Assembly: GCA_963829055.1 (NCBI GenBank)
Contig: CAWHHI010000020.1
Span: 984,695-1,048,694, forward strand
Source: an uncultured Gemmatimonadaceae bacterium
GTDB taxonomy: Bacteria > Gemmatimonadota > Gemmatimonadetes > Gemmatimonadales > Gemmatimonadaceae
Length of the DNA stretch: 64,000 nucleotides
Reading direction: 5' to 3'
Made by a program: the position numbers and the translations under genes. Positions 1 to 64,000 of the stretch are shown here, in pieces. Every line of letters starts with the position of its first letter. Positions within the stretch are counted from its first letter, which is position 1. Below the pieces are notes generated by a model that saw only the letters and a list, made by a program, of their open reading frames with translations, was not told where the DNA came from and ran no database searches.

Positions 1-44
1 ATGTACAGGCGGAAATCTATTCCCGCCGGCGCACTATCGCCCGG

Positions 45-1529
45 TCATCGGGCCAGGAACTCACTCCAGGCGATAGGCTGGTAGTTCTGCACGCAGAACA
101 GCGTGTCCACCGCGAGCTTCTCGCGATCGACCGCGTTGCGCAGGTCCACGAGCGACGTCTCGAAATATCCCTTGCCTGGCTGCCCGGTGACCGCGCGATT
201 CGGGAACACCAGGTCGGCGCCATAGAGCAGCTTCGCGTCCGGGAAGTACGCCATGAGCATGCGCTCGCCGTACGGACCGCCGACGGGATAGAGCTCGATG
301 CGGTTCTCTCCCTTTCCGATGACGGTCTTCGCGCTCACCGGCATGAACTTCGGCGCCCTGGGTTGCTTCGCCAGCCGGTCCGGCTCGAGCGTGTGCGGCG
401 CCTTCGCGACTTTCGTGAGGAACGGGACGCTCCCGGCCTGCACGTAGATCGGGATGCCTAACGCGATCGCCTCGCGCACGCCGCCGATGTGCGCCCACGG
501 GTCGGACGTCATGACGATCGCCTTGATCGGCGACCCGGGCCATCGCCGGTTCGCCTCGTCGATGACGTCGTGAAGGTACTGCGCGCTGATGTGCGCCTCG
601 AAGATCACGACGCCGTCCGGCTGCTTCACGAGCGTCATCGCCCACTGGTCCGGGACGCGCACGATCCCCGGCCTGAGCTCCGTCGGCTGTCCGCGCGCGC
701 CGAGCCGAAATGTCGAGAAGTTGAGCTTCGAGTTTGCCGCGTACTGCGCCCGCGCCGAATCCGACACGGTGAGCGACTCGGCCGGCACGCGCGCGGTGTC
801 GAGCGCGACGGTCGTGATCGACACGTCGTGAAGCAGTTCCCCGTTCAACAGCACGCGCTCGTGCATCGGCCACCAGGCGCCTGACGAGTGGATCGACCAG
901 CGCCCGTACTCGGTGCGCATGGTGACGTCGCCGAACGCGGCCCAGCGGAAGTTGTCGGGATAGGCACGGACGATGTCGACGGCGTCCGGCAGATGCGTGT
1001 CGCGATTCAGCTCGAGGCGCATTCGCCCGTTTCGCCACGGAAACGACAGCACGTCGTACGTGATGCCGAAGTGCGTCGCGGTTCCGTCGAGCCGCAGGGC
1101 CGGTGACGCGGCGGCAAGCATGAGCGCGCGGGCTGGCGCTGCATCGATGCGGTCGATCGCATCCTCGTACGCCGCACGCGACGAGCCGGTCTCGCGCGCG
1201 CCGATTCGATTGGAGACGACCGAGTCGGTGAGAACGGTGACGAGCTCCGGGCCAGGGCCCGTCGTCGCGAGGTTGCGGAATGTCCGCCGAAAGCTCGAGG
1301 AAGTACCGTCGCGCAGTTCGGCGAACTGGCTGTACGTGGGGTACCACGGCCCGTCGGCGCGCTCGCCGTTTCCGAGCACGTAGTCGTGTTGAAGACCTGT
1401 GAGGCGGTATGCGCGAACGTCGCGAAGCGACGCGGAGCGCTGTAGCGCCGCGACCGCGGCATCAACAAGCGCGCGCGGGTCTGGCGGTGCGGGCAGGGCG
1501 ACGGAAAGCGCGAGCAGGACAGTCAGCAT
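45..1529 (-). CDS. Secreted protein with C-terminal metallo-beta-lactamase-fold-like domain
   Basis: 494-aa ORF; hydrophobic N-terminal signal peptide; C-terminal half resembles a degenerate MBL fold (VVIFEAH...AIVMTSDPWAHIGG...LLYGADL). Confidence 0.6.
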   Translation of the reverse strand: MLTVLLALSVALPAPPDPRALVDAAVAALQRSASLRDVRAYRLTGLQHDYVLGNGERADGPWYPTYSQFAELRDGTSSSFRRTFRNLATTGPGPELVTVLTDSVVSNRIGARETGSSRAAYEDAIDRIDAAPARALMLAAASPALRLDGTATHFGITYDVLSFPWRNGRMRLELNRDTHLPDAVDIVRAYPDNFRWAAFGDVTMRTEYGRWSIHSSGAWWPMHERVLLNGELLHDVSITTVALDTARVPAESLTVSDSARAQYAANSKLNFSTFRLGARGQPTELRPGIVRVPDQWAMTLVKQPDGVVIFEAHISAQYLHDVIDEANRRWPGSPIKAIVMTSDPWAHIGGVREAIALGIPIYVQAGSVPFLTKVAKAPHTLEPDRLAKQPRAPKFMPVSAKTVIGKGENRIELYPVGGPYGERMLMAYFPDAKLLYGADLVFPNRAVTGQPGKGYFETSLVDLRNAVDREKLAVDTLFCVQNYQPIAWSEFLAR

Positions 1530-1720
1530 CGTCGAGTATGATTGTGGTTATAGGCTCAATCCCACACGATGCACGCACCCCGAGGACCTCCAAACGACTT
1601 TGTGGCCAGTGACTGTTATGATGTGGCCACAAGCGGAAAATCGGGGTGCTCGTATTCCTGAGGCCACTTTCCTAAGGCCTCCTTCCTGAGCCTACCAACC
1701 CTGACGCGACACACCGCGCA

Positions 1721-2907
1721 TTACTTCGCGCGACTCCCGAAGTACACCACATTCGGCGCGTCCGAGCGCGCCGCGGCAATGTCCATGACGCCATCGCGAT
1801 TCAGGTCCGCGATCGCGAAGCCGTAGACCGTGCCTTTCCTGTCGCCAACCGGAATATCGCGGAACCGTCGTCCGGAACCGTCGTTCAAGTGCACGATGGA
1901 TGGCGCCTCCACGTTGCCGACGATGATGTCCGGTTTGCCGTCGCCGTTCACGTCCGCGACGGCGAGCGCGTACGGCGCCACCTTCGCGTCGGCCACGGAC
2001 ACAGGCCGCCGAGAAGGCGCCGTTCCTCTGACCGAAGTAGACCGCCGTGCCTTGTCGCTCGTCGATGGCGACGAGATCGAGGTGTCCATCGCCGTCCAGA
2101 TCCGCCGCTTCCGTCATCCGGATTGTGCGCGTTAGGCGGGCCGAACGGAATCGTTCGCGAGGGCGAGAACGTTCCCTTCGGACCCGCGAGGTACACGCGA
2201 CTCTGGCCGCCGTCCCGGTACGGCACGGCGAGGTCGATCAACCCGTCGCCATTGAAGTCCGCGGCTGTGATCGTCGTCGCGGGCTCGCGCGAGAACGCGA
2301 CGCAGTCCGAGTCGAAGCGCCCCTTCCCCTTGTTGAAGCAGATGTAGTTCGCGCCGGTGCTGTCGCTGCGATTGGCGACGACGATGTCCGGGAGCCCGTC
2401 TCCATCGATGTCCGCCACCGTCGCGTTTCGAGTCTCCCACTCCGGCCGCCCGAACGTCGATCCCACGCTGAAGTGTCCCTTGCCGTCATTCAGGTACACG
2501 AGCTTGGGATCCGGCCTGTCGTTGCTGATGATCACATCGAGATCACCATCGCGGTCCACATCCGCCAAGTGCCCGGAGTACGATCGGTCCGAGGCCTTCC
2601 CGAGCGGGTACCCGGCCGCGAAGTGCCCAGCTCCGTCGCCTAACAGCACCCGATCGACGAGCGGCCAGTGGCGACCCTTCGCGAGCACGAGATCGAGGCG
2701 GCCATCTCCATTGAGGTCACCGGCGCTGACGTTCGCGGACGTCTCCGACGTCGACTCGAGCAGAAGAACCCGGTCGAAGGTGGGGAACGTGTCCACCGAG
2801 ATTCCACTCGGTCCGTGCATCGCCGCTGGAGCCCGTACGGCAGTCGCCGCCGACACCACTCCACCGAGTACGACAACGGCGGCCGCTATAGCGCGCGCGC
2901 GGTTCAT
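1721..2907 (-). CDS. FG-GAP/VCBS repeat beta-propeller protein (frameshifted near 2120)
   Basis: Repeated GDLNGDGRLDLV / ADVDRDGDLDV / ADIDGDGLPDIVV / ADFNGDGLIDL / ADVNGDGKPDIIV motifs split over ORFs 1948..3075, 1692..2117 and 1721..2089; start placed at MNRARAI with a signal peptide. Confidence 0.8.
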
Positions 2908-2916
2908 CGCATCTCG

Positions 2917-3062
2917 TGTCATTCCGAGCGGAGCGGGTGTCATTCCGAGCGAGCAGCGAGAGCGGCGGAGTCGAGGAATCCTTTCCTTCTTGATAGAGGG
3001 CCCTCTACCCTGCAAGCCAAGGATTCCTCGACTGCGGCCTTCGGCCTCCGCTCGGAATGACA
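2917..3062. repeat. Nested-palindrome REP-doublet/MITE-like element, copy 1 (double head)
   Basis: TGTCATTCCGAGCG at 2917 and 2938, GTCGAGGAATC 2970, TAGAGGGCCCTCTA 2994-3007, GATTCCTCGAC 3022, CGCTCGGAATGACA ending 3062. Confidence 0.9.
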
Positions 3063-3071
3063 CCGTTGCCA

Positions 3072-3093
3072 TCATGCTAAATTATTAGCATGA
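3072..3093. promoter_or_regulatory. AT-rich inverted repeat, possible operator
   Basis: TCATGCTAA-ATTA-TTAGCATGA, perfect 9-bp arms in a GC-rich background. Confidence 0.45.
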
Positions 3094-3193
3094 AACGACG
3101 CCGGGGTCAAGCATGAGATCGCACGAGACGCGCCCCGAGCTCGCCACGTTAGGCATGCCGTGCGGCCTTGGCTCGTGAACCGCCGATGCTGGA

Positions 3194-3652
3194 CTATCGG
3201 GGACGAAGATCGCTCACCGAGTACACGGGCGCATCCGCCGCTGGATCGCCGAGCGCGATCCGGGTCGGAAACCCGAGCGTCAGGTCGTACTGCACGGAGA
3301 GCGACGTGGTGCCGTTGCGAATCGCGTCATCCACGATCGCGAACAGTCCCTCCACGGCGGGGAACAGCTCGGCGTATTGAGCGGGAACGGCGGCGTTCGA
3401 GCGCGTGTACTGTCGCGACTCGACGACGCCATTCCGAACCATGACGATGACCGGCCCGCTCATCTCCGGCAGACATTCGCACGACCGCGAGATGGTATAC
3501 GTGTACGCCGCGGGGGCGACGCGAGCCCAACGCGTTCGCGCCGCCGTCAGCTCGTTGGCGGGAGCGGTGCTGCCTGAATTGCATGCGGCGGCACTCAGGA
3601 CCACGACGGCCGCGAGCGAGGTGACACACGAGGAGGCGCGCCGGTAGCGCAT
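3194..3652 (-). CDS. Lipoprotein, DUF6174-like
   Basis: Lipobox-like AAAC; YTYTISRSCEC and YDLTLGFP motifs typical of this family. Confidence 0.65.
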   Translation of the reverse strand: MRYRRASSCVTSLAAVVVLSAAACNSGSTAPANELTAARTRWARVAPAAYTYTISRSCECLPEMSGPVIVMVRNGVVESRQYTRSNAAVPAQYAELFPAVEGLFAIVDDAIRNGTTSLSVQYDLTLGFPTRIALGDPAADAPVYSVSDLRPR

Positions 3653-3740
3653 GATGGCTCCGCAGATGAGGAAACGTGTCGATCGGCTGAACTTGCCAAA
3701 CCTCATCTCGCGTTCGCGGTCACTCCGGTCGCTACGCGAC

Positions 3741-3777
3741 GGCGGCGGAATCGCTTATCGCTCGCGACTCCGCCGCC
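3741..3777 (-). terminator. GC-rich hairpin downstream of the general stress protein gene
   Basis: GGCGGCGGAATCGC / GCGACTCCGCCGCC; fully paired (one G-U) on the minus strand; no clear U-tract. Confidence 0.4.
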
Positions 3778-3806
3778 CTGCATTGCAACCTGATACTACT
3801 GGGGTA

Positions 3807-4349
3807 CTAGAAGTTCGGCCGCGTCTCCGTGCGCCCGGTGGTCTGGCCCGCGCCGTATGTGCGCCCGCCGAGTTGCGTCAGCTCTGAGCGCAGACGCTCC
3901 GCCGACACATCATCCGCATCGACAGCGACGAGCACGCCACCGCGCTCGACTGTCGATCCATAGAACTCCGCTTCATCACGCGAGTATCCGGCTTTGGAAA
4001 ACGCGCCAGCCAGCGCGCCAGACGTACCGCCGACGATCGCGCCGGACGCGATCGCGCCGCCCGTCGCGCCGAGTGCCGAGGCGAGCACACCAGCGGTGAC
4101 GAATGGGCCGACTCCTGGAATCAGCAGCGCGGCCAGCCCGAACAGCGTGCCGACACCAGCGCCCGCGAGCGCGCCCTTGCCGACGCGCTCGCCAGTCGTG
4201 TCATCGGTTGCACGTCCCGTGACGTCGATGTCATCCGGACGTCGCGATACGATGGACATTTCGCTATCCGAGATGCCTCGGCGACGAAGCTCTGCTATCG
4301 CGCGCTCGGCCTGCGTACGGTCGTCGAAAACTGCGGTCACACGTGCCAT
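3807..4349 (-). CDS. General stress protein-like membrane protein (YflT/DUF1269-like)
   Basis: MARVTAVFDDRTQAERAIAEL start, glycine-zipper GAGVGTLFGLAALLIPGVGP, and GGVLVAV. Confidence 0.75.
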   Translation of the reverse strand: MARVTAVFDDRTQAERAIAELRRRGISDSEMSIVSRRPDDIDVTGRATDDTTGERVGKGALAGAGVGTLFGLAALLIPGVGPFVTAGVLASALGATGGAIASGAIVGGTSGALAGAFSKAGYSRDEAEFYGSTVERGGVLVAVDADDVSAERLRSELTQLGGRTYGAGQTTGRTETRPNF

Positions 4350-4679
4350 AGTTGCATCCTCCACCTGCTGTATGTCCCAGCGCGCCACGATTAATGGTTC
4401 TGAGAGCGAGACGATAGCAGCGATGTCCTGTGAGACGGGCACAGCCGCACCCGCGCCCACGCTCCCGGCGCGCGAAAAGCGGTTACACGAATCATGCCGA
4501 CGAGGGTCGCGGAGGCCGCCAACCGACAACCACTGAGGCGGGCTATACAGGCGCGGGGATCTACGGTCCAATGACGTTAGGCAGCGCCTCCCCCGTCTAC
4601 GTGGTCGCGCACTGGACTGCTGCCGCCACTCGCCGGCATATTCGTGGTCATGGCCTTCACCGCTCACAGCGCACGCGCG

Positions 4680-6179
4680 ATGACAAGCCCGCGCTCCCGT
4701 CGGCGCCTCTCACGACTGCGCGCATTCGTGCCAGCGGCCGGTATCTACCTGACACACCTAACGTGTGCGACCGCCGCCCATGCGCAGGCCGCATCCGGCG
4801 CAGCTGGGACCGACTGGACCTGGAGCACACTGCGACAAACGCCCGGCGTGGATACGGCACGCGTGACGTGGCTCGAGCGACACGTCAACATTTCCGACGC
4901 GCGCGCGCTGTTCGCGATCATTGGCCAGCTGTCGAAGCCCGAGGTCGCGCAGCTCATCGTCGAACGGATGTACGGCGACGGCAGCGTCGGCGCGGATCGC
5001 GCGCTCGCCGACAGTCTCTATACGCGACCGTCGTCAGGCATCGCTGGAGCAGTGGACGTCGCGTATCTCACGACGCGTCTCCGTGAGACGGTACTGGCGC
5101 GCGCCCGCGCGGGCGGCGCGTTCGCGACCGAGTTCTCGGGCGAGCGACTCACCGTCCCGACGATCTCGAGCGCGACGCGAACGAAGCACGCTCCGCGGCT
5201 GACGCTGCGCTTCGACTTCGCGCCGGCCGAGACGTTGCTCGCGATCGTGTCCACGCCGAACATCACGGCGAACGCGGCCACGAAGCGTATCAGCACGCCG
5301 TTGTTCGATCCGCTCATCAGGCACCGGAGCCAGCCGTTCTACCCGATGCCGTGGTCACGCGAGTTGCTCGGCGCGAACCTGGCGCGTGCCGCGAGCACGG
5401 ATCCCATCGACCGGCTCTACATCTACGCGCAACCACGCGGTCTCCTGCAGTACGGTGATGTCAGCCTGCATCGTGAGCGCTATCGCGCCGTGCTGCGTGC
5501 CTTGCAGCAGAACGAGCATGCGATCCTCGCGTACGTGGCCGACACGCTGACGCCCTACGTGCCCGAGGGATTCACGATCGACCGCGCCGTGTCGATCTAC
5601 TTCGCCGGCGGTGCCGACGGTTGGGCCTCGAGCGGCGCGACCGCCTTCGATCTCGAGTATTTCAAGGACGACTATCAGCGGCTGCTGAACGTGATCGTGC
5701 ACGAGACGTATCACGGGGCGCAGAGTGCGGTCGCCGCAGCGAGCTCGCCCCGCGCACGACTGGTCACCGTCCGCGACAGTGCGCTGGCTCAGGCCGCGAC
5801 CACGATCTTCCTCGAAGGGACAGCCAACTACATCGCCCCGGCGAAGCAGCGCACGCCCGCGGAGGTGCTGAGCGCGGCGCGCGAGGGAGAGCAGCTCGTA
5901 TCACGCGTCTATGCGGCGACGGGCGGCACGGTGGACCGCGACGCGATGCGGCAGGCGTTGAACGCGGGCGTTGCGGGCGGTGGGCCGTTCTACTGGTTAG
6001 GCGCCACGATGTCCAAGGCGATCGTGGATGCGTTCGGCCGGGAAACTCTCGCGAAAACTCTCCGCGGCTCGGGCGCAGACTTCGTCGCCGAGTACGTACG
6101 CGCGACGCGCGCGCTGCCCACGGCCCCACGTTTCTTCACGCCAGAAATCACCGCGGCGATTCTGCGACTGCGCAACTGA
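4680..6179 (+). CDS. Putative Zn-dependent protease (DUF5700-like)
   Basis: HETYH (HExxH) plus downstream LEGTA motif; signal-peptide-like N-terminus. Confidence 0.65.
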   Translation: MTSPRSRRRLSRLRAFVPAAGIYLTHLTCATAAHAQAASGAAGTDWTWSTLRQTPGVDTARVTWLERHVNISDARALFAIIGQLSKPEVAQLIVERMYGDGSVGADRALADSLYTRPSSGIAGAVDVAYLTTRLRETVLARARAGGAFATEFSGERLTVPTISSATRTKHAPRLTLRFDFAPAETLLAIVSTPNITANAATKRISTPLFDPLIRHRSQPFYPMPWSRELLGANLARAASTDPIDRLYIYAQPRGLLQYGDVSLHRERYRAVLRALQQNEHAILAYVADTLTPYVPEGFTIDRAVSIYFAGGADGWASSGATAFDLEYFKDDYQRLLNVIVHETYHGAQSAVAAASSPRARLVTVRDSALAQAATTIFLEGTANYIAPAKQRTPAEVLSAAREGEQLVSRVYAATGGTVDRDAMRQALNAGVAGGGPFYWLGATMSKAIVDAFGRETLAKTLRGSGADFVAEYVRATRALPTAPRFFTPEITAAILRLRN

Positions 6180-6252
6180 GTGAGCCCTCACTTGCATGGG
6201 TTGGGCATTTGCCGGATGTTCTGCGGCAGGCACCCAACCTGTGAGGACGACC

Positions 6253-7658
6253 ATGAGACGCGCAGCCGAATACATGTCCGCCGCGATGTTTCTCGGCGTC
6301 CTCGCAGTCGCGGGGCCTGCGTTCGCCCAGGACGTGGCGAGCGTAACGGATGCGGCACGATACACTGCTCGGCGCGAGAGAGCCTACGCGCGACTCGGGA
6401 ACGACCTGCTGGTCGTTCGGTCGAGTTGGGCCCCAGCGCACTACACACAACCAGCGTTCGAGCAGGACCCGACCTTCTACTATTTCACCGGCGCCGATCA
6501 TCTGACTCGGCGCCATCCTCGTGCTCGACGGCAAGACGCGACGGTCCGAGCTCTTTCTGCCGAGCGCGTTGCCGGCGTTCCTCGGCCCCGTCGCGGACAA
6601 CCAAGGGAAGCCGACCCCTGCGAGGGACGCCGCGTGGCACGTCGACGCCGTGGCCGACTGGAACCAGTTCTCGCGGTACATCGCACGCCGGTTGGCGGAT
6701 GATCCCCAAACTGTCGATCCGCGTTGACGGCGGCGATTTCACGCTGGAAGGCCTGCGCGGCTGGATCGGGATCCCGCTGGACTCGACGGCCGCGCCCGGT
6801 CGGTCACGTTCCGTGTGGACGGATGCGCTGCGGCAGCGCTGGCCTGACGCGACCATTGTCCCAAGCCGCGCGACGATTTCCATGGAGCTGCGCGCGGTCA
6901 AAGACTCCGTGGAGATCGCCACGCTCCGCCGCGTCGCGGCGAACAGCGCCGCCGCACTGCGCGCCGGGTTGCTTCGCTTCGCGCCTGGCCGTCGCCAGCG
7001 CGTCGTCGAAGCCGCGGTCGTCGAGACCTGCACCGCCACCGGCGATGGGCCTTCATTCTGGCCGTTGGCACTGTCGGGGCCGAACTCCGTCCTGACGCCG
7101 ATCGTATTGAGCGTGGACATGCACAACCTCGACCGCGTAATGCGCGCCGGCGAAATCGCGCACCTCGACATCGGCTGCCAGGTCGATCACTACATGGGCG
7201 ACGTCGGCCGCACGGTGCCGGTGTCCGGGACGTTCACCGCCGGCCAGGCCGAGGTGGTCGACCTGCTGCTCGCGACGTACCGCGCCGGTCTCGCGGTCCT
7301 GCGTGACGGTGTGGCGGATACAGCGCTGATTCATGCCAGTGTGGCCGAGGCGGCGCGGCTACGCCCGACGATGCGTACCGCGTTAGGCCGGCATGCCGCC
7401 GCAGTGATCGCCGACCGCGACAGCATTCCGTACTGGCAGGTCCACGGCGTCGGACTCGACGTCGCGGAGAACCTGCCCGCCGTGCTGCGCGCCGGGATGG
7501 TACTCGACTACGAGCCGATCTTCGCCGTGGACGGCCAGGGGTTCTACATGGAGGACATGATCCTCGTCACCGCGACGGGATACGAGATCCTGACGAAAGG
7601 GCTACCGAACACCGCGGCCGAGATCGAGCGCGCAATGCGTCGTCCGGCGAAGCGGTGA
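6253..7658 (+). CDS. Xaa-Pro aminopeptidase, M24 family (frameshifted near 6505 and 6710)
   Basis: FEQDPTFYYFTG N-domain; LRAVKDSVEI, LDIGCQVDHYMGDVGRTVPVSG, HGVGLDV, YEP and EDMILVT motifs. Confidence 0.85.
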
Positions 7659-7681
7659 GTCGTCACCGAAGCGTTTCGGCG

Positions 7682-8104
7682 TTAGGCCCGCCGCAACGCT
7701 GCTAATTCGGCGTCCGTCGGCGGACGCACCTTGAGCACCGTTTCCTTTCTGATCGTGACCGTTCCCGGCTTCGCGCCGCGCGGCTTGGAGACGTGACGTC
7801 CTTCGGTCATTGATACCGGGACGACCCCGCCCGTGCGCGCCTTGCTGTGGTAGGCCGCAATGCCAGCCGCGCGCTCGAGCGTCAGGCGATCCGGTGTGCG
7901 CTCGGCCGGAACGCGAAGCACGACGTGGCCGCCGGGCATGCCGCGGACGTGGAACCAGCGATCGTTCTGGCGCGCGAGCTTGAGGCTGACGTAGTCGTTG
8001 GCAGCGTCGGTCTTACCCGCGAATACGAGCCAGCCGTCGGGGAGCTCGTATTCGAGGATGCCAGCGGGGAGCGACCGGACCGGCGCATCAGGGTCGCTCA
8101 TCAC
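7682..8104 (-). CDS. NFACT RNA-binding (DUF814) domain protein
   Basis: GKTDAANDYVS, DRWFHVRGMPGGHVVL, AAYHSKAR and KPRGAKPGTV motifs. Confidence 0.85.
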   Translation of the reverse strand: MMSDPDAPVRSLPAGILEYELPDGWLVFAGKTDAANDYVSLKLARQNDRWFHVRGMPGGHVVLRVPAERTPDRLTLERAAGIAAYHSKARTGGVVPVSMTEGRHVSKPRGAKPGTVTIRKETVLKVRPPTDAELAALRRA

Positions 8105-9524
8105 CCACTGCTGGCAGCGCCACGCGGAATTCCGTGCGTCCGGGCACCGACTCCACGTCGATCAGCCCGTCGTTCTGATGGACGAGTCGCCTAACGATAT
8201 CCAGCCCCAGCCCTGTCCCCTTCCCGATCGGCTTCGTCGTGAAGAAGGGGTCGAAGATCCGATTCTTCACATCCGCCGGAATGCCCGGCCCGTCATCGAT
8301 GACGCTCACCACAACCTTGTGCCCTTCGGTTCGCGCCGTCACCGTCACTCTGCCGCCCTGGCTCACCGCGTCGAGCGCGTTGTCGACCAGATTCGCCCAC
8401 ACCTGATTCAGCTCACCACCGAACCCGCGCACCCGGGGCAGGTCCGTCGGCAACTTCAGCGTCACGGAGACCGACTTGCCCCGTGCCTTCGCCGCCATCA
8501 CCGCCAGCGTGTCGGTGAGTCCCTTCGCCACGTCCACCGGCTCCGGCGCGGTCGCGTGGTCCATGTACGTGAAGCCCTTCACCGCGCTCACGAGCGCGTG
8601 CACGCGCGACGCCGCCCGCTCGATGTCGCGCGCCAGCCCGCGAACCGTGCACCCCGCGGCCACCCAGCGCAGCGTCGCGCGCAACTTCTCGCCAGTGAGC
8701 GTGCCCGCCAGCTCGTCGAGCAGGTCCAACGTTACGTCCGTCTCGGCCAGCGACGCGGCGAACGTCTCATCCGCCTGGTGGCCCGCCAGCCAGTCGGCGA
8801 TCGACTCCTCGCGGTCCGACCGCTCCAGCGGCGAGAGCACGCTCGTGACCGGCACCGCGAGGCACAGACCGCGTACACGGTCAGTCAGCGCTACTTCGTT
8901 AGGCTCGAGGTGCGCGGCCCCGAGCGCGCGCGATGCCTCTTCGAGCTCGACGAGAGACTCGGACACGAGCTGCGCACTGCGCGCCGCCGCCGACGCGGGG
9001 TTGTTCAGCTCGTGCGCCAGACCAGCGGCGAGCTTTCCGAGCGACGCCATCTTCTCCACCTGCAGGTCGCTCGACTTGAACGCGCGCACGCGGTCGACCA
9101 TCACGTGCACGAGCGCCGCCGTCACGTTCGGACATTCGAAGGGCATTGCCGCCACGTCCGCGCGCGGAACGCAGAGGATCTCGGCCGTCTCGTCGATCAC
9201 CGAGTTCCCCGGCGCCTTCGCCAGGCGCGAGTACGGGAGCTGTCCGGTCACGTCTCCGTCGCGCCAGTCCATCACCTTGCGCCAGGTGCCGCCCGGGTCG
9301 GTGAGATGCGAGAGCCGCCCCTTGAGGATGACGAACAGCGCTTCCACCGGTTCGCCCTTCCGCGCGATCATCTCGCCCGGCTCGAAGGTCCGGACCGTGC
9401 CGTGCGCGACGAGCCACTCCAGCTCCGCGCGCGGCGCGGTCCCGACGGTCCGGTGCGCGGTGAGTCGCGTGAGCAGGTCGGAATCGTCCGTCGCGTTAGG
9501 TGCCTGCGCCAGCGGGTTGGTCAT
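8088..9524 (-). CDS. cNMP-binding domain sensor histidine kinase
   Basis: N-terminal cNMP-like fold; H-box AGLAHELNNP, N-box LNQVWANLVDNA, DDGPG, FDPFFTTK and GTGLGL boxes. Confidence 0.9.
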   Translation of the reverse strand: MTNPLAQAPNATDDSDLLTRLTAHRTVGTAPRAELEWLVAHGTVRTFEPGEMIARKGEPVEALFVILKGRLSHLTDPGGTWRKVMDWRDGDVTGQLPYSRLAKAPGNSVIDETAEILCVPRADVAAMPFECPNVTAALVHVMVDRVRAFKSSDLQVEKMASLGKLAAGLAHELNNPASAAARSAQLVSESLVELEEASRALGAAHLEPNEVALTDRVRGLCLAVPVTSVLSPLERSDREESIADWLAGHQADETFAASLAETDVTLDLLDELAGTLTGEKLRATLRWVAAGCTVRGLARDIERAASRVHALVSAVKGFTYMDHATAPEPVDVAKGLTDTLAVMAAKARGKSVSVTLKLPTDLPRVRGFGGELNQVWANLVDNALDAVSQGGRVTVTARTEGHKVVVSVIDDGPGIPADVKNRIFDPFFTTKPIGKGTGLGLDIVRRLVHQNDGLIDVESVPGRTEFRVALPAVGDERP

Positions 9525-9528
9525 CGGA

Positions 9529-11191
9529 TCACACCGTCTGGAGATACTGGTGGATCATGCTCACAGTCGCCGACCCTTCGCCGACGGCCGCTGCCACGCG
9601 CTTGCCAGAGCCGTAGCGTGCGTCTCCGGCGCAGAAGATTCCCGGCACGTTCGTCTCGAAGAGAAACGGGTCACGCGTGGCCGTCCAGCCGGGCGGGCGT
9701 CGTCCCTCGACCATCACATCGCGGCCCGTGAGGACGAAGCCCTGCTCGTCGCGCATCACGAGGTCTGCACACATGGCCGTACGCGGCGTCATGCCGATGA
9801 AGATGAACATCGCCGTCGCAGTCAACTCCTGCTCCTCGCCGCTCACGGCATTCTTCACCGTCACCGCTTCGAGCCGGCCGTCACCGCGCGCGCCCGCCAC
9901 GCTCGTGTTCAGGAGCACTTCGACGTTAGGCGTCTCGGCGATGCGATCCACGAGGTACCGGGACATGCCGGCCGAGAGGTCGGACCCGCGCACGAGCATC
10001 GTCACCTTGCGCGCGTGGCGGGAGAAGAACATCGCGCCCTGGCCCGCCGAATTCGCCGCGCCGACGATGATCACGTCCTTGCCGCGACACGACGACGCCT
10101 CGGTGAGCGCCGCGCCGTAGTACACGCCCACGCCTAACAACGCCTCGACGCCCGGCGTCTCGAGGCGCCGCACCTCCATGCCCGGCGCGATCAGGACCGC
10201 GTAGCCGTTCAGCTCCGCGCCGTCGGAGAGCATCACCTTCCGATAGGGATCGTCGCGCTTGATCTGCACCGCTTCCTGCGCCGTGATGATCTCGGCGCCG
10301 AAGCGCTTGGCCTGCGTCGCCGCGCGCCGCGCGAGGTCCGAGCCGGTGATGCCGGACGGAAAGCCCAGGTAGTTCTCGATGTTCGAGCTGGTGCCCGCCT
10401 GCCCACCGGGCGCGCTCTGCTCGATGAGGATCGTGCGCAGTCCCTCCGACGCGCCGTACACCGCGGCGGCGAGCCCGGCCGGTCCGCCGCCAACCACGAT
10501 CAGGTCGTAGAACGGCTTCTGCGCGCGCGTCTGCATCCCGAGCTTCTCGGCCAGCTCGCGCGTGGTAGGCTGCACGAGCGTGTCCCCGTCGGGGAAGAAC
10601 ACCAGCGGAAGTCGGGTGACGCCGCCGACCGCGCCCGACAGGAGCTCGCGGACGGTCGCCTCGTCATCCACGTCGAGCCACTGGTACGGCACCTGGTTCG
10701 ACGCCAGGAAGTCCTTCACCGCGAAGCTGGCCGATGAGTACGCGGTGCCCGCCAAACGGATCCCGTCGAACGACGGTCGAGCACGCGCGAACCAGTCCGA
10801 GAGCAGATCGTCGAGCACCGGATAGAGCTTCGAGCTCGGTGGCTCCCACGGCTTGAGGATGTAGTGGTCGAGCCCGATCTGGTTGATCGCGGTGATCGCC
10901 GTCTCCGTGTCGGCGTAGGCGGTGAGCAGCACGCGACGCGCGTCGGGGTAGATCTTGATGGCTTCGGCGAGGAACTGCGTGCCGGTCATCTCCGGCATGC
11001 GTTCGTCCACGAGAAAGAGCGCGACCTGGGCGCCGCGACTGCTTCAACTGGCGCACCGCGTCGAGCGCTTGCGCGCCCGAGGACGCCTTCACGACGCGGT
11101 AGTCGGCGCGATAGTGCGATCGGAGGTCGCGTTCGACGGCGTTCAGGACCTCGGGGTCGTCGTCGACGGTCAATAGGACAGGCTTCGTCAT
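9529..11191 (-). CDS. Response regulator receiver-thioredoxin reductase-like fusion (frameshift near 11040)
   Basis: MTKPVLLTVDDD and DERMPEMTG receiver motifs; GGGPAGLAAA, IENYLGFP, GAANSAGQ and AGD FAD/NAD(P)H motifs. Confidence 0.9.
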
Positions 11192-11231
11192 CGTCTCGAT
11201 GATAGCGCCTCAGTCAATGGCTCACGGGCGA

Positions 11232-13778
11232 TCACGGAGTGCGTATGGTCCGCACTCCAAAGACGGGGACGACCCGCCCACTGGGCCCCGCCTGGAAGCG
11301 AACCGTGACCTTGCGCTTCCCCCGCGAGAGCGACGCCGGCACCGGGTACTGCGCGTCGTAGTAGCCGATGGCGTCCGCGTTAGGCTCGTAGCGTCCGACC
11401 GGCGTGCCGTCCACGAGAATCTGAAAGTCGGCCGCTGACGGTGGCAGGCCGGGCTCGTTCAGGTACGTGACGACCACCACCATGTCCGTCGCGGGATCTG
11501 TGGGAAGATCCCACGAGAACCAGCCGCGGCCTCCCCGGCTCGTACGCCCTTCGGCGTTCCCAACGGGACGATCCGCGGGATCGCTCTGGTAGTTGAATTC
11601 GCGGTCGGACTGCACGTCACCCGACCTAACGAATCCAACCGTGGCCGCCTCCATGCGCCTCACCCGCTCCTGCTCGGCCGCGAGCGCCGCCACCTTCGCG
11701 TCGAACTCCGGCGGTGTCACGACGTCGAAGTAGATGCTGTAGCGACGCCGGTGTGTGCGGTAGAACGGGGTGAGCGCGACGTCCGTCGACCGCGCCGGAT
11801 CAGCGGCCGTGCGCGCGACTCCCTGCACGCGGAAGTCGCCGCTGCGTGAACCCGCGGGCACCAGCCATTCTTCCAGCCGTCGGTCAGCGGCGACGAGCAT
11901 GGGGACTGGAGGAGGAGCCGGTGGCACCGTTGCGGCGCCGTCGGCCGTCTTCCCTTCCCCCTCGACGCGCGGGCCGTGATCGCCGGCCAAGGCGAGCGGA
12001 CCCCACATGATCGCGGACACCGACGTGTCGTCCGCGCGTCGGCTCGAGACGCAGCGATTTGCGGAACGTGATCTCCACCGTGTCGCCGGACTTCCACGTT
12101 CGCCGAAGCTCGACGTAGCTGCTCGGCTGCGGCGTCACGCGGTCGATCGGCGCATCGCGACCACCGGCGGCTCCGGCGCGGAGACTGGCGAGTCGAGGCT
12201 GGTCCACCGCTGCGCCGTTGACCCTGACGCCCCAGTCGTCACCGGCCCAACTCGGCCTGCGAATGGCGAGCGTGAACTCTGTTGGCTTGACCATGGCCAG
12301 GCGCAACGTCGCCGATTCCCCTTCGGGGAACGTCGTGTCCTGAGTGAGCTTGACACCGCCTAACGTGAACTCCGCCGTCGACGGCACGAACAGGTTCACC
12401 CAGATCGTGTCGCTCGACTCGTAGTAGATCCCGTCGCCGTGAAGGCCATGGCTCTCCATGCCCGTGCCCACGCAGCACGTGAAGTCCTCGAGCATGTCCT
12501 GGTATTCCTGCTGCACGCCGCGCCCGACCGGCACCATGTACGACGTGCGTCCGCTGTCGGGGTCGATCGAGGCGAGGATGTGATTGAACAGCACGCGCTC
12601 GTGGAAGTCGGCGTAGAACGCGTCCGGCCGATACGAGAACAGCCGGCGACTGAGCTTGCGCATGTTGTACGCGTTGCACGTCTCGCACGCGCGTCCGTCG
12701 ACGCGTTTGCTCAGCTGATCCGGTGGTCCGAAGTACTCCGACGAGACCGTGGCCGCCCGTCGCGTAGCTGTGGTGCTGCACCACGCGATCCCAGAAGAAC
12801 GTCGCCGCGAGCAGGTCGCCCGGATCGCCCGTGTAGCCGTAGCGCGCCGCCGACCCGATCAGCTTCGGAATCTGACAGTTGCCGTGCTTGCCGTTGAGGT
12901 TGTCCTGATGGCGCTTGAGCGCGTCGGTGAACTCGTGATGCTCGAAGCGATACGAGAGCGCGAGCCAGCGACGCTCGCCGGTGTCGGCGTAGAGATCGGC
13001 CAGCACTTCGTTCATGCCGCCATGCTCGGTGTTGAGCATGCGCGCGACCTGCTCGTCGTTGAGCGGCGCGAGCACGCCCTCGGCCCATCCGGCGAACTTT
13101 CGCTCGACGTCGAGCGCCGTGCGATTGCCCGTGTAGCGATAGCGCGTCGCGCAGTCCGGCGAACGTCTTGTGCAGCGTGTACCACGGCGACCAGAGGCCG
13201 TTGAGGTCGAAGGCGGCGGAGCGGATCTCGCCCTTGGACACCTCGGCGAATGCTTCGCGTCCGCGTCTCGAGCGCGCTGAGATACCCGTCGCCGTGCTTG
13301 TCCTGCACTTCCTTCAGCTCGGCGACGAGATAGTCGGCGCGCTGCTTGAAGCGCGCGTCGCCGGTCGTCGCGGTACATGATGCTCACCGCGGACAGGTGA
13401 TGACCCGCGACGTGTCCCGTCAGGTTCTTCCCGGGCGCCGTCCCATCCGCCGTACGGCTCGGCCTTCGGCGTCAGTCCGGCGCGCGTGCGGTAGAACGCC
13501 ATCATGCGATCGGGCTCGAGTGACAGCAGGTATTTCGCCGTGACGTCCTGCGCGCGCTTGAGCGGGCCGCCGGTGACGCGAACACGCTCGAGCGGGAGTG
13601 GTCGAGCGCGCACCATGCGTGCTTCGAACGCGCGAATGGCCGCGGGGTCGTCCACCGCGCGCGTCGCCGGAATGGACTCGAGCGCTTCTGCCGCCGGATG
13701 GCTCGTGAGCGGAGCGAGCGTCAGTGCGGCGGCCGCTGATGCGGAGCGTTCGAGGAAATCGCGTCGAGTCGAGGACAT
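11232..13778 (-). CDS. GH127 beta-L-arabinofuranosidase-like glycoside hydrolase, Tat-exported (several frameshifts)
   Basis: SSTRRDFL Tat motif; EHGGMNE, HGNCQIPK and CCVGTGMESH motifs across ORFs 13314..13778, 12711..13241, 12239..13387, 11884..12663 and 11232..12020. Confidence 0.85.
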
Positions 13779-13807
13779 GGTCGCGAACCGAGGCAGTTGG
13801 CGTTTAG

Positions 13808-13906
13808 GTCATCCCGAGCAACAGCGAGGGATCTTGTATGATGTCATCGTGGACAGTCCGGCCACGAGTACTTCACAGAAGATCCCTCGCTGACGCTCGG
13901 GATGAC
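13808..13906. repeat. Variant REP-doublet element (GTCATCCCGAGC subfamily)
   Basis: GTCATCCCGAGC-AACA-GCGAGGGATCTT ... AAGATCCCTCGC-TGAC-GCTCGGGATGAC inverted arms. Confidence 0.8.
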
Positions 13907-13918
13907 AACTTCCTCCTG

Positions 13919-15292
13919 TCAGCCTTTCAGTATGGCCAGGGCCTTCTCGACGCCCGCGTCGCGACCCGTCGCGCGCGCCGCCGGCGTGAAGCTCTCGACG
14001 GCGACGTCCGGCGGGATCCCGACGTTGTCATAGGTCTTCCCGTTCGTCACGAACCGCTCGTTCGCCAGGCCGAAGCTCCAGCCGTTAGGCAGCGTGCGGC
14101 CGAGCACGTCGGAGAATACGCCCTGCGTGGTCTCGCCGACACGAATGACCTTCGGCGTCCGGTTCATCAGCGCCTGCGTGAACGTCTCCGCTGCGCTGAT
14201 ACTCTGAATGCCGATCAGCTCCACGACGGGTCCCAGGAAGCTCGGCCGCGTACTCGGCTGCACGACCGACGGCTGTTCCTCCGACCATCGCGTGGCATCG
14301 ACCGGGTCGCTCCGTGCCTGCTTCACGTATGCGGTGTACGGAGTCGACGTTAGGCGCCGAGCGATCGCGATGCCGTACGGGTCGGCGCCGCCGCCGTTCA
14401 GCCGGACGTCGATCACCAGGCCCTTCCACGACTTTGCGTTCGCGAACGCCGTGTCCAGCGCCGCCTCGAGCGCGGCGAGGCCAGTCTCGAACGCGCCGTC
14501 CTTCGAGTAGCGGTTGAAGCTACGGATCCGCAGGTACCCGACGTCGGCACCGAGCATCCCGAACTCCACCTGGCCTTCGCAGAAGCGCTGGAGCGGTCCC
14601 GTCAGGTGCGCGGAGACGAGTGCGTAGCCCTTGTCCCGGTCGTCCCGCTCGAGAAAGCTCGGAGACTGTCGCGTGCCGCCGAACCCGCGCTTGATCGATC
14701 GCGCCCCGATGTACGAGTGCGCGTCCTTCAGTGGCGCGATCATGCCGGAGAGAATGTCGAACAGCTGGTCGGGCGTTGTCGTGTCGGTCACGCGCGATCT
14801 GTTCGCCGCGACGACAGCGGGCCAGTCCACGTTCTTCTCGCGGAAGAACCCGTACTGCTCCGCCCACGTCTGCGCGAACACGTCGAAGTTCGAGAGCGGC
14901 GTGTCGGGCGTGGGTTTGTCGCAGACAGCGGGCTTCCGACCGATCCGATGGACGATCATGTCCGACGCGGCGAACGCGACGTGTACGCGCCCATCTGTCG
15001 CCGACTTCCCGGGAAGGAAGAGGAACGTGACGGGCGCGTCAGGCATCCTGAACGCAGTCAACGCGCCCGCTGGCGGTGCGACCGTTGGCGCACGCATCGC
15101 GGGGATGCACGAGACCTTCGTCACCTCGAAAGTCGCGACGCTATCGGCGCGAACGTCCAGGACGAGTCCGTAGCCTTCGGTAGCCCATAGTCCGACGGCT
15201 GATGTGGGTTGCTGCGCGTGGATCGCGCTCGAAACGCCGAGGGCGGCGACGCCGAGCCCGATTCGACAGGAGCGATGCATAACGACGCTCAT
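13919..15292 (-). CDS. S41 family peptidase
   Basis: VGYLRI, LVIDVRLNGGG, SAAETF, GETTQG and GIPPDV motifs; ATG overlaps upstream stop (ATGA at 15289-15292). Confidence 0.85.
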   Translation of the reverse strand: MSVVMHRSCRIGLGVAALGVSSAIHAQQPTSAVGLWATEGYGLVLDVRADSVATFEVTKVSCIPAMRAPTVAPPAGALTAFRMPDAPVTFLFLPGKSATDGRVHVAFAASDMIVHRIGRKPAVCDKPTPDTPLSNFDVFAQTWAEQYGFFREKNVDWPAVVAANRSRVTDTTTPDQLFDILSGMIAPLKDAHSYIGARSIKRGFGGTRQSPSFLERDDRDKGYALVSAHLTGPLQRFCEGQVEFGMLGADVGYLRIRSFNRYSKDGAFETGLAALEAALDTAFANAKSWKGLVIDVRLNGGGADPYGIAIARRLTSTPYTAYVKQARSDPVDATRWSEEQPSVVQPSTRPSFLGPVVELIGIQSISAAETFTQALMNRTPKVIRVGETTQGVFSDVLGRTLPNGWSFGLANERFVTNGKTYDNVGIPPDVAVESFTPAARATGRDAGVEKALAILKG

Positions 15293-16698
15293 TTGACCGG
15301 CGCTCGCACCGGACGTCCCGGACGCGCCGCGGTAACCTTCCCGCCGTCGACGACGACCTGGCCGCCGACGATCACGAACGGAATGCCCGCGGACGGAATC
15401 GTGGCATCCTCGTATGTCGATCGGTCGATCACGGTTGCGGGATCGAAGATCGTCAGATCGGCGTCGGCGCCGACGCTCAAGCGTCCCTTCGTCGCCATGG
15501 ACGGGACACGTCCCTCGAGCCGACGCGCTGGCTCGATCGTCATCTTCCGCAACGCGTCCATCAGTGTGAGCCCATGTTCCTCGCGGACGTACTTGCCGAG
15601 CACCTTGGCGAAGGTGCCGGACGTGCGTGGGTGACCGCGCCCATTCTCGATGAAGCCGTCGCTCGCGATCATCGTCAGCGGACTCACGATCGCCTGGCGC
15701 GTCTGCTCCTCGGGTCGCCCGTGGATGATCACCGTGCCGCCCTTGGCGCGCGCCTGCTCGAACGTCTTGCGCGTTAGGCGCTCGCCGGTCGAGACCAGCT
15801 GGTGCAGCGCGAACTTCTCGTCGGGCCACGTCTTCCAGTCGTCGAACAGCGCGGACTGGATCGACGTCATCCCGGCACCGTACGGGTAGGCTTCCGTCGT
15901 CACGTCCTGCCCGCGGTCGCGCGCCGCCTGGATGTGCGCGAGGAACGTGGGGAGGTTCGTGTTGCCCGCGACCGAGTTGATGTGCACGATGTGCAGCTTC
16001 GCGCCAGCGGCTTTCGCCGCCGCGATGGTCGAGTCGAGTCCCGGCAATCCGTTGCGGATGTGGATGTGCGCGGACGCGTTGCCCTGCGCCGCGACCTTGA
16101 ACATGCGCTGGATCTCGTCCATCGACGCTCCGGGCGTGTACGCGCTCCCGAGGCCGACCGCAACGGCACCCTCCGCGAGCCCTTTTCGCAGCATTGCCTC
16201 CATCTGCGCGACCTGCGCTTCGGTCGCCTTCCCGCTTCCGCCGACACCGGCGGGGAGAATGTTCGTGCTCGGATCGCCGAGCACTTTCATGCGCGCGCCG
16301 ATGTGCCCGACGGCCGCGCCGTAGTTGACGATCTGGCCCGCGGCGTGGTCCGCGTAGAATTTCGCGACGTCGGGGACGCCGACCTCCAGCTCGAGCGCGG
16401 TGGTGACGCCGTCGCGCACCATCATGCGGTAGGCCTCCTCGCTCTGCCCGTGCTCGTGCAGGTCGATGAAGCCGGGCGCGACGACGTGGTTCTTCGCGTC
16501 GATGACTCGCTTGGCCGTGAGTGGCTTGTCGGACACCACCGCAATGCGGCCGCCGGTGATGCCGATGTTGCGAACGGCGTCGAGTCTGGATGCGGGGTCG
16601 ATGACGCGCCCGTTGGCTACAACGAGGTCGTACGTCGTCTGCCCACCGGCGACGCCAGCGACTGAGACGATCAAAGCCATCGAGACGATCCAGCGCAT
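15289..16698 (-). CDS. Amidohydrolase (N-acyl-D-amino-acid deacylase-like)
   Basis: APGFIDLHEH, IASDG, HPRTSGTF and GADADLTIFD motifs; GGAGG upstream of MRWIVS. Confidence 0.9.
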   Translation of the reverse strand: MRWIVSMALIVSVAGVAGGQTTYDLVVANGRVIDPASRLDAVRNIGITGGRIAVVSDKPLTAKRVIDAKNHVVAPGFIDLHEHGQSEEAYRMMVRDGVTTALELEVGVPDVAKFYADHAAGQIVNYGAAVGHIGARMKVLGDPSTNILPAGVGGSGKATEAQVAQMEAMLRKGLAEGAVAVGLGSAYTPGASMDEIQRMFKVAAQGNASAHIHIRNGLPGLDSTIAAAKAAGAKLHIVHINSVAGNTNLPTFLAHIQAARDRGQDVTTEAYPYGAGMTSIQSALFDDWKTWPDEKFALHQLVSTGERLTRKTFEQARAKGGTVIIHGRPEEQTRQAIVSPLTMIASDGFIENGRGHPRTSGTFAKVLGKYVREEHGLTLMDALRKMTIEPARRLEGRVPSMATKGRLSVGADADLTIFDPATVIDRSTYEDATIPSAGIPFVIVGGQVVVDGGKVTAARPGRPVRAPVK

Positions 16699-16796
16699 TG
16701 ATTCCTCCAGCGGCGTTGAAATCGAGAGAGCCGAGCAGCGTGCGAGCAGCGTGCGAGGTGTGAGCACCATCATACGACCAAAGCGGCACACGATGA

Positions 16797-16828
16797 AAGC
16801 GGCGCTACCCAACCGGGTAGCGCCGCTT
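16797..16828 (-). terminator. Probable intrinsic terminator after the Mn catalase gene
   Basis: Perfect 14-bp stem AAGCGGCGCTACCC / GGGTAGCGCCGCTT with 4-nt loop. Confidence 0.7.
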
Positions 16829-16873
16829 CATCACCGCGTGGCCACGCAGGCTCGCGCGGTTTACTCGCGCGGT

Positions 16874-17768
16874 TTACGTGAACAGTTTCTTCGCAATGTC
16901 CTTGAACATCTCCGAATCGATGTCCGGGCCTAACGGCGCCGTGAGCTGCGGCTCCGCGGGGAGATCCGGTGGCGTGAAGCCTTCGGGCGGACCGTCCTGC
17001 ACTTCCAGCGGCTTACCGTCCTCGGGGTGCTTGCCGGTCCAGATCTCGGCGATCTCCTTGTAGTCGTCGGGACTGAAGCGGTAGAGGATGCGGTGCAGGC
17101 CCTTCTCCTCGTGCTTCCGCGCCTCCGGGAATCGCTTGTTGCTGATGTCGGGAATCGGGAGGAGCTTGCCGACGTCGGCGCCGGTCAGCTTCTCGAGCGC
17201 CTTGGCGTAGGCGACGATGTGCACGCCGCCGCGCACGAGCAGGTAGCCGACCATCGCGCGCGACGGTCGTCGTCGCACATCTCGTAGACGCGGATCTTGT
17301 TCGCGCGCGCACCGCACTCGAGGAAGAAGTTGTGCAGCAGGTCGAGCTTGAGGTTGCCGCTGGAGAAGACGTACGTGCCGTTCCAGGGATTCCCCTGCGA
17401 GTCGACCGGCAGCGCCGACTGCCCGCTGGCGATGAAGTGGTAGGTGTTGCGCGCATCGACCGCATCCGCCAGCGGCGTCACCGACGGGTCGGTGCCACGC
17501 TTGGTCGAGCCGGTCAGCAGCAGGTTGATCGCGTACGAGACCGCTTCGATGTGGCGAACTCCTCGGCCGCGATGTTGGCGATCAGGTCGTAGAACGGACG
17601 CATCTGACTTCGCCCGCGGAAGTTGAACGACTGGAACGTGTAGTTCATCAGCGTCGACATCTCGCCGAACTTGCCGCCGAGCAGTTCCTGAACCGCGGCA
17701 GCCGAGTTCGGCGATGCGTGCTTCGGCATTGGGAGGTCGACGGCGAGCTTGTCAAATCGTTGAATCAT
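16874..17768 (-). CDS. Manganese catalase family protein (two frameshifts)
   Basis: QELLGGKFGEMSTLMNYTFQSFNFRG, IAAEE, GNPWNGTYVFSSGNL and RGGVHIVAYAKALE motifs. Confidence 0.9.
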
Positions 17769-18055
17769 GAGACTCCAGGGCTGGCGTTGCTCGGCACGCC
17801 CGACGGACGCGCTACGGACTCGATGCGTGTCATCGAGTGGGGCGCTCTGGCGAGCAATGCGCGTGCCCGCGGCGGCCCTCGCGCTCGATGCTCGGCGCAA
17901 TGGACAACCCGTTAGGCAACGCGCGTACGAACTGTACGGACCGTGCCACTGGCCCATCGTTTCAGCTCGCTTGCCGCAACACCGCCGTCGCCTATGTTGA
18001 GCAGCGTCGCGATGGTCCAGCCCGCCGCGTTACCTACGCTGTACCTTGGAGCCAG

Positions 18056-18826
18056 ATGGGTCGTTGTCGTGCACTGATCATCGTCCTGGCATCAGCACAC
18101 CTGCTCCCGCCGCCGGTCGATCTCCGTGCCGCGCGCGATCGCGCCCAGGCGCCTTTCTCTCCGGTCTGCCGCGACACCGCGTCGAGCAACACCAGCGCTC
18201 GCGGCAGAGCGTACGATGAGCTGACCGCCGAGCAGAGGCGGGTGTTCGACGCGCGCAACCAGGTCTTCGTCCGTCGAGACGTCCCCGGATCACCATGGCC
18301 CGCGGTCGTCGTGTACCAGTACGTCGCCGCTACTCCGGAAGCGGCAGCGGCGGTGTTCGTCGACTACGACTTGCACCGCACGTACATCCCGGGGGTAAAG
18401 CAGTCGCGAGTATCCGCCGTTGTAAATCCAACGACGGTGGAGGTGGACTACGTCGTGAGCGTCCCCGTCGTCTCCGACGAGCGGTACACGGTCCGGAATC
18501 ATCTCTGCACGTACCACGGAGGCGAGAGCTACGCAGTCGAGTGGACGCTCGTACGCGCCAGCTCGACGAAAGCGACGACCGGACACGCGCGGTTCGAGCC
18601 GCATCTCGACCCATCACGCAACGAACGCGGGACGGTAATGGTGTATTCGAATTTCGTGACGCCTGGATCCAGCCTGGCTGGCCTCGGCATGATCAAGACG
18701 CGGGCGTTGGAGCAGATGCGAGAGACCGCGTCGGCCCTGGTGCGGCGCATCGAGGCGGAGCGGTCGACTGATCCGGCACTCCTCGAGAAACAGATCGACG
18801 CCCTGCGCGCCGCCCTCAAGCGTTAG
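18056..18826 (+). CDS. SRPBCC/START-like lipid-binding fold protein
   Basis: Pattern ATPEAAAAVFVDYD...YIPGVKQSRV...WTLV...YSNFVTPG; start position tentative. Confidence 0.5.
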   Translation: MGRCRALIIVLASAHLLPPPVDLRAARDRAQAPFSPVCRDTASSNTSARGRAYDELTAEQRRVFDARNQVFVRRDVPGSPWPAVVVYQYVAATPEAAAAVFVDYDLHRTYIPGVKQSRVSAVVNPTTVEVDYVVSVPVVSDERYTVRNHLCTYHGGESYAVEWTLVRASSTKATTGHARFEPHLDPSRNERGTVMVYSNFVTPGSSLAGLGMIKTRALEQMRETASALVRRIEAERSTDPALLEKQIDALRAALKR

Positions 18827-18862
18827 GCGCCACTCGACCCGTTTTCGCGAAGGCACCGCGCC

Positions 18863-20878
<2,016 letters not shown>

Positions 20879-20891
20879 CGCTGGCAGCAGG

Positions 20892-23480
20892 TCAGAAGAG
20901 AAACCCCGTCCGGAGGTACAGCCCCGTGCGCTCGGCCCCGTGCGCGATACCGACGGTGACGGTGTTCGTCCGTTTCAGCGGGGCAAGCCAGATCCCGCCG
21001 CCGAACGCCGTGTGCCACTCACTCGAGCTCTCTCCCGTTGCGTAGACGCGACCGGCGTCGGCGAGTCCGAACATCCCGAGCTCGTTAGGAATGAAGAGGA
21101 CGAATCTCGCCAGCGCGAGCCGCAGCTCGGCATTGCCGAAGACGGATGATCGACCCGCGAACCGCTGCTCACTCCAGCCGCGGATTGTCGCGGCCCCGCC
21201 GGCGAACGCGGCCTCATGGAAGGGGACGTCCCCCCACACATGCTCGCCACCGACGCGCAGCGCGAGCGTCGGATCGAGCGGCGCCGGGACGCTCAGGTAT
21301 GTCGCGGCCGTCCCGGACGCCTTACCGAAGGTATGTTCGACATCCCACAGGGCTGGATAGAGTGCCCCGTCGGCAGTGAGCTGAACCCCTCGCACCGCGG
21401 CGACGGGATTGTCCCGCGTGTCGACCGCGAGACGTACCCGGGCGCCGGCCTGGCCGAAGTGCGGAGTGCCGTATGGACGGGTCGTACCAATCAACGTGTT
21501 GCTCGGTAGCTCGGTAGTCGTGTACTGCGCTTCGGCACCGAGAGACAGCGTTAGGTGTGGCCTGACATCGACCGTGTACGCAGGCACGAGGAGATACTGC
21601 GTCTGATGCACGCGGTAGAAATCACTCGGCTCGTCGGATCGGGTTTCGTTGCCCGCCCCGAAAAAGCGAATCACCTCGATCCCCGACGCCCTCGCGGCGA
21701 GCGTCATGTACTGTCGCGAGTTCGGCCGCCGGAACTCGGCAGTCAGCAGCGCGCGGGGTCTGTTCGCCTCGAGTGCGTAGCCCGCCTCCATCGTTATGCG
21801 CGAAGCATAGGGGACGGAACGGAACCCGTACCGGTACAGCGTACGACCGCCGCCCACGAAGAGTCCGACCTCGGGTCCGTAGGTCGTCCACGGAGCGGGA
21901 CGCCATTCGTGGCCCCAATCCCGATGCGGGTCTTGCGGTCGCTTGGCGGGGGGCGCGTCATACGACCGATGATCGACTCGTGCGTCGGACCCCTGCACAC
22001 GACTGGCGCGGCCCGACGCGTCATAGAAGCGGGCCGGCTCGCCGCTGGTACTCGACGAGTCCACGAAGTCGTCGTCGCCGGCGCCGGCGACGATTCGCAC
22101 TGTCACACGCCGCGCGGCGTGTCCTCGTAGCACCACGCGGTCGTTGCCGCCGAAGAGATAGATTCGTACCTCCTTCGTGTCGGTCGGCGCGAAGCGACGG
22201 CGGAAGTACGCTGCTGCGGACGGGCTCTGCTCGGACGCCAGCGGAGAGAGCGAGACCTCCACACCGCCGTCGTCGAGACTGACTACCTCCGCGAGATCGG
22301 GTGCATCGGTTCCACGGACGTCGACCTCGCGGGCGAGGAGTCGGTAGAACTCCGCCGCGGCGGCGGGAAGGTGGTCGCGGCGTGAGACGAGCGTCCGTCG
22401 GAGATGCGCGCCGTTCACCCTAACGAGTGGTGCCGGCATGGCCGCGATGGCATCGTCGATCACCGAGTCGCTGAGCTGCGCTTGCAGTGCCCGCGCGACA
22501 GAGTCCCAGACGGGCCGCTCGAGACCCGTCAGCAGGCGGCGATCGATTTCGCGGCCGTTCCACGTCAGCCCCAGCATGCCCGGATACGCCGCATCGAAGC
22601 TGACGAGCAGAGGATACCACGCCCGCGCGATCGAGAGTAACAGCCCCTCGTGCTTGACGAACGCCATGTCGCGGTCACGCGGGACGGGCTCCCACAGCGC
22701 GTTCGTTTCCGCGCGGAAGTTCGCCCACCGCCACTGGTCGCGATGTCGGTCGCGGTCGCCAACGAACACGTCGAAGAGTCGCGCCGCGAGAAAGGCCGGC
22801 GCGTCGAAGCGCGTCCTGGCGGACTTCCGCAAACGGTCGAACAGATCCTCGGAGCTGATCTCGTCGAGAGCGCCCGGCGAGACCAGCGTTTCGTCGAAGC
22901 CGGGGCCCGGGCGCTCCTCGAAGGTGCCCAGCTGGTTCGCGAAATCGGCGCGGAACTCGCCGAGCAACGGATGGTCCGGGAGCGCCACGAGTCTCGGGTG
23001 TGCGTGGCGAATCCTCGTGGCATCGAGCAATCGCGCGACGACGAGCGCGCTCGCCGGATGGAAGGAGCTCACCTGGTCCTGGAGCACCTGATCGACGAGC
23101 GTCTCGCGCAGGTCGGGCGGCAGCGCGCGTGACGGGTCCTTGTCGAGGGATCGGAAGACGTACGTGTGGCCGTCGGCGCCGTCGAAGCGGAGCGATCTCG
23201 TTTGCAGTCCACCGCCGCGCCGCGTGGGCTTGAGTCCGCCGGCGAACGTGCTCAGGTCGAGCACCTCGAAAGGAATGGGCGTCGCCCAGAGCGCGCGGTA
23301 GTTGGTGCCGAGCATCGCGCGATGCAGTCGCCCAGCAGGGTACCCGGCGCCCGGCGCGGCGACCACGGTGTCCCGCGGCGCGGGCTGTGTGGATGACGTG
23401 CCGGTGGCCGGAACCTGCGCGCGAGCGGCCGCCGCCAGACCCGCCAGCGCGACGGCGGAGAAACGCGTCCTAACGCGCAC
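20892..23480 (-). CDS. Omp85/BamA-TamA family beta-barrel protein with N-terminal kinase-like passenger domain
   Basis: Signal peptide; GGGLQTRSL, GDRDRHRDQW and PRDRDMAF motifs; amphipathic C-terminal strands, DTRDNP, IRGWSEQRFAG loop motif, terminal Phe (TGFLF). Confidence 0.8.
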   Translation of the reverse strand: MRVRTRFSAVALAGLAAAARAQVPATGTSSTQPAPRDTVVAAPGAGYPAGRLHRAMLGTNYRALWATPIPFEVLDLSTFAGGLKPTRRGGGLQTRSLRFDGADGHTYVFRSLDKDPSRALPPDLRETLVDQVLQDQVSSFHPASALVVARLLDATRIRHAHPRLVALPDHPLLGEFRADFANQLGTFEERPGPGFDETLVSPGALDEISSEDLFDRLRKSARTRFDAPAFLAARLFDVFVGDRDRHRDQWRWANFRAETNALWEPVPRDRDMAFVKHEGLLLSIARAWYPLLVSFDAAYPGMLGLTWNGREIDRRLLTGLERPVWDSVARALQAQLSDSVIDDAIAAMPAPLVRVNGAHLRRTLVSRRDHLPAAAAEFYRLLAREVDVRGTDAPDLAEVVSLDDGGVEVSLSPLASEQSPSAAAYFRRRFAPTDTKEVRIYLFGGNDRVVLRGHAARRVTVRIVAGAGDDDFVDSSSTSGEPARFYDASGRASRVQGSDARVDHRSYDAPPAKRPQDPHRDWGHEWRPAPWTTYGPEVGLFVGGGRTLYRYGFRSVPYASRITMEAGYALEANRPRALLTAEFRRPNSRQYMTLAARASGIEVIRFFGAGNETRSDEPSDFYRVHQTQYLLVPAYTVDVRPHLTLSLGAEAQYTTTELPSNTLIGTTRPYGTPHFGQAGARVRLAVDTRDNPVAAVRGVQLTADGALYPALWDVEHTFGKASGTAATYLSVPAPLDPTLALRVGGEHVWGDVPFHEAAFAGGAATIRGWSEQRFAGRSSVFGNAELRLALARFVLFIPNELGMFGLADAGRVYATGESSSEWHTAFGGGIWLAPLKRTNTVTVGIAHGAERTGLYLRTGFLF

Positions 23481-23510
23481 GCCGATATGCGGCGTAGCAG
23501 AGCGACCGGC

Positions 23511-26500
23511 TCATCGGAGCCCGGCCGGCTGGTCGTACGCGGCGGACGAAGGCGCAAGTGCCGTTCGGCCGGTCACGTTAGGCGTGACGGGCCGCTGTGC
23601 GTAGGTCCCGTCCGGCGCGAGCACCCACGCGGTGGGGTCGGCGAGCTCGCGATCGAGGATCCCGTCGAGCCGTGCACGCAGGCGCGGCTCGTGGACCGGC
23701 GCCAGGACCTCGACGCGCCGGCGCAGATTCCTCGGACGCAGATCGGCCGATCCGATGAAGTACTCCGGGTCGCCACCGTTGGCGAAGACCACGACGCGCG
23801 CGTGCTCGAGAAAGCGCCCGAGCAGGCTGACGACGCGGATCCGGTCGGCTGTGCCCGCGGCCCCTGGGCTGAGCGTGCAGATGCCGCGCACGATCAGCTC
23901 GATCTCGACGCCCGCACGGGCGGCGCGGTACAGCGCGCGCACGACGTCGGCATCGGAAAGTCCGTTGAGCTTCATCCGGATCTGCCCCCCGCGCCCCGAG
24001 CGGGCGTGATCCGCCTCCCGCTCGATCCGCTCGATCAAGCCCGGGAGCAGGCCGGCCGGCGCGACGAGGCAGTCGCGATACGGGTGAGCGGCGAGCGCCA
24101 ATGATCCGGTGAGCGCGTTGAACAGATCGTTGACGTCCGCACACAGTGTCTCGCGGGCGGTGAGCAGACCGAAGTCGGTGTACGCGCGCGCGGTCTCAGC
24201 GTTGTAGTTGCCAGTGCCGACGTGGACATAGCGGCGCGGGATGCCGTCCTCTCGACGCACGACCATCGCGACCTTCGCGTGGTTCTTGACGCCCTGCACG
24301 CCGTGGACGACGTGCACGCCGGCCGCCTCGAGGTGCTTCGCCCACGTGACGTTCCGCTCCTCGTCGAAACGCGCTTTCAGCTCGACGAACGCCGTCACGT
24401 CCTTGCCGGCTTTGGCGGCGCGAGCCAGCGCATCGACTATGGGGGACCGCTCCCCTGCCCGGTACAGCGTCACTCTGATTGCCGCCACGTCGGGATCATC
24501 GGCGGCTTCATCGAAGAAGTGCTCGACCGTCGACGAAAAGGCGTCGTAGGGATGGTGGAGCAACACGTCGTGCTCGCGGAGCGTTTCCCAGAGCGGCCGA
24601 CTGACGTCGAGGTGCGCGTTAGGCTGAAACGGCGGGAAGCGAAGCTCGGGGCGCGGCAGTCCGGCGATCTGTCGCAAGGCGCCGGGATCCATGAGCCCAT
24701 CGATCTCGTACACCTCATCCGCGCCGAGCCCGCCGCGTTGCGCTCCCGGCTCGAGCTGCAGCTCATGCAGCAGCCGATCGCGGATGGCGGCCGGCATCGC
24801 GCGCTCGACCTCGACCCGGACAACCGGCTGGTGGCGTCGGCGCTGCGTGCTCTCCGCGATGGCCTGCGCCAGATTGCCCGCGTGCCGCTCGTCCACGTCG
24901 AGGTCGGCGTACCGTGTCACGCGGAACAGGTATGCGTGTTCGACGCGGCGACCAGGATAGAGCGCGTCGAGCTCGTGGCGGATCACGTCCTCCAGCGCGA
25001 CGAAGTCGTCGCTGTCCGGGAGCCTAACGAACCGGGGAACTGCCGCCGGCACGACGAGGTCCCCGATATGACGCGCCGCCCCGGCGTGCGGGCCCCGCGC
25101 CATGACCACCATGCATAACGTGAGATCTGGTATGAGGGGGAACGAGAGCCCCGGCGTCGCGGTGATCGCGCGCGGCGTCAGGTACGGAAAGACGGTGGAC
25201 CGGAAGTAGGTGCGCAGGTAGTCACGCTGCGCCGCGCTCAGCTCACCCGGCGCACGAAGGAAGATTCCCGCCTCAGCGAGAGCCTGTCGGCAGACATCGA
25301 TGCAGCGGTATTGTCGCGCTATCATCGTCCGCACCCGGCGCGAGATCGCCTCGAGCCGAGGCCCCGCCACCTGCCCGCCCGCCTCGGCGGCCACCTCGAG
25401 ACTCCCGTACTTCATGCCGCCCATCCTGACCATGAAGAACTCGTCGAGGTTCGCGTTCACGATCGACAGGTAGCGCACACGCTCCAGCAGTGGAACGGAT
25501 TCACTCTCCGCGAGCGCGAGCACGCGCTCGTTGAACGCGAGTAGACTCAGATCGCCGTCGAGCAACGGTTCTTCCGCGGACACCGCTTCCATCGCTGGGT
25601 CAGTGGCCACCGTGCGGAAGTCCGCGGTGTAGCCAGTCTCGGATTCGCTCCCGGCCGCGGGCGCTTCGGACAGCCCGGCAAGGAGCCCGGACCGATCGAA
25701 CGTCGTCAACGCCGCGACTGTCGGAGGATCCGAAACCAGCGACGAGCCAACTCTCCGCTGCAGGTCGGCTACCGGCATCCACTCGACGTTGGACGTCCGC
25801 TCGGGTCGCGCCGACCTCTCGACGTGCGTCGCGATCCACACCTCGAGCGATTGCCATCGCCCATCGGCGCGGACGGTCGACAGGAGATGCAGGTCCCCGA
25901 CGGCACTCCCGAGCACGTGGCGCATCGAATGGCGGCAGGCGTCTTCGCCGCGTCCCTCGGCGATCGGAAGACGGCGCATGTCGCCATCCACGATGCAGGC
26001 GGCCTGGAGGCCGTCGAGCGCAATGATCACAACCCATTGCCCGGACCCAACCGCCCTGGCCAGCGCTTCGCTCTCGAGCGCCGCACGGAGAAGCGCGCCG
26101 CGCACCGGCCTGTCGGTCGTGATCGTGCGGAGAGCGTAGGCCTCGCGTAGCGCCCGCGACAGTTGTTCGAAGCTCGGTTTCCCCGCGCGCACTTCGCGCA
26201 GCTCGACTTCCTGGAACGTGCGCGCGAGACCCGCCGCCCGCACCGTGACGACGTCGTAGGTCAGCTCGAAGCGCGCCCGCCGCAGCCACCCCGCTGAGAG
26301 CTCGCGCGTATGACGCTCGGTCTCCAGGTCGAGTTGGACGTCCAGCGCCGCGGGGCTCACGAGCCCACGGAGGAGACGAGCCGGTTCGCTCGGCCCCTCA
26401 CACGCCGAGCGCGGCTCATCGGCCACCACCGCGGCTTCCAGCTTCCGGAGCTCGGGACGGCCGTTCACATGAGCGAGCAGAGATACCAGGAGCTCGCAGC

Positions 26501-26696
26501 GTTCATCCGTCCGGAGCCGGAACCGGCACGTCGCGCCCCGTTGTCGTAAGGCGCCGTCAGCGGTGTCGAGGTAGAGATCGCGATGAAAGCGCGGCCCCAC
26601 TGGCTGGCCCTGGAGGCCGAACGGCAGCGGCTCAGCCACCAATCGGCGGAGCGCCGCGGCGGTTGGTACGTCCCAGCAGGCATCAGCTCTGGTCAC
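23511..26696 (-). CDS. ppk1: Polyphosphate kinase 1 with N-terminal CYTH-like extension
   Basis: LSLLAFNERVL, NLDEFFMVR, LLHHPYDAF, ELKARFDEERN, KNHAKV, GTGNYN, RFLEHAR and GSADLRPRNLRRRVE motifs; GTG start overlaps upstream TGA (GTGA at 26693-26696). Confidence 0.92.
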   Translation of the reverse strand: MTRADACWDVPTAAALRRLVAEPLPFGLQGQPVGPRFHRDLYLDTADGALRQRGATCRFRLRTDERCELLVSLLAHVNGRPELRKLEAAVVADEPRSACEGPSEPARLLRGLVSPAALDVQLDLETERHTRELSAGWLRRARFELTYDVVTVRAAGLARTFQEVELREVRAGKPSFEQLSRALREAYALRTITTDRPVRGALLRAALESEALARAVGSGQWVVIIALDGLQAACIVDGDMRRLPIAEGRGEDACRHSMRHVLGSAVGDLHLLSTVRADGRWQSLEVWIATHVERSARPERTSNVEWMPVADLQRRVGSSLVSDPPTVAALTTFDRSGLLAGLSEAPAAGSESETGYTADFRTVATDPAMEAVSAEEPLLDGDLSLLAFNERVLALAESESVPLLERVRYLSIVNANLDEFFMVRMGGMKYGSLEVAAEAGGQVAGPRLEAISRRVRTMIARQYRCIDVCRQALAEAGIFLRAPGELSAAQRDYLRTYFRSTVFPYLTPRAITATPGLSFPLIPDLTLCMVVMARGPHAGAARHIGDLVVPAAVPRFVRLPDSDDFVALEDVIRHELDALYPGRRVEHAYLFRVTRYADLDVDERHAGNLAQAIAESTQRRRHQPVVRVEVERAMPAAIRDRLLHELQLEPGAQRGGLGADEVYEIDGLMDPGALRQIAGLPRPELRFPPFQPNAHLDVSRPLWETLREHDVLLHHPYDAFSSTVEHFFDEAADDPDVAAIRVTLYRAGERSPIVDALARAAKAGKDVTAFVELKARFDEERNVTWAKHLEAAGVHVVHGVQGVKNHAKVAMVVRREDGIPRRYVHVGTGNYNAETARAYTDFGLLTARETLCADVNDLFNALTGSLALAAHPYRDCLVAPAGLLPGLIERIEREADHARSGRGGQIRMKLNGLSDADVVRALYRAARAGVEIELIVRGICTLSPGAAGTADRIRVVSLLGRFLEHARVVVFANGGDPEYFIGSADLRPRNLRRRVEVLAPVHEPRLRARLDGILDRELADPTAWVLAPDGTYAQRPVTPNVTGRTALAPSSAAYDQPAGLR

Positions 26697-27778
26697 AGAA
26701 ACTCGACTCCTACGACGTGCGGGGCGCCGCGCTCGCGGAGCGTGTTGAGGAACCCGGGACGACCATCCTTGCGGAGGCGGATCAGGTAGTCGAGCGTGAA
26801 GCGGCCGTCGTCGGCGGGCATGAGACCGGCGAGCTCCCAACGTTTGGCGCTCTCTCCGAGCACAGCCTCCACGACCGACTGGCTCACTCCAGGGTCCACG
26901 GTGTGGATACGCAGCCTCGTGGTCCGCTGCGATTCCGTGGGCGCCGCGCGATGATCGGCGCTGATGGCGAGTTGCCGGCGCCACGCCCCCGCGGCGCTGG
27001 CGAAGCGCTCGTCGCTGGTCCAGTCGTCACTGCCGTCGGGCGCTGCCCTTGCCGCAGCCGCTGTGCGTGTCCGAATCGGGGCCAGCTTCGGGAGGCGCGC
27101 CAACCGCGCGAGGCCCCCACGGATCCCGGGGGTCGGCGCTCGGGCGAAATCGATCCACCAGAGTCCGAGCACGCAAACGTTGAACACCACCGACGTGGCG
27201 ATTCCGACGACGAGCACGCCGACGGCAGCCGAGATGCCGATCGTGGTCGCGATGAAGATGTAGACGCCGTCCTTCGTGTCGTCGAGCGTGTTCCGAAATC
27301 GCAGCACGGCTACGACGCCCCCGAGGCTGAACGCGAGGGCGAGGCTGTCCTGGATGAGCACGAGCATCCCCGCGATGGCGACGGGCAGCAGGATGAGCGT
27401 GTGCACCATCGATTGCTGAAATCCGCGCTTGCGACGAGTGAGCGAGTACACCCAAGCCAGCGGTAGCGTCGTCGTCAGCGCACCGGCGAGCGCCAGGAGC
27501 GTAAAGGTCAGCAGGCTCCAGCCGCCGAACTGACCCGATTGGAGTGGAGCACGGGCTACGTCGGACCGGGAAAGCGAGCCCGAGAGCTCACCCAGGCGAC
27601 CCGACTCGAGGAGCCCTCTGAGGGAGGGAAACCGGCGCCAGAGCAGGCCGAGCGCGGCAATGAACACCGCGTAGTACGCGATGATCCAGAGCAGTCGCCT
27701 CGCCGCGGCGGAAAGCCGCGGTTCGCTGGCGTCCAATCGTTCGCCGAGGTGCGCGGCTCGCTCTTGCTGCCTGGTCAT
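26693..27778 (-). CDS. DUF4956 domain membrane protein
   Basis: Several hydrophobic helices; LALAFSLGGVVAVLRFRNTLDDTKDGVYIF signature; soluble C-terminal domain. Confidence 0.8.
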   Translation of the reverse strand: MTRQQERAAHLGERLDASEPRLSAAARRLLWIIAYYAVFIAALGLLWRRFPSLRGLLESGRLGELSGSLSRSDVARAPLQSGQFGGWSLLTFTLLALAGALTTTLPLAWVYSLTRRKRGFQQSMVHTLILLPVAIAGMLVLIQDSLALAFSLGGVVAVLRFRNTLDDTKDGVYIFIATTIGISAAVGVLVVGIATSVVFNVCVLGLWWIDFARAPTPGIRGGLARLARLPKLAPIRTRTAAAARAAPDGSDDWTSDERFASAAGAWRRQLAISADHRAAPTESQRTTRLRIHTVDPGVSQSVVEAVLGESAKRWELAGLMPADDGRFTLDYLIRLRKDGRPGFLNTLRERGAPHVVGVEFL

Positions 27779-27926
27779 CGATAACCCGCCTTCGCGCGAG
27801 CGATCCGCATCCGGTGCCAGGCGACAAGCACAGCTCGAGCGTTGTCGGGTGTCACCAGCCGCGTCGCCGGCACGGGTTCGCCGTCAACTGTTTCCGAGCG
27901 TACACATTTGTAGTGCGTAGAATTGA

Positions 27927-27932
27927 TGTCAA
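27927..27932 (-). promoter_or_regulatory. Possible -35 element for the DUF4956-ppk1 operon
   Basis: TTGACA on the minus strand in an AT-richer patch (27901-27932); no convincing -10 at canonical spacing. Confidence 0.3.
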
Positions 27933-28031
27933 GCTGAGTCAGCCGCTACGGAGGACTGTCGAGAACCCCGTCTCGGCTCCGACTTACCGGCAACGGACAC
28001 ACGCCCGTCAACTCAGCTAACGGAGACGATC

Positions 28032-28484
28032 ATGCCGACCATCACGCCGTTCCTCTGGTTCGACACACAGGCCGAAGAGGCCATGAACTTCTACGCCTCG
28101 GTCTTCGAGCGCTCGCGGGTCGTCTCGGTCAGTCGCGCAGGGGGCAAGGTGATGACCGTCGAGTTCGAGCTGGAGGGGCAGAAGTTCATGGCCCTGAATG
28201 CCGGCCCGGCGTTCATGTTCAACGAGTCCATCTCGTTCTTCGTGGGGTGCGAGACGCAGCAGGAGATCGATGACTACTGGGACAAGCTCACCGCGGACGG
28301 CGCACCCGGTCGTTGCGGCTGGCTCAAGGACAAATACGGCCTGTCGTGGCAGATCGTCCCCAAAGCGCTTGGTCGCCTGCTCGGTGGTAGCGACGGCGCG
28401 AAGTCGAAGCGCGTCATGGACACGCTGATGCAAATGAACAAGCTCGACGTGAATGCGCTGCAGCGGGCGTACGACGGAGCGTAA
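28032..28484 (+). CDS. VOC/PhnB-like (3-demethylubiquinone-9 methyltransferase domain) protein
   Basis: ITPFLWFDTQAEEA, FMALNAGP and CGWLKDKYGLSWQIVP motifs. Confidence 0.92.
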   Translation: MPTITPFLWFDTQAEEAMNFYASVFERSRVVSVSRAGGKVMTVEFELEGQKFMALNAGPAFMFNESISFFVGCETQQEIDDYWDKLTADGAPGRCGWLKDKYGLSWQIVPKALGRLLGGSDGAKSKRVMDTLMQMNKLDVNALQRAYDGA

Positions 28485-28527
28485 GGAATGGCGACAACGC
28501 GGGCCGTGTGACGCCAGGTCTTCGCGC

Positions 28528-29058
28528 TCAGCGTTGCACCGCCCCGTCCGCCGGCCGGTGGAAGGCGACCGCGTGTTCAGCGTTGATCGCGGCGAGCCTC
28601 GCGAAGTCCGGTGGACCTGGCACCGCGAATACCTCGGCAGCGCGCGCGAAATAGCGCTCGAACCCACTCGGCGTCGTCAGCACCCAGTGCCGGCCCGTAG
28701 TCTCGCTGACGACCTTGAACGTGTGGACGCTGCCGCGCGGGAGATACACGACGCTCCCCGGCCCGGCGTTCGTCCACTCGCCGTCGATGAAGACGCTGTA
28801 CTCACCCTCGACGATGATGAACAGCTCGTCCTCGGCGAAGTGTACGTGAGCCGGCGGCCCATTGCCCACGGCCACTTCGGCGAGGCCGAGCGTGAGCGAG
28901 CCAGCGGTCTGTTCGCCAGTCAGCACGAACGCGATTTCGTTACCGAACGAGCGAACGCGCTGGCCCTGACCTGGGCGCACGATGCTGGCGATCCGGCGCG
29001 GTGCGTCTACTGGCGCGGCGGTCGGTGAATCGACGACAGTGGATTCGAGCACGGGCAT
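28528..29058 (-). CDS. Cupin domain protein (quercetinase-like)
   Basis: GPPAHVHFAEDELFIIVEG and PRGSVHTF cupin motifs; TPSGFERYF. Confidence 0.85.
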   Translation of the reverse strand: MPVLESTVVDSPTAAPVDAPRRIASIVRPGQGQRVRSFGNEIAFVLTGEQTAGSLTLGLAEVAVGNGPPAHVHFAEDELFIIVEGEYSVFIDGEWTNAGPGSVVYLPRGSVHTFKVVSETTGRHWVLTTPSGFERYFARAAEVFAVPGPPDFARLAAINAEHAVAFHRPADGAVQR

Positions 29059-29268
29059 AGGGAGCACCTGAATAGACGGCACGGATGGTCGAGACCGATT
29101 GAAGGATTGACTGCATCGACGATATGGGCGCATGGGGCCTCGCGCATGGGTCGCATGACCTACGGTCGGATCAGGGCTGCCCCGCCGCCGTGATCCGGCC
29201 CTGTCGGGCGCGGGGCCCAGGTCCCATTTTCCGGACGCCCTGATTCTTTCACGCCGAGGCGAGACATC

Positions 29269-30447
29269 ATGTCGACCGACCGTCGCACCTTCCTCAAGCT
29301 CTCAGCCGTCGCGAGCGGCGCGCTCGCCCTGTCCAATACCCGCAACGCACTGGGGGCGCTGCCTCCGCGATCGGACCCACGTAATACTGACGCGACTGGC
29401 CGAGCCGCCGCGCCGCTCAACATGCTCATCCTCGGCGGCACCGGCTTCACGGGCCCCGAGCAGGTGAACTACGCGCTCGCGCGCGGCCACAAGGTGACGC
29501 TGTTCAATCGCAACAAGACGCGCCCGGACATGTTCAAGGGCAAGGTCGACCAGCTCATCGGCGACCTGGGCGCGGACGCGAGTGCGCTCAAGGGGAAGAA
29601 GTTCGACGTCGTGCTCGACAACCCGACGACGTTCCCGTTCTGGGTGCGTAACGCGGCCCAGTACCTCGAAGGCAATGTCGGCCACTACATCTTCATCTCG
29701 ACGCTGTCGGTGTACCCCGACAACAGCAAGCCTGGTGCGGACGAGAGCGACGGCACGACACCGATGCCGGAAGGCGTCGACCCCTACACGATCGTGCGCG
29801 AGCACGCCGGCCAGTACTACGGCGCGCTCAAGACGTTCTCCGAACAGGAAGTCGCGAAGCACTACGCGAAGGCATTCACCATCGTGCGGTCCGGCCTCAT
29901 CGTCGGCCCGCTCGACCGCTCCGACCGCTTCACGTACTGGCCCGCGCGCATCGACCGCGGTGGTGAGGTGCTCGCGCCCGGCACGCCTAACGATCCGTCA
30001 CAGATCATCGACTCGCGCGACCTCGCCGAGTTCATGATCCGGCTGGCCGAGGGCAAGGTGCTCGGCACGTACAACGCGATGGGTCCGGCGAAGCCGACGA
30101 CGATGGCTGAGGTGCTGTATGGCATCAAGGCCGTGACGACGGCGGGGGCGAGCTTCACCTGGGTGCCTAACGACTTCCTGACCGCGCAGGGCGTGCGCGG
30201 CTGGCGCCACATGCCGATCTGGCTTCCGCCCGAGGGGCGGACGGCGGGCTTCCTGAGCCGCAGCAACGCGAAGGCAGTGGCCGCGGGGCTGACGTTCCGC
30301 CCGCTGGCGGTGACGGCGAAGGACACGCTCGACTGGCACAAGACGCGTCCCGAAGCGGAACAGAAGGCGACACTCGAGGGCGCGATCGCCGGTATCCCGC
30401 CGGCGAAGGAGGCGGAAGTGCTGGCGGCGTGGAAGGCGAAGGCCTGA
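29269..30447 (+). CDS. NAD-dependent epimerase/dehydratase with Tat-like leader
   Basis: STDRRTFLK; LILGGTGFTG; YGALK (YxxxK); DRFTYWPAR. Confidence 0.9.
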   Translation: MSTDRRTFLKLSAVASGALALSNTRNALGALPPRSDPRNTDATGRAAAPLNMLILGGTGFTGPEQVNYALARGHKVTLFNRNKTRPDMFKGKVDQLIGDLGADASALKGKKFDVVLDNPTTFPFWVRNAAQYLEGNVGHYIFISTLSVYPDNSKPGADESDGTTPMPEGVDPYTIVREHAGQYYGALKTFSEQEVAKHYAKAFTIVRSGLIVGPLDRSDRFTYWPARIDRGGEVLAPGTPNDPSQIIDSRDLAEFMIRLAEGKVLGTYNAMGPAKPTTMAEVLYGIKAVTTAGASFTWVPNDFLTAQGVRGWRHMPIWLPPEGRTAGFLSRSNAKAVAAGLTFRPLAVTAKDTLDWHKTRPEAEQKATLEGAIAGIPPAKEAEVLAAWKAKA

Positions 30448-30566
30448 GCGCCCCGGAAACGCTACGCTACTCGCCTCCCGGTGATTCAGGCGCAACCGGG
30501 AGGCGTGCGGCTCCCCGAGCAGGCGTGACCGTACGATTCTAACACGACCCCGACCTGGAGACCGTC

Positions 30567-30938
30567 ATGTCTTGTTTTCGCCGCGCGCTCATTGGCGCCC
30601 TGATCCTGATGATGCCGGCGGCGCTCGCGGCGCAGACGCTGACGCCCGGAACGTGGACCGGATCGATTTCGCCACCGTCCGAGCAGAAGCTCGACGTGAC
30701 GTTCGATGTTCGCATGAGCGGCGATACGACGAAGATCACGATGAAGGGTGCCGGCAACGAGCTCGCTTTCGACGACGTCAAGGTGGCGGCGAGTCTTCTC
30801 GTCTTCACGTTCTCACCCGGCGGCGGAGGCACGATCCGCTGCTCGCTGGCGCTTCAGGCCGACAAGAGCTATTCGGGCGACTGCGTCGACCCGCAAGGCG
30901 GGAAGGGCCAGATCGTCATGCGGCCGCCGAAGTCGTAG
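30567..30938 (+). CDS. Small secreted beta-rich protein, paralogue A
   Basis: Signal peptide ending ALAA; GTWTG; two Cys; clear paralogue at 36770. Confidence 0.75.
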   Translation: MSCFRRALIGALILMMPAALAAQTLTPGTWTGSISPPSEQKLDVTFDVRMSGDTTKITMKGAGNELAFDDVKVAASLLVFTFSPGGGGTIRCSLALQADKSYSGDCVDPQGGKGQIVMRPPKS

Positions 30939-30976
30939 CCTAACGACTCATCGCGGTCGGACATGGTCCGGTCGAC

Positions 30977-32158
30977 TCACCGCCCACGCCGTCGTCCTGG
31001 CAGGTCCATTCGCTCGTTTAGAATCTCGGCGTATCGGCTATAGCTGAAGACGCGTCCACGCTGCTTGCGTGTGAGCTCGGTAACGATTCCCAGTCGCTCG
31101 AGTGACGCCAGCGCCTTGTTGATCGTTGCTTGCGCCAGGCCGGTACTCGCGCCGAGCGAGGCGGCCGTCGCGATTGGCTGCCGTTGTAAGTCGCAATGAA
31201 CCACGAGGGCGGAACTGGCGGCACGACCCAACCCTTCGATGCGGCGGCTGTCCGAGGACGCGAGTTCCAGAAGACGCTTGGCGGAGTCGGAGGCCGAGGT
31301 GGCGGTGGCGGCGACCGCGTCGCAGAAGAACTCCAGCCATGCCTCCCAGTCACCCGTTAGGCGGACCTGATTGAGAAGGTCGTAGTAGGTCTGTCGGTGT
31401 TCCTTGAAGTGGAGGCTGAGATAGAGTAGCGGCTCACGGAGAAGCCCATCGGCACACAACTGCATCGTGATGAGTAGGCGGCCAATGCGACCGTTGCCGT
31501 CGAGGAACGGATGAATCGTCTCGAACTGCACGTGGGCAAGCGCGGCCTTGATCAGCGGCGCTGTTGGCTCGGGCTGATCGTGAAGAAAACGTTCGAGATC
31601 CCTGAGACAGTCCTGGACCTCGGTCGCGGGCGGCGGCACGAACACCGCGTTCCCGGGTCTGGTCCCGCCGATCCAGACCTGCGTTCGGCGGAGTTCCCCC
31701 GGCGCCAGACTCGCGCCGCGGCCATGACCAAGCAATACCTTGTGGATCTCGCGTAGGAGTCTCACCGAGAGCGGGAATCCGGCGCGCACTCTTTCGAGTC
31801 CGTGCTCGAGAGCTGCGACGTAAAGGCTCACCTCACGCGCATCGTCAACCGGGACACCGGGCTGTTCGTCGAGCTCGTACAGCATGAGGTCCGCAAGCGA
31901 GGATTGGGTACCCTCGATCATGGAGGAGAGCACCGCCTCTTTCCGCACGAAGCTGTACAACAGCAGGGCAGCGTTAGGTAGCAGGTCGGCGATAGCGTCG
32001 AGCCGCCCGAGCGCGAGAAGCGCTGCGTCGTAACGCCGTCGCAGCGCTGGCGTCCACTGGACGTCCGGACGAGGCGGAAGCGGCGTCGGGACAAAAGCCT
32101 TGAACGGCTCATCCGCAGAGCGGACCTGTAGGTAGCGACCCTGCGGCGTGCAATGCAT
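30977..32158 (-). CDS. Fic family protein with N-terminal inhibitory motif and C-terminal HTH
   Basis: HPFLDGNGRIGR Fic motif; EAVLSSMIEG (S/TxxxEG); C-terminal wHTH-like segment. Confidence 0.93.
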   Translation of the reverse strand: MHCTPQGRYLQVRSADEPFKAFVPTPLPPRPDVQWTPALRRRYDAALLALGRLDAIADLLPNAALLLYSFVRKEAVLSSMIEGTQSSLADLMLYELDEQPGVPVDDAREVSLYVAALEHGLERVRAGFPLSVRLLREIHKVLLGHGRGASLAPGELRRTQVWIGGTRPGNAVFVPPPATEVQDCLRDLERFLHDQPEPTAPLIKAALAHVQFETIHPFLDGNGRIGRLLITMQLCADGLLREPLLYLSLHFKEHRQTYYDLLNQVRLTGDWEAWLEFFCDAVAATATSASDSAKRLLELASSDSRRIEGLGRAASSALVVHCDLQRQPIATAASLGASTGLAQATINKALASLERLGIVTELTRKQRGRVFSYSRYAEILNERMDLPGRRRGR

Positions 32159-32170
32159 TGATTCTGGAAC

Positions 32171-32220
32171 GTGAAATAGCAGGAGTTTTTATTTTACGAT
32201 GTAGCCATATGTTAAAATAG
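32171..32220. promoter_or_regulatory. AT-rich inverted repeat upstream of the Fic gene, probable operator/promoter
   Basis: TATTTTA 32190-32196 / TAAAATA 32213-32219, plus related GTGAAATAG at 32171. Confidence 0.45.
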
Positions 32221-32313
32221 GAACACGTGGCGGGCAAGGACAAATCAGTTCAGGGATCGCGCATCGGCGTGCTCCTGAGCTACGTACGCCCAGCCCGCGC
32301 CGGTTCGTACAAA

Positions 32314-33951
32314 TCACCGCTTCGTCAGCGTAGGACGGGTGGGACTTTGCGCGAGGTCCCAGCTCAGCTGATGCACGAGCTTCGCGATGCGCTCCATCTT
32401 CGGATAGTTGATGCGGTCCGCCGTGTCAGTCGTTAGGTGGTAATCGGGGTGCAGGCCCGTGTGAAACCAGATCGCCGGCACCCCGTGCTGGAGGAACGGC
32501 CAGCTGTCGCTGCGCCTCACGAGCTGCGACGTGTTGTTGTCGTAGTTCTTCTTGAACGTGAGACCGTACGCGGCATTCGCGCGCTCCGCGGCCGCGGTGA
32601 GCGAGCTCCGGCTCCAGCCGAGCAGCGTGACCGTGTTCTTGTTGGACTCGCCCGTCTGGACCGGAAGTCCGCGAAACCGCGCGCCGCCGTTCTCCGGCAC
32701 CTCTTCGTTCCGACCGATCATGTCCATGTTGATCATGGCCACCGTGCGATCCAGCGGAACTGACGGCGCCTCCGTGTAGCCCCACGACCCCATCAGCGGC
32801 CCGCGTTCCTCGGAGTTGAAGGACGCGAACAGGACCGAACGTTTTGGGCGTTGCCCGTTCGCCGCTGCCTTCGCGTACGCTTCGGCGATCGCGAGCAGCG
32901 CCGCGGCGCCGGACGCGTTGTCGTCGGCGCCGTGGAAGATCGTGTCGCCGACCGCGCCGTTGTGATCGGGATGCGCGGCGATGACGACCCACTCGTTCTT
33001 GAGGCGCGGGTCCGATCCCTCGATCGCGCCGAGCACGTTGCGATCGACAACCGTCCGCCTAACGACTGACGCGGTGACCGTCACGCGAACTCCGGCAATG
33101 GCGACAGGCGGCGAGCCTTTCGCGGTCTCCGACTCACGGGCAAGGTCGGCGAGTGACTTCCCCGCTCCGCGCACGAGACTGTCCCCGAGCGCGACGGAGA
33201 TCTGGCCGACGGGAATCGTGAGCTTGTCGGCCCACGCCGCGAGCGTGTACGGCAGGAGATGTGGTGGCTGCGCCGGCCAGTAGCCGCGCGACGCCGCCTC
33301 GAAGTTCTGTGCACCCTGATGATTCTGCACATCGGTCACGAACAGCACCGCCGCCGCACCGCGCGCCTGCGCCGCGAGCGCCTTCTTGAGCGGGTTCGAG
33401 TACTCGGTGGTGACGACGCCATCGAACGCGCTCGTGCTGTCGGTCTCGCCGGGCTCGTGGTCGAGCACGAGCAATACCTTCCCGCGCACGTCGCCGCCGA
33501 GGTCGTCGTAGCCTAACGGTTGAGCGGTGATGCCGAAGTGCGCGAATACGAGCTCGCCGGTCGCGGTGCCCGACGCGCTGTACCGTAGTGGGTAGAACCC
33601 GGTCGTCAGGCCATAGCGGACCACCTGATCACCACGTGCGACGGCGAGCTCGTTGGTGCCGCTTCCGAGCGCCCCGAGCGATAGGCCGTATGGAAGGAGG
33701 TAGGAACCGTTCGCACCCATGGGCTTGAGACCGAGCCACTTGAAGCGCGACGCAACCCACTCGAGCGCGATGGCGTTCTCGGGAGTGTCCGTTAGGCGGC
33801 CGCGGAGTTCATCACTGGCAAGGAACTCGAGGTCGGCCCGCATCTTCTGCGTCGTGATGACGTCGCTGGCGGGCGCACGCGTGGACTTCGCTGTCTGCGC
33901 GCCGAGGAGAGCGGGAAGAGCGATCGCGATCAGTGCAGAGATACGACGCAT
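32314..33951 (-). CDS. M28 family peptidase with PA domain
   Basis: AHPDH, GADDNASG, SEERG, NMDMIGR, RSD and HPDYH motifs. Confidence 0.92.
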   Translation of the reverse strand: MRRISALIAIALPALLGAQTAKSTRAPASDVITTQKMRADLEFLASDELRGRLTDTPENAIALEWVASRFKWLGLKPMGANGSYLLPYGLSLGALGSGTNELAVARGDQVVRYGLTTGFYPLRYSASGTATGELVFAHFGITAQPLGYDDLGGDVRGKVLLVLDHEPGETDSTSAFDGVVTTEYSNPLKKALAAQARGAAAVLFVTDVQNHQGAQNFEAASRGYWPAQPPHLLPYTLAAWADKLTIPVGQISVALGDSLVRGAGKSLADLARESETAKGSPPVAIAGVRVTVTASVVRRTVVDRNVLGAIEGSDPRLKNEWVVIAAHPDHNGAVGDTIFHGADDNASGAAALLAIAEAYAKAAANGQRPKRSVLFASFNSEERGPLMGSWGYTEAPSVPLDRTVAMINMDMIGRNEEVPENGGARFRGLPVQTGESNKNTVTLLGWSRSSLTAAAERANAAYGLTFKKNYDNNTSQLVRRSDSWPFLQHGVPAIWFHTGLHPDYHLTTDTADRINYPKMERIAKLVHQLSWDLAQSPTRPTLTKR

Positions 33952-33972
33952 GAAATCCTCTTGTGAAATGAT

Positions 33973-34135
33973 CGTCATTCCGAGCGGCGTTGTCATTCCG
34001 AGCGGATGATGTCATTCCGAGCGAGCGCAGCGCAGTCGAGGAATCGCTGGTCATCGCGTAGCAGAGGGCCCTCTACTCGGCGACAGTCGCGATTCCTCGA
34101 CTCCGCCGCTGACGCGGCCTCCGCTCGGAATGACG
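33973..34135. repeat. Nested-palindrome element, copy 2 (triple head)
   Basis: GTCATTCCGAGCG at 33974, 33992 and 34011; GTCGAGGAATC; CAGAGGGCCCTCTA; GATTCCTCGAC; CGCTCGGAATGAC. Confidence 0.9.
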
Positions 34136-34136
34136 G

Positions 34137-35051
34137 CTAGGGTGTGATGGGCCAGATAGTCACGTGCGCGAGCGGCGTGCGGGTCATCCGGCCGCGCATG
34201 GTCTTCACCACGGAATCGAGCTCGAACAGCTCCGCGCGGCCGAGTGCCAGTGCATGCTCGTCCGGCTGATCGACGGTGCCTTGCGGGTAGTCGCGGAACG
34301 GAGTGCGGGTCTGCTCGATGTGTGCGCCGAGCAGGTGCGCGACGTCGTGGCTCCGCGTGAACCGGGCGAGCCGATCGATGCTCACCGCAAACGCGGCGGT
34401 ATCACGGACGTAGAGACGGCCCGGGTAGAACGTGTCGCCAGTGAGGAGCACGCCGGTGCGACGATCGTAAACGGCGATGCTCGCCGGCTGGTGACCGGGG
34501 ATCGGCAATACGTCCAGGACTCGGCCGCCCAGGTCGATCGTGGCACTGTCCTCGGGCCAGCGCGCGATCTTGAAGAACGCACGCACCGAGGCCGTATCAC
34601 GGCCGACGACGGTCGTTTCCGGTCGACGCACGAACTGGCTGTCGCCGGCGACGTGGTCGCCGTGCGCGTGACTGTGCGCGACGACGAGCTCCATCGGTGC
34701 ACCGGCGCCAGCGTGCTGGGCCGCCCACGACCTAACGAGGCTATCCACGGGGCCAACCACATCGACGTGGCCAGCTCCCGTGTCGAGCAGTAGCGCGCGC
34801 TCGCGGCCGAAGATCAGATAGAGAAACGGCTTCTCGAAGTTCGTGCACGCCGCCTGACGCAGGATGAAGAAGTCCGGATTGTAGGCGTGCACGCGGATGT
34901 GAGGCGCACTGCCGCAGTCCGCGCCTCCGGCGTAGAAGCTGTCCGGCAGCCGGCCCGGTTCGAGGTGGCCGGTCTGGTCGGACGTGCGAGGCCCACGCGC
35001 GCACGAGAGCGCGGCACACACAACTCCGACGAAAACAAGAGATCGTGACAT
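34137..35051 (-). CDS. MBL-fold metallo-hydrolase (lipoprotein-like)
   Basis: LLLDTG, HSHAHGDH, PGH, LTGD and GAH motifs. Confidence 0.9.
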   Translation of the reverse strand: MSRSLVFVGVVCAALSCARGPRTSDQTGHLEPGRLPDSFYAGGADCGSAPHIRVHAYNPDFFILRQAACTNFEKPFLYLIFGRERALLLDTGAGHVDVVGPVDSLVRSWAAQHAGAGAPMELVVAHSHAHGDHVAGDSQFVRRPETTVVGRDTASVRAFFKIARWPEDSATIDLGGRVLDVLPIPGHQPASIAVYDRRTGVLLTGDTFYPGRLYVRDTAAFAVSIDRLARFTRSHDVAHLLGAHIEQTRTPFRDYPQGTVDQPDEHALALGRAELFELDSVVKTMRGRMTRTPLAHVTIWPITP

Positions 35052-35086
35052 TGCCGGTATTATGGCCCATCTCGGTGTCGAGCGGG

Positions 35087-35895
35087 ATGTCAGACGAACG
35101 AGCGTCGCTACCTTCGTGCGGTGCGATCCTCCTCCGACTCTCGCTGTCCACACTCGCGGCACTCGCGGCGTCCAGCTGGCCCGTCGCCAACGCCGGCGCC
35201 CAGCGGCTCGAAGCCCTCTGGTACCTGCGCGGCGAGCAGAGCATCCAGTCCTTCCTCGCGAACGCCGACCAGATCGCGATCGTCGCTCCGCAAGTCTTCA
35301 CGATGGACTCGACGGGGATGATTCGCGGGCAGGTCGATCCGCGGGTGATCGAGACCGCTCGCGCGAAGGGCGTGAAGCTCATGCCGCTGGTGATGAATGC
35401 GGCGCGTTCGACTACAAGGCGCTCGCCGATACGCTCGACTTCATCTCGTACATGACGTACGCGCAGCACACGGGCGGCTCTCCTCCGGGACCAGTGGCGG
35501 GCTATCCGTGGATGAAGGCGTGCCTCGAGTATGTGCTGTCGCTCGGCGTGCCGCCATCGAAGATCTCGTTAGGCCTCGCCGCGTATTCGGACTGGTGGTA
35601 CCCCGCCTACGACGAGACGAACGGCGCTCGGCTGCGCGGCAGCGACGTCTCGTACGTGCGCGTCAAGGCGATCCTCGACAGCGCGGGAGTGAAGCCGATC
35701 TGGGACGCCACTCAGAAGTCGCCGCACGCGATGTGGGAGGTGCAGGACGTCTTCCGTCACGCATGGCTCGAGGACGCACGCGCATTCATGGCCAAGCGTG
35801 AGCTCGCGCGGAGGTATCGCCTGCGCGGCTACTCGGTGTGGGTGTTAGGCAGCGAGGATGCGGCGGTCTGGGGCCTGCTCAGGGCGCACCCGTGA
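35087..35895 (+). pseudogene. GH18 glycoside hydrolase (YdhD/YaaH-like) with internal deletion
   Basis: N-part (IVAPQVF...GVKLMPLVMN) joins in another frame directly to AFDYKAL...YMTYAQH...PGPVA...GYSVWVLGSED; catalytic strand region absent. Confidence 0.7.
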
Positions 35896-36289
35896 CGGTC
35901 TCGGCGGGTGCTCGCAGGTGCGCCGCGGCCATCAGGCTGGGGAGCTGACGAAACCACTGCAGCGCAGTCACCAGGTCCTCTGGCGACTCGAGCTCCACGG
36001 TGCGCTCGTCGCGGCCGCGCTCGATGCGCACGTACAGGAGATGCTTGATCGGCAATCCGTGCCCGCCCTTCCCCGCGTAGAAGTAGCGATACGGGAGGAC
36101 GACGGTCGCATCGAACGGCCGCGTTCCGAGAATACGCTCGATGAGTGCGCGTCCTGCCGCCGAGATGGCGAATCGGAACCGCCCCACTTCGCCTCCGCGA
36201 TGCACGGACACCTCGGCGAATGCACCACGCGGCGTTTCACCCGCCTGGATGATCTCGGGGTCTTGAGGGTCTCGATCGTTCAGTTCCAT
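35879..36289 (-). CDS. Hypothetical protein
   Basis: 136-aa ORF with ATG, upstream AGGA and protein-like composition. Confidence 0.5.
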   Translation of the reverse strand: MELNDRDPQDPEIIQAGETPRGAFAEVSVHRGGEVGRFRFAISAAGRALIERILGTRPFDATVVLPYRYFYAGKGGHGLPIKHLLYVRIERGRDERTVELESPEDLVTALQWFRQLPSLMAAAHLRAPAETVTGAP

Positions 36290-36369
36290 GCGGTCCTGCC
36301 ATCTCTCGGAGAGGTACGTTCACCAGCGTAACCTACCTCCCCGGCGCGACCACCGCTCGCGGCTGCAGC

Positions 36370-36594
36370 TTACGGCTTGTCGTGCCAGTGCCCGTGCGCC
36401 GCCGACCAGACGCGACCGTTGCTCTCCTCGCCGTCTTTGTGACCACGAGTAGACAGGAACGCGGTCGCGATCAGCACGAGCGCGCCTAGAGCAACGAGCG
36501 CACGCGACCTCAATCGCCGCCGACGTTTTTCGTGCTCCTCAGCCTCGCGGTTCAACTCCGCGCGCTGCTTGCGGTCTTCTCGCTTCGTGGACAT
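36370..36594 (-). CDS. Small membrane protein with C-terminal His-rich motif
   Basis: Basic N-terminus, one hydrophobic helix, VWSAAHGHWHD end; GAGG upstream. Confidence 0.6.
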   Translation of the reverse strand: MSTKREDRKQRAELNREAEEHEKRRRRLRSRALVALGALVLIATAFLSTRGHKDGEESNGRVWSAAHGHWHDKP

Positions 36595-36769
36595 TCGCGC
36601 GCCTCACCTCGGATGAGGCAACGCTACGGTCGTTCGTGCGAGCCGGCAAGCGGTGCGCGTGTCATCCACGCCCAAGCGCGCCTGGAACCTGGGGGGTCGT
36701 CGAGCCGTACCGAGGGAACAGCGTGTGATGTGCACCTGACCGCACAACGGCTCTTCCCTGGAGAATTAC

Positions 36770-37138
36770 ATGCACTCCCTGCATCGACTACTCATCGGCG
36801 CGCTCATTCTCGCGATGCCGGCCTCGCTGGCGGCGCAGAAGCTGACCCCCGGCACCTGGACCGGGACGATGTCCCCTCCGGGGAACCAGACGATGGACAT
36901 GGCCTTCGACGTTCGTGTGAGCGGTGACACGACGAAGATCACGATGAAGGGCGGCGGCCTCGAGATGGAGGTCACCGGCGTCAAGGTCGAGGCCAACCGA
37001 CTCCTGTTCACGTTTACGCCCGGCGATGCAACGGTCCAGTGCACGTTGCTGCTTCGCGATGACAAGAGCTACTCGGGAGATTGCGTCGATCTCCAGGGCG
37101 CCAAGGGCGTGATCGTCATGAAGCCACCGAAGGCGTAG
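36770..37138 (+). CDS. Small secreted beta-rich protein, paralogue B
   Basis: Aligns over its whole length with 30567..30938. Confidence 0.75.
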   Translation: MHSLHRLLIGALILAMPASLAAQKLTPGTWTGTMSPPGNQTMDMAFDVRVSGDTTKITMKGGGLEMEVTGVKVEANRLLFTFTPGDATVQCTLLLRDDKSYSGDCVDLQGAKGVIVMKPPKA

Positions 37139-37151
37139 CCTGCGAACGGCC

Positions 37152-37163
37152 CTCGGAATGACA
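37152..37163. repeat. Remnant right end of the palindromic element
   Basis: CTCGGAATGACA between convergent genes. Confidence 0.55.
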
Positions 37164-37164
37164 G

Positions 37165-38637
37165 CTAGGGCGTGCGCACCGCGACGCGCCCGACCACGCG
37201 AATCCAGTTCACGCGACCGCCGTCGTCACGCACGAACTCAATGGACTGGCCGAGGTCCGGGCCGTCCGTGACGACGGCGCGGTCGCGTCCGAAGAAGGCG
37301 ATCGGAAACTCGCGAGGGGTGCCGTTCCCGGTAGGACGGTCCTGCACGATCAGCTTTCCGCCCTCGGCGCGCACGACGACCGTGTTGCTCGGGCGCGCGT
37401 ATGAGCCCACGTACGGCGCGAGGTCGGGCTGCCGCGCGAGCGGCTTCACGGACGGCAGCGTCTCGACGAGCCCGCGATGCGCGATGCCCTGATTGAGCGC
37501 GTACGTAGCGTCGAGGTAGGACTTGAGCGCCTCGCGCTCGACGTCCTGTATGAGGCGCCAGCCGGTATTCGAGTTCGTCAGGATGGCGATGGCAAAGTTG
37601 CGCTCCGGCACGAGCTCGAGGAGCAGGATGTGTCCGCCTAACGTGCCGCCGTGGGAGAACGTGCGGATCGGGCCGACGTGGCGCATGTGCCACGAGATGC
37701 CGATCGAGTCGTCGGTGCTCTGCTTGGCGCTCTGCGCCGTGCGCATGAGCTCGAGGGACTTGCGCTCGAGCACGCGCTCGCCGTTAGGCGCGGTGCCGTC
37801 GCCCAGATGGAAGCGCGCGTAGGTGAGGATGTCCGTGATGCAGAGCCCGACGCCGCCGGCGGTGACGCTCGCCGATGGCGAGAATGGACGCTGGAGCGTC
37901 GTCTTGCCGTCGCGTGTGGAATGGCCGGCCGCGAATCGATTGACGATGAAATCGCCCGGCGTCGTTCCCGCATGCTCGAGGCCTAACGGCTGGAACACGA
38001 GGTCGCGGATGGCGCGGTTGATGGACGTGCCCGTCGCGACCTCGATGACGCGCCCCGCGATGCTGAAGCCGGCGTTGTTGTAGCTCCACGCCTTGCCGGG
38101 CGGCGCGACCTGCATCAGGTCGGTGAGCGTCGGCGACGCGACGAAGTTCTCGAGTGTGGCGCTGCCACGGTCGGGACCGGAGACCTGCCCTTCCCAGCCG
38201 CCGAGGTGCGTGAGGAGATGCCACACGGTGACGTCGCGGCTCACGGTCGAGTCGCGCACGCGGAAGTTGGGGATGTAGGTCCGCACGGGTGCACGGAGGT
38301 CGACCTTCCCCTGCTCGACGAGCCGCATCATCGCGGTCGCGGCGAACGTCTTCGAGATCGATGCGATCGGGAAGACGGTGTGCGCGGTGACGGGCAGCGA
38401 GTCTTCGACGTTGGTGATGCCGAGTCCACGTGTGGTCACGGTGTTGCCGTCGATGATTCCGAGGGCGACGCCGGGGACGCCGAACTCCTTCATCTTCGCT
38501 TCGGTGAGCGCCACGAGCGCGTCGAAGCGCGGATTGCTGGCGGCTTGTGCGTGTAGCTCGCGGTCGCCGACAAACGGCATCGCGAGCACGGCGACCGCGA
38601 CGTATGCCGCGGGTCGTCGACGAGGGAGAGTGCGCAT
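37165..38637 (-). CDS. Serine hydrolase, beta-lactamase (AmpC-like) family
   Basis: SISK (SxxK), YNN (YxN) and HGG motifs; signal peptide. Confidence 0.92.
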   Translation of the reverse strand: MRTLPRRRPAAYVAVAVLAMPFVGDRELHAQAASNPRFDALVALTEAKMKEFGVPGVALGIIDGNTVTTRGLGITNVEDSLPVTAHTVFPIASISKTFAATAMMRLVEQGKVDLRAPVRTYIPNFRVRDSTVSRDVTVWHLLTHLGGWEGQVSGPDRGSATLENFVASPTLTDLMQVAPPGKAWSYNNAGFSIAGRVIEVATGTSINRAIRDLVFQPLGLEHAGTTPGDFIVNRFAAGHSTRDGKTTLQRPFSPSASVTAGGVGLCITDILTYARFHLGDGTAPNGERVLERKSLELMRTAQSAKQSTDDSIGISWHMRHVGPIRTFSHGGTLGGHILLLELVPERNFAIAILTNSNTGWRLIQDVEREALKSYLDATYALNQGIAHRGLVETLPSVKPLARQPDLAPYVGSYARPSNTVVVRAEGGKLIVQDRPTGNGTPREFPIAFFGRDRAVVTDGPDLGQSIEFVRDDGGRVNWIRVVGRVAVRTP

Positions 38638-38731
38638 GGGTTCAACCTACACCATGGTCACGCTGACTTCACGAAGCGCTGTTCGACAGCGAAGGCGTTG
38701 ACGGGCCGCGTAACGCTCCGGAGATTGCCGC

Positions 38732-39958
38732 ATGACCTCTCGTCTTCGGTTCGTTGCGTTGTTGCTGGCGTTCGCCGGTTGCTCGTCGCCTGAAGGAAAG
38801 GGAACGGCAGGGCTCGCGGCGCTGCCATCGCCTGCCGGTCCGCGCAGCGGGGAGCCATTCCTCGCCACAGACGCTTCCGGCGCGGTGCACATGACGTGGA
38901 TCGAGCGGACCGGCGACTCGACGCACGCGGTGCGGTACGCGCGACTGGACAGCGGCAACACGTGGTCGACGCCGACCACGGTCGTCGAGCGTCGCGATCT
39001 GTTCGTCAACTGGGCCGACTACCCCAGCGTGATCGCCACGCCGTCCGGTCGGCTGGTCGTTCACTGGTTGCAGCGCAGCGGGAATGGGCGATACGCCTAC
39101 GACGTGCGCATCGCACAGTCCACTGATCGTGGGGTGACCTGGAGCGACGGGACCGTGTTGCACACCGATCGGTCGGGAAGTGAGCACGGGTTCGTGGCGA
39201 CGTGGGTCGCGCCCGGTGATTCCGTACGCGCGGCGTGGCTCGATGGGCGGCACATGACGAGCGACAGCGGCGGTCATGGGACCGGTGCGATGAGCGTGCA
39301 ATCCGTAGCCGCGGCACCGAGCGGCGCCCTGGGCCGAGAGGAGCCGCTCGACCTTCGCACCTGCGACTGCTGTCAGGTCGCCGCGACGGTCACGCCCTCA
39401 GGACCGGTGATCGCGTATCGTGATCGAACGGATGACGAGATCCGCGACATCGCGGTCGTGCGTCAGGTCAACGGGCAGTGGACGCCCCCGTCCATCGTGC
39501 ACCAGGACGGATGGCACATCGAGGCGTGCCCGGTGAACGGACCCGCGCTCGCCTCGCGAGGAGACACCGTGGCTATCGCGTGGTTCACCGGCGCGCAGGA
39601 CACGGCGCGCGTGCGCGTCGCATTCTCGGTCGACGGCGGACAGCGGTTCGCGGCCCCCGTGCGCATCGATGCCGGTACGCCGGCGGGGCGTGTCGGCATC
39701 ACCCTCGACGAGAACGGCGACGCCATCGTGAGCTGGCTCGAGCGTGTTCCTCCCGAGGACGCGGAAGTGCGCGTACGACGCGTGGCGCGCACGGGAGAGA
39801 TGGGTGCGCCGATCGTCGTATCACGAACAAAGGCCGCGCGCGCCTCGGGGTTTCCGCGGATCGTGCGCAGTGGTGACACCCTCGTAGCCGCGTGGACGCT
39901 ACCGGGGGACAGCGCGAGGGTCATGCTCGGTCGCCTGTCACTCCGTGAGCTCAAGTGA
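38732..39958 (+). CDS. BNR/sialidase-like beta-propeller lipoprotein
   Basis: Lipobox FAGC; Asp-boxes STDRGVTW and SVDGGQRF; NWADYP, TCDCC and ACPVNGP motifs. Confidence 0.85.
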   Translation: MTSRLRFVALLLAFAGCSSPEGKGTAGLAALPSPAGPRSGEPFLATDASGAVHMTWIERTGDSTHAVRYARLDSGNTWSTPTTVVERRDLFVNWADYPSVIATPSGRLVVHWLQRSGNGRYAYDVRIAQSTDRGVTWSDGTVLHTDRSGSEHGFVATWVAPGDSVRAAWLDGRHMTSDSGGHGTGAMSVQSVAAAPSGALGREEPLDLRTCDCCQVAATVTPSGPVIAYRDRTDDEIRDIAVVRQVNGQWTPPSIVHQDGWHIEACPVNGPALASRGDTVAIAWFTGAQDTARVRVAFSVDGGQRFAAPVRIDAGTPAGRVGITLDENGDAIVSWLERVPPEDAEVRVRRVARTGEMGAPIVVSRTKAARASGFPRIVRSGDTLVAAWTLPGDSARVMLGRLSLRELK

Positions 39959-40461
39959 GGTGGCTCGCGACGCTGGGCGCGCTCGCTGCGCTCGGGTGCG
40001 GGCGCGAATCGGCGCCACGAGTGGAGATCGGACAGCCGGCGCCGCGTTATGCGGCGACCACGCTGGCGGGCGATTCGGCGTCCCTGTCATCGCTGGCCGG
40101 CAAGGTGGTCTTGCTCAATGTCTGGGCGACCTGGTGCCACCCATGCCGCGACGAGATCCCGTACCTGCAGTCACTGTACGAGAAGCATCGGGGCGAGGGC
40201 CTGGAGATCATCGGCGTGTCGGTCGACACACGAGGTCAGGAAGCCGAGATTCGGGAGTTCGCAACGCAGTTTCGGATGACGTACCCGATCTGGCGCGACC
40301 CGGATGAGCGCGTGCAGTCGATCTTCCTGGCGTTAGGTGTGCCGGCGTCGTACCTCATTGACCGGACGGGCGTCTTGCGGTGGCGGCGCCTCGGAACCAT
40401 TCGGGCGACTGACACGACACTGACGCGGGCGCTGGCGGACGCGCTCGCGGCGGCGCCCTGA
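39955..40461 (+). CDS. TlpA family thiol-disulfide oxidoreductase
   Basis: LNVWATWCHPCRDEIP; GVPASYLID; GTGA overlap with upstream gene. Confidence 0.92.
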   Translation: MRWLATLGALAALGCGRESAPRVEIGQPAPRYAATTLAGDSASLSSLAGKVVLLNVWATWCHPCRDEIPYLQSLYEKHRGEGLEIIGVSVDTRGQEAEIREFATQFRMTYPIWRDPDERVQSIFLALGVPASYLIDRTGVLRWRRLGTIRATDTTLTRALADALAAAP

Positions 40462-40466
40462 GGCTC

Positions 40467-41807
40467 ATGACCACACACGGCTTTCCGGAGACGCACGTCC
40501 TCTTCCGGAAGCTGACGTCTGCGGCTCCCGGTAATCGAGCGCGGCGAGGGCTGTTGGCTCTACGACGCGGACGGTCACGCGTTCCTCGATGCGTGTGGCG
40601 GTGCGTTCGTCGCGAACGTGGGACATGGGGTCGCCGAGATCGCCGATGCGATGGCGGAACAGGCGCGGCGGCTCGCCTATGTGAACGGGACGATGTTCTC
40701 CCACGAGCGCGGTCGAAGAGCTCGCGGCCGAGCTGGCGGCGCTCGCGCCGGGTGACCTGGACCGGGTCTACCCACTCTCGAGTGGCTCGGACGCGGTCGA
40801 AGCCGCGCTCAAGCTCGCGCGGCAGTACTGGCTGGAGACCGGGCGAGCGCGGAAGCACAAGATCATTGCGCTCGCTCCCGCCTACCACGGGAACACGCTG
40901 CTCGCGCTGTCCGCGTCCGCGCGCGAGCACTACCGGACGCTCTATCGCGACTGGCTCGTGGACGTCGTGCGCATTCCCGCGCCATACGCGTATCGCTGCG
41001 CGTGCGGTGGCGCGCCGCCGTACTGCGAGGCGTGCAGCGGTGAGGCGCTCGAAGCGGCGATCATCCGCGAGGATCCCGAGACGGTCGCGGCATTCATCGC
41101 CGAGCCGGTGGGAGGCTCGTCCACGGGCGCATCGGTGCCGCCGCCGGAGTACTTCCGTCGCGTTAGGGAGATCTGCGACCGCCACGACGTGCTGTTCATC
41201 GCGGACGAGGTGCTGGTCGGCGCGGGGCGGACGGGCACGTGGTCGGCGCTGGAGCCGAGCGGCGTCGTGCCTGACGTGATGGTGTTAGGCAAGGGGATCG
41301 CGGGAGGATACGCGCCGCTCGCGGCCGTGATGGCGCCGACGCGGATCGTTGAAGTCTTCGCGCGAGGGTCGGGCGGGCTCAATCATGCGCAGACGTTCTC
41401 GCACCACCCAGTGCTGTGCGCCGCGGGGGTCGCGACCATTCGGTACCTTCGCGAGCATCGTCTGGTGGAGCGGTGTGCGTCGATGGGGCCTGTGCTGCAC
41501 CAGCGACTGGCGCGGTTGCGCGAGCTTCCATCATGTCGGCGATGTGCGCGGTCGCGGGCTGCTGGCCGCGGTGGAGCTCGTCGAGAACAGGGAGACGCGA
41601 GCGCCGTTCGCGCGTGAGGCGCACGTCGCGGAGCGAGTCACCGACGGCGGCGCTCGATGCCGGGCTCGTGGTGTGGCCTAACGTGGGACACGCCGATGGG
41701 ACGCGTGGCGATCTCGTGATGATCGCGCCGCCGTTCATCGTCACGGAGGAGGAGATCGACATGATCGTCGACCGTCTCGAGTCGGCGCTCATGACGGTGA
41801 GATCAGT
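40467..41807 (+). CDS. Class III PLP aminotransferase (several frameshifts; 3' end runs into a repeat)
   Basis: AFIAEPVGG, FIADEVLVGAGRTG, DVMVLGKGIAGGY and IAPPF motifs; stop position uncertain. Confidence 0.85.
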
Positions 41808-41930
41808 GCCATTCCGAGCGAGGCGCCGACGCGCGCAGCGAGTCGAGGAATCGCGAGCTGCGGTAGAGGGCCCTCGGCCCGATGACGGCGATTCCTCGAC
41901 TGCGCGCCTTCGGCGCTCGCTCGGAATGAC
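41808..41930. repeat. Nested-palindrome element, copy 3
   Basis: GCCATTCCGAGCG, GTCGAGGAATC, TAGAGGGCCCTC, GATTCCTCGAC, CGCTCGGAATGAC. Confidence 0.88.
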
Positions 41931-41984
41931 GTCGGCTCGCTCGGCTGCATTGCGCTGCCGCGCTAGGATGGTCGGTCGCCGCCG

Positions 41985-43769
41985 ATGTACGCGCGCAAGT
42001 ACCCGCCGAGACCACGTGGGTCCGCGAGCACGACGTCGCCGTGCCCATGCGCGACGGCGTCGTGCTCCGCGCCGATGTCTGGCGGCCGCAGGGCAGCGGA
42101 CCATTCCCGGTGCTCCTGTATCGCACGCCATACGGCAAGACCGCCGCGCAGACGGACTACACGACGTTCGGGAAGGCCGTCGAGCGCGGATATGCCGTCG
42201 TCATGCAGGACGTCCGCGGGCGATTCGCGTCGGACGGGGAGTTCGTGGCATACACGCCAGGAAGGCCGCGACGGCTACGACACGATCGAGTGGGCCGCAC
42301 GCCAGCCGTGGTCGAACGGGTCGGTCGGGCACGTTCGGACTGTCGTACCCCGGCGCCGTGCAGTGGCTCGCCGCGGTGGAGGGCCCGCCGCACCTCAAGG
42401 CGATGGTCCCGGCGATGACGTTCGCGTCCGCCAACATGTTCTTCTACGCGGATGGAGTGTGGGACAACTCGTGGGCGGGGTGGGTGTGGGCAGACATCGC
42501 CGGCGATCTGCGTCGCCGGCGCGGAGTCCCGGGACCGACGACGGACGAGGAGGCCGAGCGCACGTGGGACGGCGTGCGTGATCGCATGCTCGGGACAGCT
42601 ACCACTCGCCGCGCTCCCGGACTTCAAGCCGATCGCGCCATGGTACTACGAGTGGATGCGCCACCCGCCGTGGGATTCGTGGTGGGAGTGGGCCGACCTG
42701 CGCGGCAAGTACGCGCGCACAAATGCGGCCGTGCTCAATCTCTCCGGCTGGTACGACGAGGCGTACGGCCCCGACGGCGCGACGACGAACTTCACCGGCC
42801 TAACGACTGCACGAGCCGGTGGCCCGCGGCGCGGACCGCGCTCGTGATTGGACCGTGGCCACATGGGGTGAACGGCACCGGGCGGACGAAAGCGGGCGAC
42901 CGCGAGTTCGGCCCCGACGCACGCATCGACTACGACGAGACGGTGCTGCGCTGGATGGATCACTACCTGCGCGAGCGTGGACAACGGCGTGGACCGCGAG
43001 CCGCCGGTGCGCGTCTTCGTCATGGGCGACAATCGCTGGCGTGAGGCCGATCGCTGGCCGATTCCCGGGTACGCGCCCGGACACGCTCTACCTGACGAGC
43101 TCGAGCCGCGCGTCGCGCGTCGGTGCACTGTCCGCGCGCCGCCCCGACTCGCGGTCGACCACGAGCTCCTACGTCTCCAATCCGGCGAAACCTGTGACCG
43201 ATCCGTTCGCCGAACGGAGCGGTGCGCATGATTACCGCGCGCTCGGTTCGCGCGCTGACGTGCTCACGTTCGAGACGGCGCCGCTCGAGGCGGACCTCGA
43301 GGTGGTCGGCGCGATCAGCGCCGAAGTGTACCTCGCGGCCGACGCGCCGGACGTGGACCTCTGGGTGAAGGTGCTCGACGTCGCTCCGGACGGAACCGCG
43401 TACAACCTGATGGCGCCGGGGTCCGATGTGATTCGCGCGAGCTATCGCGATCGGACGGCGCGTCGCTCGTTGCTGGAACCCGGGAGCGTGTACCTGCTGC
43501 GGCTCCCGGGCCTGCTCACGGGGAACACGTTCAAGCAAGGACACCGCGTTCGCGTGCACGTCATGTCGTCGTTCGCGCCGAACTACGCGCGCAACCTCCA
43601 AACGGGTGCGTCCGAGACGTCGTCGTCACGCATGCGCTCGGCCCGCATAACGATTCATCACGACAGTCGGCATCCGTCGCGTCTCATTCTACCAGTCATT
43701 CCGAGCGGGTTTGTCATTCCGAGCGGAGGCCGTCAGGCCGCAGTCGAGGAATCGCGATCGTCCCGGTAG
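41985..43769 (+). CDS. CocE/NonD family hydrolase (several frameshifts; start uncertain)
   Basis: PMRDGVVLRADV, RTPYG, QDVRGRFASDG, GLSYPG, GWYD, GPWPH and GHRVRV...SRLILPVIP motifs. Confidence 0.88.
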
Positions 43770-43837
43770 AGGGCCCTCTACCCAACAGAGGCTCGATTCC
43801 TCGACTTCGGGCCTTCGGCCCTTCGCTCGGAATGACA
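43695..43837. repeat. Nested-palindrome element, copy 4 (double head)
   Basis: GTCATTCCGAGCG at 43695 and 43713; TAGAGGGCCCTCTA 43767-43780; CGCTCGGAATGACA end. Confidence 0.9.
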
Positions 43838-43880
43838 CGGCTCCTCGGCCCGCTCGACGGACGCACTATCACAGAGGATC

Positions 43881-45329
43881 ATGCAATGGCCACCGAGATC
43901 CTGCACGCTCCGCCCGCCGCGCTCCACGGCTCGCGACTACCCACGCATCGTCGTCCCACCACCGGGACCTAACGCGCGCGCCATCATCGAACGCGACGCC
44001 GCGTGGGCGTCCACGTCGTACATCAAGGAGTACCCGCTCGCCGTGGCGCGCGGCCAGGGCGCGATGATCGAAGACGTGGACGGCAACCGCTATCTCGACT
44101 TCATGGCCGGGATCGCGGTCGCCTCAACGGGCCACGCACATCCGAAGGTCGTCGCCGCCGTGCAGGAAGCAGCGTCACGCTTCCTGCACATCTGCGGCAC
44201 CGACTTCTACTACGAGGGGATGTCCGCGCTGTGCGAGCGCCTCGCGCGCATTGCACCTGGCCCCAGCCGGAAGCGCGTGTTCCTCACCAACTCCGGCACC
44301 GAAGCCGTCGAAGGCGCGATCAAGCTGGCGCGCAACTCGACTCGGCGCACCGCCATCGTCGCCTTCGACGGCGCGTTCCACGGTCGCACCTACGGCGCGA
44401 TGAGCCTGACGTCGAGCAAGGTGACGCAGCGCTCGGGGTTCGGCCCGTTCCTCCCCGAGGTCTACCACGTTCCATACGCGAACCGCTACCGCTGTCAGTA
44501 CTGCCGCGACCGGGCCGAGTGTACGCTCGATTGCGTGCGGTCGATCGAGACCGAGCTCTTCGCGCGCCGAGTGGACCCGCGCGACGTCGCGGCGATCTTC
44601 GTCGAGCCGATTCAGGGAGAAGGTGGCTACGTCGTCCCGCCGCGCGGGTTCCTCACTGGGTTGCGCGAGCTGTGCGACCGACACGGCATCCTGCTCGTGG
44701 TCGACGAGATCCAGAGCGGGATCGGGCGCACGGGGAAGATGTTCGCGTGCGAGCACGAGGGCGTGGAGCCCGACGTGCTGCTCACGGCGAAAGGGCTCGG
44801 CTCGGGGATGCCGATCGGCGCGATCATCGCGCGGGACGAGGTGATGAAGTGGGGCCAGGGAGCGCACGGATCCACGTTCGGCGGGAATCCCGTGTGCTGC
44901 GCCGCGGCACTGGCGACGCTGGACCTCGTGGAAGGCGGCTTGATCGCGAACGCGCAGGCGATGGGCGAGCGTCTCATGACGGGCCTCGCGGCGCTGGCCG
45001 AGCGACACGAGACGTTAGGCGACGTGCGTGGCCGCGGGCTCATGATCGGCGTGGAGTTCGTGACGGATCGCGCCACCCGCGAGCCAGCGCCCAAGCTCGT
45101 CCACGACCTCGTTCAGCACGCGTTCCAGCGCGGCCTCCTCCTGCTCGGCGCCGGGAAGAGCGCGCTTCGCCTGGCGCCGCCGCTCGTGATCGATGAGTAT
45201 GACGTCGACACGGCGCTCGGTATGATCGATGAACTGCTCGGCATGATGTCATTCCGAGCGGCGGTCGTCATTCCGAGCGAGCGGCAAGCGAGTCGAGGAA
45301 TCGTTGGCGTCTCCGCGATGAGAGTCTGA
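43881..45329 (+). CDS. Class III PLP aminotransferase (4-aminobutyrate/acetylornithine aminotransferase-like)
   Basis: DVDGNRYLDF, NSGTEAVEGA, FHGRTYG, EPIQGEGG, DEIQSGIGRTG, AKGLGSG and STFGGNP motifs. Confidence 0.93.
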   Translation: MQWPPRSCTLRPPRSTARDYPRIVVPPPGPNARAIIERDAAWASTSYIKEYPLAVARGQGAMIEDVDGNRYLDFMAGIAVASTGHAHPKVVAAVQEAASRFLHICGTDFYYEGMSALCERLARIAPGPSRKRVFLTNSGTEAVEGAIKLARNSTRRTAIVAFDGAFHGRTYGAMSLTSSKVTQRSGFGPFLPEVYHVPYANRYRCQYCRDRAECTLDCVRSIETELFARRVDPRDVAAIFVEPIQGEGGYVVPPRGFLTGLRELCDRHGILLVVDEIQSGIGRTGKMFACEHEGVEPDVLLTAKGLGSGMPIGAIIARDEVMKWGQGAHGSTFGGNPVCCAAALATLDLVEGGLIANAQAMGERLMTGLAALAERHETLGDVRGRGLMIGVEFVTDRATREPAPKLVHDLVQHAFQRGLLLLGAGKSALRLAPPLVIDEYDVDTALGMIDELLGMMSFRAAVVIPSERQASRGIVGVSAMRV

Positions 45330-45398
45330 GCCCTCTACCGGGACGCCAAGGATTCCTCGACTTCGCGCGCGCTTCGCGTGCGCTCCGCTCGGAATGAC
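45247..45398. repeat. Nested-palindrome element, copy 5 (double head)
   Basis: GTCATTCCGAGCG twice, GTCGAGGAATC, partial centre GAGCCCTCTA, GATTCCTCGAC, CGCTCGGAATGAC. Confidence 0.9.
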
Positions 45399-47940
45399 GA
45401 ACGCTCCTGACCTGTCGGTCAGCGCAGCTGCCGCCCAGCAGCCGCAGCGCGAGCCCGTGCTCTCGCAGGTCAAGGTTCCGCACGCGTACTACTGGCGCGA
45501 GATGTACGTCCCCCAGGCTACGAGCGGCCCGAGCGCCGTCACGTGGTCGCCCGACGGACGCGACGTCATCTACTCGATGCAGGGCTCGCTCTGGCGACAG
45601 CGCCTCGGCACGACGGAAGCGCGCCAGCTCACGACGGGACCGTGGTACGACTACCAACCGGACTGGTCGCCCGACGGCCGCTCCGTCGTGTTCGCATCGT
45701 ACAACGGCGAGTCGATCGACCTCCGCGTGCTCGATCTCGAGCGCGGCACGACCAGCACGATCCTCGCCAACGGCGCAGTGAACCTCGAGCCTCGCTGGTC
45801 GCCCGACGGCAAGCGGCTCGCGTTCGTGTCGACGTCGTTCAACGCCCGCTGGCACATCTTCGTGGCCAACATCCGGCACGAAGATGGCGGCGTTAGGCTC
45901 GACAGCGCGGAGCGCATCACCGAGGACAAGGACAGCGGCCTGCCGCGCTACTACTACAGCGCCTTCGATCACTACCTCTCGCCAACGTGGTCCGCCGACG
46001 GGCGCGAGCTGATCTTCGTCTCGAATCGCGGGCACATCTACGGCACGCGGCGGCATCTGGCGCATGGAAGCCCGCGCCGGGCGCCACGCCGCGCGAGCTG
46101 CACTTCGAGGAGACGACGTGGAAGGCGCGGCCCGACTGGGCGAGCGACGGGAAGCGCGTCGTCTACAGCGGCTACCACGGCCGGCAGTGGAACCAGCTCT
46201 GGTTGCTCCCCGCCGGTGGCGGCGATCCGATGCCAGCTGACGTACGGAGAGTTCGACGCGACGGCACCGCGCTGGTCGCCCGACGCTCGGCGCATCGCGT
46301 ACATCTCCAACGAGGGTGGGAACACGTCGCTCTGGGTCGTCGACATCCCCGGCGGCAAGCGCACGCGCGTCGAAGCGCGCACCCGCACCTACGCGGGGCC
46401 GGTTGGCCGCCTCGTGCTCACCGTGGTGGATTCGTCCACCGGACGGCCGATGCCGGCGCGCGTTTCGGTTCTCGGTGGATCCGGCGGGCCTAACGCCGGC
46501 CATTCCTACGCGCCGGACGACGCCTGGCGCCACGCCGACGAGGCGCGCGTGCGCGGCGAGCAGCGATTCGAGTACGGGTACTTCCACACGGCGGGGCGCG
46601 ACACCGTCACCGTACCAGCGGGACGCGATACTCGTAGACGTGTGGCGTGGACCCGAGTATCGAGCGACGTGGCGCGCAGTCACCGTCGCGGCGGGAGAGA
46701 CGCGCGAGGCTCGCATCCCGCTCGCACGCCTGAGCGACCTGCCGAGCAAGGGATGGTGGGGCGGCGACCTCCACGTGCACATGAACTACGGCGGCGCGTA
46801 TCGCAACACGCCGCAGCGTCTCGCCCTGCAGGCGAGGGCCGAGGGGCTGCATGTGGTGGAGAATCTCGTCGGTGAACAAGGAGCAGCGGATCCCCGACAT
46901 CGCGTACTGGCGTCCCGATCCCGATCCGCTGTCCACGCGGGACTTCGTTCTCGCGTACGGCCAGGAGTTTCACACCGGCTTCTGGGGACACGCGGGGCTG
47001 CTCGGGCTCAGGGATCACTACCTGCTGCCGGACTACTCGGGCTACGCTGGCACCGCGCTCGCGAGTCTCGTCCCGACGAATGCGGACGTCGCCGATCTGG
47101 CGCACGCGCAGGGCGGGCTCATGGGGTACGTGCATCCGTTCGACTTCCGACCCGACCTGACGCGCACCGAAGGCGGCGTCCCGTACGAGCTGCCCATCGA
47201 CGTGGCGTTAGGCAAGGTCGATTACATGGAGGTGATGGGGTACAGCGATCACCTCATCACGTCGGAGGTCTGGTATCGACTGCTCAACTGCGGCTTCCGC
47301 ATTCCCGCCGGTGCGGGAACCGATGCGTTCCCGAACTTCGCGTCGCTGCGCGGGCCACCCGGGCTCGTGCGGGTCTACGCGCGCACTGGAGTGGGTGAAC
47401 CGCTCGACCACCGTCGCTGGCTGGCCGCCATCCGGGCCGGCCGGACGTTCGTCACGAACGCGCCGGTGCTGGAGTTCACGCTCGACGGAAAGCCAGATCG
47501 GCGACGAGATACGCCTCACGGGCGGCAAGGACCTCCGCGCGCACGTTAGGCTGCGCTCGCCGGTGCCGGTCGATCACATGGAGATCATCGGCAACGGCCG
47601 CGTCGTCGCGAGCATCCCGCTCTCCGGGGATCACAGCGCGGTCGATACGACGATCGCGATTCCGGTGACGGGCAGTGGCTGGTACGTGCTGCGCGCATGG
47701 TCCGACCGGCCGCGGCTCCCGGTGCTCGATCTCTACCCGTTCGCGAGCACGAGTCCGATCTACGTGCAGGTGGGGAACGCCGCGGTTCGGTCGAAGGAAG
47801 ACGCCGAGTACTTCCTCGGGTGGCTCGACCGGGTCGATCAGGCATTGCGCACGGAGACGGGGTGGAACACGACCGCGGAGCGCGAGCAGGTCATGCGGAT
47901 GCTCGAGGCCGCGCGGGCGGAGTTCAGACGAAGACGGTAG
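45394..47940 (+). CDS. TolB-like (PD40) propeller plus CehA/McbA-type PHP metallohydrolase (several frameshifts)
   Basis: Repeated WSPDG; GDLHVHMNYGG; GQEF...WGH; YVHP; LLNCGFRIPAGAGTD; GRTFVTN motifs. Confidence 0.85.
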
Positions 47941-47943
47941 TGG

Positions 47944-48089
47944 CGTCATTCCGAGCGGAGCCGCGGGTGTCATTCCGAGCGGAGGCCGCAGGCCGGAGTC
48001 GAGGAATCGCGATCATCCGGCAGAGGGCCCTCTACCGGGACGAGCCACGATTCCTCGACTCGCGCCTTCGGCCTCCGCTCGGAATGACA
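47944..48089. repeat. Nested-palindrome element, copy 6 (double head)
   Basis: GTCATTCCGAGCG twice, GTCGAGGAATC, CAGAGGGCCCTCTA, GATTCCTCGAC, CGCTCGGAATGACA. Confidence 0.9.
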
Positions 48090-48177
48090 AACGACCGCCA
48101 TGAAGTACAAGCGGCATGACCGAGCAATCACGTAACGTGTCCCCGCCGAACTCGGCACTCCAACGAGGGACACCTGC

Positions 48178-48894
48178 ATGTCGTTGAAACGCCTGCTTGT
48201 CACGTCGCTACTCGGACTTCCGCTCTCGACCACCCCGGCCCAATCCGGCCGGCCCGGCGACGACCTCCTGGCCAGCGACCCGAGTCGACTCGAGCTCGTG
48301 AACGTGACCGCCACGCGCGTGCAGTACGGCGGCCGCGACGCGATCAGGCTTGTCGGACGGCCTCGCAGCGGGGCACCCGCCGCGCCGGCCACCGCGGAGA
48401 ACACGATCGCGATCATCCGCGGCTCCGAGTTCCGCGATGGAACCATCGAGGCGGACATCGCGGGCGTCCCCGCCGCCGGTGCGGACACGAGCGCGCGAGG
48501 ATTCGTCGGCATCGCGTTCCGCGTGGACTCGTCAGGCGACCGATACGCCGCGTTCTACCTGCGTCCAACGAACGGACGCTCGACGGATCAGCTGCGGCGC
48601 AACCATGCGACGCAGTACGTCTCGCACCCGGATTACCCCTGGTTCAGGCTCCGCAAGGAATTTCCGGGAGTGTACGAGTCGTACGTCGACCTCGAGCCGG
48701 GCGCGTGGACGTCGATCCGCATCGACGTTCACGGGGGCGTCGCACAACTCTTCGTCAACGGATCGAAGCAGCCCGTGCTGATCGTGAACGACATGAAGAA
48801 CCCACCGGCCGCTGGACGCATCGCGCTCTGGATCGACGCCGATACCGAGGCCCACTTCTCGCGCTTGCGGGTCACTCCGCCGAAGTCGCCATAG
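48178..48894 (+). CDS. Secreted beta-sandwich protein (DUF1080-like)
   Basis: FRDGTIEADIAG, ARGFVGIAFR, FYLRPTNGR and RRNHATQY motifs. Confidence 0.7.
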   Translation: MSLKRLLVTSLLGLPLSTTPAQSGRPGDDLLASDPSRLELVNVTATRVQYGGRDAIRLVGRPRSGAPAAPATAENTIAIIRGSEFRDGTIEADIAGVPAAGADTSARGFVGIAFRVDSSGDRYAAFYLRPTNGRSTDQLRRNHATQYVSHPDYPWFRLRKEFPGVYESYVDLEPGAWTSIRIDVHGGVAQLFVNGSKQPVLIVNDMKNPPAAGRIALWIDADTEAHFSRLRVTPPKSP

Positions 48895-48956
48895 CGAGTG
48901 CGCTGGCAACCCACGACTGGGCGGGATACCGTTGACGCTCCTTCAACGCCCAATCC

Positions 48957-50774
48957 GTGGAACAGGTTCTCTCCCGTCAGCAAGCCGAGCTCGTTGCGCT
49001 CGAGCGCCGTCTCGTCCTCCGAGCGCGCGACGCCCTCCTTCAGGTCGAGGGCTCGCGCGACGACGTCGACCGCCTCGCGAAGCTCGTCGGCGAGATGGAC
49101 GAGCTCTTTCTGCTCGTCATCGCCGGCGAGTACAACACCGGCAAGAGCACGTTCATCAACGCCTTGCTCGGCGATGAAGTGTTCGCCATGGGCGACCTGC
49201 CCACCACGCGCGAGATCGCCATTCTGCGCTACGGCAACGTCGGGCCGCCGGAGGCGATAGGAGACCACACGCTGCTCTTCCACTACCCGCTCGATGTGCT
49301 TCGCGATCTCGAGATCGTCGACACGCCGGGCACGAACTCCATCGAGCGGATGGAGGAGGAGATCACGCGCGGGTTCGTGCCGCGCGCCGACCTCGTGCTC
49401 TTCGTCACGAGCCTGCTGCAGCCGCTCACGGCGAGCGAGATGGGATTCCTCTCGCACATCCGCGAGTGGGGGAAGAAGGTCATCTTCATCGTCAACGGCG
49501 TCGATCGGCGGAACTCCGACGAACAGGTCGACCGCGTGCGCGCGTACCTCGAGCGCGAGATCAGCACGCGACTCGGCGGCGCTGCCCCGAGCACGTACTT
49601 CATCAGCGCGCTACGGGCGCTGCGCGCGAAGATGGCCGCGCGCTCCGCGCCGTCGTCGGACGGGGCGTCCGCTGCCCCGGTCGTGCCGGCCATGCCGGCC
49701 GTGCCGGACCCGCGCGACGAGTTCCCCGCGCTCGAGCGCTATCTCCTCGAGACGCTGCGCGAGCACGAGCGCGTTCGCCTCAAGCTGCTCTCGCCGTTAG
49801 GCGTGCTCCGACACGTGCTCGACCGGAACGTCGGGGCGCTCGACACCCGGCTCGAGGTCGTGCACGCCGACGGCCGCGTGCTGGGCGTCGTGCGCGAGCA
49901 GCTCTCGAGCTATGGGGCCGAGATGCGGACGGATTCCGAGCGGTACCTGCTCGAGGTGCGCAGCGTGCTCGGCGAGATCGAGCGCCGTGGTCGCAGCTGG
50001 CTCGAGCGCACGATTCGCGTCGGCAACCTGAACTTCCTGCGCAACAAGGACGCGGTGGAGAATCGATTCCGGGCCGAAGTCGTCGCCGACGCGTCGCGGG
50101 AGATCGAGGACGTCGTGAATCGCATGGTAGACTGGACGGTGAAGCGGAACCTCAAGCTCTGGACGGCCGTGTTCCAGGAGCTCGACGCGCACACCGCTCG
50201 GCTCCGCGCGTCGGGAGCGCTGGCCGCGCACGCGAGCACCGAGTTCCAGTACAATCGCGAGGATCTGTTCGATCGGCTTCGCCAACCCGTCGAGCGCCGG
50301 CTCAGCGAGTTCAATGCTGAAGCCGAAGCGCGCGCGGTCATGGACTCCGTACGTGAGGCGGTCACGCACGCGTTCGGGATCAACGTGCTCGCGGTTGGAC
50401 TCGGCGCCGTGGTGATGGCGATCTTCACGACCGCTGCGCTCGACATCACCGGCTTGCTGACGGCGACGCTGTTCGCTGTCGCCGGCTGGCTTCTCATCCC
50501 CGCGCGGCGGAAGCGCCTGATTCGCGAGCTCGAGGCAAAGATCGCGATGCTCAGCACCGATCTTTCGGCGCTGCTCGCGACCAAGTTCAACGAGCAGTTG
50601 AAGCGGTATGAGCAGGAACTGCTCGACGTGATCCAGCCGTACGAGCGCTTCCTCGCGACGGAGCGCGAGAAGTTGGAACGCGGGCTGTCCGAGCTGCGCG
50701 GGGCGCAGCAGGACACGACGACGCTCGAGCGGCGGGTGACAGAGACGTTCCCGGAGCCCGCCCGCGCGCCGTGA
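48957..50774 (+). CDS. Bacterial dynamin-like GTPase
   Basis: G1 GEYNTGKS, G2 PTT, G3 DTPG, G4-like NGVD; helical stalk and hydrophobic hairpin near the C-terminus. Confidence 0.88.
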   Translation: MEQVLSRQQAELVALERRLVLRARDALLQVEGSRDDVDRLAKLVGEMDELFLLVIAGEYNTGKSTFINALLGDEVFAMGDLPTTREIAILRYGNVGPPEAIGDHTLLFHYPLDVLRDLEIVDTPGTNSIERMEEEITRGFVPRADLVLFVTSLLQPLTASEMGFLSHIREWGKKVIFIVNGVDRRNSDEQVDRVRAYLEREISTRLGGAAPSTYFISALRALRAKMAARSAPSSDGASAAPVVPAMPAVPDPRDEFPALERYLLETLREHERVRLKLLSPLGVLRHVLDRNVGALDTRLEVVHADGRVLGVVREQLSSYGAEMRTDSERYLLEVRSVLGEIERRGRSWLERTIRVGNLNFLRNKDAVENRFRAEVVADASREIEDVVNRMVDWTVKRNLKLWTAVFQELDAHTARLRASGALAAHASTEFQYNREDLFDRLRQPVERRLSEFNAEAEARAVMDSVREAVTHAFGINVLAVGLGAVVMAIFTTAALDITGLLTATLFAVAGWLLIPARRKRLIRELEAKIAMLSTDLSALLATKFNEQLKRYEQELLDVIQPYERFLATEREKLERGLSELRGAQQDTTTLERRVTETFPEPARAP

Positions 50775-50780
50775 GCGCAT

Positions 50781-50816
50781 TGTCATTCCGAGCGGAGCGG
50801 AGCGAGTCGAGGAATC
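50781..50816. repeat. Left-arm-only copy of the palindromic element
   Basis: TGTCATTCCGAGCG...GTCGAGGAATC between convergent genes. Confidence 0.8.
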
Positions 50817-50838
50817 GTGATCATACGGTTATCGGACT

Positions 50839-51990
50839 TCAGATCGCGGATCGGAGCGCCTCTGTGAGCTCGTCGTCCGTCAGCACGATCGGATTCCCTT
50901 GCATGCTGCTCGCCTGGCGCGCCGCGGCGACCACGCGAGCGATGTCCTCGCTGGTCACTCCGTAGGTCGTTAGGCGCGGCACCGCGAGCTCCTCGACGAG
51001 CGCCTCGAGCCACGCGGCGGCATCCTCCGCTCTCGCGGCATGGTTTCCGGTGACAATGCGTGCCACCTCATCGTAGCGATCCAGTGCGGATGACGATGGT
51101 GCCCGCGCTCGCAGCGCCCGCACGTTCATCTCCGCAACCGATGGAAGGAGCCTCGCGCAGGCCACGCCATGGGGGATCGGAAACATCCCGCCTAACGGCG
51201 CCGCAAACCCGTGCACGGCGCCGAGCTTCGCGTTCGCGAGCGCCAGCCCGCCGCAGAGGCTCGCGACCGCCATGTCGCGCCGCGCGTCCACGTCTGCGGC
51301 GTCGCGGAACACGCGCCGGAGCGCTCCAGCCGCACGACGGATCCCTTCCCGGGCGACGGCGTCGGATAGCGGATTCGCGTTCGGTGACACGAACGGCTCG
51401 ATGCACTGCGTCAACGCATCGAGGCCGGTGCTCGCGGTGATCGCGGGCGGCAGCGAGTACGTGAGCTCAGGATCGATGAGCGCGACGGCCGGAAGCATCA
51501 GCGCGCTCCGCAGGCTCACCTTCACCCGCTCCTCTTCGGCCATCAGCACAGCATTGCGCGTGACTTCGGCGCCAGTGCCCGCCGTGGTCGGGATCGCGAT
51601 GAGTGGCGCCGAGCGGTTGGTGAGTGGGCGGCCTTTGCCGATGACTTCGAGGTAGTCGCGAAGTGGCGCGTCGTTTGTGATGAGCGCGGCGATCGCCTTG
51701 CCCGCGTCGATCACGCTGCCGCCACCTAACGCGATAACGACATCGCATCGCTCGCGTCTCGCGTGTGCCGTGCCCAGCTCCACCAGCGAGACCGTCGGTT
51801 CGGACGCGACGCGGAGTGTCGTCGTGGAAATTCGCTGCTCGCGAAGCGCAAGGACGAGCGGCTCGGCGCGGCCGCTCCGACCTTCCACGACGAGCGCGCG
51901 CGAGCCCATGCTGGCAGCGAGCCTTGCGGCGTCGCCGAGCTTTCCTTCGCCGAAGATGATGCGCGCCGGCGCGGTAAACTCGAAGCTCAT
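50839..51990 (-). CDS. Iron-containing alcohol dehydrogenase
   Basis: GGGSVIDAGK, IPTTAGTGAE, DALTQ, GAVHG and PHG motifs. Confidence 0.93.
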   Translation of the reverse strand: MSFEFTAPARIIFGEGKLGDAARLAASMGSRALVVEGRSGRAEPLVLALREQRISTTTLRVASEPTVSLVELGTAHARRERCDVVIALGGGSVIDAGKAIAALITNDAPLRDYLEVIGKGRPLTNRSAPLIAIPTTAGTGAEVTRNAVLMAEEERVKVSLRSALMLPAVALIDPELTYSLPPAITASTGLDALTQCIEPFVSPNANPLSDAVAREGIRRAAGALRRVFRDAADVDARRDMAVASLCGGLALANAKLGAVHGFAAPLGGMFPIPHGVACARLLPSVAEMNVRALRARAPSSSALDRYDEVARIVTGNHAARAEDAAAWLEALVEELAVPRLTTYGVTSEDIARVVAAARQASSMQGNPIVLTDDELTEALRSAI

Positions 51991-52000
51991 CACTCCAGGT

Positions 52001-52318
52001 TCATCGCGGAAGCTCCCACCCTGCTGGGTCAGGGAACAGCGCGTGGTATTTCACGCTGCGGCGGGGTTCGGCCATCATCGGCTCCACGGTGTCGCGCCAC
52101 GTGAGGTAATGCGCGGTCGCCTTGTGGAGCGCCGGGTCCTCGGGCGTGCGGTAGATCTCCATGAGGACGAATCGCGTCGGGTCGTCGTCCTGCTGCACGA
52201 CGTCGAAGCGAACGATGCCCGGTTCCTGGACGCTGTTGCGCGCGTTCTCGAGCGTGGCGGCCCGGAAGGCGTCGACGGCGCCGGGTTGTACGTGAACGAA
52301 GACGTGGACGATGATCAT
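52001..52318 (-). CDS. Antibiotic biosynthesis monooxygenase/LsrG-like protein
   Basis: [16 protein letters not shown] and [12 protein letters not shown] motifs. Confidence 0.88.
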
Positions 52319-52395
52319 GAGTGGGTGGGCGTGCTGGATGGAGAAACGTGCATTCGGGCGCGAGTGATGCGTAGTGGCTAGCTACGCCATTGGTG

Positions 52396-53922
52396 CTACC
52401 TGCGTTCGGACCGCCGCCGCTCTGCCTCCGCCAACCAGTCGCCCATCGTCGGATTGTTCGCGCCGTAGCGCGCCCAGCCCTCGGCCGTCGCATCCCAGCG
52501 GTAGTCGCGGATCGTCATGTCGATGCCGCGGTCGATCAGGAATTGCATAGCCTCGTAGTCGTCGCGGAAGACGAGCTCGTGGAGAATGCTCGACGGTTCG
52601 TGCGAGCTCCATCGCGTGTTGATGTCTGCGCCGTGCGCGAGGAGGTAGTCGGCGATGCCGTAGTGGTGGTTCAGCACGGCGTACGCGAGCGCCGTATCGA
52701 GAACGTCTTGCGCGGGATGTGCGTCATCGGCCAGCCACCGCTTCACCGCGTCGAAATCGCCGGCGCCGGCAGCGTTAGGCAGCTCGTCAGGCAGCGGCCA
52801 GATGCGCGTGAGCACCGGAACGAGGTGCGGCCTGACGTACGTCAGCGCGAACTCGAACACCTTGGATGGCGGTCGAGGGTTGCGCCGCATCAACGCGGGA
52901 TCCAGCTCCAGCAACTTGACGATGAACGCGCCTCGATCGCGCAGCGTCGCCCGTTCGATGATACCCACCTGGAATGCGACGTGCGACTCGCCGAGCAGCG
53001 CCGGCTCACGCGTGAGGAGCTCCGTGAACGTCGCGAGGTCGTCGTCGTGAATCGCGAGCATGACGCGGGACATGACAAACGACTGCCAGAGGCTCTCCGG
53101 CTTCGCGTTGGTGAATTCGAGCGGGTTGTTCTCGATGAAGTGCCTGACGAACGCCGCGCGTCCCTGCCAGCCATCGATCTGTTTGCCGAGCTCCGGGTCG
53201 AGCGCGACGCAGCGATCGAGCAGGAACGCGGCGACTACCTCGTGCTGGTATCGGCACGCGCGCACGAACGCCTCGCTCGTTAGGGCAAGGTCGTGTTCGC
53301 CGGCGTGTTCAGTGAACCACGCGCGAAGGCCTTCGAGATCGCCGAGTGCCGCGAGGAAACGGGGCGTGCGCGGTAGAAGGCCTTTGCTCTGGAACAGCTG
53401 CATCATGCCCCGCGCCCGCGACCGAATGAGGCTGTCGAGCACTGACGGATAGACCGTCGCGCCGGCGTCGATCAGGACCTCCGCGCATTCCCGCCGCGTG
53501 AAGCTTTTCTCTCGGGCGGGGTCATAGGCGTCACCGTACGCATCGACGGCAAATCCCAGCAGGCCGTCGGGCGTCCCGTGCCACGCGAGCAAGGTCGGAT
53601 GTTCGGCGAGCAGTTGCTTCAGCGTTGCGAGGTCGTTGTCGTGAATCGCGCGCTGGGCCTGCGTTGCCGCCCACTCGAGCCCATTGCCGATGCGCTTGTG
53701 CACTTCCGCAAGGAGATCGGCCCAACCGGCAAAGCCGAACTCGCGCGCGAGGACGAGTTGCGCATCACGGAGCGACAGCGGTGGCTCCGCGCCTGGCAAC
53801 TGCGCGCGCACGCGCGAGAGCGCCTCGCTATCGCCGGCGGCGACGTCGCGCGTGAGCTTCTTGGCCTGCTTGCGCAGGGACTCGAGGGATGGACGTGCGG
53901 GGAGGGACTTCGGCGTAGCCAT
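52396..53922 (-). CDS. Ankyrin-repeat-like protein with LPARPSLE..KQAK N-terminal domain
   Basis: LPARPSLESLRKQAKKL...AQLVLAREFGFAGW N-domain; C-terminal ankyrin-like ALAYAV...LLAHGADIN and LIDRGIDM. Confidence 0.75.
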   Translation of the reverse strand: MATPKSLPARPSLESLRKQAKKLTRDVAAGDSEALSRVRAQLPGAEPPLSLRDAQLVLAREFGFAGWADLLAEVHKRIGNGLEWAATQAQRAIHDNDLATLKQLLAEHPTLLAWHGTPDGLLGFAVDAYGDAYDPAREKSFTRRECAEVLIDAGATVYPSVLDSLIRSRARGMMQLFQSKGLLPRTPRFLAALGDLEGLRAWFTEHAGEHDLALTSEAFVRACRYQHEVVAAFLLDRCVALDPELGKQIDGWQGRAAFVRHFIENNPLEFTNAKPESLWQSFVMSRVMLAIHDDDLATFTELLTREPALLGESHVAFQVGIIERATLRDRGAFIVKLLELDPALMRRNPRPPSKVFEFALTYVRPHLVPVLTRIWPLPDELPNAAGAGDFDAVKRWLADDAHPAQDVLDTALAYAVLNHHYGIADYLLAHGADINTRWSSHEPSSILHELVFRDDYEAMQFLIDRGIDMTIRDYRWDATAEGWARYGANNPTMGDWLAEAERRRSERR

Positions 53923-54089
53923 GGCGACCTCCTTTCATGAATCGCCTGTGACCCGCTGAACCAGGCTGAAAGAAGGTGCAGAGCACGTTCTTCAGGTCGA
54001 GACAGGTGGGAGTATTCCCTTGCCGCGGGCAGGAGGCGCCCTGGTAGCGCACTGACCACAATCCTCGCGCGCATCCGTCCCGCTGTCAA
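53923..54089 (-). promoter_or_regulatory. Sigma70-like promoter and about 130-nt structured 5' leader
   Basis: TTGACA (54084-54089), 17 nt, GAGGAT (54061-54066); anti-SD ACCTTCTTTCA complementary to TGAAAGGAGGT. Confidence 0.6.
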
Positions 54090-54231
54090 CGCGTCACGGG
54101 CGACGCGAACGACGCGACTGCATTGATCGGCCCCGCGTCAGCCGAACGCAGCGGCATGAGCGACTCGGCACTGATTCGATGCGACCACCAAGCTCGGTAC
54201 GTGCCACACTATCGCGAACCCTCCGGTCGCG

Positions 54232-54255
54232 ATAACCCAACTGATAGGTTATAAT
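54232..54255 (+). promoter_or_regulatory. -10 box overlapped by an inverted repeat, upstream of the TA-like pair
   Basis: ATAACC-N9-GGTTAT overlapping TATAAT at 54250-54255; GTG start at 54260. Confidence 0.55.
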
Positions 54256-54259
54256 TCCA

Positions 54260-54509
54260 GTGCCAACCGTCTTGAGGGACGGCGGGTTCCACGTGCGTAT
54301 CCTTCTCCCGCCCCGAGAGCACGGCCCGCCGCACGTTCACGTTCGCAAGGCTCGAGCTGTCGTCGTGATCGATCTGCCGCACGAGGGGAAGGCGGTCGGT
54401 ATTCGCAGGATCCGGAGGATGCGGGATACCGATGTGCTGGCGGCGTTTCGCCTGGTCGAGGCGAACGTCGCAGTTGTTGCTCGAACAATGGAGGAAGTAT
54501 CATGGCTAG
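54260..54509 (+). CDS. DUF4160 family protein (HicA-like putative toxin; frameshift near 54472)
   Basis: MPTVLR...EHGPPHVHV; the expected LLEQWRKYHG* end lies in the adjacent frame. Confidence 0.8.
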
Positions 54510-54949
54510 CCGCCGACTCAGCGACGCCGAAATCCTGGCACAGGTACCCGCCGCGCGCGTCCGCGAGCGACGCGAACGTAAACAGGGGCTTCGCGCTTCC
54601 GCCGCACGATACGACCGCGCTGCAGGACGCGTCGTACTCGAGCTGACAAACGGCTACTCCTTTGCGTTTCCGGTCGCGGCGATTCCGGCGCTACAATCCG
54701 CCTCGCCGTCGACGCTCGCGACGGTCGAGATCGACCCGTCCGGCGGCGCGCTCCGATGGGATAGTCTCGACGTCGATCTGAGCGTGCCGGGCCTTCTTCT
54801 TGGCGCGGTTGGAGTGGACGAACGGCTTCGCACATTTCGCAGGCCTGGCTGGGAGCGTCAGATCGGACGCCAAAGCGAGCGCCGCGCGCGCCAACGGCAG
54901 CAAGGGCGGCCGGCCCAGAAAGAAGGTGTCAGCCGCTCGGTCTCGCTGA
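54502..54949 (+). CDS. DUF2442 family protein (putative antitoxin; frameshift near 54835)
   Basis: VVLELTNG...LRWDSLDVDLSVPGLL; AKASAARANGSKGGRPRK tail in the adjacent frame. Confidence 0.8.
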
Positions 54950-54958
54950 GTGAGCTGC

Positions 54959-55609
54959 CTAACGCCCTGAAGCCTTGGGCCGGCGGACGACCCTCACCTT
55001 CGCGCTCTTCCCTCCTCCGCAGAAGAACCGATCGCCGCCATCGGACTCGAGCCCCGACACGCCCACGCCACGGCGGCATGTCGAGCCGCTCGAGAACCTC
55101 TCCCGTTCGAGGGTCGAGCCGCCTAACGTCGCTCTCGCTCGCCTTCCCAGGTGCCGTGCCAGAGCTCCCCGTCGACCCACGTGACGCCCGTGACGAAGCG
55201 ATTGGACTCGATGGTCCGAAGAATCGCGCCGGTTTCGGGATCGATCTGATGGATCTTCCGCGCCGCGATACTGGCCCACCCAGAGCGACCCTTCGGCCCA
55301 CGCGAGCCCCGAGTCACCGCCGCCGCCCGGCGCGGGGATGGTGAGCCAGCACGCGGCCGGTCTTCGGATCGATCTTCTGGATGCGATCCTCGGCGATCTG
55401 ATAGAGGTGCTGGCCATCGAAGGCGGTTCCCGCGTGCGCGGCGACGTCGATCGAGCGCGTCCGTCTCCCCACTCTCCGGATCGAAGGCGGTCAGCTTGTC
55501 GCCAGCACGCAAACCAGACGTTCTGACCGTCGTAGGTGACTCCCCCACGTTCGTCGACACCCGGAAACGGGCCGTACTCGCGGATGATCTCGGCATTGGA
55601 TCGACGCAT
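54959..55609 (-). CDS. Glutamine cyclotransferase-like beta-propeller (frameshifted)
   Basis: AEIIREYGPFPG, PAPGGGGDSGLAWAEGSLWVGQY, IESNRFVTGVTWVDGELWHGTWE and FFCGGG segments across frames. Confidence 0.75.
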   Translation of the reverse strand: MRRSNAEIIREYGPFPGVDERGGVTYDGQNVWFACWRQADRLRSGEWGDGRARSTSPRTREPPSMASTSIRSPRIASRRSIRRPAACWLTIPAPGGGGDSGLAWAEGSLWVGQYRGAEDPSDRSRNRRDSSDHRVQSLRHGRHVGRRGALARHLGRRARATLGGSTLERERFSSGSTCRRGVGVSGLESDGGDRFFCGGGKSAKVRVVRRPKASGR

Positions 55610-55618
55610 GCCTTCAGC

Positions 55619-56840
55619 TTAGTCGATCGGCAGAGGAGCGGGGAGTAACAATGTCGTCGTGAATCCCGGCACGGGCGGGGTCATCCACCGACGCGCCCTC
55701 GCTCGGCCAAACGCCTGCACCTTGCCCGCCGCAGCGAGCGAGTCGAGCGCCCGCTGTACGGTGCGCTGGCTCGCTCCCAGCGCGAGTGCAAGCGCGGAAC
55801 TCGACCACGATTCGCCGTCGCCGAGGAACGCGAGGACGTCCGCATGCTCCTCGTCTACGGGCCGCGCCAGCACGACGACCTCGGGTACGCGCCGAGGCGC
55901 GAGCGCAAACCCGCGCTTCGTCGCGCTCACGTCGGCGAGCGGCTTGAGCTTGCCGACGAAGGCGCCCGACCTCGACTCGCAACCGCGCGCGATGCGATTC
56001 ATCGGTGAACGTCGAGCCGAATGCGCGCGCGATGAGCGTGTCCCTCGGTGCGTCCCCCGGCCACGCCTCGCCTAACGCGCGCGCGAGCGCGAACAGCACC
56101 GGGCGCCCCGCGAGCGAGACCACCGTCCGTGCATCGCGCACGACGTGACGGGTCGCGTCCACGATGACCGCGTGCGACGCCAGCACCGCCTCGACGTCGT
56201 CGAGCAGGAGGAGTCGCTCTTCGCCGTTCGCGATCTGGCGCGCGGCGGGCGTGCTCAGGACGCGGAACGCGGTTCCGACCTCCGCCATCAACGAAGGGAT
56301 ACCCGCGTCGCGCGCCGCACGCTCGGCCCTAACGAGCGCGGCGTGCGCTGCCTTCGCTCGAACGCGCCGAACCGCGATTCCCGCGACTACCAGCTCGTGA
56401 GTGGTCCGCAACGCAGGAGGGAGCGCCGCCGGTTCGAGCTCACCGAGCGCAGCCTCGGCCTCGTCCAGGTGACCGATCAGTAGGAGGCGCCGGATTTCGA
56501 GATACCGCGCGTGCGCGGCGTTGACGCGGTCGCCGTGCGCTTCGAGCGTCGCGCGCGCCGAGTGGAGCGCTTTCTCCGGCCAGCTCAGGTCGCGCGAGAC
56601 GAGCGCGATCTCGGCCTCGGCGACCACGCACCGCGCGCGCGCCACGGACTCTCTCGGACCGAAGGCGCGCGCAGCGCTTCGTAGCAGCGCCTTCGCTCGA
56701 ACGAGATCGCCGAGCTGCGCCATCGCGACCCCTCGAAGTGCGAGCGCGGGCGCGTCGTCGCGCAGCGCGACGCGCTTCAGTGCACCGATGGGATCGCCGG
56801 CTGCGAGTGCGCGCGCCGCGGCGGTGATCAACGAGTCCAT
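55619..56840 (-). CDS. Helix-turn-helix transcriptional regulator with helical N-terminal region (frameshift near 55960)
   Basis: MDSLITAAARALAAGDP start; RARLRVEVGRLR; C-terminal SSSALALALGASQRTVQRAL HTH. Confidence 0.8.
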
Positions 56841-56973
56841 CACGCCAGAGAGAATCCCGTCACACTTGTAACTCTCACTCGTTCGCTGTCCGGTGCTAAG
56901 TCTATCTCGTCACCGGCAAACAGAAGCAACCAATCATCAACTCGCAGCAACTCGAGTGAAGGAGACGAGAACA

Positions 56974-57749
56974 ATGACGACGACGATGACGAAGCACGCG
57001 ATCGGAACGCGCGAAGAGTGGCTCGCCGCGCGACTCGATCTGCTCCAGGCGGAGAAGGAGCTGACGCGGCAGAGCGACGAGCTGGCGCAGCGACGGCAGG
57101 AGCTGCCGTGGGTTCGGGTCGACAAGGAGTACCGGTTCGACACCGATGAGGGTAGCGCCTCGCTCGCGGATCTCTTCCGAGGGCGCTCGCAGCTCCTCGT
57201 CTACCATTTCATGTTCGGGCCCGACTACGCCGCGGGATGTCCGTCCTGCTCGAGCATCGCGGACGGGTTCAACGGAATCGCCGTTCACCTGGCCAACCAC
57301 GACGTGATGCTGTCGGCGGTGTCGCGCGCGCCGCTCCCGAAGCTCGTGGCGTTCAAGCAGCGGATGGGATGGGACGTTCCCGTGGGCGTCCGCGCACGAC
57401 ACCGACTTCAACGCTGACTTCAACATCTGGTTCACCGAGAAGCAGCAGCGCGACGGGGGAATCGAATACAACTATCGCCGCGAGGGACAGTGGCAGTTAC
57501 GCGGCAGTGACAGGCCCGTCGCCGAGATCGCGGCGCAGATCGGGAACCGACGCGGCGACGTACACACGCGAGCGACCGGGCGTGAGCGCGTTCGCGTTGG
57601 AGGACGGCGTGGTCTACCACACCTACTCCGCGTATGCGCGCGGCCTGGACAGCCTCTGGGGCATGTACCAGTGGCTCGACCGCGCACCGAAGGGGCGCAA
57701 CGAGCAGGGCGTCTGGTGGAAGCATCACGACCGGTACGACCAACGCTAG
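56974..57749 (+). CDS. DUF899 thioredoxin-like protein (frameshifted)
   Basis: REEWLAARL, QLLVYHFMFGP, GCPSCS and YQWLDRAPKGRNE motifs. Confidence 0.88.
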
Positions 57750-57766
57750 CAGGCCTAGAGCGACTC

Positions 57767-58546
57767 GTGGATTCCCGGCGAGCATTTCTCGGCGTCTCGA
57801 CGATCGTCTTCGCTGCCAGCGCGGCGATGACGATCGTCTGGTGCGCGTCCATGTCGGCGATGGGCGAGATGCAAATGCCCGGCGGCTGGACGATGTCGAT
57901 GATGTGGATGCGGATGCCCGGACAGACGTGGTTGGGCGCCGCGGCGTCGTTCGTGGGCATGTGGGTCGTGATGATGGTGACGATGATGTTGCCATCGTTG
58001 GTGCCGACGCTGTGGCGCTATCGCGAGGCGGCTGGCGAAGCGGGCGGCGCGCACGTCGACTGGCTCACGGCGCTCGTCGCCATGGGGTACTTCGCGGTCT
58101 GGGCGGTGCTCGGCGTGATCGTATTCCCGTTAGGCGTCACGCTGGCCGCGATCGCGCTGCGGGAGCCGGCCGTAGCGCGTGCCGTACCGATCGGTCTCGG
58201 TGTGGCCGTGCTCCTCGCCGCTGCCGTGCAATACACCGGATGGAAGGCGCGGCATCTGGCGTTCTGCCGCGAGACGCCGGGTCACGGCCTAACGTCATCG
58301 GCCGACGCGGGCACCGCGTGGCGACATGGAGTGTGTCTCGGTCTCCACTGCAGCCAGGCGTGCGCCGGCCTAACGGCGGTACTCTTGACGCTCGGGGTCA
58401 TGGACCTTCGCGTGATGGCGGCGGTGACGGCAGCCATTACCGCCGAGCGTCTCGTGCCGAACAGCGGACGCGTCGCGCGCGCGATCGGTGTCGTGGTCGT
58501 TGCGTTAGGCTTGTTGATGATCGCGCGGGCAGCCCGGCTCGGCTGA
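57767..58546 (+). CDS. DUF2182 predicted metal-binding integral membrane protein
   Basis: Met-rich MPGGWTMSMMWMRMPG, MWVVMMVTMMLPS and GLHC...GVMDL motifs; start tentative. Confidence 0.85.
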   Translation: MDSRRAFLGVSTIVFAASAAMTIVWCASMSAMGEMQMPGGWTMSMMWMRMPGQTWLGAAASFVGMWVVMMVTMMLPSLVPTLWRYREAAGEAGGAHVDWLTALVAMGYFAVWAVLGVIVFPLGVTLAAIALREPAVARAVPIGLGVAVLLAAAVQYTGWKARHLAFCRETPGHGLTSSADAGTAWRHGVCLGLHCSQACAGLTAVLLTLGVMDLRVMAAVTAAITAERLVPNSGRVARAIGVVVVALGLLMIARAARLG

Positions 58547-58575
58547 GACACGTTCGTCGGGTGCTTACCAGGTGC

Positions 58576-59131
58576 TTACCAGAGGTCCGCGAGGGAGCAG
58601 GAGAATCCCGGCAGCACGTCCTCTCCATCGAGCGCATCCTGATTCGCGAGCAGATCGACGGACCCGTCGTCGCGATAGATGACTGCCCGTTTGCGACGCA
58701 GGGTCGATGACCCACACGAGGCGCGAGCCGGCCGTGAGCCAGTCGCTCACCTTGGCTTGCACCTCTCCGGCGCGGTCGCTGGGCGATACAACCTCGACGA
58801 CGAGATCGGGGGCGAGCGCCGGATACCCGTCCAATGCTGGTTCGGGAGCGCGACCCTGTCTTATGAAGGCCGCGTCCGGAGCACGAACCGTGTCAGGATT
58901 GGAAAAGAGCTTGAATCCGGTCTCGGCGGCAACGACGGTTCCCAGGCCGTGATCGTGCACATGATTCGCGATGAGACGCGCGACCTTCAACGCGACGACG
59001 CCGTGCTGATATCCGGGCGGCTCGCGTACGATGAGTGTTCCGCGCACGAGCTCCGTTTGCTTGTCGGGCTCCGTGAGGTAGAGGAGCTCCTCCGCGGTGA
59101 GCAGGCTGGGCATGGTCGGCGGCTCGGACAT
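58576..59131 (-). CDS. Uma2 family endonuclease (frameshift near 58695)
   Basis: ELVRG, VRAPDAAF, APDLVVEVVSPSD and LVWVIDP motifs; GEDVLPGF tail in the adjacent frame. Confidence 0.88.
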
Positions 59132-59268
59132 GTGTGTGAATCTAGAATCGCGTTCGCTCAATGCCGAGCACGATTTAGGACTGGGGGTGCCAAGGAGGGG
59201 CACTGTTATCGTTGTTGGCCCCCCGCTCACCGCGACTCCCTGCAGTGTCGGTGACTCCGGGTTTGATG

Positions 59269-59511
59269 CTACGCCGCATCATGTGAGATGGCTCGTCGCG
59301 CGCCGCGCCGCTTCGCGGCATAGGGCAGCACGAACATGTACAGACCGGTGAGCGCCAGCAACGCGAGTGGGGGCAGCGGCGAGTAGGTCACCCAGGGCGG
59401 GGGCGGTGCTCCCCCGCCCTGCGCGAGCGCGATGAAGTTGGCGACGACGGTCACCGTGAACGCGATCGACACCCAGCGGTGGATCTGCCGAACCCACGCA
59501 TTCCAGTTCAC
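59269..59511 (-). CDS. Small two-helix membrane protein
   Basis: RQIHRWVSIAFT...LTGLYMFVLPY; GTGA overlap with upstream VOC gene. Confidence 0.75.
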   Translation of the reverse strand: MNWNAWVRQIHRWVSIAFTVTVVANFIALAQGGGAPPPPWVTYSPLPPLALLALTGLYMFVLPYAAKRRGARRAISHDAA

Positions 59512-59936
59512 TCGGCACCCCCGGCTCGGCGGCGCGCCTGGATCATCTTCCAGCCATTCCCGGACGGATCACGGAAGCCGGCGTCCACGGTGCCGAAGCG
59601 GTCCACGGGCTCCTGCGTGAACTCCACTCCGTGGGCATTCATTTTCGCGTAGGCCGCGCGGCAGTCGTCCACGGTCAGCACGAGCGGCGGCATCGCTCCC
59701 TTCGCGACGAGCGCGCGTAACGTCTCCGCCGTCGCGCTGTCGAGCATCGGCGCACCCGGGTAGAACAAGCCGAGCTGAAACGACGGCTGATCCGGATGCT
59801 GTACCGTGAGCCAGCGATAGTCACCGTTCTTGACGTCCGTGTGGACACGGAACCCGAGCTTCCCGACGTAGAACGCGAGCGCCTCGTCCTGATCTCGCAC
59901 GTAGAGCCCGACCACTTCGACACCCTGCATTGTCAA
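59508..59936 (-). CDS. VOC/glyoxalase family protein
   Basis: VRDQDEALAFY, YRWLTV and FRDPSGN motifs. Confidence 0.92.
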   Translation of the reverse strand: MTMQGVEVVGLYVRDQDEALAFYVGKLGFRVHTDVKNGDYRWLTVQHPDQPSFQLGLFYPGAPMLDSATAETLRALVAKGAMPPLVLTVDDCRAAYAKMNAHGVEFTQEPVDRFGTVDAGFRDPSGNGWKMIQARRRAGGAE

Positions 59937-60439
59937 ACCTCCGTTTCGGTCGTTTCGGTCGTTTCGTTGGCCGGGATTTTAGGGCCCGCGACTCGGCGCC
60001 GCTTCTCCGAAACTGCGATTGTGAGGTCTGGTCGGTGGGCCGCGCTCAGGAAGCACGGGGGAACGCTGCCGAGCCCATTCGCGGCGGCCCGCTCGCGAGA
60101 TCGGATCGCACCGGGATTCTCGCCGGTGATGTCCCGGAACGTCCGCCCGAACGTGCCGAGGCTCGCCCATCCGGTCTCGAAGGCGATCTCGGTGATGGAG
60201 AGGTCGGTGTCGCGGAGCAGCGTCTTTGCCCGTTCGACGCGTCGCGTGAGCAGGTACCGATGCGGTGGGACGCCGAAGGCCTGCTTGAACGATCGGGCGA
60301 AGTGGGCCTCGGACACCCCGCTCACGCGGGCGAGCCGCCGGACTGGCCACTGCTCGTGCGAGGCGGCGTCCATCCGGTCCTTGGCGCGCAGCAGGCGGCG
60401 CAGCAGCTCGGGATCTTGCTTGGTGTGACTCGCGCTCAC
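59933..60439 (-). CDS. AraC family transcriptional regulator
   Basis: LARVSGVSEAHFARSFK, ITEIAFETGWASLGTFGRTF double HTH. Confidence 0.92.
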   Translation of the reverse strand: MSASHTKQDPELLRRLLRAKDRMDAASHEQWPVRRLARVSGVSEAHFARSFKQAFGVPPHRYLLTRRVERAKTLLRDTDLSITEIAFETGWASLGTFGRTFRDITGENPGAIRSRERAAANGLGSVPPCFLSAAHRPDLTIAVSEKRRRVAGPKIPANETTETTETEV

Positions 60440-60834
60440 AACGCGTCGGGATGTCCGGGAATGCGGGAACAACGAGCCGCTCGACGGCAGCCTAACGCTC
60501 CTGGCGAAATGGCGGCGTGGCGGTTGCTTACGGACTCACGGATGGCGAACGAAGCCACCCGCGTGAACGAGGGGAAGTTCGCCTCTGGTCACCCGAAAGC
60601 CAAGCAGCGGTAGCGGAGGTTGTCACCCCGCAAACTCGCTCGATCCACACGTGTGGATCTGTCCCGGGTACGGACGTTGGCGTACCTTCTCCCACCCGCC
60701 GCCACATCGTCACGGACCTCCCGACAGTCCAGCCATGTGGCTGCTCAATCGCCGCGATTGTCGGTTTGCCGCGCCTTCTACTTGATGGGCGTTTTCGCTG
60801 GGTCTTCTCGGCTGGCGATCACGTTGCTCCCTGC

Positions 60835-61434
60835 ATGAGACTCCCGATCCTCGCTACCGCATCGTTCATCGCGATTGCCACGGCGTGCGGCGGTTCGCCC
60901 GACCGCGACGTCGCCACCGCCAGAGTCGCACCGCCCAGTGTGCCGCGCTCTGAGCTCAGCCTCGCTCGTGATACAGCCGTTGTCCTCGACAGTGCCGACG
61001 CCTTGATCGCCCGCGACTCATCGGTTGGCCTGGTCACCGTCGACGAGTTCAACCGACCTCGCGTCCGGTCGGTACGCGCATTTCGCCTCAAGCGTCCCAC
61101 AACGGCGCGCGAGCGATTCACGGTCTTCATTCTCACCCGCGCGTCCACGCGGAAGATCGATCAGATCGCGAAGAACCCGCTCGTGACGCTCTACTTCAAC
61201 GAGGACCAGCGCGCCACCTACGCGACCATCATGGGCCGAGCGACGGTGCATCGGGATCCGAGGAATCCGCGACTCCAGTCGTTCCTCGACTCAGCGACAG
61301 TGAAGTTCTTCTGGCCAGCGTTTCCACGAGACTTCGTGATGATCGAAGTGACGCCGGACTGGCTGGAGTTCATCGGGCCCGGACTCTGGAACGATCCGGA
61401 CACGTGGCGTCCGCAGGCAGTCGTTTTTCAGTAG
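60835..61434 (+). CDS. Pyridoxamine 5'-phosphate oxidase-like (FMN-binding split barrel) lipoprotein
   Basis: Lipobox-like ATAC; LVTVD..RPRVR, TRKIDQIAKNPLVTLY and IEVTPDWLE motifs. Confidence 0.75.
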   Translation: MRLPILATASFIAIATACGGSPDRDVATARVAPPSVPRSELSLARDTAVVLDSADALIARDSSVGLVTVDEFNRPRVRSVRAFRLKRPTTARERFTVFILTRASTRKIDQIAKNPLVTLYFNEDQRATYATIMGRATVHRDPRNPRLQSFLDSATVKFFWPAFPRDFVMIEVTPDWLEFIGPGLWNDPDTWRPQAVVFQ

Positions 61435-61470
61435 CGCCGCTCTCCGGCTGCGCGAGCGCCCGAGCTACCC

Positions 61471-63893
61471 CTAACGAGGCTTGAGGGCGACGGCGGGATC
61501 CACGCGCGTCGCACGCCGCGCGGGGAGGTAGCCGCCGCAAGCCGCGACGACCACCAACGCGACGAGCGTCGCCGAGAACGTCACCACGTCGAACGACCCC
61601 ACGTCGTACAGGAGCCCGCGAATCGCCCGCGACGCCATCCAGGACAACGGGAGCCCGACGCGAGCCCCAGAGCCGCCAGACGCCCGGTCTCCGCGAGGAT
61701 TCCACGACGCACGCCATCCGCGGTCGCGCCTAACGCCATCCGGATCCCGATCTCCTGCGTCCGCTGGCTCACCGAATACGAGATCACGGCGTACACCCCG
61801 AGCGCGGACAGCACGACGCCGAACATCGCAAACCCGGCGACGAGCATCACGACGAATCGACGCGCGAACACCGAGCGATCCACCAGGTCCTGCATCGTGC
61901 GGAAGTGCGCGACGGGTAAGTTGGGATCCGTGCGGCGGAGCGCGGCACGCACGCCCGCGATGAGACCGGCCGTCGACGAGTTGCTTCCTCGCACCACCAG
62001 ATCCACCGAGTTGTATCCCCCAGATTGGCCGATCGGAAAGTACATCTCGCGCTCGACGTCACGATCGAGCGCGAAGTACCTCACCGCGCCGACCACGCCG
62101 ATCACGCGGCGCGGAGTGCCGCCCGCCAACATCATCCGGCCGATCGGATCCTGCCCGGGCCACAGCTCGTCCGCGAGAACCTGATTGATGACCGCCACCG
62201 GCTCACTGCCCGGAACGTCGGCCGCGGTGAACGCACTCCCCGAACGGAGTGGAATGCGCATGGTGTCGAAGTACCCCGCATCGACCATGCGCACGAGCGG
62301 CCCTTCACGCCGCGTGGAGTCCCTGGGCGCTCCAACCGGGCGTGCACCCCACCTGCGCCACCCATAGTTGTCGCCTAACGGCAGCGCATCCGTGAGCGCG
62401 ACCGACGCGACGCCGGGTACGGCGCCCACCGTTCGCACCAGCCCGTCGAGGTACGCCCGTCGCTCGGCCCCCGTCTTCTCTCCCGACGGCTGATCCACGC
62501 GCAGCGCGATGACGTTCTCGGTCGCGTAGCCGGGTTTGACGTCCAGCACCCGCGACAGACTTCGCGTCAGCAATCCGGCGCCCGTGAGCAGCACGCATGC
62601 CAGGGCCAGCTCGGCCACCACGACGACGCGACGCAGCCATCCGCTCCGCCGTCCCGCGGATGCGCGCGAACTCTCGGCGAGCGTCTCGCGGACATCGACG
62701 CCGAGCGTTTGCAGCGCCGGTAGAAGTCCGAACGCTATCCCGGTGACGATCGCAAGCAACGCGGTGAACGTGAACACCATGCCGTCGACGCGCACCTCGC
62801 GCAGGAGTGGAATCACCGTGCCCTGAAGCCGCGAGACGCTCGCGGTGGCGACGGCTGCGATGGCGAGGCCGAGCATCGCGCCGCCGGCACCGAGTACCAG
62901 GCTCTCGATCAGCATCTGCCGGATGAGCTGACGCGGTGCCGCGCCTAGCGCCGAACGAATTGCCATCTCCCGGCGCCGCACCGAAGCGCGGACGAGGAGC
63001 AGGTTCGACAGGTTCGCGCACACGAGCAGCATGAGGAACCCGACGGCGCCTGCGAGCGCGAGCAACGCGGTCTGGAATCGGCCACTCACGCGATCGCGCA
63101 GAGGACTCAGCGTCGGCGTGAAGCGGTTTCGCGGTTGGCCGTCCATCCTCGAACGCGGAACGTTCGCTGCGATCGTCGTCGCCTCCACTTGTGCGTCGCC
63201 CAGGCGCACGTTGTTCTTGAGTCGCCCAATGAGCGCCAGCATGTTGCCCTGACGATCCGTCTCGAGCGCCAGCGGGAACGCGAGAAACACGTCCGCTGGG
63301 CGCCCTGGTGAAAACGTCCCCTCGAAGTCGAAGCTCGGCGGCAGGACACCGATCACGGTGACTGGCTCACCGTCGAGGAGGATGGACTGCCCGACAATCC
63401 GCGGATCCGCACCGAAGCGTCGCACGAAGAAGCGATGATCGAGCACCGCGGCTCTCGGTCCGCCGAGGCGACTCTCCGCGTCATCGAAGAAGCGACCGTA
63501 CGCAGCGCTCACGCCGAGCAGCGGGAAGAACGACTGCGTCACGGGGACGCCGGTGATTCGCTCCGGATCGGTCGATCCGCCGAGTCGAATGTCTCCTGGT
63601 CCGTAGAACGCGTTGAAGCCGGCCACGCCGTCGAACGAGCGATTCTGCTCGACCAGCGACTGGAAGTTGGAGACCTGAGTGGTCTGCGAAGAGAGATTCT
63701 CGGAGCTGCCGTTGGCGATCCACACGAGTCGCTCCGGCTCGCGAAATGGTAGCGGGCGAAGAAGGAGCGCCTGACACAGACCGAACACGGTGGTGCTCGC
63801 ACCGATTCCAAGGCCGGCGATCGCGATCGAGAACACGGTGGCCGCGAGGTCACGTCGTAGTGATCTCGCGGCGTAACGGAGGTCTCTCAGCAT
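61471..63893 (-). CDS. ADOP/MacB-like duplicated ABC transporter permease (frameshift near 61655)
   Basis: DLRYAARSL, LGIGASTTVF, LLVCANLSNLLL, REMAIRSALGA and RTQEIGIRMALGA motifs; RRATRVDPAVALKPR* tail in the adjacent frame. Confidence 0.92.
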
Positions 63894-64000
63894 CGGATCG
63901 AGGGTTCGGATCGAGGGCGGGAGGAGTCCGGGACGAACGGCACTCCGGTTTCGACAGCGCCTCGGTTGGAATCGTTGGAACGGCGGCCGAGGTGGCCACG

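Follow-up and report, generated by a model that had tools for sequence, protein, structure and literature searches.

Three co-directional genes on the minus strand of a Gemmatimonadaceae genome, occupying positions 20892..27778 of the window (the whole 64,000-nucleotide stretch of DNA that was analyzed), encode a DUF4956 membrane protein, a polyphosphate (polyP) kinase of the PPK1 type preceded by a CYTH domain, and an Omp85 barrel protein with a predicted CotH-like kinase fold. The linkage of these genes across genomes, the kinase fold, and natural gene fusions lead us to regard the locus as a Gram-negative variant of the cotH/VTC/DUF4956 module in which PPK1 replaces VTC. A preliminary description of the DNA had suggested as much, and the suggestion is supported by the lack of any match to VTC domain PF09359 in the locus genes or in the source genome, which is 86% complete. 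Our preferred reading, to which we give a probability of about 0.4, is that a periplasmic kinase receives polyP by way of DUF4956, either through this protein or at it, the genes together forming a trans-envelope phosphate-transfer module.

The locus and its predicted products

The DUF4956 gene (26693..27778, minus strand; 361 aa) matches Pfam PF16316 at 36.8 bits against a cut-off of 30.6. The GTG start of ppk1 (23511..26696, minus strand; 1061 aa; assigned by Pfam and NCBIfam) lies over its TGA stop in a GTGA overlap read directly from the sequence (26693..26710 on the minus strand, including an upstream GGAG at 26710-26707), through which the two genes are probably translationally coupled. 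The kinase-Omp85 gene (20892..23480, minus strand; 862 aa; PF01103, E 1e-9) begins 30 nt past the ppk1 stop, and the open reading frame coordinates confirm the shared direction, the overlap, and the gap as first described. Proteins of equal length are found in the protein collection for the locus genes, so the reading frames look intact; frameshifts are present in paralogous loci of the same assembly. Because the gene order recurs in a genome of the same genus (L196) and all three genes are co-directional in 14 of 40 CYTH-PPK1 loci, the arrangement appears to be more than chance. A sigma-70 promoter search of the locus gave no match, and terminator matches (9, versus 4.3 with sd 2.6 in shuffles) are not clearly in excess. 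One soil RNA run (n=1), with 6% of words found, yielded contigs on DUF4956 and spanning the DUF4956/ppk1 junction, which demonstrates neither expression nor co-transcription. A convergent Hanks-type Ser/Thr kinase gene (18863..20878, plus strand; Pfam Pkinase) ends 13 nt from the Omp85 stop and is possibly a mere neighbor; Hanks-type kinases occur in 24/40 CYTH-PPK1 loci, and the source genome holds 108 matches to the Pkinase profile.

Hydropathy predicts about six membrane helices in the DUF4956 protein (residues 24-209), and a fold search with its AlphaFold monomer model (pTM 0.49) places an ACT-like domain at the C-terminus (residues 281-361). This tail resembles ACT-like folds including the C-terminal domains of MgtC (Z 8.8, 82 residues, rmsd 2.4), in a tie with generic ACT/S6 folds; the matches were ACT-like only, with no VTC or MgtC membrane structure among them in searches that barely covered the membrane part. 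The architecture of membrane core and ACT-like C-terminal domain is shared with MgtC/SapB, but the profile likeness is marginal (probability 2.4%, E 0.019; MgtC matches in 3 of 32 DUF4956 members, E 0.29 or worse), and the source genome encodes an MgtC of its own. All 32 DUF4956 homologues, which were gathered through genome searches, match PF16316 in a profile search, and R115, R162, D167, K169, and D170 are invariant among them. The basic residues of this set lie at helix ends, consistent with the yeast VTC complex, whose basic rings lie in the cytoplasmic vestibule (10.1101/2023.01.27.525886).

The second protein has all four PPK1 Pfam domains above cut-off, scores 683 bits against a threshold of 466 for TIGR03705, and retains the motifs HHPY, KARFDE, TGNYN, RFLEHAR, and SAD..RN; HHPY and RFLEH are the catalytic His motifs of PPK1. 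The possibility of a separate housekeeping ppk1, raised in the preliminary description, is borne out: the CYTH-PPK1 gene is the second ppk1 of the genome, its paralogue, 47% identical, lying on contig C12 beside pst/phoU/ppx/pit genes. Unlike ordinary PPK1, the locus protein carries a 370-residue N-terminal extension. Its first part is a CYTH/TTM tunnel domain (26097..26675, minus strand; residues about 8-200; PF01928 over residues 27-183, E 2e-4, below cut-off), nearest by profile to the E. coli YgiF-type inorganic triphosphatase 5a60 (E 7.5e-6), here unaccompanied by CHAD. An alignment of 38 sequences shows the basic residues R39, R53, R60, R128, and R131 retained; the N-terminal ExExK, the CYTH metal motif, is not conserved in this alignment, which begins at about residue 8 and covers the first strand in part. 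The domain is probably a binding or docking module, not a catalytic one. The second part, overlooked in the earlier reading of the sequence, is a weak, degenerate NUDIX-like domain (25677..26084, minus strand; residues about 205-340), with a weak profile match to ADP-ribose pyrophosphatase (E 0.07), ESM Atlas NUDIX clusters at 0.89 (a lead only), and a degenerate Nudix box in the alignment; it is missing from homologues of 914-919 aa (the short forms in L045 and L050).

In the third protein, a Sec-type signal peptide, identified by eye, is followed by a CotH/PI4K-like kinase fold, a beta-rich linker, and an Omp85 barrel with a terminal Phe. The kinase domain (22326..23375, minus strand; residues 36-385; model pLDDT 93) matches CotH (5jda) with Z 15.1, rmsd 4.1, and 251 aligned residues, in a tie with PI4KII-alpha (Z 14.6). 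The passenger had been proposed to be kinase-like, and its model agrees, showing the two-lobed atypical kinase fold of the CotH/PI4K/HipA/Fam20 group, closest to CotH, with a predicted catalytic-loop Asp and metal-binding Asp. Its motifs comprise a GGxQT loop, R110, K114, D135, E188, D244-R245-H246-x-D-Q249, and D269-R-D271, and K114, R234, R245, D269, and D271 are invariant in 139/139 sequences; the retained glycine-rich loop and hinge-like residues suggest nucleotide binding. The fold, the DRH..Q and DxD motif pair, and export are held in common with CotH (PF08757) and PI4KII/HipA/Fam20, whereas identity is only about 10% and the domain is here anchored to a barrel. Pfam CotH finds no match in the passenger or in the seven soluble partners scanned, one of which scores 0.95 in the Atlas to a cluster with 17% PF08757, and sequence searches of solved structures matched neither the passenger nor a soluble partner to a kinase. 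A profile comparison of the barrel-linked and soluble kinase families is not significant (E 0.13); both motifs are nonetheless paired.

The barrel itself is above cut-off for PF01103, has IRGW at 766 and BamA matches, and falls below cut-off for TIGR03303 (18 versus 297 bits); the loop-6 RG(F/Y)-type motif is present in 101 of 117 full-length homologues. Pfam detects no POTRA domain in the protein, and the linker is all-beta in the model. The missing POTRA match and the precedent of PlpD make a periplasmic site for the kinase more likely than the surface site first envisaged.

Linkage of the module genes within and outside the phylum

Conservation of the neighborhood holds across genomes. DUF4956, kinase-Omp85, or a soluble CotH-like gene is found in 37 of 40 CYTH-PPK1 loci and in 0/20 ordinary ppk1 loci, a control that omits three genes known to adjoin the module (3/23 with them). 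Among the matches listed for 301 genomes of the phylum, in which relatives are not independent and G013 is counted as a non-match, DUF4956 is present in 132, that is, in 45/51 genomes with CYTH-PPK1 versus 87/250 without; the same 301 genomes include 16 with VTC, all 16 having DUF4956, again with related genomes not independent. Each gene also occurs without its partners and in variable order, as would be expected of chance neighbors with independent functions, but module genes overlap or are closely spaced in many orders, and the ordinary-ppk1 control, together with nine covalent fusions, largely refutes that very improbable explanation.

The kinase comes in two forms that are mutually exclusive, both across the 40 CYTH-PPK1 loci (kinase-Omp85 in 16, soluble CotH-like in 14) and in 40 further DUF4956 loci (10 and 22, respectively). 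DUF4956 paired with an exported kinase is the unit seen most often in the phylum (32/40 DUF4956 loci; 89/97 genomes with the soluble CotH-like gene carry DUF4956), often without a dedicated polyP synthase. Among the matches listed, 66 of 132 DUF4956 genomes have no CYTH-PPK1, VTC, or fusion, and a match to DUF4956 is missing from six of the 51 genomes with CYTH-PPK1; in six loci the CotH-like gene is joined straight to CYTH-PPK1 without DUF4956. Ordinary ppk1 is present in 17/17 tested DUF4956 genomes lacking CYTH-PPK1, and a fusion is the sole ppk1 type in 3/17 genomes. Where a synthase does stand beside DUF4956, the same slot is filled by either of two unrelated enzymes, VTC or PPK1.

Loci without a synthase would be accounted for if DUF4956 exported ATP, or exchanged ATP for ADP, to serve an ATP-using periplasmic kinase, with a docked PPK1 working in reverse to remake ATP from polyP; the PPK1 reaction is reversible, the conserved kinase motifs resemble a nucleotide site, and the fold neighbors CotH, PI4K, HipA, and Fam20 are ATP kinases. 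We consider this improbable: PPK2, the usual ATP regenerator, lies near module genes in just 1/173 loci, and the shared slot is also occupied by VTC, described as an enzyme that turns ATP into polyP.

Hydrolase genes are further companions, a metallophosphoesterase in 9/40 and an SdiA-regulated/phytase-like propeller in 8/40 CYTH-PPK1 loci, the propeller also in 16/32 kinase-Omp85 loci outside the phylum. There are natural phosphoesterase-kinase-Omp85 fusions as well (the relative P0214 carries PF00149). These hydrolases would suit inward phosphate scavenging, with the barrel admitting polyP or organophosphates, the phosphoesterases and propeller freeing phosphate, DUF4956 importing or sensing it, and PPK1 storing it. 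That reading is quite improbable, since neither hydrolase gene is present in the source locus, the conserved kinase active site would be superfluous, and Pst and Pit uptake genes adjoin the other ppk1.

Outside Gemmatimonadota the kinase-Omp85 gene keeps different company: DUF4956 is found in 0/32 and ppk1 in 4/32 of its loci, and among 27 scanned loci a PycTM membrane protein occurs in eight (seven bearing an HD domain) and a class III cyclase in seven. These partners favor signalling without polymer export, the main rival to polyP feeding and a somewhat unlikely one, in which the periplasmic kinase fold and phosphatases would sense or modify an envelope ligand while an MgtC-like DUF4956 used its ACT-like tail to switch either a Hanks kinase or the docked PPK1. 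The architecture of DUF4956, the prevalence of its pairing with a kinase, and the several loci in which Hanks kinase-TPR genes separate DUF4956 from ppk1 agree with it. So do streptococcal phenotypes in PMC12345266, which describes the streptococcal DUF4956 homologue as an MgtC-like membrane core with an ACT-like tail and MgtC as a regulator: deletion of DUF4956 or cotH in S. intermedius lowers aggregation by >50%, the two deletions shift Pel in opposite directions, and no such effect is reported there for the VTC gene. However, the MgtC profile likeness is marginal, Hanks kinases are plentiful in the genome regardless, the fusions lose the ACT-like tail, which is the evident regulatory part, and the kinase would be left without a phosphoryl donor.

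Fusions, docking, and a proposed route for polyP

In nine genomes the membrane part of DUF4956 is fused to PPK1, without the ACT-like tail and without the CYTH-NUDIX region; all nine fusions keep the basic loop RFRxxLxDTKD. Three of them were placed in a quick PPK1 tree, which omits fragments of <550 aa and in which L042, tagged 'house', is a frameshifted CYTH-PPK1, and they nest within the CYTH-PPK1 clade. Since the fusions drop tail and extension together, they point to these two parts as a docking pair and lend indirect support to the proposed docking of PPK1 on DUF4956. A complex prediction that paired the DUF4956 tail (residues 210-361) with 350 aa of CYTH-NUDIX scored 0.01, but its controls did not fold, and the score counts neither for nor against docking.

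In the polyP-feeding mechanism that we prefer, a dedicated PPK1 would sit on the cytoplasmic side of DUF4956, attached either by docking of its CYTH-NUDIX extension on the ACT-like tail or by covalent fusion, and would turn ATP into polyP beside the conserved basic residues. DUF4956, probably oligomeric, would hand polyP to the periplasm in the manner of the VTC membrane part. The periplasm is without ATP, and there a CotH-fold kinase, soluble or on the periplasmic side of its Omp85 barrel, may move the delivered phosphoryl donor onto an envelope protein, glycan, or lipid; metallophosphoesterase and beta-propeller genes could supply a reverse or trimming step, and the housekeeping PPK1 could stand in where no dedicated synthase is encoded.

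We count in favor of this mechanism the linkage, the exchange of VTC for PPK1, the nine fusions, the mutual exclusion of barrel and soluble kinases, and the kinase fold with its motifs. Against it we count the CYTH-PPK1 genomes (six among the matches listed) and the six CotH-like/CYTH-PPK1 loci without DUF4956, the nucleotide-site-like kinase residues, the genomes in which a fusion is the sole ppk1, the MgtC-like architecture, the other partners of the barrel kinase outside the phylum, and the lack of a reported VTC-gene effect in streptococci; the DUF4956 genomes without a dedicated synthase weigh against obligatory polyP export. A broader proposal, that DUF4956 is a prokaryotic polyP channel fed by VTC or PPK1 and that extracytoplasmic CotH-fold kinases, Omp85 passengers included, use polyP instead of ATP, is tenable but doubtful.

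Relation to known systems and significance

In PMC7112168 and PMC12345266, cotH, the VTC polyP polymerase, and DUF4956 are accessory genes of Gram-positive pel loci, and the latter source reports the trio as not found beyond them; an equivalent set is common in Gemmatimonadota (pel lay outside our survey). As in that trio, one operon combines a polyP synthase and an exported kinase of CotH fold with a DUF4956 protein that ends in an ACT-like tail. In contrast, the synthase here is PPK1, with CYTH-NUDIX or fused to DUF4956, an Omp85 barrel carries the kinase, and the host has an outer membrane; the correspondence is one of function class and not of orthology, PPK1 standing for VTC and kinase-Omp85 for CotH. 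Because the parent trio is already in print in these sources, the preliminary claim of an undescribed system survives for the PPK1/Omp85 variant and its mechanism but not for the trio itself. Listings from an open-access literature search contained no CYTH-PPK1 or DUF4956-PPK1 fusion and no Omp85 kinase. The eukaryotic VTC complex likewise ties a polyP synthase to a membrane part that is basic on its cytoplasmic side, an architecture mirrored by the DUF4956-PPK1 fusion, but its enzyme is of another family, DUF202 has no match in the source genome, and homology of the DUF4956 and VTC helices, or a pore, is conjectural. The 'Metallo' Omp85 passenger, termed a metalloprotease by Heinz and Lithgow (2014; PMC4104836), whose main text does not use the word 'kinase', is also an enzyme on an Omp85 barrel; relatives combine PF00149, this kinase domain, and the barrel, whereas a Pfam scan finds no PF00149 in the locus protein, which has the kinase domain only.

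A kinase fold is thereby placed in an Omp85 family (2752 representatives, 50% identity) published in PMC4104836 as a metalloprotease group, and a trio reported solely from Gram-positive pel loci is extended to a phylum with DUF4956 in 132/301 genomes among the matches listed. Nature provides, in the single-chain DUF4956-PPK1 fusion, a construct with which transport can be assayed, and the confident model of the kinase domain suits it to an assay of ATP versus polyP. To our knowledge, the source of the phosphoryl donor for exported bacterial kinases and the exit of polyP from the bacterial cytoplasm are open questions, and the module makes both testable. This conserved three-gene set may bring phosphate chemistry to an ATP-free cell envelope; if the broader proposal is true, a DUF4956 channel and polyP-using CotH-fold kinases would constitute a general route of phosphorylation in the bacterial envelope.

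The three genes and their products

The locus is built of three consecutive, co-directional genes on the minus strand, and open reading frame and domain analysis upheld the layout in the preliminary description. A DUF4956 gene (27778-26693, an open reading frame with a domain match) is followed by ppk1 (26696-23511), whose GTG start overlaps the DUF4956 stop as GTGA, and by an Omp85 gene (23480-20892) that begins 30 nt past the ppk1 stop. Hydropathy, a structural model and a fold search give the DUF4956 protein about six hydrophobic helices and an ACT-like tail, with invariant residues R115, R162, D167, K169 and D170 at the predicted cytoplasmic ends of helices.

In the PPK1 protein (1061 aa), domain profiles and alignment show a PPK1 core that is complete, motifs included, plus an extension of 370 residues. 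A CYTH tunnel domain, whose nearest profile match is the E. coli inorganic triphosphatase (E 7.5e-6), makes up the initial part of the extension; an alignment of homologues retains the domain's basic residues and contains no conserved ExExK motif. The second part is tentatively assigned as NUDIX-like and is absent from homologues of 914-919 aa.

The Omp85 gene product begins with a signal peptide (judged by eye), followed by a passenger domain without a Pfam match; no POTRA match was found in the protein. The passenger model (pLDDT 93, from an alignment of 139 sequences) matches CotH (Z 15.1, rmsd 4.1, 251 aligned), with PI4KII-alpha level at Z 14.6 and CtkA next at Z 14.0, and Foldseek gave a concordant result at about E 1e-5. 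All 139 homologues share K114, R234, R245, D269 and D271, and 137 of them have D244 as well. The earlier proposal of a kinase fold is thus borne out by structural matches and conserved motifs; the passenger would presumably act as a kinase and is placed in the periplasm provisionally, by default and by the precedent of PlpD (available text of PMC11116518). The kinase-Omp85 family has 2752 representatives, including phosphoesterase-kinase-barrel fusions that match the 'Metallo' Omp85 group; the available part of that group's description makes no mention of a kinase (PMC4104836).

Other genes in the window include a manganese catalase in two pieces (16874-17768, minus), probably through a frameshift; a Fic-domain gene (30977-32158, minus) flanked by similar small secreted-protein genes (30567-30938, 36770-37138); a 605-aa dynamin-like GTPase (48957-50774, plus); and a response regulator/thioredoxin-reductase fusion adjoining a cNMP-binding histidine kinase (8088-10998, minus).

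Linkage and fusion across genomes

Conservation of the neighbourhood, which the preliminary description had proposed as a check, was surveyed in 40 CYTH-PPK1 loci fetched from 58 non-self matches (37 genomes, longer contigs favoured). DUF4956 occurs in 30 (co-directional in 28), kinase-Omp85 in 16, and a soluble CotH-like protein with a signal peptide in 14, the two kinases never together (0/40). The full triad is present in 14 loci and at least one partner (DUF4956 or either kinase) in 37, compared with 0/20 ordinary ppk1 loci, a control set without three already known beside the module (L024, L078, L082). A further 40 hand-picked DUF4956 loci carry a soluble kinase in 22 cases, a barrel kinase in 10 and both in none. 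Among 301 genomes, 51 encode CYTH-PPK1 (omitting 10 weak matches in ORFs of ~500-750 aa), 132 DUF4956, 16 VTC and 97 the soluble kinase, with DUF4956 also present in 45/51, 16/16 and 89/97 of the CYTH-PPK1, VTC and soluble-kinase genomes, respectively; these counts are descriptive because the genomes are kin.

A separate housekeeping ppk1, the presence of which had also been put forward for checking, lies elsewhere in the source genome among pst, phoU, ppx and pit genes. An ordinary ppk1 accompanies CYTH-PPK1 in 14 of 17 genomes tested, the fusion type being the sole ppk1 type in the other three. The source genome (86% complete), which the names of homologous proteins assign to Gemmatimonadaceae, yielded no VTC match; it carries DUF4956 at three loci and kinase-Omp85 likewise at three, variously combined. 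Its paralogous loci are DUF4956-propeller-kinase-Omp85 (contig C6, L008:7012-11633; the propeller being SdiA-regulated/phytase-like), DUF4956-soluble CotH-like (C8, L009:8102-10353) and kinase-Omp85 with a metallophosphoesterase (C5, L010:6770-10626). Frameshifts, likely assembly indels, split several of these genes and a ppk2 copy on C12.

Several variants were observed. A Hanks kinase lies between DUF4956 and CYTH-PPK1 in L014, L015, L019, L020, L023, L030 and L031 (338 aa in L030, ~810 aa with TPRs in the other six). A secreted-looking protein of ~205 aa with a CREP.YRW motif is encoded co-directionally downstream of CYTH-PPK1 in several loci (L013:4764-5369, L016:3946-4563, L018:9111-9734, L027:6258-6878), the three scanned having no Pfam match. 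CYTH-NUDIX proteins of ~670-710 aa with a partial PPK1-like region adjoin DUF4956 at L049:7936-10062 and on contig C75 of another genome (G300). Classic VTC with a short DUF4956 occurs in Gemmatimonadota too (L089:3188-10156, L081:2166-4823); one of these loci also encodes a Pfam CotH, the other a metallophosphoesterase and a beta-helix protein of 926 aa.

In nine genomes a PPK1 core is joined in frame to the membrane part of DUF4956; neither CYTH-NUDIX nor the ACT-like tail is present in these proteins. The three fusions placed in a quick tree form one clade within the CYTH-PPK1 group, separate from six housekeeping enzymes. Joint loss of the two regions is expected of a docking pair that fusion made redundant; it is the best indication that DUF4956 and PPK1 are physically coupled, and PPK1 would dock on DUF4956. 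Both kinase types are encoded elsewhere in all five fusion genomes tested, and a soluble kinase lies directly upstream of the fusion in L202. A second ppk1 is convergent to most fusions (L084-L086, L198-L202), and in L085 and L086 belongs to a ppx-ppk1-sixA-CHAD cluster. In some form, the three proteins very probably work together.

What crosses the inner membrane

Delivery of polyphosphate is the favoured reading, at a probability of about 40%, because two unrelated polyphosphate synthases occupy one slot, which PPK2 almost never takes (1/173 loci), because the fusion mirrors VTC architecture (available text of 10.1101/2023.01.27.525886) with the basic loop RFRxxLxDTKD of DUF4956 kept, and because an exported kinase requires a donor. 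Against a simple polyphosphate pipeline, a dedicated synthase was not seen in 66 of 132 DUF4956 genomes, six loci pair a soluble kinase with CYTH-PPK1 in the absence of DUF4956, and, when 79 kinase-Omp85 loci of named genomes were surveyed, the 32 that lie in organisms other than Gemmatimonadota had DUF4956 in no case and ppk1 in four. MgtC-like signalling is the main rival, at a lower probability than polyphosphate delivery; DUF4956 resembles MgtC in architecture, with marginal profile likeness. An ATP conduit and scavenging both appear improbable, and about equally so.

The same 32 loci have a propeller gene in 16 and a phosphoesterase in six. A Pfam scan of 72 of their 125 neighbours, from 27 loci, placed PycTM membrane proteins in eight and class III cyclases in seven. 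In Ignavibacteria, Chlorobi and Bacteroidota, kinase-Omp85 lies near PycTM (mostly with HD), class III cyclases, SixA-like phosphatases and ppk1 (PycTM-type loci L127, L132, L133, L137, L147, L160, L165, L167), and HD-PycTM may stand in for DUF4956 there.

Relation to known systems

Genes for cotH, a polyphosphate polymerase and DUF4956 have been published as pel-associated accessory genes (PMC7112168 and PMC12345266, available text), and are reported in the latter, as far as its available text goes, as not found outside pel loci. The same text describes for S. intermedius a fall in aggregation of >50% on deletion of DUF4956 or cotH, opposite shifts in Pel levels in these two deletions, and no comparable aggregation effect for the VTC gene, results that also count against a simple polyphosphate pipeline. 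The present module would resemble this trio in its working, and eukaryotic VTC more loosely; its synthase is not a VTC, its kinase is not a Pfam CotH and its barrel protein is not a BamA. Searches of the open-access literature gave no account of PPK1 in the place of VTC, of a fusion of DUF4956 with PPK1 or of a kinase fold carried by an Omp85 protein. The gene set is real and conserved, and would be a variant of a type of system that is known but still lacks an explanation.
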